From Rhodosorus marinus CCMP1338 (taxonomy: Eukaryota; Plantae; Rhodophyta): DNA of 64,000 nucleotides. The DNA is taken from contig JAMWBK010000001.1 in NCBI GenBank assembly GCA_029953675.1, forward strand, positions 3,534,001-3,598,000. The letters run 5' to 3'. Made by a program: the position numbers and the translations under genes. The notes under the pieces are model-generated. The model had not been told where the DNA came from, ran no database searches, and saw nothing but the letters and a program-made list of their open reading frames with translations. Of this stretch, positions 1 to 64,000 are shown piece after piece. Positions within the stretch are counted from its first letter, which is position 1. Every line of letters begins with the position of its first letter.

Positions 1-248
1 TCTCCGCGAGAAATGAGAGAAATGAATTTTGAAAGATTTTTTGATGGGTCGTCGGTGGATGAATGGAGGAGCGAAAAACTTAATTTCTCGCCTTTCGAAA
101 TGGTTTTTGGGACTTCAGGCGGGCAAGAAGGGGATAGATCGGAGAAGGGAATAGATCGGGAATTTTGGACTGGTTACTTCAGGCTGGAAGGAGATCCTCC
201 GCTGCCAACTTTCTCCTTCCCCCCCCTCAGCCAATGTTTGGGATGTTT

Positions 249-252
<4 letters not shown>

Positions 253-300
<48 letters not shown>
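253..300. repeat. (TC)n microsatellite, ~24 units
   Basis: Uninterrupted TC run; explains the SLSLSL/ERERER ORFs in the track. Confidence 0.95.
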
Positions 301-303
<3 letters not shown>

Positions 304-712
304 TTGTATCTCTTTTTTCATAACCGAAGATATATATTGTCCCAGCCTGTCCCAGTTGATGTTGAGAAGCTCGGGACAATGCGTAAGTGATCGAGAGAGA
401 AGAGATGATCTCTCCGTCTTGTTTCTGTTCCTTTCTGTGTTAGCTTTACAGGTTGTTCACATGTAGAGATGGCTTTGGTCCCATCCTCAGGGACACAGAG
501 GATGACTAGTGTTCAAAAAGCAGTCTTTGCGGCAGATTTCAACTACCGCCTGGGGAATAATAATTTGAATATATAGACGCAGAGCAGGTCGTCGTGCCAT
601 TGCGGGCGGGTAGGGGGGGATTTGAAGGGGAGGAGGAAGTCCAGAGGGGGTTGAGGTTCAGAATTTTGTTTTTTGGTATTTGTTGGCTGAGCTGTTGTGT
701 GAGTTAGCAGTC

Positions 713-2131
713 ATGAAGGTCTTAGCGGTGTTTTCGTTGTTTCTGGTGCTGGTTGGTGTGTGTTTTGGGGACCTCGATGACTGCGTAACGGTTGTGAAGG
801 ATGGGGAGAAGCAGTACGCGTCATGTATGGAGCTCTCGGAAGGGTTTGAGCTGTACTACGAGTTCGTTGGGGACTCTATCGATGTTACGTTCTCCAATGA
901 TGCTAATGAGTACTCCGGATTTGGGTTTTCGGAGGACTTGAATATGATTGGAACGACGGTGGTGATTGCGTATGGAACGGACAACGACAATAGTTTTATT
1001 GAAGACTATTTCCTAGTGGCGAAGACGCCCGGTGGCGCTGCACCTGGGTTGGGCAGGCAGATGCTCTCGCTGATGGAGGTTACTATCGAAGACGGCAGGC
1101 TGTACGCGAGGTTTATCAGGCCTTTGAGCCCCGACGGAGAGGTCACGGTTCAGGGTGGTGACAACAATGTGATTTGGGCAATGGGGAACTTGCCCCAATC
1201 GCCTACGTCACTGACGCGCCACACATCCAGGTTCGCTCAAACCATTCAGTTGGAGCAGCAGACGGTGGCGCCCACTGCAAGTCCGACTGCAAGCCCGACT
1301 GCAAGCCCGACTGCAAGCCCGACTGCAACAACCGCCCCGACAAGCCCGCCGCCTTCTCCAACCGTGTCGGCATCCGCAAGCGAAACTGACTCTCCATCCT
1401 CGTCAGCTTCGCCAACTCAAACGGTGTCGCCATCCGTGTCGGTGTCTGAGAGCGAATCCGAATCGGAGACTGAGACAGTGTCTACCTCTCCATCTGCGAC
1501 AGCATCTGCGACCGCATCACCGACCGCAACACCGACCGCAACACCGACCGCAACACCGACCGCAACACCGACCCCAACGGCTACTCCTGTGTGCTTCCCA
1601 GGCTCGTCTACCGTGACCCTCGAGGGCGGGTCTACCATCTCGATGGAAGCGCTGCGAGCTGGAGATCGTGTACTGGTATCTGGATCACAGTACAGTGACG
1701 TCTTTGCCTTCACGCACCGGATGAAGGACGTCCAGTCTACGTTCGTGAAGATCTCGACGGCAGATACATCGATCGAGCTCAGCGAAAACCACTACCTCTC
1801 CATCAAGGGTCAGCTTCGAGCAGCCGGAGCTGTCCATGTAGGAGACGTGATCGAGCTCGCGGACGGAGAATTGGCCAAGGTTTTGTCAGCGAAACTCGTG
1901 GAGAGGAAGGGCCTGTACAACCCTCAAACGCTCGAGGGTACCATCGTGGTCGACGGCGTTGTGGCCTCCACTTTCACCCAAGTGGTCCACCCAGTTCTCG
2001 CCAATGTTCTCCTGGCCGTTCCGAGGGTCCTGTACCGCCTGGGAATCAGCGAACCTCTGAGCTCGCTGTTCTACCGCACCGTGCCTTCTTTAGTCAAGCG
2101 CCTGGTCCCTAGCGGACCTCCAGTTCTGTAG
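713..2131 (+). CDS. Secreted DOMON domain + Pro/Thr/Ser-rich linker + Hedgehog-type (Hog) Hint domain protein, intronless
   Basis: ATG at 713 gives signal peptide MKVLAVFSLFLVLVGVCFG. DOMON motifs (GFGFS..MIG, RFIRPL, VIWAMG, RH). (PTAS)n/(PTAT)n repeats. Hint begins CFPG at 1592, with L..GDRVL, LSENHY and GLYNPQTLEGTIVVDGVVASTF, followed by a hydrophobic SRR-like tail. Confidence 0.88.
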   Translation: MKVLAVFSLFLVLVGVCFGDLDDCVTVVKDGEKQYASCMELSEGFELYYEFVGDSIDVTFSNDANEYSGFGFSEDLNMIGTTVVIAYGTDNDNSFIEDYFLVAKTPGGAAPGLGRQMLSLMEVTIEDGRLYARFIRPLSPDGEVTVQGGDNNVIWAMGNLPQSPTSLTRHTSRFAQTIQLEQQTVAPTASPTASPTASPTASPTATTAPTSPPPSPTVSASASETDSPSSSASPTQTVSPSVSVSESESESETETVSTSPSATASATASPTATPTATPTATPTATPTPTATPVCFPGSSTVTLEGGSTISMEALRAGDRVLVSGSQYSDVFAFTHRMKDVQSTFVKISTADTSIELSENHYLSIKGQLRAAGAVHVGDVIELADGELAKVLSAKLVERKGLYNPQTLEGTIVVDGVVASTFTQVVHPVLANVLLAVPRVLYRLGISEPLSSLFYRTVPSLVKRLVPSGPPVL

Positions 2132-2645
2132 ATTTGAGGGACAAAGACTCTTGAGCCGGAGTGTACTTGGGCAGGATGATTTGCTAGCCAGTTTTGTTTA
2201 TGATTTGTATTCACTGTTGCCTTGAGCTCCATGAGATAAAGCCAAAACAGAAAAAAGGGCCGAGGACGACGTCCTGCTCTGTCTCATCTTTGAAGTCTTG
2301 TTTTAGTGATCAGCTTCCATCCATGTCATGACTATTTTCAACGCTCCTTCACGGCCGCTCCCATCTCTGCAGGACAAGCGCACAAAAGCTTCGCCCGTGG
2401 AAGGCACGGCTCGTGCGTCGCCGTGGGTCGATCCAGTCAAGAAGCAGTGCGAACACAGACGGACAAACCGACTCGCGAGCGTTGACTTGCCGTTTGATTT
2501 TCACCTGATTCGATAGAGTTGCCTCCGTTCCATCTTCGGTTTCAGTTGTGGCAAACAGCGATCCCGCCTCACCCTCCCGACGTATGTTAGGAAGCCAGTC
2601 GAGAGTTAGATTTCTACTGCTAATTACTTTCACCCTGTAGGCCTT

Positions 2646-4547
2646 TCAGTCCTGCGGGGGATTCTTGCCCATTCCCTGACCCATTGCAATCGTTCCCAAG
2701 AGAAAATCACGGAGTTCGTTGCGCATCTGGTCCTCGCTTGTGCTGAGATCCGTCGTATATGCACCTCCAGTTCCCTGCTTCATGAGCTCATTTCGATACT
2801 CCGAGCTCTGCGTAGTCGTGGGTCGAATGTTTCGAACCGCCTCAAGCATGTCTTCCGTCGTTAATGGTCGGAGCGATGCGCTCCTTGCCGAGTCTAGTGA
2901 GCGTCGTCGAGGCAGGTTTTGGGTCAGCTCGCGTCGCTCCTTGACTAGAGAACAAAAAAATAGTTTCTCTCTCTCAAAGTGGAACTTACCAGCTATACTT
3001 TTAGACTCTTGCTGAAGCTTCTCTTTCATCGGAATCATCAAAGCACATCGACAAAGCTCTTTGAGGTCGCTGCCCGAGTAACCAGGGGCCTGCTTTGCGA
3101 CACTGAGTAAGTCCATGGATCGATCGAGCTGTGTGCTCCTGAGAATTGTCTGCAGAATCTTCACCCGCTGAGAGACGTTGGGCAAGTCCACCTTTATGGA
3201 TCTTGGTCAAACAAAAACAAAGAGGAGGCTTTTTCAGAACACTAGATGGGGCCCCGGCAGACCCTGCGATAGCCGTGTTCCTACCTCGGCAGTCGGCGCT
3301 GGATGGCGGGATCGACATCCCATGGTCTATTAGTGCATCCAACGACGATAATTCGACAATCATTTGTAGTGAACAGACCATCCCAGAGTTGCATGAACTC
3401 GGCCTTCATGTCGCGATAGACCTCGTGGTCGCCCGCTGAGCGCTCCCGGAATAGCGCGTCGATCTCGTCTGGTGGCAAGAGCGTGCACGACCGTGGGGTA
3501 GACAATGGGGACAAGCTAGTAGTGAGCGACTCTGAACAAGCCTTTGCTTCTTCAGTCCGAGTGCACAGTCACGTACCTAGAAAGATGAGACAGGGCTCAA
3601 TGCGTGCCGCTAGCGAGAAAATCGCCCGAGTGAGGTGCTGGGTGTCTCCAACCCATTTGCTCAGAAGCGAGGATGGGCTGACGCACATAAAGCTTACGCT
3701 GCCCTGCTTCGCAAGGGCTTTGGCGAGGCTAGTTTTTCCCGTTCCAGGCGGTCCTGCGGGGATGACGTACCAAGCTGTCGTTAGCCAATGGTGGTGTGAA
3801 ACAAAAAAAACCCTCATTTGACCGAGGGTCGGCACGAGCTGCGATTGAGGCGACCTCGCGTACCGTACAGGAGGATGCCACGAGGTGGTGTGAGAAGGGC
3901 GTTCCCCCTGAACAGATCGGGTCTGGTGAGGGGTATCAAAATATCGTCGTATAGAACCTGCTTTTCATTTTCAAGGCCACCGATAGTATGCATACCCCCC
4001 TCAATGTCCTCTGGGAACACCAGCTCCTGAGCTATCGCAACTTCCCATTGAGTGAGCCCTTGCAGTTTTTCCGGAGAGATCCCAGCTTTGATCAACCTGG
4101 CCGAGAGACATTTTTTTTCTTCCATTCCTCAGTTTCATCGACAGAGACTGGGGAAACAACAGTGAGCAATACACAAACCTGTCCACAATCGCCTTCTGAG
4201 CAGCCTTCGCATTCTGGGTATCCTCAATCATCGGAGCAATGGTCTCCTTCACCCAACGTGTGGTCATCCAAAGCACAAACAGCGTCACCCCACCCGCTAT
4301 CGCCTCGTTCACAAGCACAGTCCATGCCGAGACCTTCTCACCCCCACCACTATGCATCGCTCCTCCTCCAGTACAAAAAAATATATATATACTCCAAACT
4401 CCCACAAAATACCCCCCCCCCCCAAAAAATAGCTAGCAGAACCCCCAAAAATGAAAGTACTCAAAACCACCCAACCTGCCACCCCACCCGTCACACACCC
4501 TCCCCGCCACCTCCCCACCAGCTTCTCATGCCTCCCACCGCCATCAT
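2646..4547 (-). CDS. MSP1: MSP1/ATAD1-type membrane-anchored AAA+ ATPase, multi-exon
   Basis: Exons joined across ORFs: N-terminal TM segment, IGGLENEK, GILLYG|PPGTGKT (Walker A), IFL|DEID (Walker B), MKAEFMQLWDG, TNRPWDVDPAIQRR (SRH), GYSGSDLKELCR. GT-AG introns are visible between the blocks. Confidence 0.9.
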
Positions 4548-4579
4548 AGAAGGCGGCCTATATTACCTTCACAACTGGA

Positions 4580-4720
4580 CTGAAATTCCTTTTTAATTGT
4601 CATATATACATTCAATCTATTTTAAAATTGACTGAATAAATATCCTCTTGGCGGGATATTTATGACGCTATTTAAATAAATAGATTGAATATATGTATGA
4701 CAATTAAAAAGGAATTTCAG
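4580..4720. mobile_element. MITE-like palindromic element with ~43-bp terminal inverted repeats
   Basis: 4580-4622 (CTGAAATTCCTTTTTAATTGTCATATATACATTCAATCTATTT) is the reverse complement of 4678-4720 with 2 mismatches. There is also an internal hairpin ATAAATATCC..GGGATATTTAT. Confidence 0.6.
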
Positions 4721-4826
4721 ACTGGGCCAACCAACCACGACCTCCTGCCAACACCCAGCGGAATGGGATGGTGGATGGCCAAATTGGCACTCTTTTTGGT
4801 GGGGGGCGGGAGCACCAGTTTTACTG

Positions 4827-4919
4827 TCACTTACATATTCAATCTATTAACCACCAAAAGTACCTATTATGATCTTTTGTTCCCCTTGTATATGTTAAAT
4901 AGATTGAATTCTTAAGTGA
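4827..4919. mobile_element. Second MITE-like element sharing the ATTCAATCTATT inverted motif
   Basis: TCACTTACATATTCAATCTATT vs reverse complement of AATAGATTGAATTCTTAAGTGA match at 19/22. Confidence 0.45.
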
Positions 4920-5646
4920 TCATTAAACTTATTTTTGCAAGGCCGCCAAAGCTCGTGAGATGGATCCTGCGCGTCATCTATCTGGAGTAGTGATGGGTAA
5001 CAATCCGGGTTGTTGGGCGTTTTGGACAGCTGTCCCTTAGGTGTGTTGGGGTTGTGGGTGGAGAGAGGGGATGAGCTGTTTGGAGGGTAGAGATGGTGTT
5101 CCCATCGATTTAGACTCAGTGTTGTTCGGTCTGAAGGGACATGTTGGTTTCGAACATGGTCCACAAGAAAAGTACCATTTGCGGTATGTAGAGAGAGTTG
5201 GATTTGGGTCCTGGTGGAGCGCCTAGAAGCAACGGCGATGCCATTGCCGCTGACCGCCGCTGATGTAGCATGATAGATCCCAGATGGAGTCCTGGAACGC
5301 ACCCAATCCCATCGTCCAGAGCCCAAGGCGGGAACTCTTCAACATCTACGGGAGGCTTTCGAAAAGGGGGGGGGATGGGGGAAGGATGGGGTTGGTGGAC
5401 GGCATGCATCGGGACCCATCCTCCTTGGTTTTTAGTTAAGCCACAAAAGGAACCTACGTAAAAGAACATGCAGCATGGAACAGAGTGAGCTTGGGTGTCA
5501 CCAGCCCCACGCCTTCTGTATAGGGTTCCTCAGGGTTGCTTGCTCTCGGCTTTGTTAAGAGTTGTCAGCAAATGAGGAAAAGGGGGGAAGGGGTGCTCAC
5601 AGAGGCTTGTCTTGTATTTTATGAACAGGTATGGCAAGGAATGTGG

Positions 5647-7118
5647 TTAGAGTGCGTGCTTGCAGACTGGGCAGCAACCGCTTCTTTCGAGCCAGGGGTC
5701 GATGCATCGCGCGTGGAAGCTGTGGAGGCACGGCAGGTGTTTGATTTGGTCGCTCCGCTTGAAGTTTTCGATGCAGATAACGCAGTGGTTGTTTTCCCGG
5801 TTAGATGAAGACCCCGCGGTACTGGTAGGTAGGCTCGTGATAGTCTGACAAAAATCACACAGAATTCAGCAGACTAGAAGAACAGTACGGTCGTTGTCAT
5901 TCCCGTTCACACGTGGTCTTGCTTACCTCAGATGCCGCTGGACGAGTCTCTCGTTCCGTGACTGCGTCTACCGCCTCTTCCAAGTTCATTTCGCGGAAAT
6001 CAATTCCCACGTTGGAATATCCTCGTGCATTCATGGCATTCATTTGCTGTCCAGAGGCAGACGCAAGGGAGCCTAGACCTGCACCGGTCACCGCTCCAAG
6101 GCCAGCTCCTGCTAGCAGACCAGATGTCGATCTACTGCCTCCCATTGACGCCAGCGTTGCACCCATTGCCGCACCTGTCGCGGCTTGAATTGTTAGTCAA
6201 GATGATCCTCCAGGTGCCGTGCTGCAGCAAATGTTTTCCTTACCAACAAGAGATCCGGCAACGCCTCCAAATATTTGAGCTGCTGCCATGTCGATTTCAC
6301 TGCTGGTCATCCGCATCGGCTGACCTGATCCGGCTGTAAGCTGCGCACCGCAAACGCCGCACGGCCCAAAATCTAGAACGCGGTTGGAGAGAAGGGAGGA
6401 AACTACAAGTTTTAGCAACGCGCGGAGTGCGAGCGATCCAAAAAAGGGATGGAAGTGTCTCAGAGTTTTTACCTCTCAAGTTCACAAATTCACAGTTGCT
6501 ACAGATAGTAGCAAAAGGCCGGTCATCGTACTCGTCAGAGTCAACGGCTGCTGTAGGAATTTGTTGGGTTGGACGCTGGCAGACTTCGCATCGATGCCTG
6601 TCCAGGCTGTTCAAATAGGTACAACTTGGGCAAATCCAGCCCTCCGGAGTTCCCCGTGGAGCCGGCTGCCGCTCTGCTCCGGGAGATCCTTCCTCAGGGT
6701 CAGACTGAGACCCGGAGCACATTTCACAGGCGTAGTTTTCATGACTATTCACAAAAGTGCACTCAGAACACTGCCAGCCCTCGTCGCTCGTCTGTCCAGG
6801 CTCCAGAAGGCCAGCATCACACATATCACACTTCTCCGCTCCAGCGTGGTTGGCAAATGTGCACCTAACAAGTCAATAAACACAAAACAAAGTAATTCAC
6901 CAGAATCCTTAAGCAACAAAACGACAAAAGGCCAAAAAAAAGCGATTACCGTACCTCCCACATTCAACTTCATCTGGTTCACGCTCAACCCCACCCCTAC
7001 CACCAGACCCACCTCCACCGCAGTGTAGTCTGTGAAGAATCAAATTTCCCATAGGAACATCCAACCCACAACCAGAACACCTCCCATTCACAATCCCATC
7101 CCGTTCAGTCTCCTCCAT
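5647..7118 (-). CDS. Putative E3 ubiquitin ligase: C2HC zinc finger + 3 RanBP2/NZF fingers + Gly-zipper + C-terminal RING-H2, multi-exon
   Basis: CSGCGLDVPMGNLILHRLHC; WQCSECTFVN..CEMC; WICPSCTYLN..CEVC; a third finger split by an intron. My translation of the last exon gives CVICIENFKRSDQIKHLPCLHSFHARCIDPWLERSGCCPVCKHAL* (RING-H2). Confidence 0.82.
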
Positions 7119-8415
7119 CCCCTCAAGAATACGACTTTCAACATACGCGCAAAGCCATTAAACAACCACTCCCCCCAAAAACTCCCTCAGAAAAGTATCA
7201 AAAACTCCTGTCGTATCAACAAGAAACGATTTTCACCAAAATCATCATACAAAAAACGTCCGCTTAGTCCCTCCACCTCCTTCCCTCTCTGCCCACCCGC
7301 CCCAAAACCGTTCTTACCTCACTCTGCTTATTGCCATCTCAACATGAAACTGTTTAAAACCCCATTTAACTGTCACCTCATTCAATCTTTTTAAATTAAA
7401 GGCGAGGGGAGTCTTAATATAGGACATGCGAGCTTAGTACTGGTGCGCCCGAGTGGCGGACCTAGTGGTAACTGATCTGAGTGCTCGTTGCAGTGAGTAC
7501 GTCGAGCTATCTATCCATCTCGTCCGCAGGCGAACAGATACTTGTCGGCGCCGAGGCCCTGTAGCTCGGTCAAATGCGGCAAAATTGAAAGAACAGAATC
7601 CCGGTACGCTTGGCGGCGATGTTGGACTTTACGCTTCGCGATTCGGCATTGTCATACCGGTTTGGTCCCCGCCATCATCGGGTAATTTGGCTGAGTTGAT
7701 AGTGTAGGTTCCCGTTGGCTTCGTGCGCTCTTTCGTAGCGACCTAGGGCATCGTGAGAGCCTCCTCACGGTAGCTCGCTTTTGACCCCCCCGGGCGTTCC
7801 GACGCTGGTTTGTTGTTGGACGCGGGTCATCAGCATCTTATTTCTCCCTTCTCAGGGCACTTAGGCTCTGAATAAACGGAGGGAGAATGCTTAGCAGTGT
7901 GACCGATGAGACAGTTTGATAGACAGATAGGTTGGATCGGAGAGTAAAGGTTCCCACCCTCCCCCCATCCCCCTTGAATGAGTTATGCTAGGAAGGAGCG
8001 CACAGAGCTCGCCTGCAGAGCTAAGGCCCGGAGATTCGTACTGGAAGGAGATAGTGCAGGTATCTCGTATGGCCTTGTTGGAGCTCTTCATAAGCGTGCC
8101 GCATCTTGGCAGCTTGCCCTAGGAAAATGCTCTTTGATTCCCTGGCGTTCTGACGGTGATTTAGTGTTGGAGGCGCGTGGGTTAGCTTCTTCGTTTACTC
8201 CTCTGAGGATTCATCCCTAGGGCGGTTGCCACAGGTGCCCATCTCTTACTTCAGCTTCCCCAGCGCTCAATTCAGCACCAACTTTTGCACTGAAAAAAAT
8301 ACTAAATATAGCGCAAAGGCGCCAAATGAACTTCCATAATGATTGACTTCTCAGTAAAAATTCAATAATTTTCATACAAACCGACTGAATTATTCTTGAC
8401 AAGTCCTCAGGTACT

Positions 8416-8538
8416 CCTTTTCTGTCACTATAGAATTCAGTCTATTAAATACAATGACTGAATAATCATCATTTGTTGTAATATTACGCCAGATATTTGA
8501 TTTATTAAGACTGAATGTCATGATGACAATTAAAAAGG
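8416..8538. mobile_element. Diverged copy of the 4580-4720 MITE-like element
   Basis: Shares the terminal ATGACAATTAAAAAGG and the inverted ATTCAGTCTATT / AGACTGAAT pair at the same ~57-nt spacing. Confidence 0.45.
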
Positions 8539-8899
8539 CTCAGCCCCCTGGACGCGGAAGGCGTCACCAGTTGGAACAGCACAGGACTTAGAAATTTGTG
8601 TTTTTTAAGAATAGGGTTTACCTGCTTATCAACCAACAGTAAATTCGGACTTGTACTGTTGGTGTACTAATGACAAAGGGCGGGAGTTTTGTCAAGGGGG
8701 CGCTGAGCACTATCCGCAAAAGAAGTTCTCGCGGAGTGGAGAGAACCCACCTCCTTCTTTCTCTTAGGTGCGAGAAGCAATCCCAAACCTTCGGTTTCCT
8801 GAGTGGGCGGCTGACGCCAAGAGATGTGTAGGGAAATCAACCGCAAACTCCAAACTTGGCGGGACTGGCTCACGGTTCTCTCTTCCTTCGGTTACAGCA

Positions 8900-9320
8900 G
8901 ATGAGTTTGTTGCTCGCTTTCATCGCCCTCCTCGGCATAAAGTTCAATTTCTCCTTTCAATTGGGATTTTATTACTTCCCTTCCCAGCTCAGCGTCTCCT
9001 CCGACATATTTTTTAAAGCAGTGGTCTGACCGTTTTGTCCCCACTCCCTCAAAGTGTTCTGGACATGTACGTTGTTCCGGCAATGGAAGACAGCTCGGTA
9101 TACCTGGCCATTGAAAGACATGATACAGCGACTCTTCAACCCTTACCGTTCCGTGATGCAGGCGGGAAAACGTTTGCGTCTTGTTCGTCCCTGATCGGTT
9201 GGTGTAGGTCTTCTAGAAGCGCTCCCATATTATCTTAGGATTTTCTGCGGCGATCATGAGCTGCTGCGTGTCTCCCACCAGACTCAACCGTTCCTTGTCT
9301 ACTTTAACATCACCAATAGC
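8900..9320 (-). pseudogene. Degenerate Ty1/copia gag remnant
   Basis: Minus-strand translation LSLVGDTQQLMIAAENPKIIWERF*KTYTNRSGTNKTQTFSRL resembles the copia gag (Retrotran_gag_2) pattern and carries an in-frame stop. Confidence 0.45.
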
Positions 9321-10286
9321 TGAACACCAGTTTCGTCAAGCGGCATGCGTCTAGGCGGGACTTTATATTTATGCCACACTTCCACTAACCCTCGTTTGAG
9401 CCTTCAAGGATTTGTGAAATTTCCTCAGCTGGAGTCATTCGAGGTTTAGTGGAAGCGGGCCTCGCCGGCTTATCCTGGCCGACAGAGTCAGGGTACACTC
9501 ACTCCTCCGGGCTGCGACAAACAGTCAGGAAATTTTTTTTGCTAGCGATCCGCCGTCTATTTGCGGCAGTTGAGAGACTGATCTCTCAGTGCGAAACGGC
9601 GCTTTGAGCTGTGAAAGAGGACGGATGTTTCGAGTGTTGGTGTGAGTAGTGAAGCATGGAGGGAGATGCTTGGGATCGTTTGATCCTGCAGTTATAGGAT
9701 TGGATCTGCTTCGATGTATGAATTCATGCATAGCTCAGCTATACGCCAAGCCTGTCCTGCCCCCGGAACATTCCAAACCCAATCCAACTCAACTCCATCA
9801 CACCAGCCAAAACCGTCCAAAACCACATGATAGTAAAAATTATCTGAAATAAAATAAATTCCGCCACTCTACAACCAATTAAAAAGAACTTACACTCATC
9901 CGAACAATCGTACCATTAAAAACTCATAACCAAAACAAAAACAATATATCCGTTAAAATGATAAATATTCAAGCCACCGTTTTTAAATAAGAAATATAAT
10001 ATGTAATAGTTATATTAAAATAATTATATGAAGACTTTAGACAAATGTGGCATATTTATTTGGAAATTTAGTGTGTGATATCGAAAATTTGTAAATTTTA
10101 TGAAAAGGATCGGGCGTGGTTTTTCTTTTTTAGTTGTACGTCGATAGATTTGATGGGTGACAGTGGGATGAGGAGGGAGACCGGGAAGTGGGGGTTAGGT
10201 GTTCGTCACTTGGAACTGGTGAGAGGGAGGCCTTTTTTTTTTTTTTTTTCTTGTGTGTGTGTTTTTTTGTTAGAATTGATATCTGA

Positions 10287-11090
10287 ATGAGTGGTTACGA
10301 AGGCTATCCGCCACCGCCGCCCCCGGCTGGCGCGGGAGGAGCTCCGGGTCCGGGTGAGTTGAGATTCTCGGGCAGTTGTGTGTGCGTGTTTTGGTCTCTA
10401 ATTGAGGATTCTGTGGTCTTATATGTCTTTTATTTGGTTTTTTGGTTCTTTTGTGTTTGTTATAGCGTATCCGAGCGTCGGTGAGGGTCAAGTGCAGATA
10501 GGCGGACCGCCGCCGCCATCATCACAGCAGCAGTATGCACCACCACCGCAGCAGTATGCATCACCGCCGCAGCAGTATCCGCCACAATATGGCGGTTCGG
10601 GTTACTACGAACCTTCGGCTCCACCGCCACCTGCTCCTTCAGCGCCACCGCCGCCAGCACCGGCACCTGCACCTGAAGCTGCACCGGCACCGGCACCGGC
10701 ACCTGCCGCAGCACCGCCACCAAGCAAGTCAACGCAAGCTCAAAAGGCGAGCACCCGACCAGTACAGCTGGAAGGCCTTGGGAAGAAGCCAACTGTTGTA
10801 AAGTGTCCTCACTGTGGAAAACAGGAGAAGACGAAAGTAGATTATGGACAGTGTAAGCGACTTCCCACATGAATTTGTTTCTCCAAATCCGCTTTCTGTC
10901 TTGTCTGAACCTTCTGCGTCCTAAATCTCTGTTGACAGGCACCAAACGTAACTGCTGCATGTGGGGAATCTCCTGGATTTTCGTTAGTTTCTGGATCGGA
11001 ATATGCCTCTTCACCGACTGCTGCTGCAACTGCGGCTCCGACGCCACGCACAATTGCCAGGATTGCGGAATGACCATCGGTACGGGCTGA
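10287..11090 (+). CDS. LITAF-domain protein 1 (Pro-rich N-terminus), 3 exons
   Basis: CPHC..., hydrophobic segment, CCCNCGSDATHNCQDCG. Introns follow the short first exon and the KVDYG segment. Confidence 0.85.
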
Positions 11091-11593
11091 ACAACAACTA
11101 CATCCAAGCGCGTTTCTGCCAGGCGGGGACTCTGAGGCGAGCAACAGAAAGCGAAATCAGCAGGATCGATGGAAGACTAGAAACCACCTTGTTTCAGCTG
11201 GAGCTCGAGCGTGTTGAGATAGCTTTTCAAAAGTTTGCGCGGTTTTTGTGCGTTTTGTGTGGTCGTTTAAAAGAAAAGACTTTTTTTTTTTTTTCGGTCT
11301 CAGTAGGCGTGTTAAGCTCATGCAGAGCTGATATCAGACCACAGCTCGGGCAACGCTCGTTCCCAGAGCAAACCCGAGGTCGATCTGGTGGGGGTGATGC
11401 ACCGCCCATCATTCCGGAAAACCCTGATGATACCATATCGAGGTTGGAGGCCCGAAAGGGAGGGGGAAACCTGGAAGTTTGTGTAGACAGAGGAATAGAT
11501 CATTTCCAAGAGTATCCAGAACTACAAAATCCATTACCCGTACTCACTAAAGAGCCTCCCTCGACCCGTATCACCAGCAGCGGCCGACTCCGA

Positions 11594-11646
11594 GGTTACG
11601 TTAGTCTGGGGTTACGTTAGTCTGGGGTTACGTTAGTCTGGGGTTA
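11594..11646 (+). repeat. 16-bp tandem repeat (GGTTACGTTAGTCTGG) x3 plus a partial copy
   Basis: Read directly from the sequence. Confidence 0.9.
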
Positions 11647-12035
11647 CCAACCCAATTCATACAAATTTAATATTTCAGATGTTTTTTACCGGTATAAAAT
11701 CAAAAACGCGTTATTCTAGAGCTCAATCCGCTTTATCCATAAGTGTCATCGAATTAGATCAATCTATTAAGATCCGTCCTCAATTAATATTTAGTAAATT
11801 TATTATTTTCTCAGTCAATATACCCAATTGGTTGAATTTGGGATGGGACAGCTAAAAATAGAGTTTGTATTGTGGACTCCCTTGCCTGGTTTGTAGGTTT
11901 TTGAGTTAAACGGGCTGTAGAGGATGGCAAGGTAGGGTTTTCGGAGGGGAGAGGGGAACGCTGAAAGGTTCTTTCGGAATTGGGAAAACTGGTTTTAAGT
12001 CCTTTGGAGGTTTAGAATATTGCTACAGAGAAGCT

Positions 12036-12842
12036 ATGAATCCGAGTTCTGGAGGAGTTGGAGGAAGCACTGTTCCCCCTGATCCTTTTGCGGGTGTTCC
12101 GATGCCAGGTGAGTGTGTTCGCTGCTTTGGGCTGAGGGGTGGGATGAGTGGGATCGTGAGCTGACTGTGGTCTCATCGGCTTGGATTTGTTTTGAAAAAG
12201 GCTACCCTTCAGTTCGTGATACGCCGGAGCCAGGGGTATACAACGCACCGTCGCAGCCGAATATTCCATACAATCAGCAGTATCAGCAGCAGATGTCTTT
12301 GAACCCTTCGGGGAACTATCCTTCGGTACAAGCTGAGCGTATAGAAAGTGATATTCAGCCACCTCCTGCTCCCGCTCCAGCACCAAAGCCAGCACCAGCG
12401 CCAGCACCAGCACCGGCCAAAGGGACTGCTCCCAAGGCCGCGCCACCTTCAAAAGGAGCGCCGGACGGTTCTGCACAACTTCGTAATCTTGGAAAGAATC
12501 CCGTGGTTGTGGAATGCCCAAGCTGTCATAACAGGAAACGTTCGAACATGAAATTCAACCACTGTGAGCATCGTCTAGGGCAAAGACGCATTCTACTGGA
12601 GCCTACGCTCACCCTATTCACGGCCATCTAGTACCTGGCGCAAGACCTGACAACTGAAACTCGGCTGTTTTCTGAATGCGTCTCAAGGTACAACTGGGAA
12701 CTGGACCTACTGCCTGATCTCATCGCTGTTCTGCGTCGGGTGGTTGGCAGCACCCTTCATCTTCACTAACTGCTGCTGCAATTGTGGATCCGACGTGCGT
12801 CACACGTGCCAGCAATGTGGTTTTGTTCTTGGTACAGACTAG
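12036..12842 (+). CDS. LITAF-domain protein 2 (tandem paralog), 3 exons
   Basis: MNPSSGG.. | GYPSV..CPSCH.. | ..WTYCLISSLFCVGWLAAPFIFTNCCCNCGSDVRHTCQQCGFVLGTD* (third exon translated by hand). Confidence 0.85.
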
Positions 12843-13706
12843 CGTCACTCCAGGACGATGCAAGGACATGTTGCCGCTGCAGCTCAAGCAGGCTGGCGAA
12901 AGCGTACTTCGCTAAAAGAACGCTTCGTCACCGCCGAAAACGTGAGCCGCAACGCTGTTTTCGACAGGGGTACTGAAGTAAAGTCATCGAGCCGAAGAAC
13001 GACACCCGCCTTCGCTCTGAAGTGGCGATTCTAGGAGCTCTCTGTACGGTTCTCGGACTGCGAAACGTTTCACCTTCATATGAGCTTGTGCCGTAAGGAG
13101 AATAGAATGACAGTGCTCCATTATTGTGGCTTGTAATAAAACGACATGCGCAGCGCAGCTTTGAGGACGGCTTGGTTTCGTCGTGGTAACTGGTTTCATC
13201 AAGCCTACGTCCCGATCAACCCAGGACTGTGCACGCTAGCTCTGAGTGGAGTTCGGCTTGGCCGGCCGCTGCAGGCAACCTGCCTGTCTCTTCCAGGACA
13301 TCTACGTCGGCAAGTACAACTTGAGGGTAGCAAGTACCCTCGTCTTTGTCAGAAACCCGCGATGCGATGGAAAAGATCGCGCACAGCGGGCCCTGAACGG
13401 TCTGGTAGAGATGGGCAGCGGTTTGGCCATCTTCGATGCCCCCCCTGAGTGGACTAGTAACTACTTGACTCCGTTGCGTGCCGATCAACTCGGAGAGTTT
13501 CGTGAGAACGGCCACTGAGAGGTTAAGAGCAGGGACAACCGCAATGTCTCCAGTAGATCACCACAGTGTTATCCATGGGAGTCCAGGGGTCTCTCCATTC
13601 TGTGAGCTCGAGATAATATGGATTTGTCCTACACCCTGCCTACGTCCGTGTTACTAACATGCACCGTTACGGCCCGTTTAGCTCTCGGCGCTAACTTAAC
13701 TGCTTG

Positions 13707-13960
13707 GGCCAAACTGCATCCAATGTTACTGGCTTACCCAAAACCCCGCTCGGCCCTCACCGTCTTCACCATTGGTACCACAGAGTAACATTGGGCAGTG
13801 TTTTGGCCGGCTTCGCTGGCACTGATAATACCTCTGGTTGCTACAGTCCGCTCCCTGGCTAGCGAAGCTGGCCAAAACATTGCCCAATGTTCCGCAGCCG
13901 GGTTACCACCGGGCTGCGGGGTGAGTAACATTGGCCCAGGGCTTGGCCAGCTTCGCTGGC
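13707..13960. repeat. Array of four alternating-orientation ~25-35-bp repeats with an extra 12-bp hairpin
   Basis: GTAACATTGG..TTGGCC(A/G)GCTTCGCT(A/G)GC units at 13707(-), 13785(+), 13858(-) and 13925(+). Confidence 0.8.
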
Positions 13961-14067
13961 CGGGGAGGGTGGGGTACGTTAAAGTTCGGGAAAGGGCATG
14001 GATGGGGAGGAAGAGGAGGAGGAAGAAGAGGACTAGCTGAAGGGGTTTCTAGAGTAAGAGGAGAAAT

Positions 14068-15219
14068 ATGCGTGTAGGAATAGGTCAAGGGTATTATGTT
14101 CGTCATGTGGAAAACGATCGGACATGGCGTTTGTTTGATTGTAAGGGAGTGGTTAGTTTGCACTAGTTTTTGGTTAGGAACGGACTGATGTTTGTTTTCC
14201 TTGTTAGTGAGGGGTTGGGCTTTTGGTGCTTTTTTCGGCTTTCTTGTGAACTGAAAATTTTCTTTGCGGTTTCGTTTTTGTCTGTGTGTGTTTTTTTTTG
14301 TTTGTTCGGAATAACAAAGCGATTTGGAGATGCCGCGCGGCAGATTGCCTGGTTGTTGATGGGCAAGCATAAGCCGACGTATGAGCGAACTTTGAAAAAC
14401 TATGATCCTGTGGTTGCTATCAATGTGAAATATTTGGAGTTTTCTGGTAGGCGGATGTTCGACAAGGTTCTCATCTACCATACTGGGTATCCAGGTGGCC
14501 TGAAGAGGAGATCATATGAGTGGGTACGTAGTAGGAGCAGTAGCATCGATTGTTCATGACCAGAGTCCTAGAATGAAAATGTGCTAAAAAAGCCCTATGA
14601 CATCGACTCCGGCTTGTCTGACCCTGCCTGTTTTGTTCTTGTCTGCAGTACATGAAAAAGCAAGACGGATGGGAACATCCGTTTCGAAAAGCGATCGAAA
14701 AGATGTTGCAAGGATCACGTGACCAAGCAAAAGACCTTTTAGAAAGGAAGCTATTTCTGTACCCCGCCGAAGAGCATGATTTCCGAAAGCACTTGGAACC
14801 TGTGCCGAACATAGGAACCACGGCGAAGATGGGTCTGGGAGGTGCTCCGACCGATGACGAAATGGAAGATCTATGGGTTCGCACGATGTCCATGCTTCCA
14901 CCAGAGGTACAATACAATGCATTACTACAAAAAGAAGCCTGCAAACCAGCCGAACGCTGGTCCTCGAGGAAAGACCGCGAAAGCTAAACCAACCTCCTCC
15001 CCCAACTAACCCCGTCGTCGGTCCCAGGTCGTCACAAGAGCCATCGAGGAAGCTCGTGCAATGACCGCCAAGTCTCCAGAGGACGACGATCGGATCATAC
15101 AGAACCTCATTACCACTTTCAAGGGATCAAAGCTTGGTAATGACCTCCACAAGCTGAAGAATCAACGACGAGAGCCAGCCGGAGGATTCATTCCCATCAA
15201 GCCGCTAACAGTTGAGTGA
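14068..15219 (+). CDS. MRPL13: Organellar (probably mitochondrial) ribosomal protein uL13 with C-terminal extension, 4 exons
   Basis: TWRLFDCKGV|RFGDAARQIAWLLMGKHKPTY..D.VVAIN..YHTGYPGGLK..AIEKML..KLFLY. Last intron has a CTAAC branch point, then VVTRAIEE..LTVE*. Confidence 0.85.
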
Positions 15220-15726
15220 CGAACCATCGAGACAGCCTGTCACTACCTAAGGATATTGCTCATAATCTAGAACGAAGAGATTGTATCTTATAGCTGCTTT
15301 CGTTCTATATTTGAAGACAGGTGTCATATAAATATCATTTATTTTTAACTTTTTAAACGTATTATGCAAAAATATTTATTTATTGGACTTCTAATAATAA
15401 TTTTCAAAATTGATTTTAATCAGAAAATAGAACGACTAAATTTTGTTCGCAAAGGCTGGGCTTGGCGACTGGGTCGGATGTGGAGACGCCAAGAAGGTCG
15501 CAGCAGTGAAGAAAGTTGGCTCTTCCACGTAGAAGGTGAAAAGGCATAAAGACCGCTAACTTTCCTGCTTGCTATAGAAAAATTCCCTCTCCCCCCCCCC
15601 AATGCGAATCATCGGTGAGCTCTCGTCGAATCTTCGCAGTTCGACCTGGAGGAGGAACGTGGGAGCGAGTTGGCTTTGTTTTGTTTCGTCTTCTCTAACG
15701 AACGTAAAGAGGACAATGGCACTCAT

Positions 15727-15857
15727 ACAGTCTTCAGAAGATGGCGCATCCAATTGTGGATGTTTATGGAGCTGAAGTGCTTGTCAGGTGTATTGGGCTA
15801 CCTCTCGGTTTCGAAAGAAAGTCTCCAAAACTGGATGCGTCATCTTCTAAAGACCGT
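15727..15857. repeat. 34-bp imperfect inverted repeat (15727-15760 / 15824-15857)
   Basis: ACAGTCTTCAGAAGATGGCGCATCCAATTGTGGA vs reverse complement of TCCAAAACTGGATGCGTCATCTTCTAAAGACCGT; 5 mismatches. Confidence 0.75.
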
Positions 15858-16360
15858 GTCGGTGTGCCAGTCGCCACAGACCACTGATGGCAGCTTTGAA
15901 TTCCTGTCGTTGAGTATCGCCACACTTCATTCCCATTCCCTCACAAAATTGGAACTGACCTGAGGCTCGTACTGACCATCCTGGTGGAGGCTGATTGGTA
16001 TCGACACGGACTGTGTGCAAAGGTAACGAAGCTCAACACATAGTCAGCCAGTGAGGAACTCCATGCTCCAGGTCGAGCTGGTTCAGTCCGCCGAACAATG
16101 TCTGAAGCTCCCCCGGGGACTAGAAAGGAGGAACGATCGGCTCCTTTTCTCTCCCGGCCGAAGAGCGTGTGATCACCAATGAAGGAACATCGAAGTGCTG
16201 CTTCTCAGCCTTTAAAGAACTCCGGCTCGAGGCAGGCAACAACTCGAAGAGAAGTTTTTTACCGCAGACGATAGTGCTTGGCTTTTCTCTTTGATACACG
16301 AAAAGTTAGGAAGAAAATGAAGACAAGAATAGATACCAAAACAGCCTCTTCTTTTCGCGG

Positions 16361-17068
16361 TTAGAAACGAGCCCAGCATTGGTTGCATTTTCCCAGGCAA
16401 TCCCCAAAGCAGTCCAGTTCGTATCCCAGGATGAATGGTTGTTCCTTGATGGCGTTCTTGATTCTGTGGAGGAAGCGGAAGGATCAGTGCTTTTGCAAAG
16501 GAGTTCTTGGCTGGGGGACTCGAGGGAGGCGTGAGCTTATACCTTTTATCGTCCATCCTGTACTGTTTCTTCAAAGTTTCGACGTTCTTTCGACATCGTT
16601 CGTCGACATCAAGAGCAAGAGACTCGGGGAACTTCTTCACCAGATCAGCCGTTTCCTGCTGATTATCTTCGAAAAGCTCTGAGGAACGGGGAGAAAAACG
16701 CCATAAGTTAGTCCCTCGGTACGCTTTTCGAGAACTGCATCTGTTTTTCTACTCTGAAAACAGTTCCTACCCTCCAAAAACGCCAAGTTCCTCCTCACTC
16801 TCTCAACCTCAGGAACCTCGGGCGTCTTCCCTCCCTGGGACTGCCAATAACTCTGAGAACTCCACCCAAATGCCCTCAACGCAACTTTCTCTGCCGCAAA
16901 ATCAGAGTACTCCATACGTTCTTGTAAATCCAAAACTAGCTCATCCCATCCCTCCTTGTCGGTCGCGCGGGGATCCAACCCAGCTCCCCGCCGAACCGTG
17001 CAGACGGACCTACCCTCTCGACTCCGCAACCCAACAGTCCCGAACACGCCTTCAACAAACCCAATCAT
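16361..17068 (-). CDS. Small plastid-targeted mTERF-like protein with C-terminal DCxGDCxxxCxxCW motif, 3 exons
   Basis: MIGFV transit-like start; AFGWSSQSYW; LVKKFPESLA; last exon RIKNAIKEQPFILGYELDCFGDCLGKCNQCWARF*. From memory this resembles Arabidopsis At4g09620 (not verified). Confidence 0.7.
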
Positions 17069-17260
17069 GTCTTTCAACACTCAAGATATGCTTCCTTCTT
17101 CACACGTTCCACTCTGCCAAACCTACCTCCTATACATCTATCAAACGCAAACCTCCTGTATCAGACACCCCCTACTCAACTATGTCATCCCTAAAACAAC
17201 TCATCACGTCCACTCATTCCACCAGTCGAGGACCCAACAGAATTTGCGCTTTTTTCGGAC

Positions 17261-17350
17261 GGGACAAAAAATAATTTGGGACAGCTATTGGGACAGCTAT
17301 TGGGACAACTATTGGGACTAACTGTGGGACAAAAATTGGGATACAAATTG
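17261..17350 (+). repeat. ~12-bp degenerate tandem repeat (GGGACAGCTATT-like) x6-7
   Basis: Read directly; TGTCCCA units on the minus strand. Confidence 0.85.
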
Positions 17351-17399
17351 TATGGAAGTCCGTGAAAACCCCTTCCCCCGAAAGTGTTCTAAGGAGAGC

Positions 17400-17557
17400 T
17401 GTAAATCTTAATCTCTTAATCAGATATCTGAACGAGGTGCTTGACCTGGAGCGGGATCTAATCCACTGTAAAAGGTCTCCAATGACTAGGACCGCGGCGA
17501 TGAAACCCACTGACTCTATGGCAAAGGCAGTCCAAATCAGACGCAGGGATGAAACCC
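17400..17557 (-). repeat. Dispersed repeat B, homologous to 39781-39935 (+)
   Basis: Visual alignment, e.g. TTTGGA..GCCATAGAGTCAGTGGGTTTCATC..GTCATTGGAGACCTTTTA vs TTTGGA..GGCATAGAGTCAGTGGGGGTTCATC..GTCATTGAAGACCTTTTA. Confidence 0.75.
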
Positions 17558-17699
17558 GCTATCTTAACCCCAGCCCAAAGAAGCTCTGTTCTTTTATATC
17601 TATTCCTCGTTCTTCTTCCTGCCGGGATCTACATCCCAGCAAACTCCTAAACCCGCGGTTTACTACGATCCCTGATCTCATCTCGGGGGAGGGTTTTAC

Positions 17700-18300
17700 A
17701 GTCACAGAAGCAGACCAACACTAGAGATGGCGAATCGCGGAAAGTCAATCTTAACTTCAAATACTTGACTAGATCCCATTCGCTCGCGGTCTCTAGTTTG
17801 CCGTTTCAGCTTCAGGGTGCTCAAGGTATTCTTGTTTGTAAAATGGTCACTTTTAAGGACTGAGCGTATTTGTAGACGAATAGGACACACTGGTCCGAAG
17901 ATCGTATGAGGGGTTTCAGTCTCGTAGCGCAAGAGCGGCGTCGACGGACCTTCGACGAACTTCGAGGCTTGGGGAAGACGGATTTCTTGCAGACGACTTG
18001 TATTTGGAACCGGGTATTGTACGAAGAGGATTGACTTTGATGTTGCGACCTGCTGAGAGTCACCCTGTGTTCTTGCGATCTGTTGATATCTATTTTCACT
18101 TATCCAACTCTGCGATCAGTGCTTCACGGTGCTTTTACTCTCCGTCCCAGCGCCTCACCAAGCACCCACCAAAAACGCTCGCGGTTGAGAGCTCACAGGG
18201 ACTTTCGAGAGATAAGGGTGTTGCCAAGTCCAAGATATTGGATAGTCCCCTCATTTCCTCGGGGTGGCCTCGAAAACCTATCTGAAAGCAACAACTCGAC
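17700..18300 (-). pseudogene. Possible highly degraded Ty3/gypsy pol (RT-connection/RNase H) fragment
   Basis: Weak motif echoes: IQYLGLGN (cf. RSFLGLAN) and RYETE..VLKSDH..KRQ (cf. RNY.T.E..V.TDH..RQ), with stops and frameshifts. Confidence 0.3.
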
Positions 18301-19393
18301 AAGGGCACAAAACAATACGATTTCGTTACTAGAGGACGAGAGGTGAGACCTGGGTTGGAATTTTGCGCTCTATCAAAAGCATCCTTCTACAAGAGGCGCT
18401 TTGGGATGCGTTTGATAGAGCGGTCCAAGTTCGCAAGCCCAGCAGCCATTGCCGTTTGTTTGTTTGGTGAGAGTCCCGCGTGCCTCCGCATTAGGAAAAC
18501 GAAACCCTTGCATTTGCATTAGCTACCACTGCTTGCACTTGTGCCTCAGGGTGATTTTTCTATGGCTGCTTGCGCGCAGGTTGGTCACAGCGGCGTACAG
18601 TGTATCAGCAACAGAGAGTCTTTGCCCGCTGTTGTGACGCAACGTGATTGCTTCCAGGTGATTTTGAAGCATTCTTTGTGTCGTCGGATGGTGAAACGGC
18701 ATGGAGCTAGGTTTCCCAGTCGGTCGGATTAGCTTCAGGGTGACTTTGGATAGAGCCCCACCCCCTTGCGTGTGGATCTACCAGCTTCGGAATCGGACGC
18801 CAAAGGACCAGAATACCTAGACCAGCAGTTCTTGGAAACGAACGGCATCATGGTGGTGAAAATGTCGGGACTGAAGATCCAAAGAAGTCTGGCATCGCTT
18901 TGGGGAGTGCTTGCTCCTGCGTCTACCAGAGGACATAGGCCGAACACGTCCCCCCCCCCCCCCTGCATGCAAGGCCACTTGAAGAGGCAGAGCAGCCTGA
19001 GGTGGTGTCTGAATTCAGAGGTGGTGACCAGTCAGTCGGACGCGAGATTTCGCAGCTGGACGTCCGTGAAGAACCTCGAAGATCAAAGATGGTGGATTAC
19101 AGCAATTTCAGAAAGATGTTGCGGCGAGAAGACATATACTACGGCAGACCGGAAGACGTGTGGGAGGTAGTGTTCGGGAATTTCAGCGAACTCTAATCCA
19201 CAGCGAATCACACAGGTATTGAAAACGGGTGAGAACCGAGAACGGGCGAGATGTTGAATGGCCCGCCCGGTCGGGAGGCTAGAAAGAAATTAGCTAAGGT
19301 ACCGTTTTATTTGAATATCTTCAACGTCATTAACACCAACAGCAAGCGAGTCTAAATTTTGCTGCTATGAAATTCGTAATCAACGCGGGAGGG

Positions 19394-20139
19394 CTACTGA
19401 GACTTGTCGGCGATCCATTTGGAGATGGCCTCATTCTCCGAGAAAGTCTTGTACACTGCATGCAGGTTGGGATAGTTGGACCGCATGTCTTCTTCGGTAA
19501 GATTTCCGGTGCGGACAAGGTCGTGGAGGATACCAAAAATAGCGACATCGCCCCAAAGGTAGGATGCCTTATTGCCGTGGCTGAGAAGTACGTCTTCGAG
19601 CTTGAGCTTGGCGTAGAGGCGATCGAGAACGTGGAGTTGGGGTGGGGCTAGCTCAGTAGTGAGCTTCTGTTTCTGGTCTGCAGATCCGAATGCGTTCGAT
19701 GCCCAGTCGTCCCTGAACGAGGAACGAGTGTGAAAAACGCCGAGTTAGTATGGGACTTTCGGGTGGACGTGCATATGGATTTGTGACGAAGGAGATGAGC
19801 TTACCTCAAATGTTGATATTGATCTGCGACTGCGTCCTGAACATAGTTGTGGAGGTATTCATCGCTGGAGAGGTTCCTATTGTTTGCGATGTACCTCATG
19901 ATGGCAACGTGCTGCGTGAGAGTGACGCCGTCGATGTCGACGATGGGGACAGTGCCGGCGGGATTGTCTCCGGACTCGATGAGTACCTTTTTCTTCCGTT
20001 CCCATTCTCCGTTGGAGAGCGCGAAGAGCTGCTCCTCGTATTGAATTCCGTTCGCCAACATGAAGAACCTAACGACGCCTCCTCGCCCACCGACGGGGCC
20101 CAGGTTGAGGTACTGAAGATTGACCTTTGTCGCCGACAT
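19394..20139 (-). CDS. Glutathione S-transferase (sigma-like, Tyr-type), 2 exons
   Basis: NLQYLN..GRG..VRF, GTVPIVDIDGVTLTQHVAIMRYIA. Intron 19713-19804. C-domain ..SYLWGDVAIFGILHDL..NYPNLHAVYKTFSENEAISKWI. Confidence 0.88.
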
Positions 20140-21732
20140 GTTGTCTTTCTTTTCCAAGTTCAAGCACAGTTTTCTGGTATGCACGAGTAATATTTTTCTG
20201 TCGCGGTGCGCCTAGAGAGTCGTGTTCGTCTTGTAAAACTTCTTTAAATGCCTCCGAGAGTTCGATGTCTGTCGATGTTGTTGTTGTGTGTTGTGATGCT
20301 TGTGCTGTTCGATCCACCCAGACCAGAGCAGCCCACGGCAACGCTTTTATAGCCAAGGACCACCTCAAGGAGATCATGAAAATCAACTCCGACACTCCTC
20401 CAAATCGGTACCAAATCTCAGAGGAACTTTCCATCAACGTTGCTCCCAAACGTGTTAATCAAAACGAAGAAAAACCTTGCAGGAAATGTCGTGCACGCTT
20501 AATGACTGAGACGACGAATGGTCGAATGAAAACGACGAACAGACGTATATGACTGAATATGCAGTCAATATATCATCCGACCCTTCTGTTCAATGACGAG
20601 CCGATAAATGATTGAATTATTCTGTAAAAATAGATTTATTATAATAATTATGAGTTGTTTGTGTCTAAGTTCAATCACAATCGATCAGATATGTGGAGAA
20701 ATTATGGGCGGGCGAAAAGGGGGTGGGAGTAGTTCGTAATGATTGAAATTTTAGTAAAGAATAGAGTTATGAAAATAATTACGAGTGCGTGATATCTAAT
20801 TTCAATCAAAGTCATCGGTTATACGAAGAAACCATGGGCGGGCGAAGAGGGGTGTGGGGGGGGAGAGGGGTGGTTGTAGGTTGGTTACGTGGTTGTGGTT
20901 GTGCGAACCCGTTGGGCTCACGTCCCGCTCAACTTCCAGCGGGACTTGAGCCCATACAACTTTTCACCTTCTCGGATGCCTGTAAGTTCAGAACGTGGTC
21001 GAGCTAAAGGAATTTTTTTAGTTTTTCAATTTTTGAGGATAAGCCGGCTCGCGCTCGTGGTGCATCTTGAAGGCTGTGCAAGGTACCCCATGCGACGAAG
21101 CTTCCCACTAGTAGATATCAACCCAGTCGGGATCACCGGCAAAAGGCATACTAGGTACATCTGCGCTGGCATATCCCCCATTCCCGAGCGGTTCTACAAC
21201 GCGCGGGAATTCACCACAATGAAGCGCTTAGGTCGCGGGAGGAGTTTGATGGGTACTCCTTGTTTGGGTACATGATACGGAAGAAGCTTCAAAAATCCCT
21301 CTATTGCCCAGATTGGACCATTGTAGAAAAATCCGTGCACACTCGCGCGCTGTAGCCCTTAGCACGCGCTAGTAGACGCTAAGCGGCCATATCCTGACAA
21401 AGAACTTTTTCGCTTCGATGCGACAATCAGGATAGCGCAGGAGCGAATATCTATTTTATCCTGTGATCCGTTCCGAGACGAGTCACTTGCTCGCCCGTAC
21501 GAGGCGCAGCATCCCTACTAGCTTGAATGATAGCTACTAGATTCAAAAACAGCTCAGGTAGGGCCGTGATGAGAATAGCACAGATGAGGATATCCCTTAG
21601 AAAATGGCAGCACTTTCCTTAAGTTACGATTTGCTTTACTGACGGAGCCAAGCTCACGCGCGTCGTGAGGCTGTACAGAAACGAGTACGTCCATGCTACA
21701 CCCCTCTCCTTCTCTTGTCTTCGCTTGGGGAT

Positions 21733-22416
21733 CTAAATCTTCCTGATCCTGTAGCTTCCGAGTCTCCTCCCCCCGAAGACTGACTGGAGAATGTCCTCAA
21801 TCTGCTCCGTTGGGTTTGTCGCCGAATTGGAAATGGAAAAGTTGGTCCCCTCTTCAGTTCCGGCATCCCAAGCACCGAGTTTGCCGGTAAGCGATTTCAC
21901 GAATACCCCCGTGGTCTGGTCACAAACATCGATATTGTAGAATCCGGTAATCCAATCCGGGCTGGGAGCGATCATTGAAATCGCGGATACCAATGATCGC
22001 TTTCCGTCGACGTCGATCGTGACGGAAACGGTCTCGCTTCCATCGAAAGTCACAACGTTGTCCACAGCAAAATCGTATACGTTGCGGCCAAGATGTTCAT
22101 CAAGTTCTCCATCGAGTCTGAACGTAGAACCAGTCTCAGCTACATCCTCGACACCACGTGTCGCGAATCCATAAGGCTTCCACATGCAGTAGCCGGGGCT
22201 GTGGCTCGCAGCCACCAGTGGAGAGAAGTGAGCAGACGATGGGTAAGCGTCCGGGTGTCTAGCTCGGGTCCACTGGTATCTGAATGTGACCTTGTAGCTT
22301 GCCGTTCCCTTGCACTTGGACTTGCTAGCGCGCTCCGCCGTCACAAGCGATACATCCGTGGGAACAGCGACTACACTCGCCACAAGGAGAATCAAGCCAG
22401 CTACGAAGAACTTCAT
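21733..22416 (-). CDS. Secreted stand-alone Spondin_N domain protein, intronless
   Basis: Signal peptide; C..TASYKVTF..WT...HP..YP..AHFSPLVAASH, AETG, SMIAPSPDW, WDAGTEEG. Confidence 0.9.
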   Translation of the reverse strand: MKFFVAGLILLVASVVAVPTDVSLVTAERASKSKCKGTASYKVTFRYQWTRARHPDAYPSSAHFSPLVAASHSPGYCMWKPYGFATRGVEDVAETGSTFRLDGELDEHLGRNVYDFAVDNVVTFDGSETVSVTIDVDGKRSLVSAISMIAPSPDWITGFYNIDVCDQTTGVFVKSLTGKLGAWDAGTEEGTNFSISNSATNPTEQIEDILQSVFGGRRLGSYRIRKI

Positions 22417-22521
22417 CGTGATCAGAACTGTGCCTAGCCGTGAGCTCCTCTACACTAGACAAATGTTTGCAACAGAGTGAGCACGGTTCTCACCCTCCCA
22501 TCTCTCTCAGCAACAATCCAT

Positions 22522-22533
22522 CGTTTATATACC
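22522..22533 (-). promoter_or_regulatory. Candidate TATA box (TATATAAA) of the Spondin_N gene
   Basis: About 110 nt upstream of the ATG on the coding strand. Confidence 0.4.
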
Positions 22534-24928
22534 CTCGCTGGACATCCCCTTTTCCTCAACACGAGAAAGCCTGATCCTCATCACCCCCTCTCAAAAAAAC
22601 ACGAATTCTGCCGCCAACAAAACCAAAAAACCCCTGTGCAAATACACAAAGCTATTTAGTTTTTGTAAAATAAAATATTAGAATACATATACCCCCTATC
22701 TGTTTCACGTTAAATTGAGTGCGGAATCGATAAGGGGGGTACTACTGTTTTTACGCTCCTTGACGCGTTTATCAACCCCGAATCTCCATTTTGGGCAAGA
22801 ATGGATCGAGATTTGAGCCTTTTCGTATCTAAGATAGGACTATACTTGCTTTTTGTTGAATAATATCTTACCGATAGAAGAGACTATCTAGATATTGACT
22901 ACCACCTCAGATCAAGAGTCAGTTGATAGGAGAGAAACGGACCGGAAAGTCGAGCGACCCTTGATCATCAGACTAGAGAAGCAGAAAGTAGGAGTTTATC
23001 TTTCTGTTCGTGCCCCTGAGACGTTTTTTTCGGGCTGCTGATTTTTGCTGTTAAAAGAGAGCCTTCTACCCTGTCAGTTTTTCTCCTCCCCCAGTCCCGA
23101 GCGTCACAGCTTGTTCACGACCCACCAAGATATCGATTGGCAACCACCCCCCAAAATGTCGAGCAAGAAAACAACGTCGTAGCACCCTGCCATCCACACA
23201 AATTTTTCTCCCTCGTCGTCTCTTCCTTTCTCTCGAAATGCATTTCCTCCGGGGTGAGCACAAAAACGAGAGCTTACCAGCTCTCCACACGGGGAGTCAC
23301 ACACGTAAAGCCCAGCTAAGATCCAACATTCTGTCTCAAACCGAATTGACCGAGCTCTACGCTGGCGCCAACGTCACGTCGTCTCAGGGACGACCATGAC
23401 TAACATTGCCAAACAAAATCAAACCGTCTTCAATCCGAAAACCAAAAACAAACCGTTAAAAACAATAATCAGGATCCCATTTTCTCCTTCTTACAAATAA
23501 CCAAAAAATACGCTATCGCTCTCTCTTTAATTTGATTATTTTTATTAGTATACGCCTAAAAACTACGATTATTCACCTGAGCGTCAACCTTCTATGATTT
23601 TACTTGTTATTTGAAGGATCCTTGGTAAGTTCTTCGTCTTTTCATGGTATGAGTGTAGTAATCTACCAATAAATGAATTGCATGCGGACAAAAAAGGAAG
23701 AAACAAGTAAAATCTATTTAAGCGTCATACAAAGTTCAGTCATTATGTTCTATACACAGGATTAAAATGTACCTTAAATTCTATATGTGGACTTTATTGA
23801 TTGATAATAATGAGTGACAACTTGAGAGCTTATATTCATAGTCGCGAAACTCTAAAACAACCGTGTTTGTCAATAGATGAAAAATTTATATTTTATTCTG
23901 AACTTGTGAGCTGAATATTCGGAGGGGTAGACTCGGCCTATAAAACATTCAGAGGAGAGGTCTTACAGAATTATTTCGAGGATTAAGGATCTTTTGTTCT
24001 TTTCCTCCCCCCCCCTATTGCTCCGACGTAATAATGGCTCGAAATTTGTTATCCAATACTGTTTTTGTAGTAGTTTAGTCGAGAAGAAAATACGGACTAA
24101 ATATTTCAGAAGAAAATAGATTACCGTAGAAAATGTCTTCTTTTCCATCACTAGCGATGCGATGAAAATGATTTTTGTTTTTAAGAAATAATTATACCTT
24201 TCTTTTGGGGCAACGGAGGAAAAAGTTGAAAATCAAAGAAAATGGGTCTTTTGGAGTTAAGATAAGGACGAGTCATTGGAACTCGGAAGGCTGATGTCAG
24301 GAGGGCACTTCATCTGAGAAGGTCTTGCACAGCCTCTGGAGAGATTCTGATGAAGAGACAAACTAAGACAAGAGACCTACAGGTATCCCTTTGACGAAGA
24401 AGAACGTTTTTTCCCTCTCTCTCTCTCACTTTCAGTACAATCGGGAGAAATCCTGACTTGACACAATGGTTGGCGGATCATCATCGTCGTCGGGGGTTAA
24501 ACCAATGCCGCTCGTCAATCAGCAGGTGGGAAGGGAGCTGCTGTTGGATGTCTTTCCGCATGTCTCGTTCCCGCGGAATGCGTAAGACGGATCCAAGCCT
24601 CTTTTTCTCCAATCCATGCATCGTGAACTCGGCCGGGGGGAAGCCCCGTGGCCGCAGGGAGAAAACATGATCGACTTCATCGAAGACATCAAGGATCAGC
24701 CACCGCAGGCCAAAAGACAAAAGTTCTCTCTTCCCTCCCCTAGCTATCAGAGAAACCGCATGAACTGGGCAAAACGAAGTTCTTCGTGCCTTGCGAATGT
24801 CGTTCTCTTGTAATGACTCCGCTGCTGATCCCTACTGCAATTTGTCCTCAGATCTGTTCTCCCGGGAGACCTTTGGCAAGATGCTTCCCGCCCCTCGTCG
24901 CGGAACATTTCGCAAAAACCGATTTGCT

Positions 24929-26368
24929 TCAAGATGATGGAATAGATATCACGGCGATGAACAGAGCCAGAAACCCAATGAGATAGATGAGCCGAACGAC
25001 GTGCCTACTACTCCAGAAGGGCAGGTTGTAGGGCGTTAGAGCAGCCGCGGCGTCCCACTTCTCTGAGATGTACTTGGAGCTGGCCAGGTGCATTCCACAG
25101 GGAATCAGAATCTCGAGAATGAATCCGAACAGCCCAGCGACGGCCAGGATCAGGTCGAGCTTCTTGAACAGAGCAGCGAGGATCAATGGCGGCAGACTGA
25201 ACGAAATTCTGGCAATCGCTTTCCTCGAAACGCCAGTGGACCTTTCGATGGATTCCGGGAGAAAGAGCGCGATGTTATCGCCCAGAGTTACGCCGTTCAT
25301 CGGAAAAGAGCTCATCACGTTGATAACAGGAAACAGGAGCACTACCAGCCTCGTCGCGCCGCTGAGGAGTTCTGCTCGTCGGTTGGGTTCAAGACATATA
25401 TCCCAGCCGTTGCCACAGCCGGTGTAGGTGGACCAGTTCAGGCTCACCAGGGGGCTGACCTGTTCGAATGCGAAGCCTCCGAGGATCGCCAGGAGGAGGT
25501 AGAGCACGACGACGAACGCCATTGCCGTTGTGCCGATGAAGCTCGCTCTGGATTTGTCCCTCAGCGGCTGCATCACGTCAGGGAGGTTGAAGTGGCAGTT
25601 AAGGGCGAGGAAGCAGGGGCCGAAGGCCTTTCCAAACTTATCCCAACGGAAGAGGAGCTGGGACCCTGTTCGGGTCTGAAATCGGACCAACACGGACGGA
25701 TCCGTGCCCACACGCCACGCAAGCGTCACTAGCATGATCGTGAAGGCCACCATCCGGTACAGCGAGAGAAATTTTTGAAGCACCGCCTGTTCGCTCAGGT
25801 TGAGGAGGACGAGGTACAGACATATCGCGGTGAAGAAGGCGAGCGCAAAGTGGTAGGTTGTTGTGCACCCCATGGACGCGTTTGCAGCGTAGATATCGCA
25901 AGATTTGGATAAGAAGGCAGAGGAGAAGAGCGAGGATACTGAAGATCCAAACACCGAAGCATACGACCACATCAAGCCACTGGTGTAGAAGAAAACCCCA
26001 GCCTGGCTTATCCACGCGCCATACGATCCCTGAAAGATCTGCGCAATCCGAGTGAAATCGAACTTCTCCAGGGTGATCCTGTTCACAGGCCGAGTCCTCT
26101 CCCCAATATTCGCAACGCCTTCAGCCCTGGCCATGATCTCCAGAGTGTAGACCATGGAGACCGTTGCCAGCACCCCACCAACAAGCAAGATACTCACGGC
26201 CAGGCCGTATCCACCCTCAACAAACGCATAAGGTAGTCCAAAACATCCAGTCCCAACCACGTAGTTTATAATCATCGCCATCGCCACCTGAGATGAGTAC
26301 AGTTTGATTCCATTCTTCCCAGCTTCCTCCTCGTCCTCCGGCATCAACAGCTCCCTCCTTTCATCCAT
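24929..26368 (-). CDS. TMEM104: Amino acid transporter (Aa_trans/AAAP family), TMEM104-like, intronless
   Basis: 479-aa multi-TM ORF with YS..VA..IINYVVGTG..GLP.AF..GG, HFNLP.VM.P, LFPV..VMSSFP..GVTL.DN. Confidence 0.8.
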   Translation of the reverse strand: MDERRELLMPEDEEEAGKNGIKLYSSQVAMAMIINYVVGTGCFGLPYAFVEGGYGLAVSILLVGGVLATVSMVYTLEIMARAEGVANIGERTRPVNRITLEKFDFTRIAQIFQGSYGAWISQAGVFFYTSGLMWSYASVFGSSVSSLFSSAFLSKSCDIYAANASMGCTTTYHFALAFFTAICLYLVLLNLSEQAVLQKFLSLYRMVAFTIMLVTLAWRVGTDPSVLVRFQTRTGSQLLFRWDKFGKAFGPCFLALNCHFNLPDVMQPLRDKSRASFIGTTAMAFVVVLYLLLAILGGFAFEQVSPLVSLNWSTYTGCGNGWDICLEPNRRAELLSGATRLVVLLFPVINVMSSFPMNGVTLGDNIALFLPESIERSTGVSRKAIARISFSLPPLILAALFKKLDLILAVAGLFGFILEILIPCGMHLASSKYISEKWDAAAALTPYNLPFWSSRHVVRLIYLIGFLALFIAVISIPSS

Positions 26369-26593
26369 TGCTCACGCTCTAGTCATCCAGCATATTCTAC
26401 ACTCTTTCAAAACATCAACAACTCGCCTCCATAAATCTTCATTCAAGCTGCAAACCTCCCAAACAGAGTAAGATCCTTCCCCCACCCTCCCGAATCCCCC
26501 GCCCGCAATCCCGATAGATATTCTCTCTTCCTCCTCGCCGTTACTACTTGAGCAAGGCCTCCAACTCGAGTCTCACCTGAGCTCGTTCAAAAC

Positions 26594-26790
26594 TAGGCGT
26601 GTCATTTCCGTCAGAAAAAAGTTGATCAGACAGGGTTGTCATTTCCGTCCGATAAAACTTTATCAGACAAAACATTACGTAATAATTAAATATTTTGATC
26701 TTCTGGTTCGCGTCCGATACAGGTTTATGGGACCTGAATAAAACAAATAAAAACACCAAACAGGTCCAATAACCGTCCGATATTATTCAA
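26594..26790 (+). mobile_element. hAT-like transposon terminus (TAGGCGTGTCAT) with GTCCGATA subterminal motifs
   Basis: Terminus and motif cluster match those at 36385 and 38641; no partner end found. Confidence 0.45.
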
Positions 26791-26903
26791 TCAAAAAGTT
26801 AATATTGATTGCAATTCAATCGTTTTCTTCCGACGCGACATCCGGAGGGACGACCTCTTGGTTGGCATTTTAGTGCATAATCGTTCGAACGGCCACAACT
26901 TAT

Positions 26904-27157
26904 TTCAGAGCCTGTCTACACTGAGGAGCGGAAAAGGAGACGCTGAAGACATCGCGTCCAACAACAGAGCAGCGTTCAAACGCCGGAGATAGTCAGCGGC
27001 AGCTCCGTGGACGAGGCTGTCAAGAAGGCCTGAGGGAATTGCGAAAAACACGACCAAGTCGGCGAGAAGCAACACTGTCTAAAGGACCAAAGCACTCGAT
27101 GATCCAGCGGTATGAACTGATGAGATAGCGTCGAGTCCCGAAAGGTTGGATAATCAT
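26904..27157 (+). repeat. Dispersed repeat A, homologous to 39186-39441
   Basis: Shared blocks TTCAGAGCCT.TCTAC.CTGAGGAG..GAAAAGGAGACGCTGA, GCGAAAAACACGAC, GCGAGAAGCAACAC, CCAAAGCACTC.ATGATC, GAGTCCC.A.GGTTGGAT. Confidence 0.8.
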
Positions 27158-28499
27158 TCTCTGTTGGAATTCTGGCTCTGATACTGAATCGTGATTATTT
27201 CTGAGTTTGACAGACTGTCACTCTGAATTTCATGATTTTTCTATAAATGTCAACATACTACCTGATTAATCGGTTTAATTGGAGGCCAAGGCCTCCGAAT
27301 CAGGTACGCAGAGAGCGCCTCCAAAACCCTTATAGACAGAGAGTCAGGGTCAAAGAAACATGCAGGGCGGTCGGAGCGGCACTCCCGCAACCAAGCAAAG
27401 CACCCCAGCGCTATCTAAAATCGAAAAACCTCTATACAAATAGGACAAACAGATAGGTAGGCGCAAGTGCGGGCTGCTAGAGCCTCAGCTTTGGTAAGCG
27501 CCTCCATGTGACTGACTCCTTATGCCTCCTTGAGAAGATTAGAAAAGGTCTTGACGCGATCGAGCTCTACTGTGAGGCATCGCAGCTCATGGTAGGCGAT
27601 GACCACTGTCATACGAGACGTTGACACTCTCAGGTACCCACCGACATACGAAAATGGGAAGATTTTTTTCTTGACTCCTGCTGAGGAGAACTTTTCAAGT
27701 CAAGGAGCACTTTGAAGCGGGCTTCACAGAGTTGGAAGCATGAAATAGTCAGAAAGGTTATCCGCATTGAACCGGACGCCCAGCATAGTAGAGAGCGCGC
27801 CTCCAAAACTATGCAGGATTACCTCCGCATACTATTCGCAGCGGCACCCCTGCAACGGGAGGCTGCTTGCAGGTACCACCACAAGGGGACAACGGAGCAT
27901 GAAGTCCACGCACGTGTTCCTGAGCCCTTTGGCATCCTCAATGACCAGATCCGCGACTCTACGCGCACTCACCCCTCGGTGGGATCCCACAGACGCAAGT
28001 TGTTGTCAAGAGGACTCTGTGGAGTATTTGAAGTCCGAGTGGTGATTGCGGAGAGAGACGGGAGAGGAGGGGGGGAGAGATTTGCAGTAAAGGTAAAAGT
28101 TGGAACTCTTGAGGCAGGTGAGCTAATCGCATTAGAACGGTTTAGCGGGGGGGGAGGAGTTTCACGAAAGCGGTTCTGCTCGTGTCCAACCCTCTTTTCT
28201 CCAGCGCCTCGGGGAACGAGAAAGCTTTATCAGACATTGGCTAAAGGATTCCATTTAAGCTCTTAGACGCTATGCTTGTAGTTCTTGTATCTTCGGTTTG
28301 GAATATAGGTAGGGGATCAAATCACCGCTTTCACAGCCGTCCCATTCCCGTTTGGGCATTCTGAAAAACCATCAGATGTGAAAGACAGACTGTAAACTCA
28401 GAAATAATCATAATTTAATACACGAAAGTGACAGCTTGTCGACGCGAAAAATAAACATAATTCAAATATCTATATCAGAGATGATTGATTTCGCACTAA

Positions 28500-29880
28500 T
28501 TTTGATTGAATATGCGAGGAACATGCCACGAGCTTGGAGCCTACAAGGTTCCCCCTAGCCCCGACACCTACCCGCCAGTTCGTTCCGGACAGCCTAAAAA
28601 CTCTTTGGAACCGCCTCATGTCCAAAGCTCTGGACATCGCACTTGACACCTCGGCTCCGGACTTGTCCCGCCTGTTCGTCCTCGCTCTCCCCCGTCCAGC
28701 ACTCGGATATACTGACGACCTGGCCCCCTCTGGGCAATGCCGAAATTGTAAACGGAAGGTTCGCCACGGTGTGAGAGCACCTTGTCTACCACAGCGGAAC
28801 CGGCGACGACGGCTGTGCCGCACCTCCGCCGGCCCCGGAACGCTTCCGGCAGTTGGCGACAGACCCTTGAGCACAACTCGACTGATTCTAGCAAACTAGA
28901 TGAACTACTCGACGCCTCCAAGTCGTTCAACCCCGCCGAACACCGCGGCATTCGACCACTGATACATTCGACTAATTGAAGCGAGCCTGCACTCAAAACG
29001 CGCAGCCTCGCACGAGGGACACCGGCACCTGTCCTCCGCATCACGGGAACTCGCCCGACAGCCAACAACAAGACGGGGACCCGCACTCACCATCCGACAG
29101 GTCCATGATCGGTTCAACCAAGAACTCCTATCGAACTGGAGTCATCGTGCGGAGGTTCGAGGAATTGGGGGACAGTCCGCTGATGAGTGAGACGGTACGA
29201 GCGAGTCTTCATCATGCCCCGGAGACTTCCCGACGAGACACCCGCGAGGTCTGAACGCACACGAACTGAACCTGAGGCTGAGAAAACTGCTGGGATTGCC
29301 GCCACCTGGTGTACGAACACTTAGTGCATGTACTGTTGTTCACAACCTCATGTGCTCCACCCCTGCGCCAGTTCTACAGGGAGCTGGACACAACGTGGTC
29401 CGAGATGCTCTGGCCACGCATCTCAGACAATTGCGGCTAGAGAAGGGACTTCCGAACCAACCGGGCACCACCCAAGGAGCGACCTCCCCACCCGACATCC
29501 TAGCTCGACACCTCCGAGACAGGGCACGCAACGCGCATCTCAGAAAAGTTCAGAGTCGAAATACCGGGACGCGATCCTAGCTCACATCTTCGTGCCCTGC
29601 TGCGTGGAGACCTTGGGGAGGATGGGGAAGCAAGCTGATGAGTTCTTGAAAGCTCTGCACCTCGATGCACCCACCAATTGAAGTCAGCGTAGCACGAGCG
29701 TTACTGATCCGGTCCTTGTGGTAAGGGAATGCCCACCGCTTGGCACCCAGGCTCGTCGAGTCGACGAAGGGAACCAAGGGGTCGGCACTCCCACCTGGAG
29801 CGGTACCACATAAAAAATACAAGTCCAAAAAAGTCAAACATAGTGTAAACGCTATAAACTAAGCAAAATGCTTTAACAAA
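28500..29880 (+). mobile_element. Degenerate, internally deleted RLE-type (CRE-like) non-LTR retrotransposon
   Basis: N-terminal LWNRLMSKAL..LFVLALPR. C-terminal restriction-like endonuclease signature GHNVVRDALATHL..PPDIL..ESKYRD..FVPCCVETLGRMGKQADEFLKAL..GNAH across frameshifts. A-rich 3' end. No RT core seen. Confidence 0.7.
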
Positions 29881-30087
29881 AGCTCAGGAACCACTGCCTA
29901 AATATCGATCGGGTTCAGAGCTGGAGTCTGAGTCAATGACCCACACCAAACTACTCAAGTTCCCGCGCTTTTGGGAGCCCCCGAATGTCTTATCTATTCT
30001 TTACCTGCCTTTTTTTGTAGTGTTTTTGGATAACGGCTATATACAGAAATGTATGATTCTAGGGTCAGTCGATCTCAGATCCAGTGA

Positions 30088-30502
30088 TAAAAAGTGTTAA
30101 AAGAGTGTGAAAGAGTGTTGAAAGAGTGTGAAAGAGTGTGAAAGAGTGTGAAAGAGTGTTAAAAGAGTGTGAAAGAGTGTTAAAAGAGTGTGAAAGAGTG
30201 TTAAAGAGTGTTGAAGAGTGTAAAAAGTGTAAAAAGTGTAAAACGCGAAAAAAGTGTAAAACGTGCAAAACGTGTAAAACGTGTGATACGTTTAAAACGT
30301 GTAAAACGTGTAAAACGTGTAAAATGTGTAAAATGTGTAGAACGTGTAAAATGTGTAGAACGTGTAAAATGTGTAAAATGCGTGAAATGTGTAAATGTGT
30401 AACATGTGTAAAATGTGTAAAATGTGTAGAACGTTTAAAAAGTGTAGAAAGTGTAAAATGTGTAAAATGTGTAAAATGTGTAAAATGTGTAAGAGAGTGT
30501 TA
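30088..30502 (+). repeat. ~415-bp low-complexity minisatellite (AAAGAGTGTG-like units grading into AAAACGTGT/AAAATGTGT 9-mers)
   Basis: Read directly; generates the spurious ECERV/CKTCKM ORFs. Confidence 0.92.
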
Positions 30503-30873
30503 AATTCTCAAGAGGGTAACACACAAAACTGGGTGTGTCCCGCCCCCTTGATGGGAACTATGGGATCGTCCCTCTAGTAGAACGTAAGTCGCACAACCCA
30601 TCAGAGTTTTCTAACGCATCGATGAGTTCTTTATTCCGTCTTGAAAGGGGAGTTCCTTATTGAAGCGGTCTAGGTTCCAACTCTTTGGACGGATCCACAA
30701 TCCTAGATTAAACTAGTTGGTTTCTTAGTTTGTTAGAGACGACCGAGACTCTGGATGATTCAGCTCTGTGCTAAGACCTCCACAGGTGTTCAGAAAGCAA
30801 ACCAAAAATAACTAATTGACTTTCGACGTTGACTAATCGGCTACTCGAGATGTAGAATCTCTCATCATGTCGT

Positions 30874-32799
30874 CTAGGCCCTGCAGTTGTTACGCTTCAA
30901 TACCTTGTTCACCGTAACCTCACCACAAATGTGATGGTTGCCTGGGATCTCTGGGATCATTTCAGGCGCGACGGCGATGACAAGAGTCATACCCATATCC
31001 GAGTGAAGTCCGATGTGGCAGTGTAAAAGCCAAAACCCTGGGTTGTCAGCGAGGAACTCTATCACCGTCCATCCCATAGGCAGTACAGAGGTCGTAGCCT
31101 GCATTGGTGGGTTCTTAAAGTTGAGCTTCTCCATGTCCTTCGTCGCATTGAATATACCTTGTCCTCGTCCCAGCACCCAATAGTCACCTCCGTGCATATG
31201 GAACGGGTGAGCTTCACTCTCACCTTGTAAGTTGAGACCATTCTGAAAGACGATCCTGACCCTTTGACCGTACTCAGCGGTCAACATGTTCACACCTGTG
31301 TTGATGATGAAAGTCAGAACGCGTGAGAAGTCAAGCACAGGGGTACACAAGCTACGTCGGACAGTTCGTCTAATCGATTCCGGCCGAAGGCGAGCTGGTC
31401 ATCTAGCACCATTCCCTCACTGTTATGGCTTCGCGTGACAAACTGCCGCTTTTGGACGAAAGGAGCACTTACCAAGTTTTGAGAATTCCGATAGGCCCTG
31501 CTCCGCCAACGGGGTAAAGTAGTCGTACGGCATTGCCGGCTCTGTGACCTCGACATCCTTGAGATCAACGCCGTACTGGTTTGCGAGGAGCGCCGGGGTA
31601 CCCGGAAACTGGAAGGTGTAGTTGTTTAAAGTCCACTTGACGCTGTTTTTGTACAAATTCTGTGCGCTGACAAGGGTCCAAAGCTGGTCGTATTCAGGAC
31701 TCAAATTCTCAGGCTCTTTAGACTTGAGCTTGTTCATAAGCTTTCTCGAAAATTGCACGTCAAACGTGCTCGGGAACCCTTCCACGCTCGGGGTCTCCTT
31801 TGGGTAATTTTGAGATTTCGTCGTATCAAGCAGAACTCTAGCGGGTATGATTCCTTCATTCTCTCTGAACCTCATGACGGCCTGTAGCCAATAGTGGCCG
31901 CGTTTCTTCGGAGTCTTGATGATGACAGAGTACGATTGACCATTTCCGAGATCGAGGAAGTCAGTCTTGAACGGCTTGAGGGCACCTGTGTTGGTCTGTA
32001 CGACCTTCATTGGTATCCCTTGGATCCCCAGCGTGAGGAATGACAATATTCCCGCATTCGTAAACCTCAGGAGGTACTTCGTATCAGGTTCCATGTACTT
32101 GACCTCGTGGCGGCAGCTGCCGTCGTCAAAGGTGCACTTCAGGCATTCGCTGAAAGCGCTGCAGTTGAAGAGCCCCTTTCCCTCGGCGAGGAGTGCTTGT
32201 GGATTCCCGGGAAAAACGAAGGGGTTCGACTTGAGTCCGACAATGATCCTCTGGACCGATTCCATATATTGGTTTCCAAAGTGAATGACTCCCGCGTCCT
32301 CGTCGAAATCGAACTGCTTTTCCTTCGGATGTACGATGAACGCACCGTACCCCGAGGTGAAGCTCAACATCTGGTGTCCGTGATACCAAAACGTCCCGGC
32401 CTTGTTCGCGTTGAATCTGTAGGTGAACCTACTCAGCGGCGGAATAGGACACTGCGAAACATAAGCCGTTCCATCAGCCCATGGCGTTCCTCTCTGCTCT
32501 ACACCATGGAAATGAATCGTTGCCCCCATGTTGTTCATCTTGTTGAGCACGAGAACCTCCACATTATCCCCTTCGTTCACCTCCAACGTCGGGCCAACGT
32601 AAGTCCCATTAACAACCAACACCAGCGAGTCCATGCAGGCAACCTGCCTCACCCCCTGTTGCAGCGTCAGAATAAACTTTTTCGTCGGCGCCTCGTCAGC
32701 CCACTCACCCCATCCATCGTCCTCAGCCACCACAGAAACCACCCCCCATCCACACAAAATCACTACCCACGTCACCAAAACAGTCCAAAATCCCTTCAT
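30874..32799 (-). CDS. Secreted three-domain multicopper oxidase, L-ascorbate-oxidase-like, 2 exons
   Basis: Signal peptide and all four Cu motifs: TIHFHG, WYHGH, HPFHMHG, WLLHCHIGLHSDMGM. AO-like P..LL.EGKG.FNC and terminal CG. Intron 31296-31472. Confidence 0.9.
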
Positions 32800-34820
32800 C
32801 TTGAAACAAAACATAACTCACTCTTTCACATACATCACATCATTCACAACTCTAGCTCGCCCGCCCCCACCTCCCCCTCCCACTACTCTACTGACTATGA
32901 ACGCCTTCAAACAACCAACCGAGTCAACTGACCGTACCAAAGAAAGAAAAAGAAACAGATATGAAAACATATGACAGAACTATAAAACGCTGACTGTGGT
33001 GGGCCAAATCGGATCTCTGTGTGGATCCTTGCCGCAGGCCCTTGAACGGAGGTGAGGAGGCCCGCTTTTTTGGCAATAAAAACAGTAGATTGCATATGGG
33101 CGCTTGGAGGTTAAGGTCACCCTCCCCCCAAGGCTGCCAACCAGTTGTAAGTAGGTGCGGACGTATGGAGCCCACGCGCAGACCAAATTTTGTTCACGTC
33201 CCTCCCATCGTCAATCAAATTTAATGATTGAACTAATCAAATAACTTCTTCTATACATTTTTATATCAGTCAATAATATATATGTATAGATTGATATATC
33301 CTTTGAGGCGGCGACCCCCCCCCCAAAAAAATGCTTCGTTTTCCCGCCGTTGCCGACGTTTTCATGTTATTTATATAATTTAGTTGCTAGATATCAACAA
33401 AAAAGGTTCCCTTACATAGAAATTTTTTTGCGACAGTTTGGGCTGTACGTGGATAATTTATTTAATATTCATTTACCCAATCCTCGACATTTTCTAAAAA
33501 TAGATCTGGATTTCCCTCACCAGCGATAATTTATTTGCTATTCAGACATACAAACTCAGGCAAAAAATAGAAGTTTTTTAGGTGTGCGTGATACTTTTCC
33601 TCAGTACTTTTGGCGGTATTCGGAGAATAAATCGGGGTTGTGATTTTTCTTTAAAAATAGAAATTTTATGATGAGGTTCTCTGGATCCAGTTGACCGATT
33701 AAGGTCGAAGTAGCTTTCTGGAATTTACGATTCTGATCGCAGGTAGGGTGGCGCTGGCACCGCTAAGGACACGTTAACACTTTCGCAAGCGATATGGGCA
33801 AAGCCCAAAACAGTTAGAAATTGATTGTCATTGAAGAAAAATAGAAGTCCTCCACCATGCCATATATTCTGAAGAACGATACCAGAGCGTGCTGCTGCCG
33901 CCCAAGCTACTTTTAGATCGAATCAAAAGTAGTGTCGTAGCTCTCAGTCTAAATACTATGTTAAGGTGGGCCTGTGGGGATGCCCCCATTGTCCAGTTGA
34001 TTGGCGAACCCCAATGCGATAACGATCAGAAATTTGATAGGCCATTGGTGCACTCTAAGACGAGCCGAAATCCTCGACCTCGGCCTCCAACCCACCAACC
34101 CCCGACAGCATGCACTGCGGGCAATAGTTAAGATGCACGCGGGATACATGTACGAGCCGGTTGGAATCGCCGATATGGCCTACCAGCGGCATTTCAAAAC
34201 CGTTGAAGTCCCACGCCATTCTTCGAATGAGGCGATTCTCCCCCTTCCCCAGGGCCCACCACCAGAGGGCTGTGCTGGACTTTTAGCTTCTTTGACAGTG
34301 GACCTCTCAATACTTTATGGATGTCCCACCCTGCTGCGCTTCGACGATCGAACGACAAATAGCTCAGATATGGACCTTTCACGGATGAATAGAAATTTGC
34401 TTAAAGTACGGACTATTTCCCAATAATACTGTCAGCACTTCCAGCAAGCATTTTTCTTGAAATATATTAGTTTTATGAAAAGATTCACAAAATCAGATTT
34501 AATTTATTTATTATTGAGATCTTCACAACCGCGATATTCTTCAAAAAATAGAAGTTTTATGAACGATCAATAATCCGTCCTTTGTTTTGTTTAATAAATA
34601 TACAGGCAGGAATAAATATTATAGAAAAACAAAAACGGCGAAGGGAAAATTATTTATTTTAAATATATTTTTGTGCTCAGTATATTGTTCTTTATGAATT
34701 TTCATTAATCGGGTGCTAAAAATAGACATGCTGCTAGACGCGTCGAAGATATCGCGCCTCCAATATCGAAGCAGCGTTCATATGCCACGGCAAGGGGGGA
34801 AGCTGAGATGGGTACAACGA

Positions 34821-35291
34821 GGGGGGGAGAGACCGGTCAAGGCTGTTCGCGGAGCAAATCTCCCGAAGCCAGCGAGAACCAACGGAATCCATAAACCCAC
34901 AACACTCAATAACCGGGGGATTGTTTTTGGAGTTTGGTCTACCTCTCCATAGCCTTCATTCGGCAGCTACCTGAATGAATTTGCTCACCTACCGCAGAGC
35001 AACTAATGTCACTCAAGGGGAGAGACGTTGTTGAAGGGCGTCCGCGGAACAAATGACGAAGCCAAGCCAACTAGAACCAGCGGAATCCATAAACCCAACA
35101 CGTTCAATAACAAGAGGATTGATATGGAAGTATGGTCTACCTCTCCCGCGGGGGGGAGGGGGGAAGAGACAGACAGTCAAAGGTGTTCGCGAAACGACTC
35201 TCCCGAAGCCAGCGAGAACCAACTGAACCCATGAACCCATAAAGCACTCAATAACTAGAGGATTGTTTATGGAGGTTGGGTCCACCTCTCC
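34821..35291 (+). repeat. Three diverged ~125-140-bp direct repeats
   Basis: Units at ~34821-34948, 35017-35146 and ~35150-35291. Each runs GGGG(A)AGAGAC..GAAGCCA..GAACCA..CCATAAA..TCAATAAC..GGATTG..GGTC(T/C)ACCTCTCC. Confidence 0.85.
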
Positions 35292-35656
35292 CTCCCCACC
35301 CACACCAACCTCCCTTATTCCCCTTGCAAGGAGTCGCGGGAAATATTTCATGCGGACGCCATTTTTGTTTATGGTGACAATAAAGCTGAGCATAGTACAA
35401 GTTTCCTTTTTTTCCCAGGACTTAGAATTTGCCTCCTTACCCGCGCTCCCTCCACCTGTAAGGACTATGATCTCATTCCGTTGTCAGTCGGGCAAGGCCC
35501 AAAAGGCGTCTCGGGACTTTTTAAACAGAAATTCAATCTTGAGGTAATCGGGTTTGAGACAGGCTGTCCTATACTCACCTGAATTTGTTTGGAGCCGGTC
35601 CCACACCACCCGGGCGGAGGTAAGTACATGACATATCTATGCGGTAGAGCTGCTTT

Positions 35657-36007
35657 TCAAAACTTCAGTTGGGGTTGGGGACTGTGGGATGCCAGGCTTT
35701 TCAACCCCAGCCGCTGCAACCACCGAGATGCCGTTCCTTCCAAGAGCTTCCTCAGTGCAATAGTTGAGGTTCTGTCCATGTCTAGGATTTTGCGCTGGGC
35801 ATACGAGGAAAGCCGTGGAACCGATGCAAACTGGTGTGCGCGAACGGAGGTTAGTTCCTCTCTTTTTTGAAGGCGCAGGATATAGCAGATTCTTCCGGTT
35901 CGGTCTCCCTTTGCGGAGCGACCAAGCAGGTCTCGATAGCCTGCCTCGCTAAGCGTTCTTTGATCCTCTGCTTTTGCCGGAAAGGTTTGAACCTCTGGCG
36001 TTCTCAT
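35657..36007 (-). pseudogene. Possible degenerate retrotransposon gag fragment
   Basis: LRKLLEGTASRWLQRL resembles the gag L.G.A..W motif; otherwise unsupported. Confidence 0.25.
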
Positions 36008-37107
36008 GCTTGTTGGACGCGCGCCGCCAGCTGCTGCTTCAACCCTCTGACCGTCGCTCCGCTCTGAATAGCTTGACAGGGGTTTAACGGATAAGCGACA
36101 GATAATTCGGTGAGTCCCAGCGCGAAGGGTATGTGAACGGGTAGCCTTAGCCTTTCGATATCCTTAGTATCAAATTGTCTTCTTCATCCTCACCCATTTC
36201 TGCTTGATAAACTCTGTTCCAACAGTTGGTGGATTCCTAGCAGTTTTAGCCTTCAGCTAAAAAAAAGGGAGGAAGAAAGGAAAGCATATGAGGATGCCAA
36301 CTTTCAACAGGTTATGAGCCCATATACTCTAGTTGTGAACTAGGCACCTCGTACTCGACCAGTGCAAATAGCTTGAGCTACGAGTAGGGTTGTCATAAAC
36401 TGTCCGATAAATTTTCAACTCGGGAAAATGTTGCAAAACAGTAGAAATTTATCGGGTATCTTATTGAAGCTCTTAAAAGGCAGAGGTCCAATGACTGTGT
36501 AGTCCGCTTTGAACACTATCATTTAGTGAATGAATAATGATTACTTCTGAAATCGACAGGCTGTCATAACCTTGGCTGTAATTGTGAGGTCTCAGCCTTC
36601 CAACCTTCCGGCAATATCCGGCTGAGCTAGATTATGCTCGGGCTTTGCCAGAATCTATGGAGGTATATCACTTAATTTTAGTCTCGGCGGTATTGCACAT
36701 CCCGATGAAGTAAGGGTATATCCGATAAATACGATGGAATCCACGATACTTTTATTGGATCTTTTCGTCTAACTAACCCCAGCACAAAGAGTTGCTTGAC
36801 AAGTCCAAAAAAATTTTCCCCCTGACCCCTCTTTATTAGGCCCTATCATATTCTACTCCGTCCTAGCCTATTTATACCCTCAGACTAGGCCTCTACATAT
36901 CTCTCATCTAGACACAGTGCTATTTTTGGTAGCCATGTATGTTCTATTTTTGGTGTCGCAGTTGGCTACAGTTACGCCTTGGACTCGCCTCGCCTGACAT
37001 CTCCCTGGCTTACTCCATTGTCAGCCAGGCCCTGATGGTGTCGTTCTGTCCGGCTACAACAGTTCGCCAACACTTTCGAGCTTCGCTTGAAGGTGTTGAA
37101 ATTTTGA

Positions 37108-37896
37108 GAGTGTTGTAGAACATGACGTGCGTCTGAAGGATTTCGCGCTACCGTCAGTGTTCACCGGGGATCAGGATTCGTTCCGATCCTTCCGGAATTG
37201 GAGACACCAGGTAGAGTGCTACCTGACCGTCAAAGGTCTCAGGGATGTAATCGACAACCCGATAGACGCGACGGAAGCGGAGAGACAGTATGTCTCTGCG
37301 GTGTTCTCCAGAGTGCTGGATGGGCCGGCGCTGGACACAGCCTTTGCCTCTTCGAGAGAGGCAGCGCCAGAGCAGGTATGGGCGGCGCTTCGGGCTAGAT
37401 ATGAGCCCTCCTCCCGCGAGACGGCTGACAGCGTATGGGGCAAGGTGTATCGGCGCGAGATGCACACCAACGAGTCGCCACGGTCTCTGGTGAACTGGCT
37501 ACAAACCCAGTTTGCAGAGATCGTGGCGACTCGTTGGTGTGCATCTCGCGCCGATACACCTTGCCCCATACGCTGTCAGCCGTCTCGCGGGAGGAGGGCT
37601 CATATCTAGCCCGAAGCGCCGCCCATACCTGCTCTGGCGCTGCCTCTCTCGAAGAGGCAAAGGCTGTGTCCAGCGCCGGCCCATCCAGCACTCTGGAGAA
37701 CACCGCAGAGACATACTGTCTCTCCGCTTCCGTCGCGTCTATCGGGTTGTCGATTACATCCCTGAGACCTTTGACGGTCAGGTAGCACTCTACCTGGTGT
37801 CTCCAATTCCGGAAGGATCGGAACGAATCCTGATCCCCGGTGAACACTGACGGTAGCGCGAAATCCTTCAGACGCACGTCATGTTCTACAACACTC
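37108..37896. repeat. 375-bp inverted repeat (37108-37482 / 37522-37896), 39-nt spacer
   Basis: Mirror-image ORFs with identical translations (37198..37398+ and 37606..37806-); coordinate sums are symmetric (75004). Confidence 0.95.
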
Positions 37897-37916
37897 CCCC
37901 TCGTCCTCGCCGCCAT
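37522..37916 (-). pseudogene. Truncated copia gag (ATG at 37916)
   Basis: MAARTRG..PSVFTGD..FRNWRHQVECYL..KGL.DVI..VWAALRARYEPSS..M..NES, matching the Retrotran_gag_2 pattern. Confidence 0.8.
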
Positions 37917-37984
37917 CCTAAGGCAACACCACGCACAATCCCTAATACCCGTAAAAACGCACCCAGCAGTTCTTACAAAATCGC

Positions 37985-38001
37985 ACCAAGCGATGAGACC
38001 A
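37985..38001 (-). other. Putative primer-binding site TGGTCTCATCGCTTGG
   Basis: TGG start directly after the LTR-terminal ..TTTCAACA; cognate tRNA not identified. Confidence 0.6.
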
Positions 38002-38305
38002 TGTTGAAATTTTCCAGGATTCCCAACCTTGACCAAAGTCCCGTCAGCCAGACTTCGATGCTTTCTTTATTGGTTTCCCTGACCCTTCCTTGTGTTCGAT
38101 ATCTACCACTTAAGTATCCTACTATACTGTGGGGAAGATCGATACCTTGTACTGTTCAAACTACTTCAAATGTTTGAACCTCTATATGGTTTGTCTACCG
38201 TATACTGTTCGCACATCGGTCCTACCGTATATGTGACCGTGTGTGAATCATCCTTTTAGATGCTGAGAGCGTATCGTCACCGTTCATCGCGTGACCGTTT
38301 CAACA
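38002..38305 (-). repeat. 304-bp LTR
   Basis: TGTTGAAA...TTTCAACA inverted termini, TACTTAAG TATA-like motif, AATAAA. Confidence 0.8.
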
Positions 38306-39185
38306 GAAGGTAGAGAAGAAAACAAGTAAGGAAGAAGAACCAGAGTTAGAAAAGGAAAGTTAGTTTTGGGATAAACTACCTAATTAGGGAGTAATTAGGA
38401 GGAAGCAAACCTTGAATTCTGGAATAATTGAGGCCGTGCTACCGGTGGAGAGCCAGGGTTTGCTAATAGTATTATCGGCCGAAATATTTCTTAATTATTT
38501 TCTATCCCAGTCTACTAAGTTTATATCGGACGGAAATCCTCAGCAAGTGGGGTCAATTGTTTCCGAATGGGGGTCCGACAAACGTTTATCGGACGCAATC
38601 GAACGATTAATTTTTTTTATCGGATGGACATGATAGCCCTAGTTAGAGCCAGTAATTCTATATCTAGTACTGACTAATCAAAAGGACGCGAAGTGTGAGG
38701 GTGGAATTCTTGTTTAGGGGGTAAACTTTAAGGTTTTGAGCCGTTTTCACTTCGCTGTGTGTTTCGCGCTCCTGATCGAGGCTGAGCACGTCGGTGTGAC
38801 TACTGATAGCACCTAAGGAAGTGCTGGATATTGTCGCTACAATAGTAAGAGAACTCTGGAGTGCACGGTTGGATAATGTCCAGCGCTTTTGCCTGATATA
38901 GAATGCCCGATTGGAACTCAAGAGTGTCAAGTGAGGACAAATGTGTGTGCAAGTCCAAGAGAATACGCAAACGGTCATTAAGCTTAAGGATAGCGATAGA
39001 TCTACTGGTGTTAGAAGCAGATCTTCCCCACAGAAAGGATCAGGGATATTAGTGAGCTACAGGGTTTAGAGTTCACTGGGAAGTAGAAGATAGAACAAGG
39101 CATAAGAGGGAATACAATAAAAGCACGGGTTTACTTGGGTTTGGATTAAGGCCAAACCCAAGTAAATTTTATGAAGACCAGTTTG

Positions 39186-39995
39186 TTCAGAGCCTATCTA
39201 CCCTGAGGAGGTGAAAAGGAGACGCTGATGACGCGCGGCCAAGAAAAGAGCATCATTCGGACGACAGCGAGCCAGAGAGCCAAATACAGCTCCGTGAAGA
39301 AGCTGTCAATACGGCCGAGGGCATGGCGAAAAACACGACGAATCCAGCGAGAAGCAACACAGCCTAAAAAGCCAAAGCACTCCATGATCAGTAGTGCAAA
39401 CTGATGAGACAGAGCCGAGTCCCAAGGGTTGGATGAGTCATCGCCTCATCGTACTATGCTTCAGCTGTCGATTGAACCAGCGGCGGCACCACGACGTTGT
39501 GCAGACGTAGGAAGATATCGCGCAGCCTGGGGACAAGGAATAGACTAGTCAAGATACTCACTCCTGCGAGCAGCCAAGTCAGTGACCACCAAATAGCGCC
39601 TCGCACAGGACAACAAGTGTCTCGTAAATGAGCTTCACGGACCTGAAATACAGGCAAAGGGACCTCGTAGTCCACCTAGCGATCAGTATCAAGCGCCTGC
39701 GACCGTAGATATCGAAATAAAAGCCGGTTTATACGCGCTTGGCGACGCGTACGGGCCGACACGCCTTGCCGCCCCGCAAAGGTTTTACCCCCGCGTCTAA
39801 TTTGGATTCCCCTTGGCATAGAGTCAGTGGGGGTTCATCCCCAAGGTCTTTGTCATTGAAGACCTTTTAGGGTGGTCATATCTTGCTCTAGGTCAAATAC
39901 CTTTGTTCGTAGGATTTTGAGAGATGAAGATCTACGGATAAAAAAGGCTACGGAAAGAATACCCGCAACCATATGTCCCAACCATGTCCCATCCA
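39186..39995 (+). mobile_element. Composite repeat carrying dispersed repeats A (39186-39441) and B (39781-39935) plus TGTCCCA subterminal repeats
   Basis: Matches to 26904-27157 and 17400-17557; TGTCCCA repeats follow block B at both loci. Confidence 0.55.
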
Positions 39996-41334
39996 AAAAA
40001 GAGCATCGGGATGGGACGTCAGACATTAACTTCCAATCCAATCAATATAAAAATTAGACCGTCAAGCTTCTCCCCTAGTCCACGAACAAGTAAATTGATA
40101 TGATGAGAATTAATTTTATAAATTCAATTTGTATATCTCATATCATCCGTATCTTCATCCCCTCAGGAAAAATCTGGTTTCAAGTTAAAGTAGATTGACC
40201 TCCACCACCTAAAAAAAAAAAAATTAGTTTTGGAAAAATGAGATCCATCATGGCGTCTAATGCCGCGCACCCGCTCCCCCCCCCCCTTTTTTGCAAACCC
40301 GAATCAGATAATCCAATCTAAGCTTCCACCCGTCTATACCCTCCTTAAATCCTACACCAAAAACCAGAAAAAGTGCGCATGAAAGATAATATATTCACAT
40401 ATCTTGAACAGTGCATACCTCCCCTATACAAAATCAGAAGTCCCCGGACCACTGATTTTCAGCCCGCCCTTTACCTTGTCCCGTCTCTACCGTATCTACA
40501 AATACAAATTATCGTAAAAACAAGAACAAAATGTATTCAAGTACAAAAAAGCGCTCACAAAGATCCATTTTCTCTCAAAATGTCTATCGCAACTTGTTAG
40601 AAACGGAGTCCAACAGAATTAGAAACTACAGGAAATTAGGGGAGGGGGTGAAGGCGGGGTTGAGGCCCCTACAAAACTATCCAAGTTTACAAAGGGTATA
40701 ATGAAGAACAAAACATATCCAAAAGTCTAAATAAACAACCAAAAGATAATATTTAAAATTACTAAAGGGGTAACAAATACCGTACTGTTGGGCTGAATGG
40801 AGATTTAGAATTTAGAAACTGAGGGGGGTTAGAAAGTTGGTGTTTCGTTTTGGACGTGAAAGGGATGGTGGGTTTCGAGCAGGTTGGGGAGTCTCATGAG
40901 GAGGGGATGAGAAAGAGTGAGGATTTGTCCTTTTCGAACAGCTCGGGGAGGGAGGAATGAGAGATAGGATTGAGACGGTTTTTGGGGGGAGGAAAGGGAC
41001 AATATATAAAATGGACGTTTTGGGAAGGGTGTAATAAGAGGGTGGGGGGGGGGGATGGGAGCGGGGCCGGAATGGGGCAGAGGCCTTTGCTGGGGATGTG
41101 CTTAGGAATGCTGAAGGGGCTTGGTGACATTGGGATTCTGATGCCGTGATGTAGATGTTTTTGTTTTGGGGTGGGGGAAGTGTTGGTATTTTGAACAGGA
41201 TGGAGGTATTGTATTTAGTCGGTTTTGGGTTTTGAAGAGCGGTTTTATTCCGGTGTTTAGTTTTCGTGTTTTGGTTTTTTTTTTGGGAGGGCGGGGGGGG
41301 CCGGGAGGTTTTTTGTTGGTATTTTTTGGCCGCA

Positions 41335-44300
41335 ATGTCGAACGGGGATCGAGGTGTTGAGAATGTCGCATGGGGGCTCGGGTCTATGAACATAGCGGAG
41401 AACGGAGGGAATGAAAAGCCCGTAGATCCCATAGCGCCGAACGTAGCGGCGAGTTTGTTGTACAGAGGCGGGGCGGTCGAGGATGATGGACCGCTTACTC
41501 GCTCAAACTCCGCTCCACCTACCCTTTTCGATGCGTTGGAGGATTTTCACTCGGAGGATCATGATCATAAGGGGATTGAGTCGGTTCTGGAAAACGCTTT
41601 TGACAGCGAACAAGATCCGCAACATCGTGTTCATCGTCCAGCTCTGTTCGAGGACTACGGCTTTGGACCCAAGGGACGAGCCCCTTCTCCCCCGCTTCAC
41701 GGGACAGGGGTTCCAAGTCAGCTTGGCAGCGCCAAGCCCACCAGCTACTTGATGGCATCTAAGAAAAACTTGGCCTCGTCTACAGGGGCCCCGAGCCCAA
41801 AGTCGTCGCCAAGGATGGCGCCGAACCCGCCACAGCCCGTAGTTGGAACTCCGGCAGCTTCGGAGAGGGACAGCTGGAACGCTCGAATTGCTGAGGTTTC
41901 CGAAGTTTCTGTTGGTTCGGGTGTTTCGCCGTGGTCCAAAGCTGGAGTTGACCGGCTCAATCCGGGCTACGAGTTCCAGGCATCTCCTCCCGCCGCAAAT
42001 ACTGTACCAGCCCTGGAGACCCAGCCTGCTGGAGCAAGTTCGCCGAGGGTCCCGCACATGCATTCGTTCGACGTGCCGAATGACGACAACGAATCAACGG
42101 GGGGTATTTGGGGGCCAATGGGAGGAGGGCCCTCGTCACCAGCAATTTCAGCGTCGCCACATTTGGCTCCATCGAAGAGGACGCAGTCGCTGCGACATAT
42201 TGCTGCACCTGCGTCACCAATATTACCGCCCCGAAATCGTGCACCATCCCCAATGTCGTCGCAGATGTTCGTGCCAGGGCAAGGTAGCGGCCAGGGGAAT
42301 ATCGGAAGCTCTCAGCAGGTGCCGCTCTCGTTTGCGGAGCATATTCAGCAGAAGCACCAACAGCAGCAACACCAGCACCAGCAACCACCCCACAAGGTTC
42401 ATCAGCCTCAACCGAGAGCTTTCCAACAAGCGCAGCAATCGCACAAGCTACAGCAGCCCCAGCCAAGGACTCTGCAGCAGCAGCAACAGCAGATGCGCCA
42501 GCGTCAACCGTCACCTGTGCAGCTACAGCCGCGGGTCCAGGGTTCAATGCAGGCTGTCGGCAGCGTACCCTCTCCGTCACCATCTCCACCACCGGCGCCT
42601 GCCGGAACCCCACAACCGAACGGGGCAGCACAGTATATAGAGACGCCTAAAATGGGTTCTATGGAGTTGAACATGTTCTCTTCGTCGGGCATGGCCCCAC
42701 CAGTGTTGCCGTATCAAGCTGAGAACGACTTTTCGAAACTCGGCGAGTACTACCCGGACGGCGGCACGGCAGGTTCCGGAATGCCAGCAGCCGTAGCTCA
42801 GCAAGCCCAGCGGGGCATGTTCCTTGGTTCCGATATGTCGCTTGTTGGTGGCGGAGGAGGACTGCCAGGGAGCACCGGAGCATCCTCGCAGTTTCCACTT
42901 GGAACGAATTCTCCCGCTGCAAACAACATGCTTTTCCAGGGAGGGGTGCTCGGTGGGCCCAATGCGCCGAGTTTGGGCGCCATGGATGAGGGTGCTACTG
43001 CGGATTTCAAGAACATTAGCTTGCAGATGCAGATGGCGGCGTTAATCAACGTACAGCAGATGTACGCAGCGCAAATGGCGCAGATGGCGAGTATGGCGAA
43101 CCCGTCCAATCCGAACGTGAACCCTGCGGCTCTAAACGGCGCGTTTCCGGGCATGAAGAACCCGCTTACAATGCCCCAGATGCAAGAGTACGACGAGCGA
43201 GAGCTCGAAGGCATGGGCGATCGGAGGGGGGTGCCGTACGGCAGCCCTGGTATTCAGGGTCTCGACCGGCAGAGGAAGAAGATGGGAGAGCCACCCGTCG
43301 GGTCACCAATCAATCGCAGATTGCAACGAGGACGCCGCGGAGGACGTCAGGATGACTATCTCGGGTACGGGGATCGGAGAGCAGGTAACGTAGGGATCAT
43401 CGGCGTCCCTGAAACGATCCAAAGTAGATCACCACTTCTCGAAACGTTCCGGGCTACGTCGGCCTCGGTCGGGAGGTCAGCAGGTGCTGCTGACGCGGGT
43501 AGCGGGATGCTTCCGATGAACTCGGGCATTGGCCCCAGGGAATGGCACCTCGGCGAGCTCAAGGGCCACGTCGTGGAGTTTGCGACGGATCAACACGGCA
43601 GTCGATTCATTCAGCAGCAGCTTGAGGTTGCATCGCAGGAGGAAGTACAGATAGTATTGACAGAGACATTGGAAGACGTGCAGATACTGATGATGGACGT
43701 GTTCGGCAACTACGTCGTGCAGAAATTGCTAGAGTACGGAGGGAAGCAAGCTGTGCAGTTAATCGCAGCGGAATTGAGCGGGCGGATGCTGACCCTCTCC
43801 CTACATATGTATGGTTGTCGGGTGGTGCAAAAGGTCTTGGAGGTCTTGGACAACGATGCCCGTGGGAGCCTCGTGCGTGAGCTCGACTCACATATCTTGA
43901 AGTGTATTCATGATCAGAACGGGAACCACGTCATCCAGAAATGTGTCCAGCTCGTCGACCCTGCTGGGATGCAGTTTATTGTTGACGCTGTCATCGCTCA
44001 AGCGGTAGGCGATGAAATGGAAAAATAGAGGTTACACTGTTCCCCATGCGAAGCGGTTGTATCTGACACTTGTCTGTTCTCCTGTCGTTTTCTTGTTCTT
44101 CCCCAATGCGGACAGGTCACATTGGCTGAACATTCTTACGGATGTCGGGTAGTCCAGCGCATTCTCGAGCACGGGGCGCAGGAACAGAAGGAGCCGATTA
44201 TGAAGGAGATTATGAGAAGCATTGAGCACCTGATTAACGATCAGTACGGGAATTATGTCATTCAGCACGTGGTTGAGCACGGGACACAGTACGAGCGCGA

Positions 44301-44631
44301 CGTGATCATCGATATTGCGCGAAAGAACATTTACGTACTGTCCCAGCATAAATTTGCGTCGAACGTGGTTGAGAGGTGCCTGCAGCATGGTTCCATCGAA
44401 CAACGACGCGAGCTTATAGAGATGTTTATTGTTGGGCCTGAGGGGCCACCAAACCCAAGCCCTCTGGGCTCGCTTGTTCGCGACCAATATGGCAACTACG
44501 TCGTCCAAAGGATTCTGGACATTGCGGAGCCCGGGCAGAGGATGAGGGTGGTGGACATCCTCCGTGACCAAGTTTCGGCTATCAAAAAGTATTCATATGG
44601 AAAGCACATTGTTGCACGACTGGAGCATTGA
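41335..44631 (+). CDS. PUM: Pumilio/PUF RNA-binding protein with 8 PUF repeats and a long low-complexity N-terminus, 2 exons
   Basis: LTRSNSAPPT motif, Gln-rich region, repeats QHGSRFIQ, FGNYVVQ, YGCRVVQ, NGNHVIQ | YGCRVVQ, YGNYVIQ, FASNVVE, YGNYVVQ, and YSYGKHIVARLE. Intron 44005-44115. Confidence 0.95.
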
Positions 44632-45871
44632 ACAGATGAGAATGTAATTTTGGGCAAAAGAATGCCCCGCTGAGGAGGCCGACGCGGACTACGAGAAGCC
44701 GTTTATTGAAAAAGTGTGTTTCAGAATTTGCAGGAATCGGCGATTTCGTAAAAGCTCTTGTCTGGCGAAGTGTGACTTCATGGCGGTGTTGAACAGTAGT
44801 ACAGTTTTGCGGAAGCTGAAGGCTGTGTTTTTTTCTTTTTCGGTTTCTGCCGCAAGGAGAGTGTGAGTGGATGAGAGGTATCGCGGACCACATACGGGGA
44901 CGGGTGCGGTGGCGTGAGCATTGCGTACTCGCAAGTGTTCCGCGCGGACGCTCCGTACTGGATGTGTGGGTTGGTCGATGATGCGTTCACCCGCGCTCTG
45001 CACACGACGAGGTGCATGGCTGCGTGGGCAAGTTCCTTTTTACATACTTGCAAAGTATTTGTCTGCCAATTTTCACATGCATAGACCTGTTCAAAGTTTA
45101 GAAGCGAGCGATCATAAATCTAGTTTTTTTCAAGTGGCCGTCCTATCCGGCAAAGTGTTCGCGGCCGGTCAGCCAGTCTTGAAGTTCCCCCCAAAATCCG
45201 CCCTCTGAACGCCCTACCTCATGTACCGGACGAGAGCGGACACATGCGGACCATCCGTCGAGATCACAATAATTTCATCCGCCGAGCCCATCAGCTCCAA
45301 CTTCCAGCTTCCCCTGGGCATCAACCACATCCCAGAATGCGAACAGCGTCGGTGGGTTTTCATGTACCCCTGTCCCTAGCTCTTCGGCAGAGCTCGGTTT
45401 GACTTTGTCAGGACAACACCCACCTCTCCCACCTCTGATGCTGTACCTGAGCAGAGTCAGCATATCGTTCACCCCGTCCATACCCTCTAGGTGTTCATCC
45501 AATCCACAAGGCCCTCTTCGCAGCGAGAGGGATGATGTTCACCAGTCCACCCTCCTCAAGAGAGCCAACCAGTACGGCCTCGGCTTCTCTTCAGCAGGAA
45601 GAAAAAATTAAGGTTTGGCTTTAAGGACGCTCTTCTGGTTCTACTGGAAAGGTTAACAATACCTGTTGGTATTTTCCTACGACTCACGAAAGTGTATGAC
45701 TAGTTGCAACAGACAAGCACGGCTAGCGGCAGCCTAAACCGGCTGCCACTCACGCATTGCACGAGGGGGCTGTCGTTGGCTAGAGAATGCGTACTACATC
45801 CTCTTTTGAGTTTGATAACTCAAAAGAGTGCGAAATATTTTTGCATTGACGTTGGGCTTAAGCGAAGGATA

Positions 45872-46380
45872 GTAGAGAGTGAGGCTACCCCCGCGTTTGA
45901 ATTGATCTCTTCAAGACCGGGAAAGGATTAAGATCAGTACTTTGGCTCTTAAAAGCGACCCACATAGGGGAAGAGGATCAACAGAGGAAACGGAGTGGGT
46001 GGATGTGCTTTGGCTTGGATACTGTAGGGTAAGGAGAGGACTTCGGAGGAGCAAAAGGTGTGAAAATTGTTTTTTATCTTGGCTTTGGACTATAGATAAG
46101 GATAGAGAGTGAGGTTACCCCAGCGGCTAAGGAATAGGATCAGTGTAGGAGAAGACTCTGGCTCTTAAGAACGACGAGACTTGAAAAGAGTGAGGGAGAA
46201 AGTGGTGAGGGTAGGAAGAGGACAGGGTGGGTAGATCTGCTTTGGCTTGATTACTTTAGGGAAGGAGAGGGTGAGATGGTAAGGAGGATGCACTGAGCTT
46301 TGTCTGGAGGTTGTTGCTTAAGAAGAGGATTGGTGATATTGGGTTTTGACTGTATAGAAGGAGAGGTGGTGAGGTAGTTA
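45872..46380 (+). repeat. Diverged purine-rich tandem duplication, period ~230-260 bp
   Basis: AGAGAGTGAGG(C/T)TACCCC, TGGCTCTTAA and GCTTTGGCTTG blocks occur twice. Confidence 0.65.
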
Positions 46381-46905
46381 CATGTTTTGAAGTGGGAGAG
46401 TGACTTTGTGTGAGGAGGATGAGAGAAGTTGGGGAAGAAGTTAACAACGGGAAGTGGTGAGAAGGGTCGAGGAGCGGGGGGGGGGGGGGATGCACATCTA
46501 GTGAAAAGGGAATCTAGTTGGAAAAACGCTCGTTAGGGTGGTACATAGGAAGAAACGGAGGAGAGGAAAGACGACGGGGAGTTGGTGCCATTTTTTTTTG
46601 GGGGGGGGGGGGAAGAAGACATGACGAATAGACAGAGATGATTGTCTCCTTCACGGGCGCGTTTTGGGGGGAGGAGGTTAGTAGGGTTTTGGTTGTAAAA
46701 GACTTGACGGATGAGGAGGGTTGTGCCTAATGAATGGTAGTTGGAGAAGGCGTGGGGAAAGATGAAGCTTTCTTGGAACGACTGAGAATTTATTATGATT
46801 ATGTTGGACAGATTTGGAGCTTGGTAGAGTCTTAAGGAGGGGGTGTGGTGAGAAGGGGGTGAAGCTTTGAGTGTTTTTTGGAGGGGTGAGGAGGAAAGAA
46901 CGAAA

Positions 46906-48752
46906 ATGGAGAGTAAGATGAACTTATTAGCTCCGGCGAGCTCGGAAGCGACTATGTATACTCTAAAGTTGCCCTCTGGAATTCACGATGCTCTGGAGAA
47001 GGGGCAAACTGGGGAGATGTTCTTCACTATGGATCGGAAGAGTGGGAAATGTACTCTGGAATTTAAGGATGAGAAGTTCAGTGCGAATTCTGTGGATGAG
47101 AGATCATTCGTCGAGGTTTATGAACAGTTTAGTGCACAAGAATCTTGTAGAAAGGTACAATATTAATTCTCGAAACGTCCACGCCCCGCTCGCCCGCCTC
47201 GTTCGTCTATTCATGTTCTTTCCTGTCCTTTCAGATTGGCGGAATACGCGGTAAAGTGACTGTACGAGGAGGTTATGAACCTGGCGCTGAGAAACGTGGT
47301 TTTGACGTTGAGAGGGGTCAGAAAGCGAAGATTCGGATGGAAGCGTCTAAAGAACGTAAGCGAACTGATTTCATGCATTGCTTCAAATCCAAGGAGAAGC
47401 TGTTTATTCTGAAACTATTTTGTCTTTCCCTGACGCACGACTCAGGCGGAGTGTCAAAGGGAAGTCGTGAGATCGGTACCAAGCGCGAACCCCCAGCGAG
47501 CCGCCCTCGGCCGGTGAAGGCCCCGAGGGTCTCCACGAACTCGTCTTCTGAGAGCAGCTCTGGTATGAAGAAGTCAACCAGTCAGGGGCAGATTGCATCA
47601 CTGGTTGATCGCAGCAAATCGCCAGTCACTGCCAACGGCACCACCGGGAAGCCTAGGCCGAGGTCGTCTTCGCACTCTCCTGCTTCACGATTTCCGAAGG
47701 ACAGCGACAAATTGTCACCGTTGCGTCCTCCTGAACCGGGTGGCCAGGGCTCTTCGCCGGGCTACTCGCGGCCGCCGCAAGCGAAAGGAAATCGTCCGCC
47801 ACTCCCGCCGAGTTCGAAAACGCCCTCACCTGGTGAGAGCGAGAAAGCGGCTTTCTCACCTCGGGAAAGCAAAACGCTTAGAAAGGTAAAGGACTCCTGC
47901 TCGGAATATGAACAGGTATAGCCGCCATTGACCCTCAGGAGCCTACTAATGCAATGTACATTTTTGTCCCGTTTTCACGAAAACAACCTAGGAGGTCGTG
48001 CAATTGTTAGCGGTCAGCCCATTGACCCAGGAGCAGATCAAGGAGAAAGTTCCGAAAGGAACACACCCGCAGATTCTCGACAAGGTCGCCGACCATGATG
48101 AACTGTCAGGAAAGTATGGACTCAAATCGGAGCTGTGGCCCGAAGTCGTTTTGGAGTGGGAGAAGTATTCTGAGAACGACCGCCACGCGGTTTCAAAGAA
48201 CCTGAGCCGTAGTCAGGTGCTCACCGACTCTGAGCTGAACAAGATTTTGGATGGAGAGCTGCCGAGGAAGGCCAATACCTACTACAGAATAACAACTGCC
48301 GAGGAGAATGAGCGATATCGAGTCGACTTCAACCGTAAATACAGGATATACAACACACTGGTGAGAGGTTGATGCGGATCTTCTCCGTTCAACTATTCCA
48401 TCAACTCAGCATTTTTCTGACAAGCGAGGTTTTGGATTACATTCCTCGCCGCGTCTACAATCACAGGGTAAGAACATCTACGACTTGAAGGGCAAGCTCG
48501 AGAAGAAGCAGGAGGATTGGAGCAGCGCAAAGGGGAAGGAGAAAGATGCCTTGGCAGTAGAGATCACCGAACTGTATCAGAAAACGAACGCCAGGGATAG
48601 GAGAATGCGACAGTACTATTCGGTGAGAGCTTCATACTCTGAACGAAGAACTCTCCTGGAGCTCCCCAGTGCTAACTGTTCCTGCTCAATTGACCGAGTA
48701 GGTTCTTCACTATGAGCTCAAGGAGCTTAAAGAGCGGATCAAAGATTGGTAG
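46906..48752 (+). CDS. ELL: RNA polymerase II elongation factor ELL-like (Occludin_ELL C-terminal domain), multi-exon
   Basis: QLLAVSPLT..winged-helix-like block (KVADH..YGLK..W.EV..EW..YS), then ITTAEENERYRVDFNRKYRIYNTL..LHYELKELKERIKDW. Confidence 0.72.
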
Positions 48753-49600
48753 GGAGTTGGCAACCGGGAGTACAAACTAGCTGACCATCGTCCACACCAG
48801 CGATAGACGTCCTCAGAAGATGAACCCCCGAAAACGTCGTCCAGAACATAGTTCCGAGCTGACCACCGGCCTGCTTTCGGGAATCCGTCAAGAAGAGTTA
48901 GAGCCTCTGGGCCCTCGATCATCTCGAGCATTGCGTGCCATGGTTGATGCATGACGTGTGCAAGGAGCTGTCCCACTTTGCGCGCAGCTCAGCAGATTCG
49001 AACCGAACGACGCGGGCGCGGGTGGTGTTTCTCATCGTCCTGCTGAAGGCTTCAATGGCCGGAGGAGATCGTCCTGGATCGGAACGCAACCTTGTTTTTT
49101 ACGTGTGTCTTTGCAGTGATCGTCTTTGAAAAAGGGCTCAAAACGTTTGGGCATCGGGAAAAGCGAACGACAGGAAACAGTGGGGTCTTTTTCGCGAGAT
49201 GCGGTAGTTCGACGATCTCGCACAGGGCCCCTTGGTCGAGTCCTCTCGCTGAAGAGGACTCCGCGAAAGACCGCATCGTCTTCCGGGTCGTTGGACGACA
49301 ACTCGCTGTAGCAATAGGTCACCAGCAGAGCCCGAAGAAGACACATTGGTCACATCGGCCCTTAATAATCTGGCCAGCAAAAATAAATCACCAAACACGA
49401 ATCAATCCGGATATCGCCGGGCACAAATTCGGGCCATTGCTCTTCGATATAGCCTGAGAGGAACTAGCAAAAAAACATGTTTAGCTTGAAAGAGTCTCAC
49501 ATCAGAGTGTACCAAGTAACATTCGTTTGGCCCGAAATCGTTAACATTCATTTCGTGAAAAACGACTGACCCGAGAAATAATGTAAAAACATAACTTGCG
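48710..49600 (-). CDS. Hypothetical multi-exon protein overlapping the ELL 3' end tail-to-tail
   Basis: Protein-like ORF blocks separated by GT-AG candidates; no family recognised and structure unresolved. Confidence 0.3.
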
Positions 49601-49900
49601 CAAGCAGTTGGGCCACCCCTGATATTGATAACATTTGCGAAGAGAAACCCTGGCCTTAAACAAATAATGAAAAAACATAATACGAAAATTCCCGGCTGAT
49701 GGAACATCAGCCGAACTTTCGTGGCTGGGAAAATTGTACTGGAAAATGGGATTGGGTTAAGGTATATTATTCGCGGGAACGGATCAGCTCGGTTGGGGTT
49801 GGGACGAGAGGGAGCTTGGGGACGGAGGAAAGGGCAAAGGCTTTACTTTGAGGAGTTTCGCTTGGTCAGCTGGAGGGATTGATTGGGGAAGAAAGAAAAG

Positions 49901-50538
49901 ATGAACGCTGGAGGCGGTCAGGTACCTCTTGTGTTAACGACTGAAGCTATCCAGAGTGTTTTGGAAGAGAATCAAGGGTTGATCGAGGCGATAATAAGTA
50001 ACCAGAACCGGGGCAAGCTAGACGATTGTCTGGTTTACCAACAGAAGCTGCATCAGAATCTGGCGCTTCTGGCGTCCCTGTCAGATCAGCAGCCGGCGGA
50101 GAGACGTGTGATGACTCAAGCTCCATCTATTCTTCCTGCGTCTGAAGGTGAGTTGGCGCCAGTGTCATTACTGCATCGTTTGGGAGTGGTGAGCCGTGAT
50201 TTTGGTTTGATCTGAGCTTTTGTGTGCACTTCTTGTACCTCTTTACCCCGTGTGCAGGGAGTTTGTCGTCCAGACCGTCGGGTGGGCCATCTGATGGAGG
50301 TTCCAACGAGAAGAAGGAAGTCCGGTATTGGTCGGAGGAGGAACATCAAAAGTTTTTAGAAGGTTTGAGGCTTTATTCGAATAATGGAAGGTTTGATCTC
50401 AAGGCAATAGCCAAGCACGTCGGTACCCGCACTCCGGTGCAGATTAGGAGCCACCTTCAAAAGCACTTGTTGAAGGAAAAGTCGAAAAGCGGGCCAATTC
50501 TTGGGACGGGGATGCCGGGAAACCTGGATAAGAGGTAG
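49901..50538 (+). CDS. SSXT/SNH (GIF/SS18-type) domain fused to a SHAQKYF-class Myb domain, 2 exons
   Basis: TTEAIQSVLEENQGLIEAIISNQNRGKLDDCLVYQQKLHQNLALLA (SSXT). Intron 50148-50257 (phase 1). YWSEEEHQKFLEGL..IAKHVGTRTPVQIRSHLQKH (Myb). Confidence 0.88.
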
Positions 50539-51178
50539 CGGATCGGCCCACGCGCAACACTGCGTTTTTATTTTGTCCGTCCTACTGCTGCATCGCGTGT
50601 TCTGAGAACAGAACTCTGCTTGAAAAAGTTTCTCTGAAGAGGAGGCCAACTTGGTTGGTCGTTTCCTGGGTCTGATTTTAGACAACTCTGCTGCTCGGCG
50701 AGGACACGATTTTTCACGCTCTTGCGCGATTTCTCTGCTCCTGGACTCAGCCTGTCGCGCCTTGGATATGCTTGTCTACGTACGATGAGGTTGGGGTCAG
50801 CCCGATCAAAGGACCCCAGCTATGCACCGAGTTAATTTTTCATGGAAAGTGGTATTTTATTCATATTCCGACCACTGATGACAGCAAGGTGCTGTGGGTA
50901 TTGAGGGACTGGAATCGACTTTTTGTGCGAGTTTCCTGCGTCTTACATGTCCAGGATCGACGCGACCCTGCCCTTGATTTACTTGTCCTTGTGGGGACCC
51001 TAGTAACCTAAGCACATGCCCAGCGACGAGGCACTCGTGCAAATATAAAACAAAAAAGCGTACAAGAGCAGTCCTCTTTGTCCGAAAAAAAAGTCAGCTC
51101 TGCCATGAAACAAACTGCCAACAAGCAGAAGAAGGAAAACGATTTCCGCGAGGGGGGGAGGCTTGGGAACAGTCTTTT

Positions 51179-52664
51179 CTACTGCTCAATACTGGCCGCT
51201 GCCTTGCTCCGAAGGAAGGCGTTGATAAACTCGTCGATTTCACCGTCGATGACTGCCTGCACGTCTGCTGTCTCGTAGCCGGTTCGGACGTCCTTGACCA
51301 TCTTATAAGGATGAAAGACATAGTTGCGGATCTGGTTGCCCCACGCGGCGTCGACTCCGTCTCCTCTAATCTCATTGATCTCCTTTACACGTTGCTCCTG
51401 CGCTATGACTACTAGCTTTGACTTTAGTCGAGCAATGGCCTTTTCCTGCTCGTGGAACAAGACCAAGAATCGCGTCTTAATGTGAGACGGGATTGTCCTC
51501 GGTCTCCAGGCAAACCGCGCTGATCCCTTTTTCTTACCTTGTTCAAAAGCTGGCTCCTCTCCTCCGCGCACCTGATTGAAATGCCAGTTGGAATATGTAC
51601 AACACGAACTGCCGTTTCGACCTTGTTGACGTTCTGACCACCTTTCCCACCCGCTCGCATCTAAATTGTTTTTGAGCAGACGAAACGCGAGGGGCGGTCA
51701 GCGACTAAGCAAATGGTGAGTTCTTGCGCTGGGTTTCCGGTGCCCGTCATCGTACCGTGGTTATCTCGAGATCTTTGTCCAGAATCTCAACGACATTGAG
51801 ATCTTCGTCGGCGAGGATGGGCATGATTTCCATACCAGCAAAGCTCGTCTGCCGTTTACCCTGGGCGTTGAACGGCGATATACGTACGAGTCTGTGCGTG
51901 CCCTTCTCGGCGCTGAGGAGCCCATACGCGAACTCGCCTTGCACTTCGATGACCGCAGATTTGTAACCGCACTCCTCCCCGGGACTGAAATCGACTAGCC
52001 TCGCCGAGAAACCTCGACGCTCAGCGAATCTGGTGATCATCCGTACTAGAATCTCCGCCCAGTCCTGGGCGTCGGTCCCTCCCGCCCCAGCCTGGATCGT
52101 AACCGTCGCGTCGTAGCCATCGTACTCGCCACTCAGCGTACTCTCCAACTCAAAGTCGTCCAGGCTCTTTGACAAACTCAAGAGACGATTCTCCGCCTCT
52201 TCCAGGATCTCAGACTGCTCCTCATTGTCCACGTCGTCCCCTAGCTCCCTCACAATCTCCAAAGCCGTCGACACGTCCGACACATCACTCTCCCACCCCT
52301 TCGCACGCTTAATCTCAGCCCGATGACGATCCAGCTCCTTCATCAACCTCCTCGCCGTCACAGAATCCTCCCAAAACCCCTCTGCAGACGCCTCATTCTC
52401 CAACTCATCCGCGCGGCTCCTCCTCATCTCCACGTCAACGATCCTCACTGCCCCCCTCACCCTCTCCCCAACCTCACTCAACCTCCGCTCAATCTCCGCC
52501 ACTCCAGCCCCACCAAAACACATCCATAACCTACACCGGCCGCTCCTCCTTTCCAACCCCAACCCGCCCCCATCCCCCCATCGCCTACACAACCCACCAC
52601 CTCCCTTCCCACCACATCCAGCCCTCAACCTTCCACCATTCAAACACACAAAAGCTAATTCCAT
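51179..52664 (-). CDS. prfB: Plastid-targeted peptide chain release factor 2 (cyanobacterial type), 3 exons
   Basis: MELAFV transit-like start; [12 protein letters not shown]; [16 protein letters not shown] (SPF motif); [18 protein letters not shown] (GGQ); [18 protein letters not shown]. Confidence 0.93.
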
Positions 52665-53121
52665 CTTTACCCAAACTACTCCAATCCAAAACCAACCCAC
52701 CTCCCCCAAAACCCAGCATTACATCAACCCCGACACGCACCCCCCACACGGAGAAACCGCCGCTGCGAAGCAGCAGCGAAACACCGTTCCCTCTCCCCCC
52801 CAAACTGACCCCGATATCCTCCACCTACCTCACGCAGCATCTTCCTGGTGAGGATGGTGGAAGAAAATCTCCTAACCTCTACGAGGCGAAACCGTTGAAA
52901 ACGACGGCTGCTGCGAAGCAGCAGCCAATTCTCCTCCCCTTTTACAACCTTCGGTGAGCAAGATCTGATCACGGGGATTGAAGTTTTTGGTAGGGGCTGC
53001 TGCTGCTTCGCAGCAGAGAGTTTATAGTCTTGACGAAGGGTGAATGTGGTGAATTCGTTGATTGTTGTGAAGGGGTGGGGGGGAGATGGTCGGTGGTGAA
53101 GGGCTTGCTGGAATAGGAAGA

Positions 53122-54522
53122 ATGGCATTCTGTTTGGGATCGAGTCGAGTATTGGGTGGTCGTGTGGTGAGTGGGCTGAGAGGGCATCGATGCGTACAGA
53201 GAATGAGAATGAGCGGGGTGCCTGTTCGAAAGTCAGCAGCGGCGTTGATTATCGGGGATGAGATCCTGACGGGGAAGACGGTCGACACCAACAGCAACTT
53301 TCTCGCCAAGTTTTTGGTGAGGGTGGGAACAGTAGATCGGCCTCTTGTCTGAATCCTTCTGCTCATCCAAGCTCTCTTCGTCTCGCTCTGAAAAAGTTTG
53401 CTCGAGGCGTTGACCTGAAGAGAGTCGAGGTGATTCCAGATGATATGGAAGACATCGGAGATTCAGTGAAGCGACTATCTAATAACTTTGACTACGTCTT
53501 CACCAGCGGAGGAATCGGACCAACCCACGATGATCTGTAAGAAAAATACCAGAAAACCCTAAACAGCTAGCTTCAATCTCGGGCTCGCGTGGGTGCTACA
53601 GAACAGCAGGTGCACAACCGGCAGCAAGGGGTAGTTAATGTTGCTTTTGAAGCAGCCATCCAACATTTCCGGCGGTCAAAATTGCTCTGACAAACCTCCT
53701 CAATCACTCTCTTTTGTCTTGATCACCATCCAGGACTTATGAGGTAATTAACTCCACAAAACCTCTTCCGCCATCAGGACTGCTTCTCTGCCTCATCGAG
53801 AGTTCCTCGACGTGAGCTTTGTGTCAACATGACCCCCGTGTGCCCGACTCTTCTCTGCGAGGAGGGTGTGGGGTCCTGGTAGGCTGGGCTGGTGCTTCAC
53901 GGCAGCAGGCGAGACTGGTCCTAATCCCCTTCAAATGATGCTTTCACAGCTGCATCGCAGCAGGTGACCGCTGTGATTCCGCTTTTAAGCTGAGAGAGAG
54001 AGATATTGCGTCTGTGCTCAGGCTATCGCTCGTGCGTACGGACTTGATCTCGAGGTGGACGAGTCGATTGTTGCTGAGATGAAGAGAATCCAACCTGATG
54101 GAGAGGTGAACGAATCTCGTTTGAGGATGGCCACGATCCCAACAAAGTGTGAAAAGCTGGAAACCGAAGGTCTCTGGGTGCCGCTAGTGGTGGTCAATGG
54201 CAACGTCTACATTCTGCCCGGAGTCCCCGTGATCCTGGAGCGGATGGTGAACGCGGCGTCCTCGAGATTTGGCAACGGGCTGCCTCCTCGTTCGCGGAGG
54301 ATTGTGTACACTAAGATGCACGAGGGTGATCTCGCTGAGAGCGTTGGGAAAATCGCGAACAAGTACCCACAGGTTGCTATAGGAAGCTACCCGAGGACAG
54401 ACAAGACCCACAAGTATAATGTTAAGATTACTCTCGAAGCTGATGATCAGGCTCAGGTCGAGGCAGCTGCGTCAGAGGTTGTTCTCGCCATCAACGGCGT
54501 CGATGACGCCAACAAGTTGTAA
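53122..54522 (+). CDS. Organelle-targeted CinA-like / molybdopterin-binding (MoCF_biosynth) domain protein, 4 exons including a 10-nt micro-exon
   Basis: IIGDEILTGKTVDTNSNFL|FARGVDL..VIPDD..FTSGGIGPTHDDL|TYE|AIARAYG..VYILPGVP..IGSYP. Confidence 0.88.
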
Positions 54523-55742
54523 AACCACGAACCAGCAAGACCAGCCTAAGCCAGTTAACGCCTTCTAGATGAGAGATCAGAACTCTGTCGCGGAGGTGGC
54601 TCTTTAACATCAGTGATTGTAGCCGAACACTCCGTCTGTTAGAGGCGAGTGAGGAAGAGTTTGACAGCTGCGAAGCAGCGGCTCGTCTGGGCTCCAATCC
54701 GAACCAGCCTCCCTTGCTCGTGTCCAAAACGTCAAGCCCCTATACCGTAGCCACTGCTGCACTGTCACCTGGTCGACAAGCCTTTTTGGATTAGAAAGAT
54801 GCAGAAGCCGCTGAGACCTCGGATTGTTTCTCGGTGCTGCGAAAGCAGCAGCTCTCAGACCAAACTAACAGAATCTCCCTGGCTCACCGTGAGGTCTTTG
54901 AGAGGAGGCTGCGGCGAAAGCAGCGGCCCAGTCTACCAAACATACCGTAGGGACAGAGAACCCAACAGCAGTTCGTGTAGAGTAGTTGTCTCACTACTCC
55001 TTCCAGAGCATGAAAAGAGTACAGAGTCGATTCCCACTGCCTCGCAGTTAGCGACCAGAGTTCACTCGCGGCCGCTGCTGCGAAGAAGCAGCAGCTATCA
55101 GTCGGAGGCTCATTGAAGAGACTGAGGCGAGTTGGTTGGGAGATCCAAATCCGGAAAATCGGTAGAAGGGATTCACGGGCGTTGCTGCACAGAGCAGTTG
55201 CAAGAGTTGTCCTACCCCTTCCGGGAAAGGGAAGGGGTCAGATGATACTCTCCAGCGCGCGCGCGGCTGCTGCTGGAGCTCCAAGGCCCTTTCTCTACCT
55301 GGTGAGGGGGGCATAAAAGGAGTCGCTCCGTTTTACTGCGGCGAACCAACACGTAATTAAAGACCTTGACTCTTCCCTGTCCTCTTGCCTCACGTTTTTG
55401 TGTTCTTCAATTCGAGATCGAGGTCCGACTGCTCGCATCAAACCCTACCGGAACGAGGTCATGGTACCCAAGAGGTCTTTACGAACCGTCCCCACACCCT
55501 GCGATCGACTGCGCACACCAGGTTCGTTCCGCTTGTTATGGACGACTTGGGATTCATCGAGAGCTCAAGAGGGCCAGCTGACTTTTTCAGGACTGTTCTC
55601 GCGATCGTCAAGAGAGACACACTCAGGTTTCCTCTCTTAGCTGTGGCGTTTCTACTGTTGGCGTTAGTCTTAGGAGGCCCGCTCTCTTCGTTTCGCCCAG
55701 CAGGCTTCATCTCAGGGTTTCTTGCCTCTTCATAATCGACGA

Positions 55743-56080
55743 GGAGCAACAGATATAACTGCGCGAACGAGGATGGAAGAGACATCAGTACTATTTGAGG
55801 AGAGTAGAAGGGTCGACGAGGGAGGTAGGGAAGGAGACGGAGAGCTGAGGGGAAACGACGAGCAACAGATCTCACTGCGGAGGAGGATGGAAGTGACGAT
55901 TACTGTTTGAGGAGGGTAGAAGGATCGATGAGGGAGGCGAGGAAGAGGACGGAGTCCTGACGGGGAAGGACGAGCAACAGATATCCCTGCGGAGGAGGAT
56001 GGAAGAGATGATTACTGTTTGAGGAGAGTAGAAGGATTGGCGAGGGAGGCGGTGAAGAAGATTGTGAGCTGAAAGGGGGG
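55743..56080 (+). repeat. Three ~112-117-bp purine-rich tandem repeats directly upstream of the PPR ATG
   Basis: GAGCAACAGAT..GAGGATGGAAG..TTTGAGGAG.GTAGAAGG recurs at 55743, 55860 and 55972. Confidence 0.85.
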
Positions 56081-56089
56081 AGGGAGGGA

Positions 56090-58357
56090 ATGAGATTTGG
56101 GATTGGACGCTATGTGTGTTTCGGTAGGCGGCGCCGTGGATGGGGCGGGGGGTTGGACAGTCAGGTTCGATGGATGTCGAGGCAGGTTGCGGGGGAGATG
56201 GTGGATGAGACGATGGACCGGAGGAGAACTGGGGAAGTTTTCAGAGATCTGGAGGGTTGGGTTGAGGAACGTACGTCAAAGCTACCGCTGGAGAGCCGGG
56301 ATCAGGTGCGACGGGCTAGAATCAAGCTCGCGCATCTGAAGACAGAGGTCCACGCGATGGGTTACGGTATGACCAACGTGGGTGCAGTGGTGGCGATTTC
56401 CAAGACTTTTGAAATGCACGGGGAGGCGGAGAGGATAAGGTATCTACTCCAGTGCCTGGCCTTGGAAGATATTGCACCTCCACCTGAAGTGTTTTGCGCC
56501 TACATATCATCGTTTCTCATCCGGAACGAAAACGAACAAGCGGCCCAGGCTCTGGAAGAACTGCTCAAGAAGGGATTCCGACCCTCACCTGAGATGGCAA
56601 CCAGACTGATCCGTCGCTTCGCTCAAAGCGGATGTCAATCGGCGTTGGACAGGCTGTTCGAAACGATGGGACAGGACGCCGCAGGGAAGAAAGCGGCAAT
56701 GGTGAGCGTTCTGGCGCACAAAAATGGGAGCTTGAAGGACGCTGTGGCATTGTTTCAAGCGCTCGAAGAGTACAACGAGGATGCCCTCACAGATCTACTG
56801 AGCCAGATGACCTATGCCAGTGGTCTGAGAGAGATCCGCCGGCTTTTGAACGCATCAGAACCGATGTCTCTGCTTCCATTCAAAGCCCTGGCCAGGGCCA
56901 ATCCACGCCGCGCGGAGGACGTGTTCAGCGTTGCCCTCGAATCTGGTCTAAAGCTCGATGAGGATGCTTACACGCTGCTCATTGAAAACGTCGCCCAGCG
57001 TGGAAACCTAGAGAGATCACGCGAGCTGCTCGACGAGCTGGTTCTCGCCGTCCCAATCCTGTCCCAAGGGGCTCCGTTCCATAGAGTAATCGACCTGTGC
57101 GTTCGGAAGGGCGATCTCGAATCCGCCAGACAGTTCCTGTCGGAACTCGCTCACAGCCATATCTGCCCGGACGCAGAGACTTATCGCCTCGTTGGCCTCG
57201 TGCACGAATCCAAACTTGCCCCGGCGGAGGAGGTGGAGGAACACGAAACCAGCTTCCCGATCCGACATCACAACGTGATTTCAGCGGCGATGAGAAGGCT
57301 GAATGTTGACGGAGAGAGCGCACTTGGATCTGTACTGAAAGCCCTGGGGAGCGTCAACGACATCGACCGGATGACCAAAGTGTACGAAGACTCTGTTCAA
57401 CGAGGCTGGAACTTGAAGCCGCATCACGTCCTGCTGATCATGGAGGCTTATTCCGCGCGCGAAGACTACGCGTCGATTCTTAAGCTGCTCAAGGCTCATG
57501 TGGATGTCCAGCAGTGGAGCGCTGAGGAGCTGGCTAAGGTGATACTCCTGTGCGCAAAGTCTGAGACTGCTGAGGAGGTCAAGAGGATGGCGTCTCGGAG
57601 AGGTTTGGGCAGCGCATCAGCGGTGACATTTGCCTTGTTCCGTTCGATTTGCTCGCGAGGAGACATAGTCCGCGCTGAAGCCGCGCTGAAGAACTTTGAA
57701 TCGGACGATGAGGAGGACTTTTTGGACTACCTTCGGCTCCTCAAGCCCCGCGGGCAGAGCTCAATGATCGATTCCATGATCAGCGGCGGCATTCGTGTGA
57801 CCTCGCTCTCGTACGATATCGTTCTGGAGACCCTAATCGATAATGATATGAGCGACTTGGTACCGAGAGTGGTCGAGCGGATGAGAAGGGAGAGAGTCAA
57901 GCCGAGCGCTAGGACGTTTGAGCAGTGGACGAGGGCTGCGGTGGCTTTAAATGACCCCAGAATGGCCTTGACGGCATACCGAGCGATGCAGGTCAACTCG
58001 TTCGAGTTGACCTATCCGACGCTTGCGAACCTCGTCCAAGCGTGCGTCAACGCGGAGGAAATCGACGCCGCAGTCAAGATCATCGAACGTGTAGCGGTTT
58101 TCCACGAACCGTTCGCTCAACGGCTTCGACTGGTCCTGCTGAGGGGACTTTTGGACCTCGGGATGTTCTCCAAGGCAATCACGCTAGAGTTTGATTTACC
58201 GCTGCTCGACGAGGGTGGTCGGCTTGCAAGAAAATACTATGCCAAACCCGGCGCCCAGGGAAGATGTGACCTAGAGAGACCGACCAGGATCAGACCAAAT
58301 CTGCTGGGCGATGAGCGAGCCTGGGACATCAGCCAAGTCGGTGATGGGGATCGGTGA
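56090..58357 (+). CDS. Pentatricopeptide-repeat (PPR)-like helical repeat protein, probably mitochondrial
   Basis: 755-aa ORF, Arg-rich presequence, degenerate 35-aa motifs (e.g. AYTLLIENVAQRGNLERSRELLDEL; FHRVIDLCVRKGDLESARQFLSEL..PDAETY; ..ERMRRERVKPSARTF). Confidence 0.75.
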   Translation: MRFGIGRYVCFGRRRRGWGGGLDSQVRWMSRQVAGEMVDETMDRRRTGEVFRDLEGWVEERTSKLPLESRDQVRRARIKLAHLKTEVHAMGYGMTNVGAVVAISKTFEMHGEAERIRYLLQCLALEDIAPPPEVFCAYISSFLIRNENEQAAQALEELLKKGFRPSPEMATRLIRRFAQSGCQSALDRLFETMGQDAAGKKAAMVSVLAHKNGSLKDAVALFQALEEYNEDALTDLLSQMTYASGLREIRRLLNASEPMSLLPFKALARANPRRAEDVFSVALESGLKLDEDAYTLLIENVAQRGNLERSRELLDELVLAVPILSQGAPFHRVIDLCVRKGDLESARQFLSELAHSHICPDAETYRLVGLVHESKLAPAEEVEEHETSFPIRHHNVISAAMRRLNVDGESALGSVLKALGSVNDIDRMTKVYEDSVQRGWNLKPHHVLLIMEAYSAREDYASILKLLKAHVDVQQWSAEELAKVILLCAKSETAEEVKRMASRRGLGSASAVTFALFRSICSRGDIVRAEAALKNFESDDEEDFLDYLRLLKPRGQSSMIDSMISGGIRVTSLSYDIVLETLIDNDMSDLVPRVVERMRRERVKPSARTFEQWTRAAVALNDPRMALTAYRAMQVNSFELTYPTLANLVQACVNAEEIDAAVKIIERVAVFHEPFAQRLRLVLLRGLLDLGMFSKAITLEFDLPLLDEGGRLARKYYAKPGAQGRCDLERPTRIRPNLLGDERAWDISQVGDGDR

Positions 58358-59613
58358 GCGCGTTGCTCACCGTGCCTAATACAACCAAGCCGTCCACTCA
58401 AAATGCTAGTTCAGACGAGTATCGGTTTACGGCGATGAAAAGCGCTTCGAACGCGCGGGGGTGATGTGATGCTCCGAGCGAGAGAAGAAGAGGATGTCGT
58501 CGAGGTAGTTATGATCTGTGCCAGGGCAGTAGAAATCCCTCCATTGTCCACTGGGATGCCGTTTCCGAACAAAAAAGGCCAAAACCGGGCTAGAACGAAG
58601 ACGGTCCCGGTTTTCAATTTTGGGTTACCTGGAGGGAAGAGGTGAGGAAATCCAAAAAAGAGCTTCTATTTTGTTGTACAGAAACGATAAGAGTGGACCC
58701 CACCCTCCCCAAACACAGCGCTCCAGACACTTACTCCGGAGGACCCCTGACCGGAGGCGCCCAATCCTCCGCAGTGCGTCTCCTATCCCGAATGAAAACG
58801 CCACTATCAAAAATGTAAAAGAAAACTATTAATATTAAACCAATTATAACTAACCAATTCAAACTTTGACCAATGAATACCCGAGAAACATACATATCAT
58901 TGTAAAATATGAAAAAACTGGTTTTCATGGAGTGATCTGTTTGTTTGAGATCTTGGCGTTTGACGTCCTGATGGACGACTCCAACCAGCAAAATCGCACA
59001 ATAATTTACAAAAACCAATAAAAATACAACCAATCCAGAACGATAAAATCCAAGATCTGACCAATTAACAAGAAATACATAAACAATCTTCCTAAAAGTA
59101 ACTGAAAACTTGTTTTCACATTTGTCCCGGCATCCTTGGCGTCTTACGTCTTGATGGGGGTACCCCAGGGACTACAATATTGTACCGTAAGATAATATAT
59201 ATATAATCCAATTACATATCGTGAAGATAAAATTGACCAATTAATATTGAGTTGGTTGGAAATTTGAAAAGTGAATGTTTTTGAGAGGTGTCGAATGTCT
59301 GGTGTTGATCATGGACTCCGTTGGGGTTCTGAGTGTATAAAATGCCTTTTTGAGGAAGAGGATGAGTTGGAGGAAGGAAGAAGAGTTGGGGGTGGAAGGA
59401 GGAGGGGGACGGGTTGTAGGTTGGATGGGTATGAAGGAGGAAGTGAGGGGATAAGGAGATTGGGTGATGCGGAAATAGTGAAATAGAGTCTTTCGGATTT
59501 TGTTCCTCGGTTGAAAGAAGCAATAGAGTTTTTTTTGGTTTTTTCTTTCTTTCTTTGCCCTCTTTGGTGGTTTTTGTTTTTGGGACCTCCGCTGCTAGGG
59601 TTGCTAGGACAGG

Positions 59614-61297
59614 ATGACGTTGTAAGCACATATTTTTTCCTTCCCCCAGAATCTGCTGTTCCTTTTTTTGTGTCGTCTCGTGTTGTGAACACGCAGATGT
59701 GCAAAGTCTTTGTTGTTTCTCCCTGGATGGAACGTTTCTCTTAAGGCCAAAGCTGAGTTCAGTGTTTGGGTGGATTTTTTTTTCTTGTGTTTCCTTTGGT
59801 GTTTCTTTTGTGTGGTGGCAGGGAGGGCAAGTCGGGAGAAGGAACCAGTCCGGTAACGGGTGATACCAAGTCGAAGTGGGCGTACTTGGATCGTATCATT
59901 GCGAGGTTGACGGGCTTGAACGCAATGCTGAGGCTTCCCGTGTCCTTGTCGCCGGAAGAACTTAACTATTTATGTAAGGAAGGAATTGAGACCTTGATGA
60001 GCGAGCCGACTTTGGTAAGCACCACCCAAGTCCGGTGGCCACTTCCCCTCAGCAATTCACCAAGTCGAGATCTCCGCCCTTGTTGAACAGCTCGAGTTGG
60101 AAGCTCCAATAAAAGTTTGCGGTGATATTCATGGGCAGTATTTAGACCTTCTTCGTCTTTTTGAATACGGGTAATCAAGGATCAAGAAACTTACTTTGTG
60201 AAAAAAATGCCTTGTCATATCTCAAAATCTGCGTCTCTCCTCTTCTGTGCTCAAGGGGACAACCGCCGGAGTGCAAATACCTATTCCTCGGCGACTACGT
60301 GGACAGAGGAAAGCACAGCATAGAGACTATCTGTCTTCTACTGGCTTTCAAGATCCGGTATCCTGACAAGTTTTTCATCCTTCGCGGCAACCACGAATGT
60401 GCTTCGATAAATCGTATCTACGGATTCTTTGACGAGTGCCGGAGAAGGTATGGGAAATTTTACGAGTCCCAATCAGCTGCAAAGCCACTTCACATCAACG
60501 ATGCTCAGCCTGGTTTCCACCTCTTTTGAACAGGTACAACGCTAAAGTATGGAAAACCTTTTGCGACGTATTCAACAGCATGCCAATCGCCGCGATTATT
60601 GACGACAGAATATTTTGTACGCATGGCGGTTTGTCGCCAGAGCTGACATCGATGGAGCAGATCAAGAGGATCCCTAGACCCACCGATGTCCCCGATCAAG
60701 GTAGGTGCACACGAAATATTCCGGCTTGGCTGCTGCGGAAATCTTATGGGAAATGTCAAATTGTCGCAGGCCTTTTGTGTGACCTCCTTTGGAGTGATCC
60801 GGATGGGGAAATCCGGGGCTGGGGTGAAAACGATAGAGGGGTATCGTTCACATTTGGCGAGGACATTGTTGGCAAATTTTTGGCGCGCTTTGATTTCGAC
60901 CTCATTGCGAGAGCGCATCAGGTGAGTTTCGCTGGAGTTAGGCGCCCACGAGTTTTCGGCAAAGTTGCTAAATGCACAGTCGCTCTCCTGCTCATCAAAG
61001 GTGGTCGAAGATGGTTATGAGTTTTTCTCAGGGCGGAGGTTGGTGACAATCTTCTCTGCTCCAAACTACTGTGGAGAGTTTGACAACGCTGGAGCCATGA
61101 TGAGCATCAACGAGGACCTGCTATGCAGTACGTTTTACCTCCCAGAACGTCTAGACTCTTCCCGCGTTGTTGTAGAGACGCACCCCGAGGAAGCTACGAA
61201 ACGATTTGAGATCGTACTCACGTCCCCTCGTCTCGTTTGTGCGCTGTTCGTAGGTTTTCAAGTGTTGAAGCCGCATACTAGAAAGGATTCTGGTTAA
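59614..61297 (+). CDS. PP1: Serine/threonine protein phosphatase 1 catalytic subunit, multi-exon (5' exons tentative)
   Basis: [56 protein letters not shown]|[25 protein letters not shown]. Confidence 0.95.
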
Positions 61298-62242
61298 GTT
61301 CCGTCTTAAAAATGCTACGAAACGAAATGGATAACGAGCATCTACAGGGTATAGGACAACCAAGGCATTCGCCAATTTTGGAGAGTCTGCGAATGCAAGG
61401 GCTTTCCAGTTGCGTGCAGGCTGCTTGGATGTGGAGGATATCGAGGTCAGATCAGGACCAGCCATGATACCTTTTGGTAGGTGGGCTCTCAATTTGCTAC
61501 CGTGAGAAGCAGAAGACGGGGGTGAGACCTACGCTTGAGGTTTGTGACAATTCTTCGGGAAACAGCATCCCAGCTACTGCAAGCGACTCCGCTGAGCGCG
61601 TAATAGTCTCTTCGGGAGTAAAATAATTTCAATTTAGGAGTTGGAACCCTGATTCCCATGGTCGTATCTCTTATCATCAACCCCCAGGGCGGGCTTGCGA
61701 AAGCCATCGACAACCACGCCATCATGTGATCCGTTCAAGATCTCCGCAGTCCCACAAACAAATGCCTCCATCCATTCTCCACCAAGGCTCTAATAAGCTC
61801 CCCTCCTCTGCAATGTACGTAAACCAACAGTTCCTCATCCCTCCGGCCTCCCTCCCCCAGTCCAAGACCCATCACGCCCACTTCTCCCGACCAACTCCCT
61901 CCCCCTCTCCACAGCACAGAATGAATTCCGGAGAAAAACCCGATATATAAATCTTCGGGGAAATGTCGTTAGTACAGCTTAATAGCGATAGTAGCAATTT
62001 TACTAGCAAATATAATTTAATTATGATATTTGTTTTAAGTAATATTATGTAAATTAAGATTTATGATCGGTGAAACTGGATGTTGTTTTGATTTGTTTTG
62101 AAAGGTTTCTGTGGTCGACGGCGAAAATAGAATAAATATATGTATATTTGGTTGAAGTAAGGTCGGGGATAGTGGAGTTGAGGACCTGTGGGTGACTGTT
62201 GGACGGGGGAGCTTGTTCAGAATTAGATGAGAAAACCACACG

Positions 62243-62839
62243 ATGGGCCGAATGAAGAGAACAAGGAAATTTGCTGAAGTGAAGAGAAAACTGAATCCCA
62301 ACGATGATCGACTGAAGACGATGGCGCTGAGCAAGGCGCGTGCAGCTCCGATTGTTGGTAAGGTTTCGGATGAGGATAAGCTGGCGAAGACGCCGACACC
62401 GACGTCGATGTTTTTCAACTATAATTCTGCGCTTGGACCGCCCTACCATGTGCTTTTGGACACGAATTTCTTCAACTTCAGCATCAAGAACAAGCTGGAC
62501 GTGAGGCGGTCGCTTCTGGATTGCCTTATGGCGCCCAACTTCGGTTGTGTCACGGACTGCGTTATGGGAGAGCTTCAAAAGTTGGGTTCAAAGTACAAAC
62601 TCGCTCTGAAAATTGCAAAGGATAAGCGTTTTGTTCGGCTGCCATGTTCACACCAAGGAACCTACGCCGATGACTGCCTTGTCGACCGCGTCATCGCCAA
62701 CAGAATCTACATCGTCGCGACTTGTGATCGAGACCTCAAACGAAGAATCCGGAAGGTCACTGGCGTCCCAATAATGTACATTTCCAGCCATAAATACGCT
62801 ATCGAAAGGCTGCCGGATGCTATCGCTCCGGCAAAGTAA
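62243..62839 (+). CDS. FCF1: rRNA-processing PIN-domain protein FCF1/UTP24, intronless
   Basis: [77 protein letters not shown]. Confidence 0.96.
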
Positions 62840-63531
62840 TGCTTTGGCAGAATGTATATAAAGATGATTTAATATTCACAAAAGAAGGAGCCAGTGCTCA
62901 TCTTTGCCATCAAGAAACACGCTCTCTACGATGTTTGTCCATCTGCCTAAACGAACCATGATACATACGGTCCTCACCCGACGACAACCGTTCCTCTCTA
63001 CTTCGATATGCGGAACAGCAAAAAGAGTCCTGCAAGAGGATCAACGACCGGTGTCACCAGTGTCGTTTTGACAACAACGAAGACGCTCTGGAGGAGCCCT
63101 ATTCAATCCTCCCGAAACGGACAAGACACAGACTGTCCTCGCCAGCCCTCATCCTCTTCTTTGTCCAGATGAGGAATAGTGAGGGTCCAGCTCTGAGGAT
63201 CACATGCTTGCAGGCTGGGAACTTCTCAAGCACAGACTGTCCGCATCGCCTTTCTAGGTTCGAGATTGAGGAACAGTCAAAAGTCCGCAACGTGCATCGA
63301 CGATAGCAATCCCGGGTCGTTGACTGAGATACGGGTTATTCTCACCAGTCGTCAACGCCTCCTAGTGCGATATGATGACCAGTCAGAATCCGCCGCGGAC
63401 ATCGACGACGGCATTCCCAGCTCGCAGGCGGAGATGCAGACTCTCTTCACCCCTCCACCTCTGCGCTGCTGTTGGCATTGGTCTGGGAGACGAGACGGCC
63501 GGTTACCCGTACGCCTTCTCTTCTTTCCGTA

Positions 63532-64000
63532 TTAAGAGGATTTATGCTGCGAGTTCATCTCCAAACCTCTAATCGTCTGAAACCTGGCAGGATTTGGATG
63601 GGGATGGCTGAGTCACAGAGTGTCCACCTTCCGCAGGAATCAACCATAAGCTTACAATTGTACGTCTTCCGCATTGAGGTATGGACGTCGTCTTTCGTCG
63701 TGGAGTGCCGAGTCTGACAGGATCTCCGAGACGTGTTTGATGTACCTATCGGTGATCGATGTGATCTCTTCAAGATCAGAACTGCCTGCGGGTTTGGAGG
63801 AACAGCATGTCAGCAGGAGGGGACTGGTGTGCCTTTTCACCAGGAAGGCTTTCTTACTGAGTTCTTGAAGCTCGTTTGTCGTCCTGTCAAGTTCTTTGAG
63901 AAGAAGGACTGAGCAGATGACATTGGAGGTTTCTTCTGGTTCAGGAAACGCTGACGATGAATCTTCGGTCGCCTCTCGGTCGAGGTTGTAGCGAAATTTG
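63532..64000 (-). CDS. 3' part of a multi-exon hypothetical protein running off the window
   Basis: Phase-consistent exons ..LQEL|SSSDLEEIT..AEDVQ|LFQTIRG..KSS* with GTAAG donors. Confidence 0.45.

Follow-up and report, generated by a model that had tools for sequence, protein, structure and literature searches.

The nuclear genome of the red alga Rhodosorus marinus CCMP1338 holds a dead, rearranged copy of an LTR retrotransposon, without gag-pol coding capacity, whose complete 5' LTR, primer-binding site (PBS) and gag start face a long palindrome made of its own gag. The copy lies at positions 37089-38310 of the window, the stretch of 64,000 nucleotides that was analysed, which belongs to contig JAMWBK010000001.1 of assembly GCA_029953675.1. 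Only nt 1-435 of gag remain, the polypurine tract and pol are missing, and the 3' LTR is reduced to 12 nt. The arrangement is probably the outcome of a single compound event that struck one integrated copy of a copia-like element. Because an intact LTR faces a stem of about 381 bp and no 3' LTR terminator follows, any RNA initiated in the LTR would be a long hairpin with read-out into the left flank, and the locus is a candidate, not a demonstrated, member of the type represented by Mu killer in maize. Its features, in window coordinates with the strand in brackets, are the following.

37089-37093 (no strand): left target-site duplication GAAGG, abutting the LTR-end remnant
37094-37105 (minus): 3' LTR remnant, its final 12 nt, which read AAAATTTCAACA in minus-strand orientation, a 12/12 match to 38013-38002
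37106-37107 (no strand): junction 1, a 2-nt filler (GA) that separates the LTR remnant from gag nt 21
37108-37489 (plus): left arm, gag nt 21-402 in sense, inverted with respect to the LTR, homologous to positions 138-519 of the related sequence L001
37490-37514 (plus): spacer, gag nt 403-427 in native form, running on from the left arm
37515-37522 (plus): junction 2, the turn-back point in native gag nt 428-435, placed by the mismatch map
37515-37896 (minus): right arm, gag nt 21-402 in sense, homologous to L001, running on into the gag start, leader, PBS and LTR
37897-37916 (minus): first 20 nt of gag, with the ATG at 37916-37914, present on the LTR side only
37917-37979 (minus): 63-nt leader with a second PBS-like motif, GCTGGGTGCG, identified by aligning it to the L001 and L003 leaders
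37980-38001 (minus): PBS, TGGTCTCATCGCTTGGTGCGAT, immediately after the CA of the LTR
38002-38305 (minus): complete 5' LTR of 304 bp, delimited by the target-site duplication on one side and the PBS on the other
38306-38310 (no strand): right target-site duplication GAAGG, a direct repeat of 37089-37093

Element boundaries and integration

The LTR, the only full one present, runs from TG to CA, ends in an 8-bp terminal inverted repeat (TGTTGAAA/TTTCAACA) and contains an AATAAA at 38071-38066. The PBS starts with TGG directly after it, as is expected of a PBS following a 5' LTR, and 20 of its 22 positions are invariant across the alignment of the window with L001 and L003; no tRNA genes were found within the window, and tRNA and Rfam scans around the locus were empty. 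In alignments, the gag ATG coincides with the L001, L003 and L005 start codons, and the positions of PBS and ATG are kept in related transcript contigs. A preliminary description of this DNA had placed an LTR at 38305-38002, a PBS and a gag start at 37916, all aimed into the repeat, and this part of it is borne out; the GAAGG duplication, the LTR-end remnant and the lack of a second LTR or gag copy in the window are new.

The GAAGG duplication falls within the 4-6 bp that flanking target-site duplications span, GAGGG not being involved. Next to its left copy, plus-strand positions 37094-37105 read TGTTGAAATTTT, the exact reverse complement of the final 12 nt of the LTR, and duplication and terminus together amount to 17 specified bases at the expected places. 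Since both element termini and the duplication survive, integrase must have inserted a two-ended element here, and since the left end retains the last 12 nt of the LTR, this was one integrated element. Two head-to-head or nested insertions were rejected as a source of the palindrome: there is a single pair of target-site duplications, gag is joined to gag through a microhomology with no LTR ends between, and the lack of any other copy of the LTR or gag within the 64-kb window also argues against nesting.

That the left flank might be a diverged LTR belonging to this element was also considered and dismissed, its local alignment being no better than that of shuffled sequences. A segment of this flank ('X', 36917-37073) also adjoins a gag fragment in the unrelated contig L005, an observation that the model preferred below leaves unexplained.

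The palindrome and its junctions

The core of the palindrome consists of two perfectly complementary arms of 375 bp (37108-37482 against 37522-37896, no mismatches). Beyond the core come one G/T mismatch (G at 37483, T at 37521) and six further paired bases (TCTCTG at 37484-37489, CAGAGA at 37515-37520), giving full arms of 382 bp that carry a single mismatch (99.7% identity) and flank a 25-nt centre at 37490-37514. The inverted gag duplication of 375 bp with a 39-nt spacer reported earlier corresponds to the strictly perfect part of these arms. It is the one long palindrome in the 64-kb window, all others being at most 49 nt and imperfect.

The centre is native gag, encoding ...VNWLQTQF...: homology of the plus strand to L001 extends through it as far as 37521, and L001, P0002 and P0004 encode (L/H)(V/I)NWL.....(E/G)I in this region. 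The native reading ...QFAEI stops at junction 2, after which the sequence is the reverse complement of gag from nt 394 downward. At the turn, CAGAGATC pairs with GGTCTCTG at 37482-37489 in seven of eight positions, the exception being T:G at 37521/37483, and the mismatched T is retained in the plus strand. A turn at a native 8-nt inverted microhomology (7/8) points to template switching, not to two insertions. The placement of junction 2 hinges on the native sequence, as GAGATC followed by GTGGCGACTC would shift it. A later substitution in an 8-nt repeat that was perfect at the outset could also explain the mismatch, and the switch would then be ambiguous in direction. At junction 1 the GA matches neither source, differing both from the continuation of the LTR (CC) and from native gag as it stands in the right arm (GG).

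Could the palindrome be a product of the assembly? NextDenovo was used to assemble the genome from ONT GridION data, and Pilon was then run three times (PMC10250338); fold-back chimeric Nanopore reads or a mis-join at a repeat, with arms equalised by short-read polishing, would account for such a structure. However, both sides are flanked by unique sequence, the junctions are biological in character (the target-site duplication, the precise end of an LTR, and a microhomology in which one mismatch persists), and this is the sole such structure in 64 kb. Fold-back read artefacts, moreover, usually invert a whole read rather than 382 bp within a contig, and an artefactual origin appears very improbable. 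The polishing does bear on age. The arms had earlier been taken to reflect recent origin or homogenisation, which is reasonable, but Pilon polishing of a Nanopore assembly could also equalise them (PMC10250338), and because short reads cannot tell the arms apart, their perfect identity is weak evidence of youth. The rearranged element is probably young.

Relatives and family assignment

The relatives recovered are fragments, 79-88% identical and from other strains or data sets. An exhaustive HMMER search of 1.84 billion protein representatives gave eight matches, all of at most 218 aa, and word-index protein searches gave two matches and one match; metagenome scans for family members found nothing, and a full-length member was recovered neither from metagenomes nor from protein collections. 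Look-ups of contigs for P0002, P0007, P0008 or the hairpin ORF returned none, and an amino-acid transporter was the sole match in an exact protein look-up of the window's ORFs. Related elements are nevertheless transcribed in Rhodosorus transcriptome assemblies, where their contigs begin within the corresponding part of the LTR, 47-71 nt upstream of the PBS.

A CCHC knuckle and a DSGATDH protease motif in the gag frame make it plausible that the family is copia-like: L003 and P0010 carry CFGCRKxGHIRAEC and (I/V)LDSGATDH in a single frame with gag, and zf-CCHC scores 21.1 bits against a cut-off of 20.8. Two copia-associated Pfam models gave matches below their cut-offs, Pol_BBD on a relative (E = 0.0046, the match ending at the contig end) and DUF4219 on the gag of the window (E = 0.097), for which Pfam returned no significant family; no Retrotran_gag or UBN2 match turned up. 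The defining domain order of Ty1/copia elements is gag-PR-INT-RT-RNaseH, with integrase before reverse transcriptase (RT). The copia label given earlier agrees with the single-frame gag, CCHC and DSGATDH and with the sub-threshold Pol_BBD and DUF4219 matches, but that order was not recovered, and neither integrase nor RT of the family was found among the relatives.

Origin of the rearrangement

The junctions suggest a model whereby the integrated element would have lost everything from gag nt 436 onward except the final 12 nt of the 3' LTR and received inverted gag nt 21-435 in its place. A nascent plus strand would have begun with the first 12 nt of the 3' LTR and then, at gag nt 21, have moved over to the other strand as its template, leaving the 2-nt filler of junction 1; copying would have gone on to gag nt 435, followed by a switch back via CAGAGATC/GGTCTCTG at junction 2, and synthesis would have been completed through gag, leader, PBS and 5' LTR. 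Such an event would belong with the template switches of replication or repair, of the FoSTeS/MMBIR or gap-repair kind.

Other routes to a palindrome fit less well. A simple snap-back self-copy was rejected, as the LTR-side half holds gag nt 1-20, leader, PBS and LTR that are absent from the other half; because the left arm is without them, a snapped-back strand cannot make the right side. A full palindromic dimer followed by deletion, in which the left end would be the start of U3, is disfavoured, the left terminus matching the U5 end over 12 nt and the U3 start over 8 nt.

The timing of the event is a separate matter. It most likely followed integration, a reading we hold as somewhat the better one, the cDNA stage before integration being less likely. 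The complete LTR includes the part that lies upstream of the relatives' transcript starts, so normal reverse transcription, with polypurine tract and 3' LTR in place, must have preceded their loss; the established replication scheme of LTR retroelements is the basis for this conclusion. An alternative, which we regard as unlikely, is that, while reverse transcription was under way or had just ended, RT switched templates or folded back where it paused in gag, and that the aberrant cDNA was then integrated. Both integrase-recognised termini (TG...CA) and a clean target-site duplication are kept, and the retained 12 nt of the U5 end are also the first 12 nt of minus-strand DNA; as a breakpoint this leftover is unlikely under random deletion, which might indicate an origin at the cDNA level or linked to integrase. 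The turn, furthermore, sits at a small native stem (TCTCTG...CAGAGA), L001, the closest relative, has a 41-nt inverted repeat of its own that begins at the equivalent base, and the relatives diverge entirely past the turn point. This divergence beyond '...QFAEI' may, however, just reflect a poorly conserved gag linker, and joining sense gag DNA to the 5' end of the minus strand requires an antisense template inside the particle. The rearranged molecule has no polypurine tract, U3 or R from which its complete 5' LTR could have been made, so a normal full-length cDNA must have come first. As for the rearranged copy itself, we consider the simplest reading to be that the locus is an unselected by-product of the event.

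A predicted hairpin transcript and its possible roles

An RNA running from inside the LTR to 37094 is predicted to fold at -939 kcal/mol, against -364 +/- 10 for shuffled sequences (z = -57), with a stem of about 381 bp, in line with the earlier expectation that a transcript from the LTR would form about 375 bp of double-stranded RNA. Could such an RNA silence the family? The steps differ in how far they can be credited. The locus might, though less likely than not, be a source of siRNAs, provided that the LTR fires and that Dicer and Argonaute are present in the alga; a role as trans-silencer, which would require intact relatives, is improbable.

The full version of the idea is a self-promoted hairpin locus that makes siRNAs against the 5' region of gag and keeps a copia-like family of a red alga in check, and it too strikes us as improbable. 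In this functional 'copia killer', the LTR would drive the palindrome RNA, Dicer would cut it into siRNAs against gag nt 21-402, and Argonaute would use these to silence full-length copies in trans, as Mu killer does with MuDR. The LTR, PBS and gag start are intact and directed at a perfect long stem, and relatives are transcribed from within their own LTRs. The principle is established for Mu killer (PMC3440606) and has been considered for the Arabidopsis element EVD (PMC11624286). The Dicer-like (DCL) and Argonaute (AGO) machinery is reported in non-cyanidiophyte red algae, being present in Porphyridiophyceae, Bangiophyceae and Florideophyceae and lost only in Cyanidiophyceae (PMC9812998, PMC8304369, PMC12026948), although the literature yielded no paper connecting Rhodosorus and Argonaute and nothing for Stylonematophyceae. 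RNA-seq of R. marinus exists (PMC10250338). Against a functional silencer, protein collections hold no transcript or protein identical to this copy, the relatives found are the diverged fragments described above and no intact target is among them, and the locus bears no sign of selection, with its zero divergence and accidental-looking deletion.

An effect through protein seems exceedingly improbable. From the ATG at 37916 a frame of 173 aa stays open via the arm and spacer into the left arm, and a truncated Gag could in principle disrupt particle assembly of active relatives in the manner of Ty1 copy-number control or Fv1-type restriction. This product would join Gag residues 1-134 to a 39-residue tail that is an accident of reading the antisense arm; its mRNA would be locked in a perfect hairpin, which is unfavourable to translation, and the ORF shows no conservation or annotation in protein collections. 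The known Ty1 inhibitor, moreover, is the C-terminal half of Gag and not the N-terminal one.

If the LTR is active, the locus would be a natural experiment on hairpin small RNAs against retrotransposons in a unicellular red alga. Were the silencer real, it would be the first natural equivalent of Mu killer in which an LTR retrotransposon is the source and its LTR the promoter, and RNAi-based control of transposons would be evidenced for the first time in Stylonematophyceae; if silent, the locus is merely an unusual dead element. Whatever its function, the junctions form a clean single-locus record of two-switch template switching within a mobile element. Fragility is also expected of a perfect 382-bp palindrome whose spacer is 25 nt, and its persistence informs either its age or how well this genome tolerates palindromes.

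Comparison with known systems

FoSTeS/MMBIR, fold-back inversions and polymerase-theta templated insertions form a mechanistic class rather than a family of loci. The locus resembles this class in its deletion with an adjacent inverted duplication, microhomology of 0-8 nt, short filler and turn at a native inverted repeat, the assignment being made here from junction sequence only; polymerase-theta insertions usually measure tens of bases, and the one here about 415. The hpRNA and endo-siRNA loci of Drosophila, mouse oocytes and RNAi-competent budding yeasts are likewise genomic inverted repeats, often derived from transposable elements or pseudogenes, whose transcripts are Dicer substrates. 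They are defined by sequenced small RNAs, the present locus by its DNA sequence.

Rearranged endogenous pararetroviruses and the duplications made by alternative transposition of Ac/Ds are similar in that inverted rearrangements have been read as heritable hairpin-RNA immunity loci, but they come from plants with RNA-directed DNA methylation (RdDM) and arose by recombination of integrated viral fragments or by transposase-mediated alternative transposition (PMC9868043; bioRxiv 10.1101/2020.01.07.897926). In Arabidopsis, an antisense nested insertion of EVD (ATCOPIA93) has been proposed as an LTR-hairpin source and stochastic trigger of silencing, likewise without siRNA production being shown (PMC11624286). 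EVD, of copia type as our element may be, is likewise arranged so that read-through from one LTR would give self-complementary RNA. It differs in resulting from two integrase events, with kilobase spacing and a stem made of LTR, where the present locus has one insertion, an internal rearrangement at microhomology, a stem made of gag and a 25-nt spacer.

Mu killer, reportedly described by Slotkin et al. in 2003/2005, likewise arose naturally when a transposon's 5' portion was duplicated in inverted orientation; the duplicated part takes in the terminal repeat and the beginning of the first gene, and the Mu killer hairpin matches the active element. For Mu killer, siRNAs and heritable trans-silencing have been demonstrated (PMC3440606). 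It derives from a DNA transposon and gives a hairpin RNA of about 4 kb by read-through from a flanking gene, whereas here an LTR retrotransposon contributes arms of about 0.38 kb. Since the LTR lies outside the stem, promoter-directed silencing is not predicted for this locus, and transcription would start from the LTR of the element itself in place of a neighbouring gene.

Structure of the insertion

The rearranged unit is flanked by a GAAGG direct repeat (37089-37093 and 38306-38310), and 37094-37105 matches the final 12 bases of its LTR exactly in reverse complement; both features are absent from the preliminary description. As both LTR-element termini and a 5-bp target-site duplication are present, the unit went in by a single insertion, as a two-ended LTR element. 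The LTR, gag start and 375-bp inverted gag repeat are all present as first described:

38305-38002, minus: LTR, 304 bp, TG...CA ends, 8-bp terminal inverted repeat
38001-37980, minus: primer binding site (PBS) TGGTCTCATCGCTTGGTGCGAT, directly after the LTR
between TGGTCTCATCGCTTGGTGCGAT and the ATG, minus: leader, 63 nt
37916, minus: gag ATG

No second LTR or gag copy was found elsewhere in the 64-kb window. The PBS is partly repeated in the leader on the minus strand, GCTTGGTGCG (37980-38001) being followed about 27 nt downstream by GCTGGGTGCG (37951-37962), and the doubling recurs in the related contigs L001 and L003. Ty1 has extra tRNA-contact boxes, and the leader repeat may be a similar box.

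The arms 37108-37482 and 37522-37896 are complementary without mismatch over 375 bp, in agreement with the earlier account. Past a single mismatch (G 37483 / T 37521) pairing resumes for six bases, which extends the arms to 382 bp and leaves a 25-nt centre. No other inverted repeat longer than 49 nt occurs in the whole 64-kb window. The claim that an LTR transcript would fold on itself agrees with the predicted fold: RNA 38073-37094 forms one unbroken stem at -939 kcal/mol (shuffles -364 +/- 10, z = -57).

Relatives and family assignment

Relatives of the gag N-terminus are rare, with two recovered by word-index search and eight by HMMER run exhaustively over 1.84 billion representatives, and all are at most 218 aa long. 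Related sequences include:

P0002: MMETSP Rhodosorus marinus protein, 80% identity
L001: contig of JGI sample 3300017118, DNA 79-82% identical, in the order U5 end, same PBS, leader, gag
L003/L004 (P0004 family): same PBS, 218-aa gag, CFGCRKPGHIRAEC downstream, then ILDSGATDH

Another related protein, P0010, carries CFGCRKPGHIRAEC and ILDSGATDH in one frame with gag. Among Pfam models, zf-CCHC scores slightly over its cut-off; Pol_BBD and DUF4219, which we take to be copia-associated families, fall under theirs. The earlier assignment to copia is thus softened to "copia-like", which is a reasonable label; copia is defined by integrase preceding RT, and no integrase or RT of the family was recovered. 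The relatives' contigs begin 47-71 nt upstream of the PBS, within the LTR-equivalent segment and downstream of AATAAA, which fits transcription starting in the LTR in related strains, although contig ends are not mapped start sites.

The turn-back point

On the plus strand, homology to L001 (138-551) runs from the left arm through the spacer up to 37521, while right-arm homology ends at 37516. All relatives encode ...(L/H)(V/I)NWL.....(E/G)I, matching the plus-strand reading. This makes the spacer (nt 403-427) native gag that carries on from the left arm without a break, and native gag extends to CAGAGATC at 37515-37522 (nt 428-435). This octamer is complementary at seven of eight positions to GGTCTCTG (37482-37489, nt 395-402); the odd position is the palindrome's sole mismatch, and the T of native GAGATC is kept in the plus strand. 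In the simplest reading, a growing plus strand with CAGAGATC at its 3' end would have re-annealed to GGTCTCTG of a sense strand and been extended. If the native 8-nt repeat was once perfect and the G is a later change, the mismatch gives no switch direction, but that requires a substitution to land by chance within the 8-nt microhomology.

Gag nt 1-20, leader, PBS and LTR occur in the right half only. Since the left half lacks all four, synthesis past the turn must have used a different sense strand as template, and the nascent strand as its own template is ruled out. At the junction on the far left, two unassignable bases (GA) connect the 12-nt remnant of the LTR to gag nt 21.

L001 has an inverted repeat of its own (548-588 / 628-668, 41 nt, 90%), whose first base corresponds to the turn-back point of the window, and another of 61 nt (882-942/975-1035). 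Rearrangement may recur at this site, or L001 may belong to a non-autonomous lineage that carries hairpins.

Origin of the rearrangement

In the established replication scheme of retroelements, producing a complete 5' LTR by reverse transcription needs copying of the RNA's 3' U3-R and polypurine tract. The complete 5' LTR thus means that a normal full-length cDNA must have preceded the loss. We favour a post-integration event with two template switches during replication or repair (of FoSTeS/MMBIR or gap-repair type), in which the plus strand would copy 12 nt of the 3' LTR, switch to the opposite strand to copy gag nt 21 to 435, and return at gag nt 394. Could the rearrangement have arisen in the cDNA, before integration? 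The surviving terminus of merely 12 nt, the equivalent start of the 41-nt repeat in L001 and the full divergence of relatives past ...QFAEI lend this some weight, although the divergence may just reflect a variable gag linker.

NextDenovo was used to assemble the ONT GridION reads, and three rounds of Pilon polishing followed (PMC10250338). Two junctions with biological signatures and unique flanks make an artefact unlikely. Pilon could, however, equalise the arms, so their zero divergence is weak dating evidence. Perfect palindromes of such size with short spacers are unstable, which argues for a recent event. The recent origin or homogenisation first read from identical arms is a reasonable view; the element is rearranged, dead, probably young and copia-like.

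Genomic surroundings

The CCMP1338 nuclear genome (GCA_029953675.1) spans 31 Mb with 15% repeats (PMC10250338). One protein encoded in the window is identical to an NCBI protein from contig JAMWBK010000001.1 of this assembly. Nearby ORFs represent typical genes of eukaryotes (PUF, PPR, multicopper oxidase, Hint/DOMON, PCRF release factor); the annotation has no gene from about 32.8 to 36.4 kb of the window, and the hairpin ORFs are missing from the protein collection. Just left of the target-site duplication, 36917-37073 is about 75% identical to L005:531-662 (Logan contig, SRR32518362), where a truncated gag fragment (nt 1-195) from this group of elements precedes it by about 60 nt, the two being oriented to each other as they are here. 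This non-coding segment, without similarity to the LTR, is thus seen beside gag in two places. Dispersed repeat pairs (39186-39434 with 26904-27151, 39781-39902 with 17435-17556; 77-79% identity) and short tandem repeats (34866-35292) also surround the insertion, so that 33-41 kb has the look of a repeat island poor in genes. Elsewhere, a 9-nt unit (AAACGTGTA / AAATGTGTA variants) is repeated about 40 times at 30178-30537, adjoining the multicopper oxidase gene. One ORF of this red alga (680-2131, plus) has a DOMON domain together with a Hint (hedgehog/intein-type) module, and the PPR-protein ORF is immediately preceded by a 112-bp tandem duplication (55789-56012, 84% identity).

A possible silencing role

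If the LTR fires, the RNA must form a stem over gag nt 21-402, perfectly paired for about 381 bp. The locus has no 3' LTR as terminator, and a further AATAAA on that strand is first reached in the flank (about 36848-36843). DCL and AGO are reported for a number of red algal classes outside Cyanidiophyceae, which has lost them (PMC9812998, PMC8304369, PMC12026948); we found no red algal DCL/AGO literature covering Rhodosorus. Production of any small RNAs from the locus is possible but doubtful, and the full "copia-killer" reading, a fair hypothesis, is very unlikely to hold. The structure is nevertheless real and neatly interpretable, transposon control is unexplored in this lineage, and the test is cheap, RNA-seq of CCMP1338 being available (PMC10250338).

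Seeding of silencing by the hairpin of a rearranged or nested transposon is established for Mu killer (PMC3440606), and hairpin-seeded silencing is also discussed for EVD (PMC11624286), Ac/Ds and endogenous pararetroviruses. Unlike in Mu killer, the LTR itself lies outside the stem, so that small RNAs would target gag mRNA, not the promoter. With hairpin silencing already known from Mu killer, the locus would exemplify a known kind rather than a new principle.
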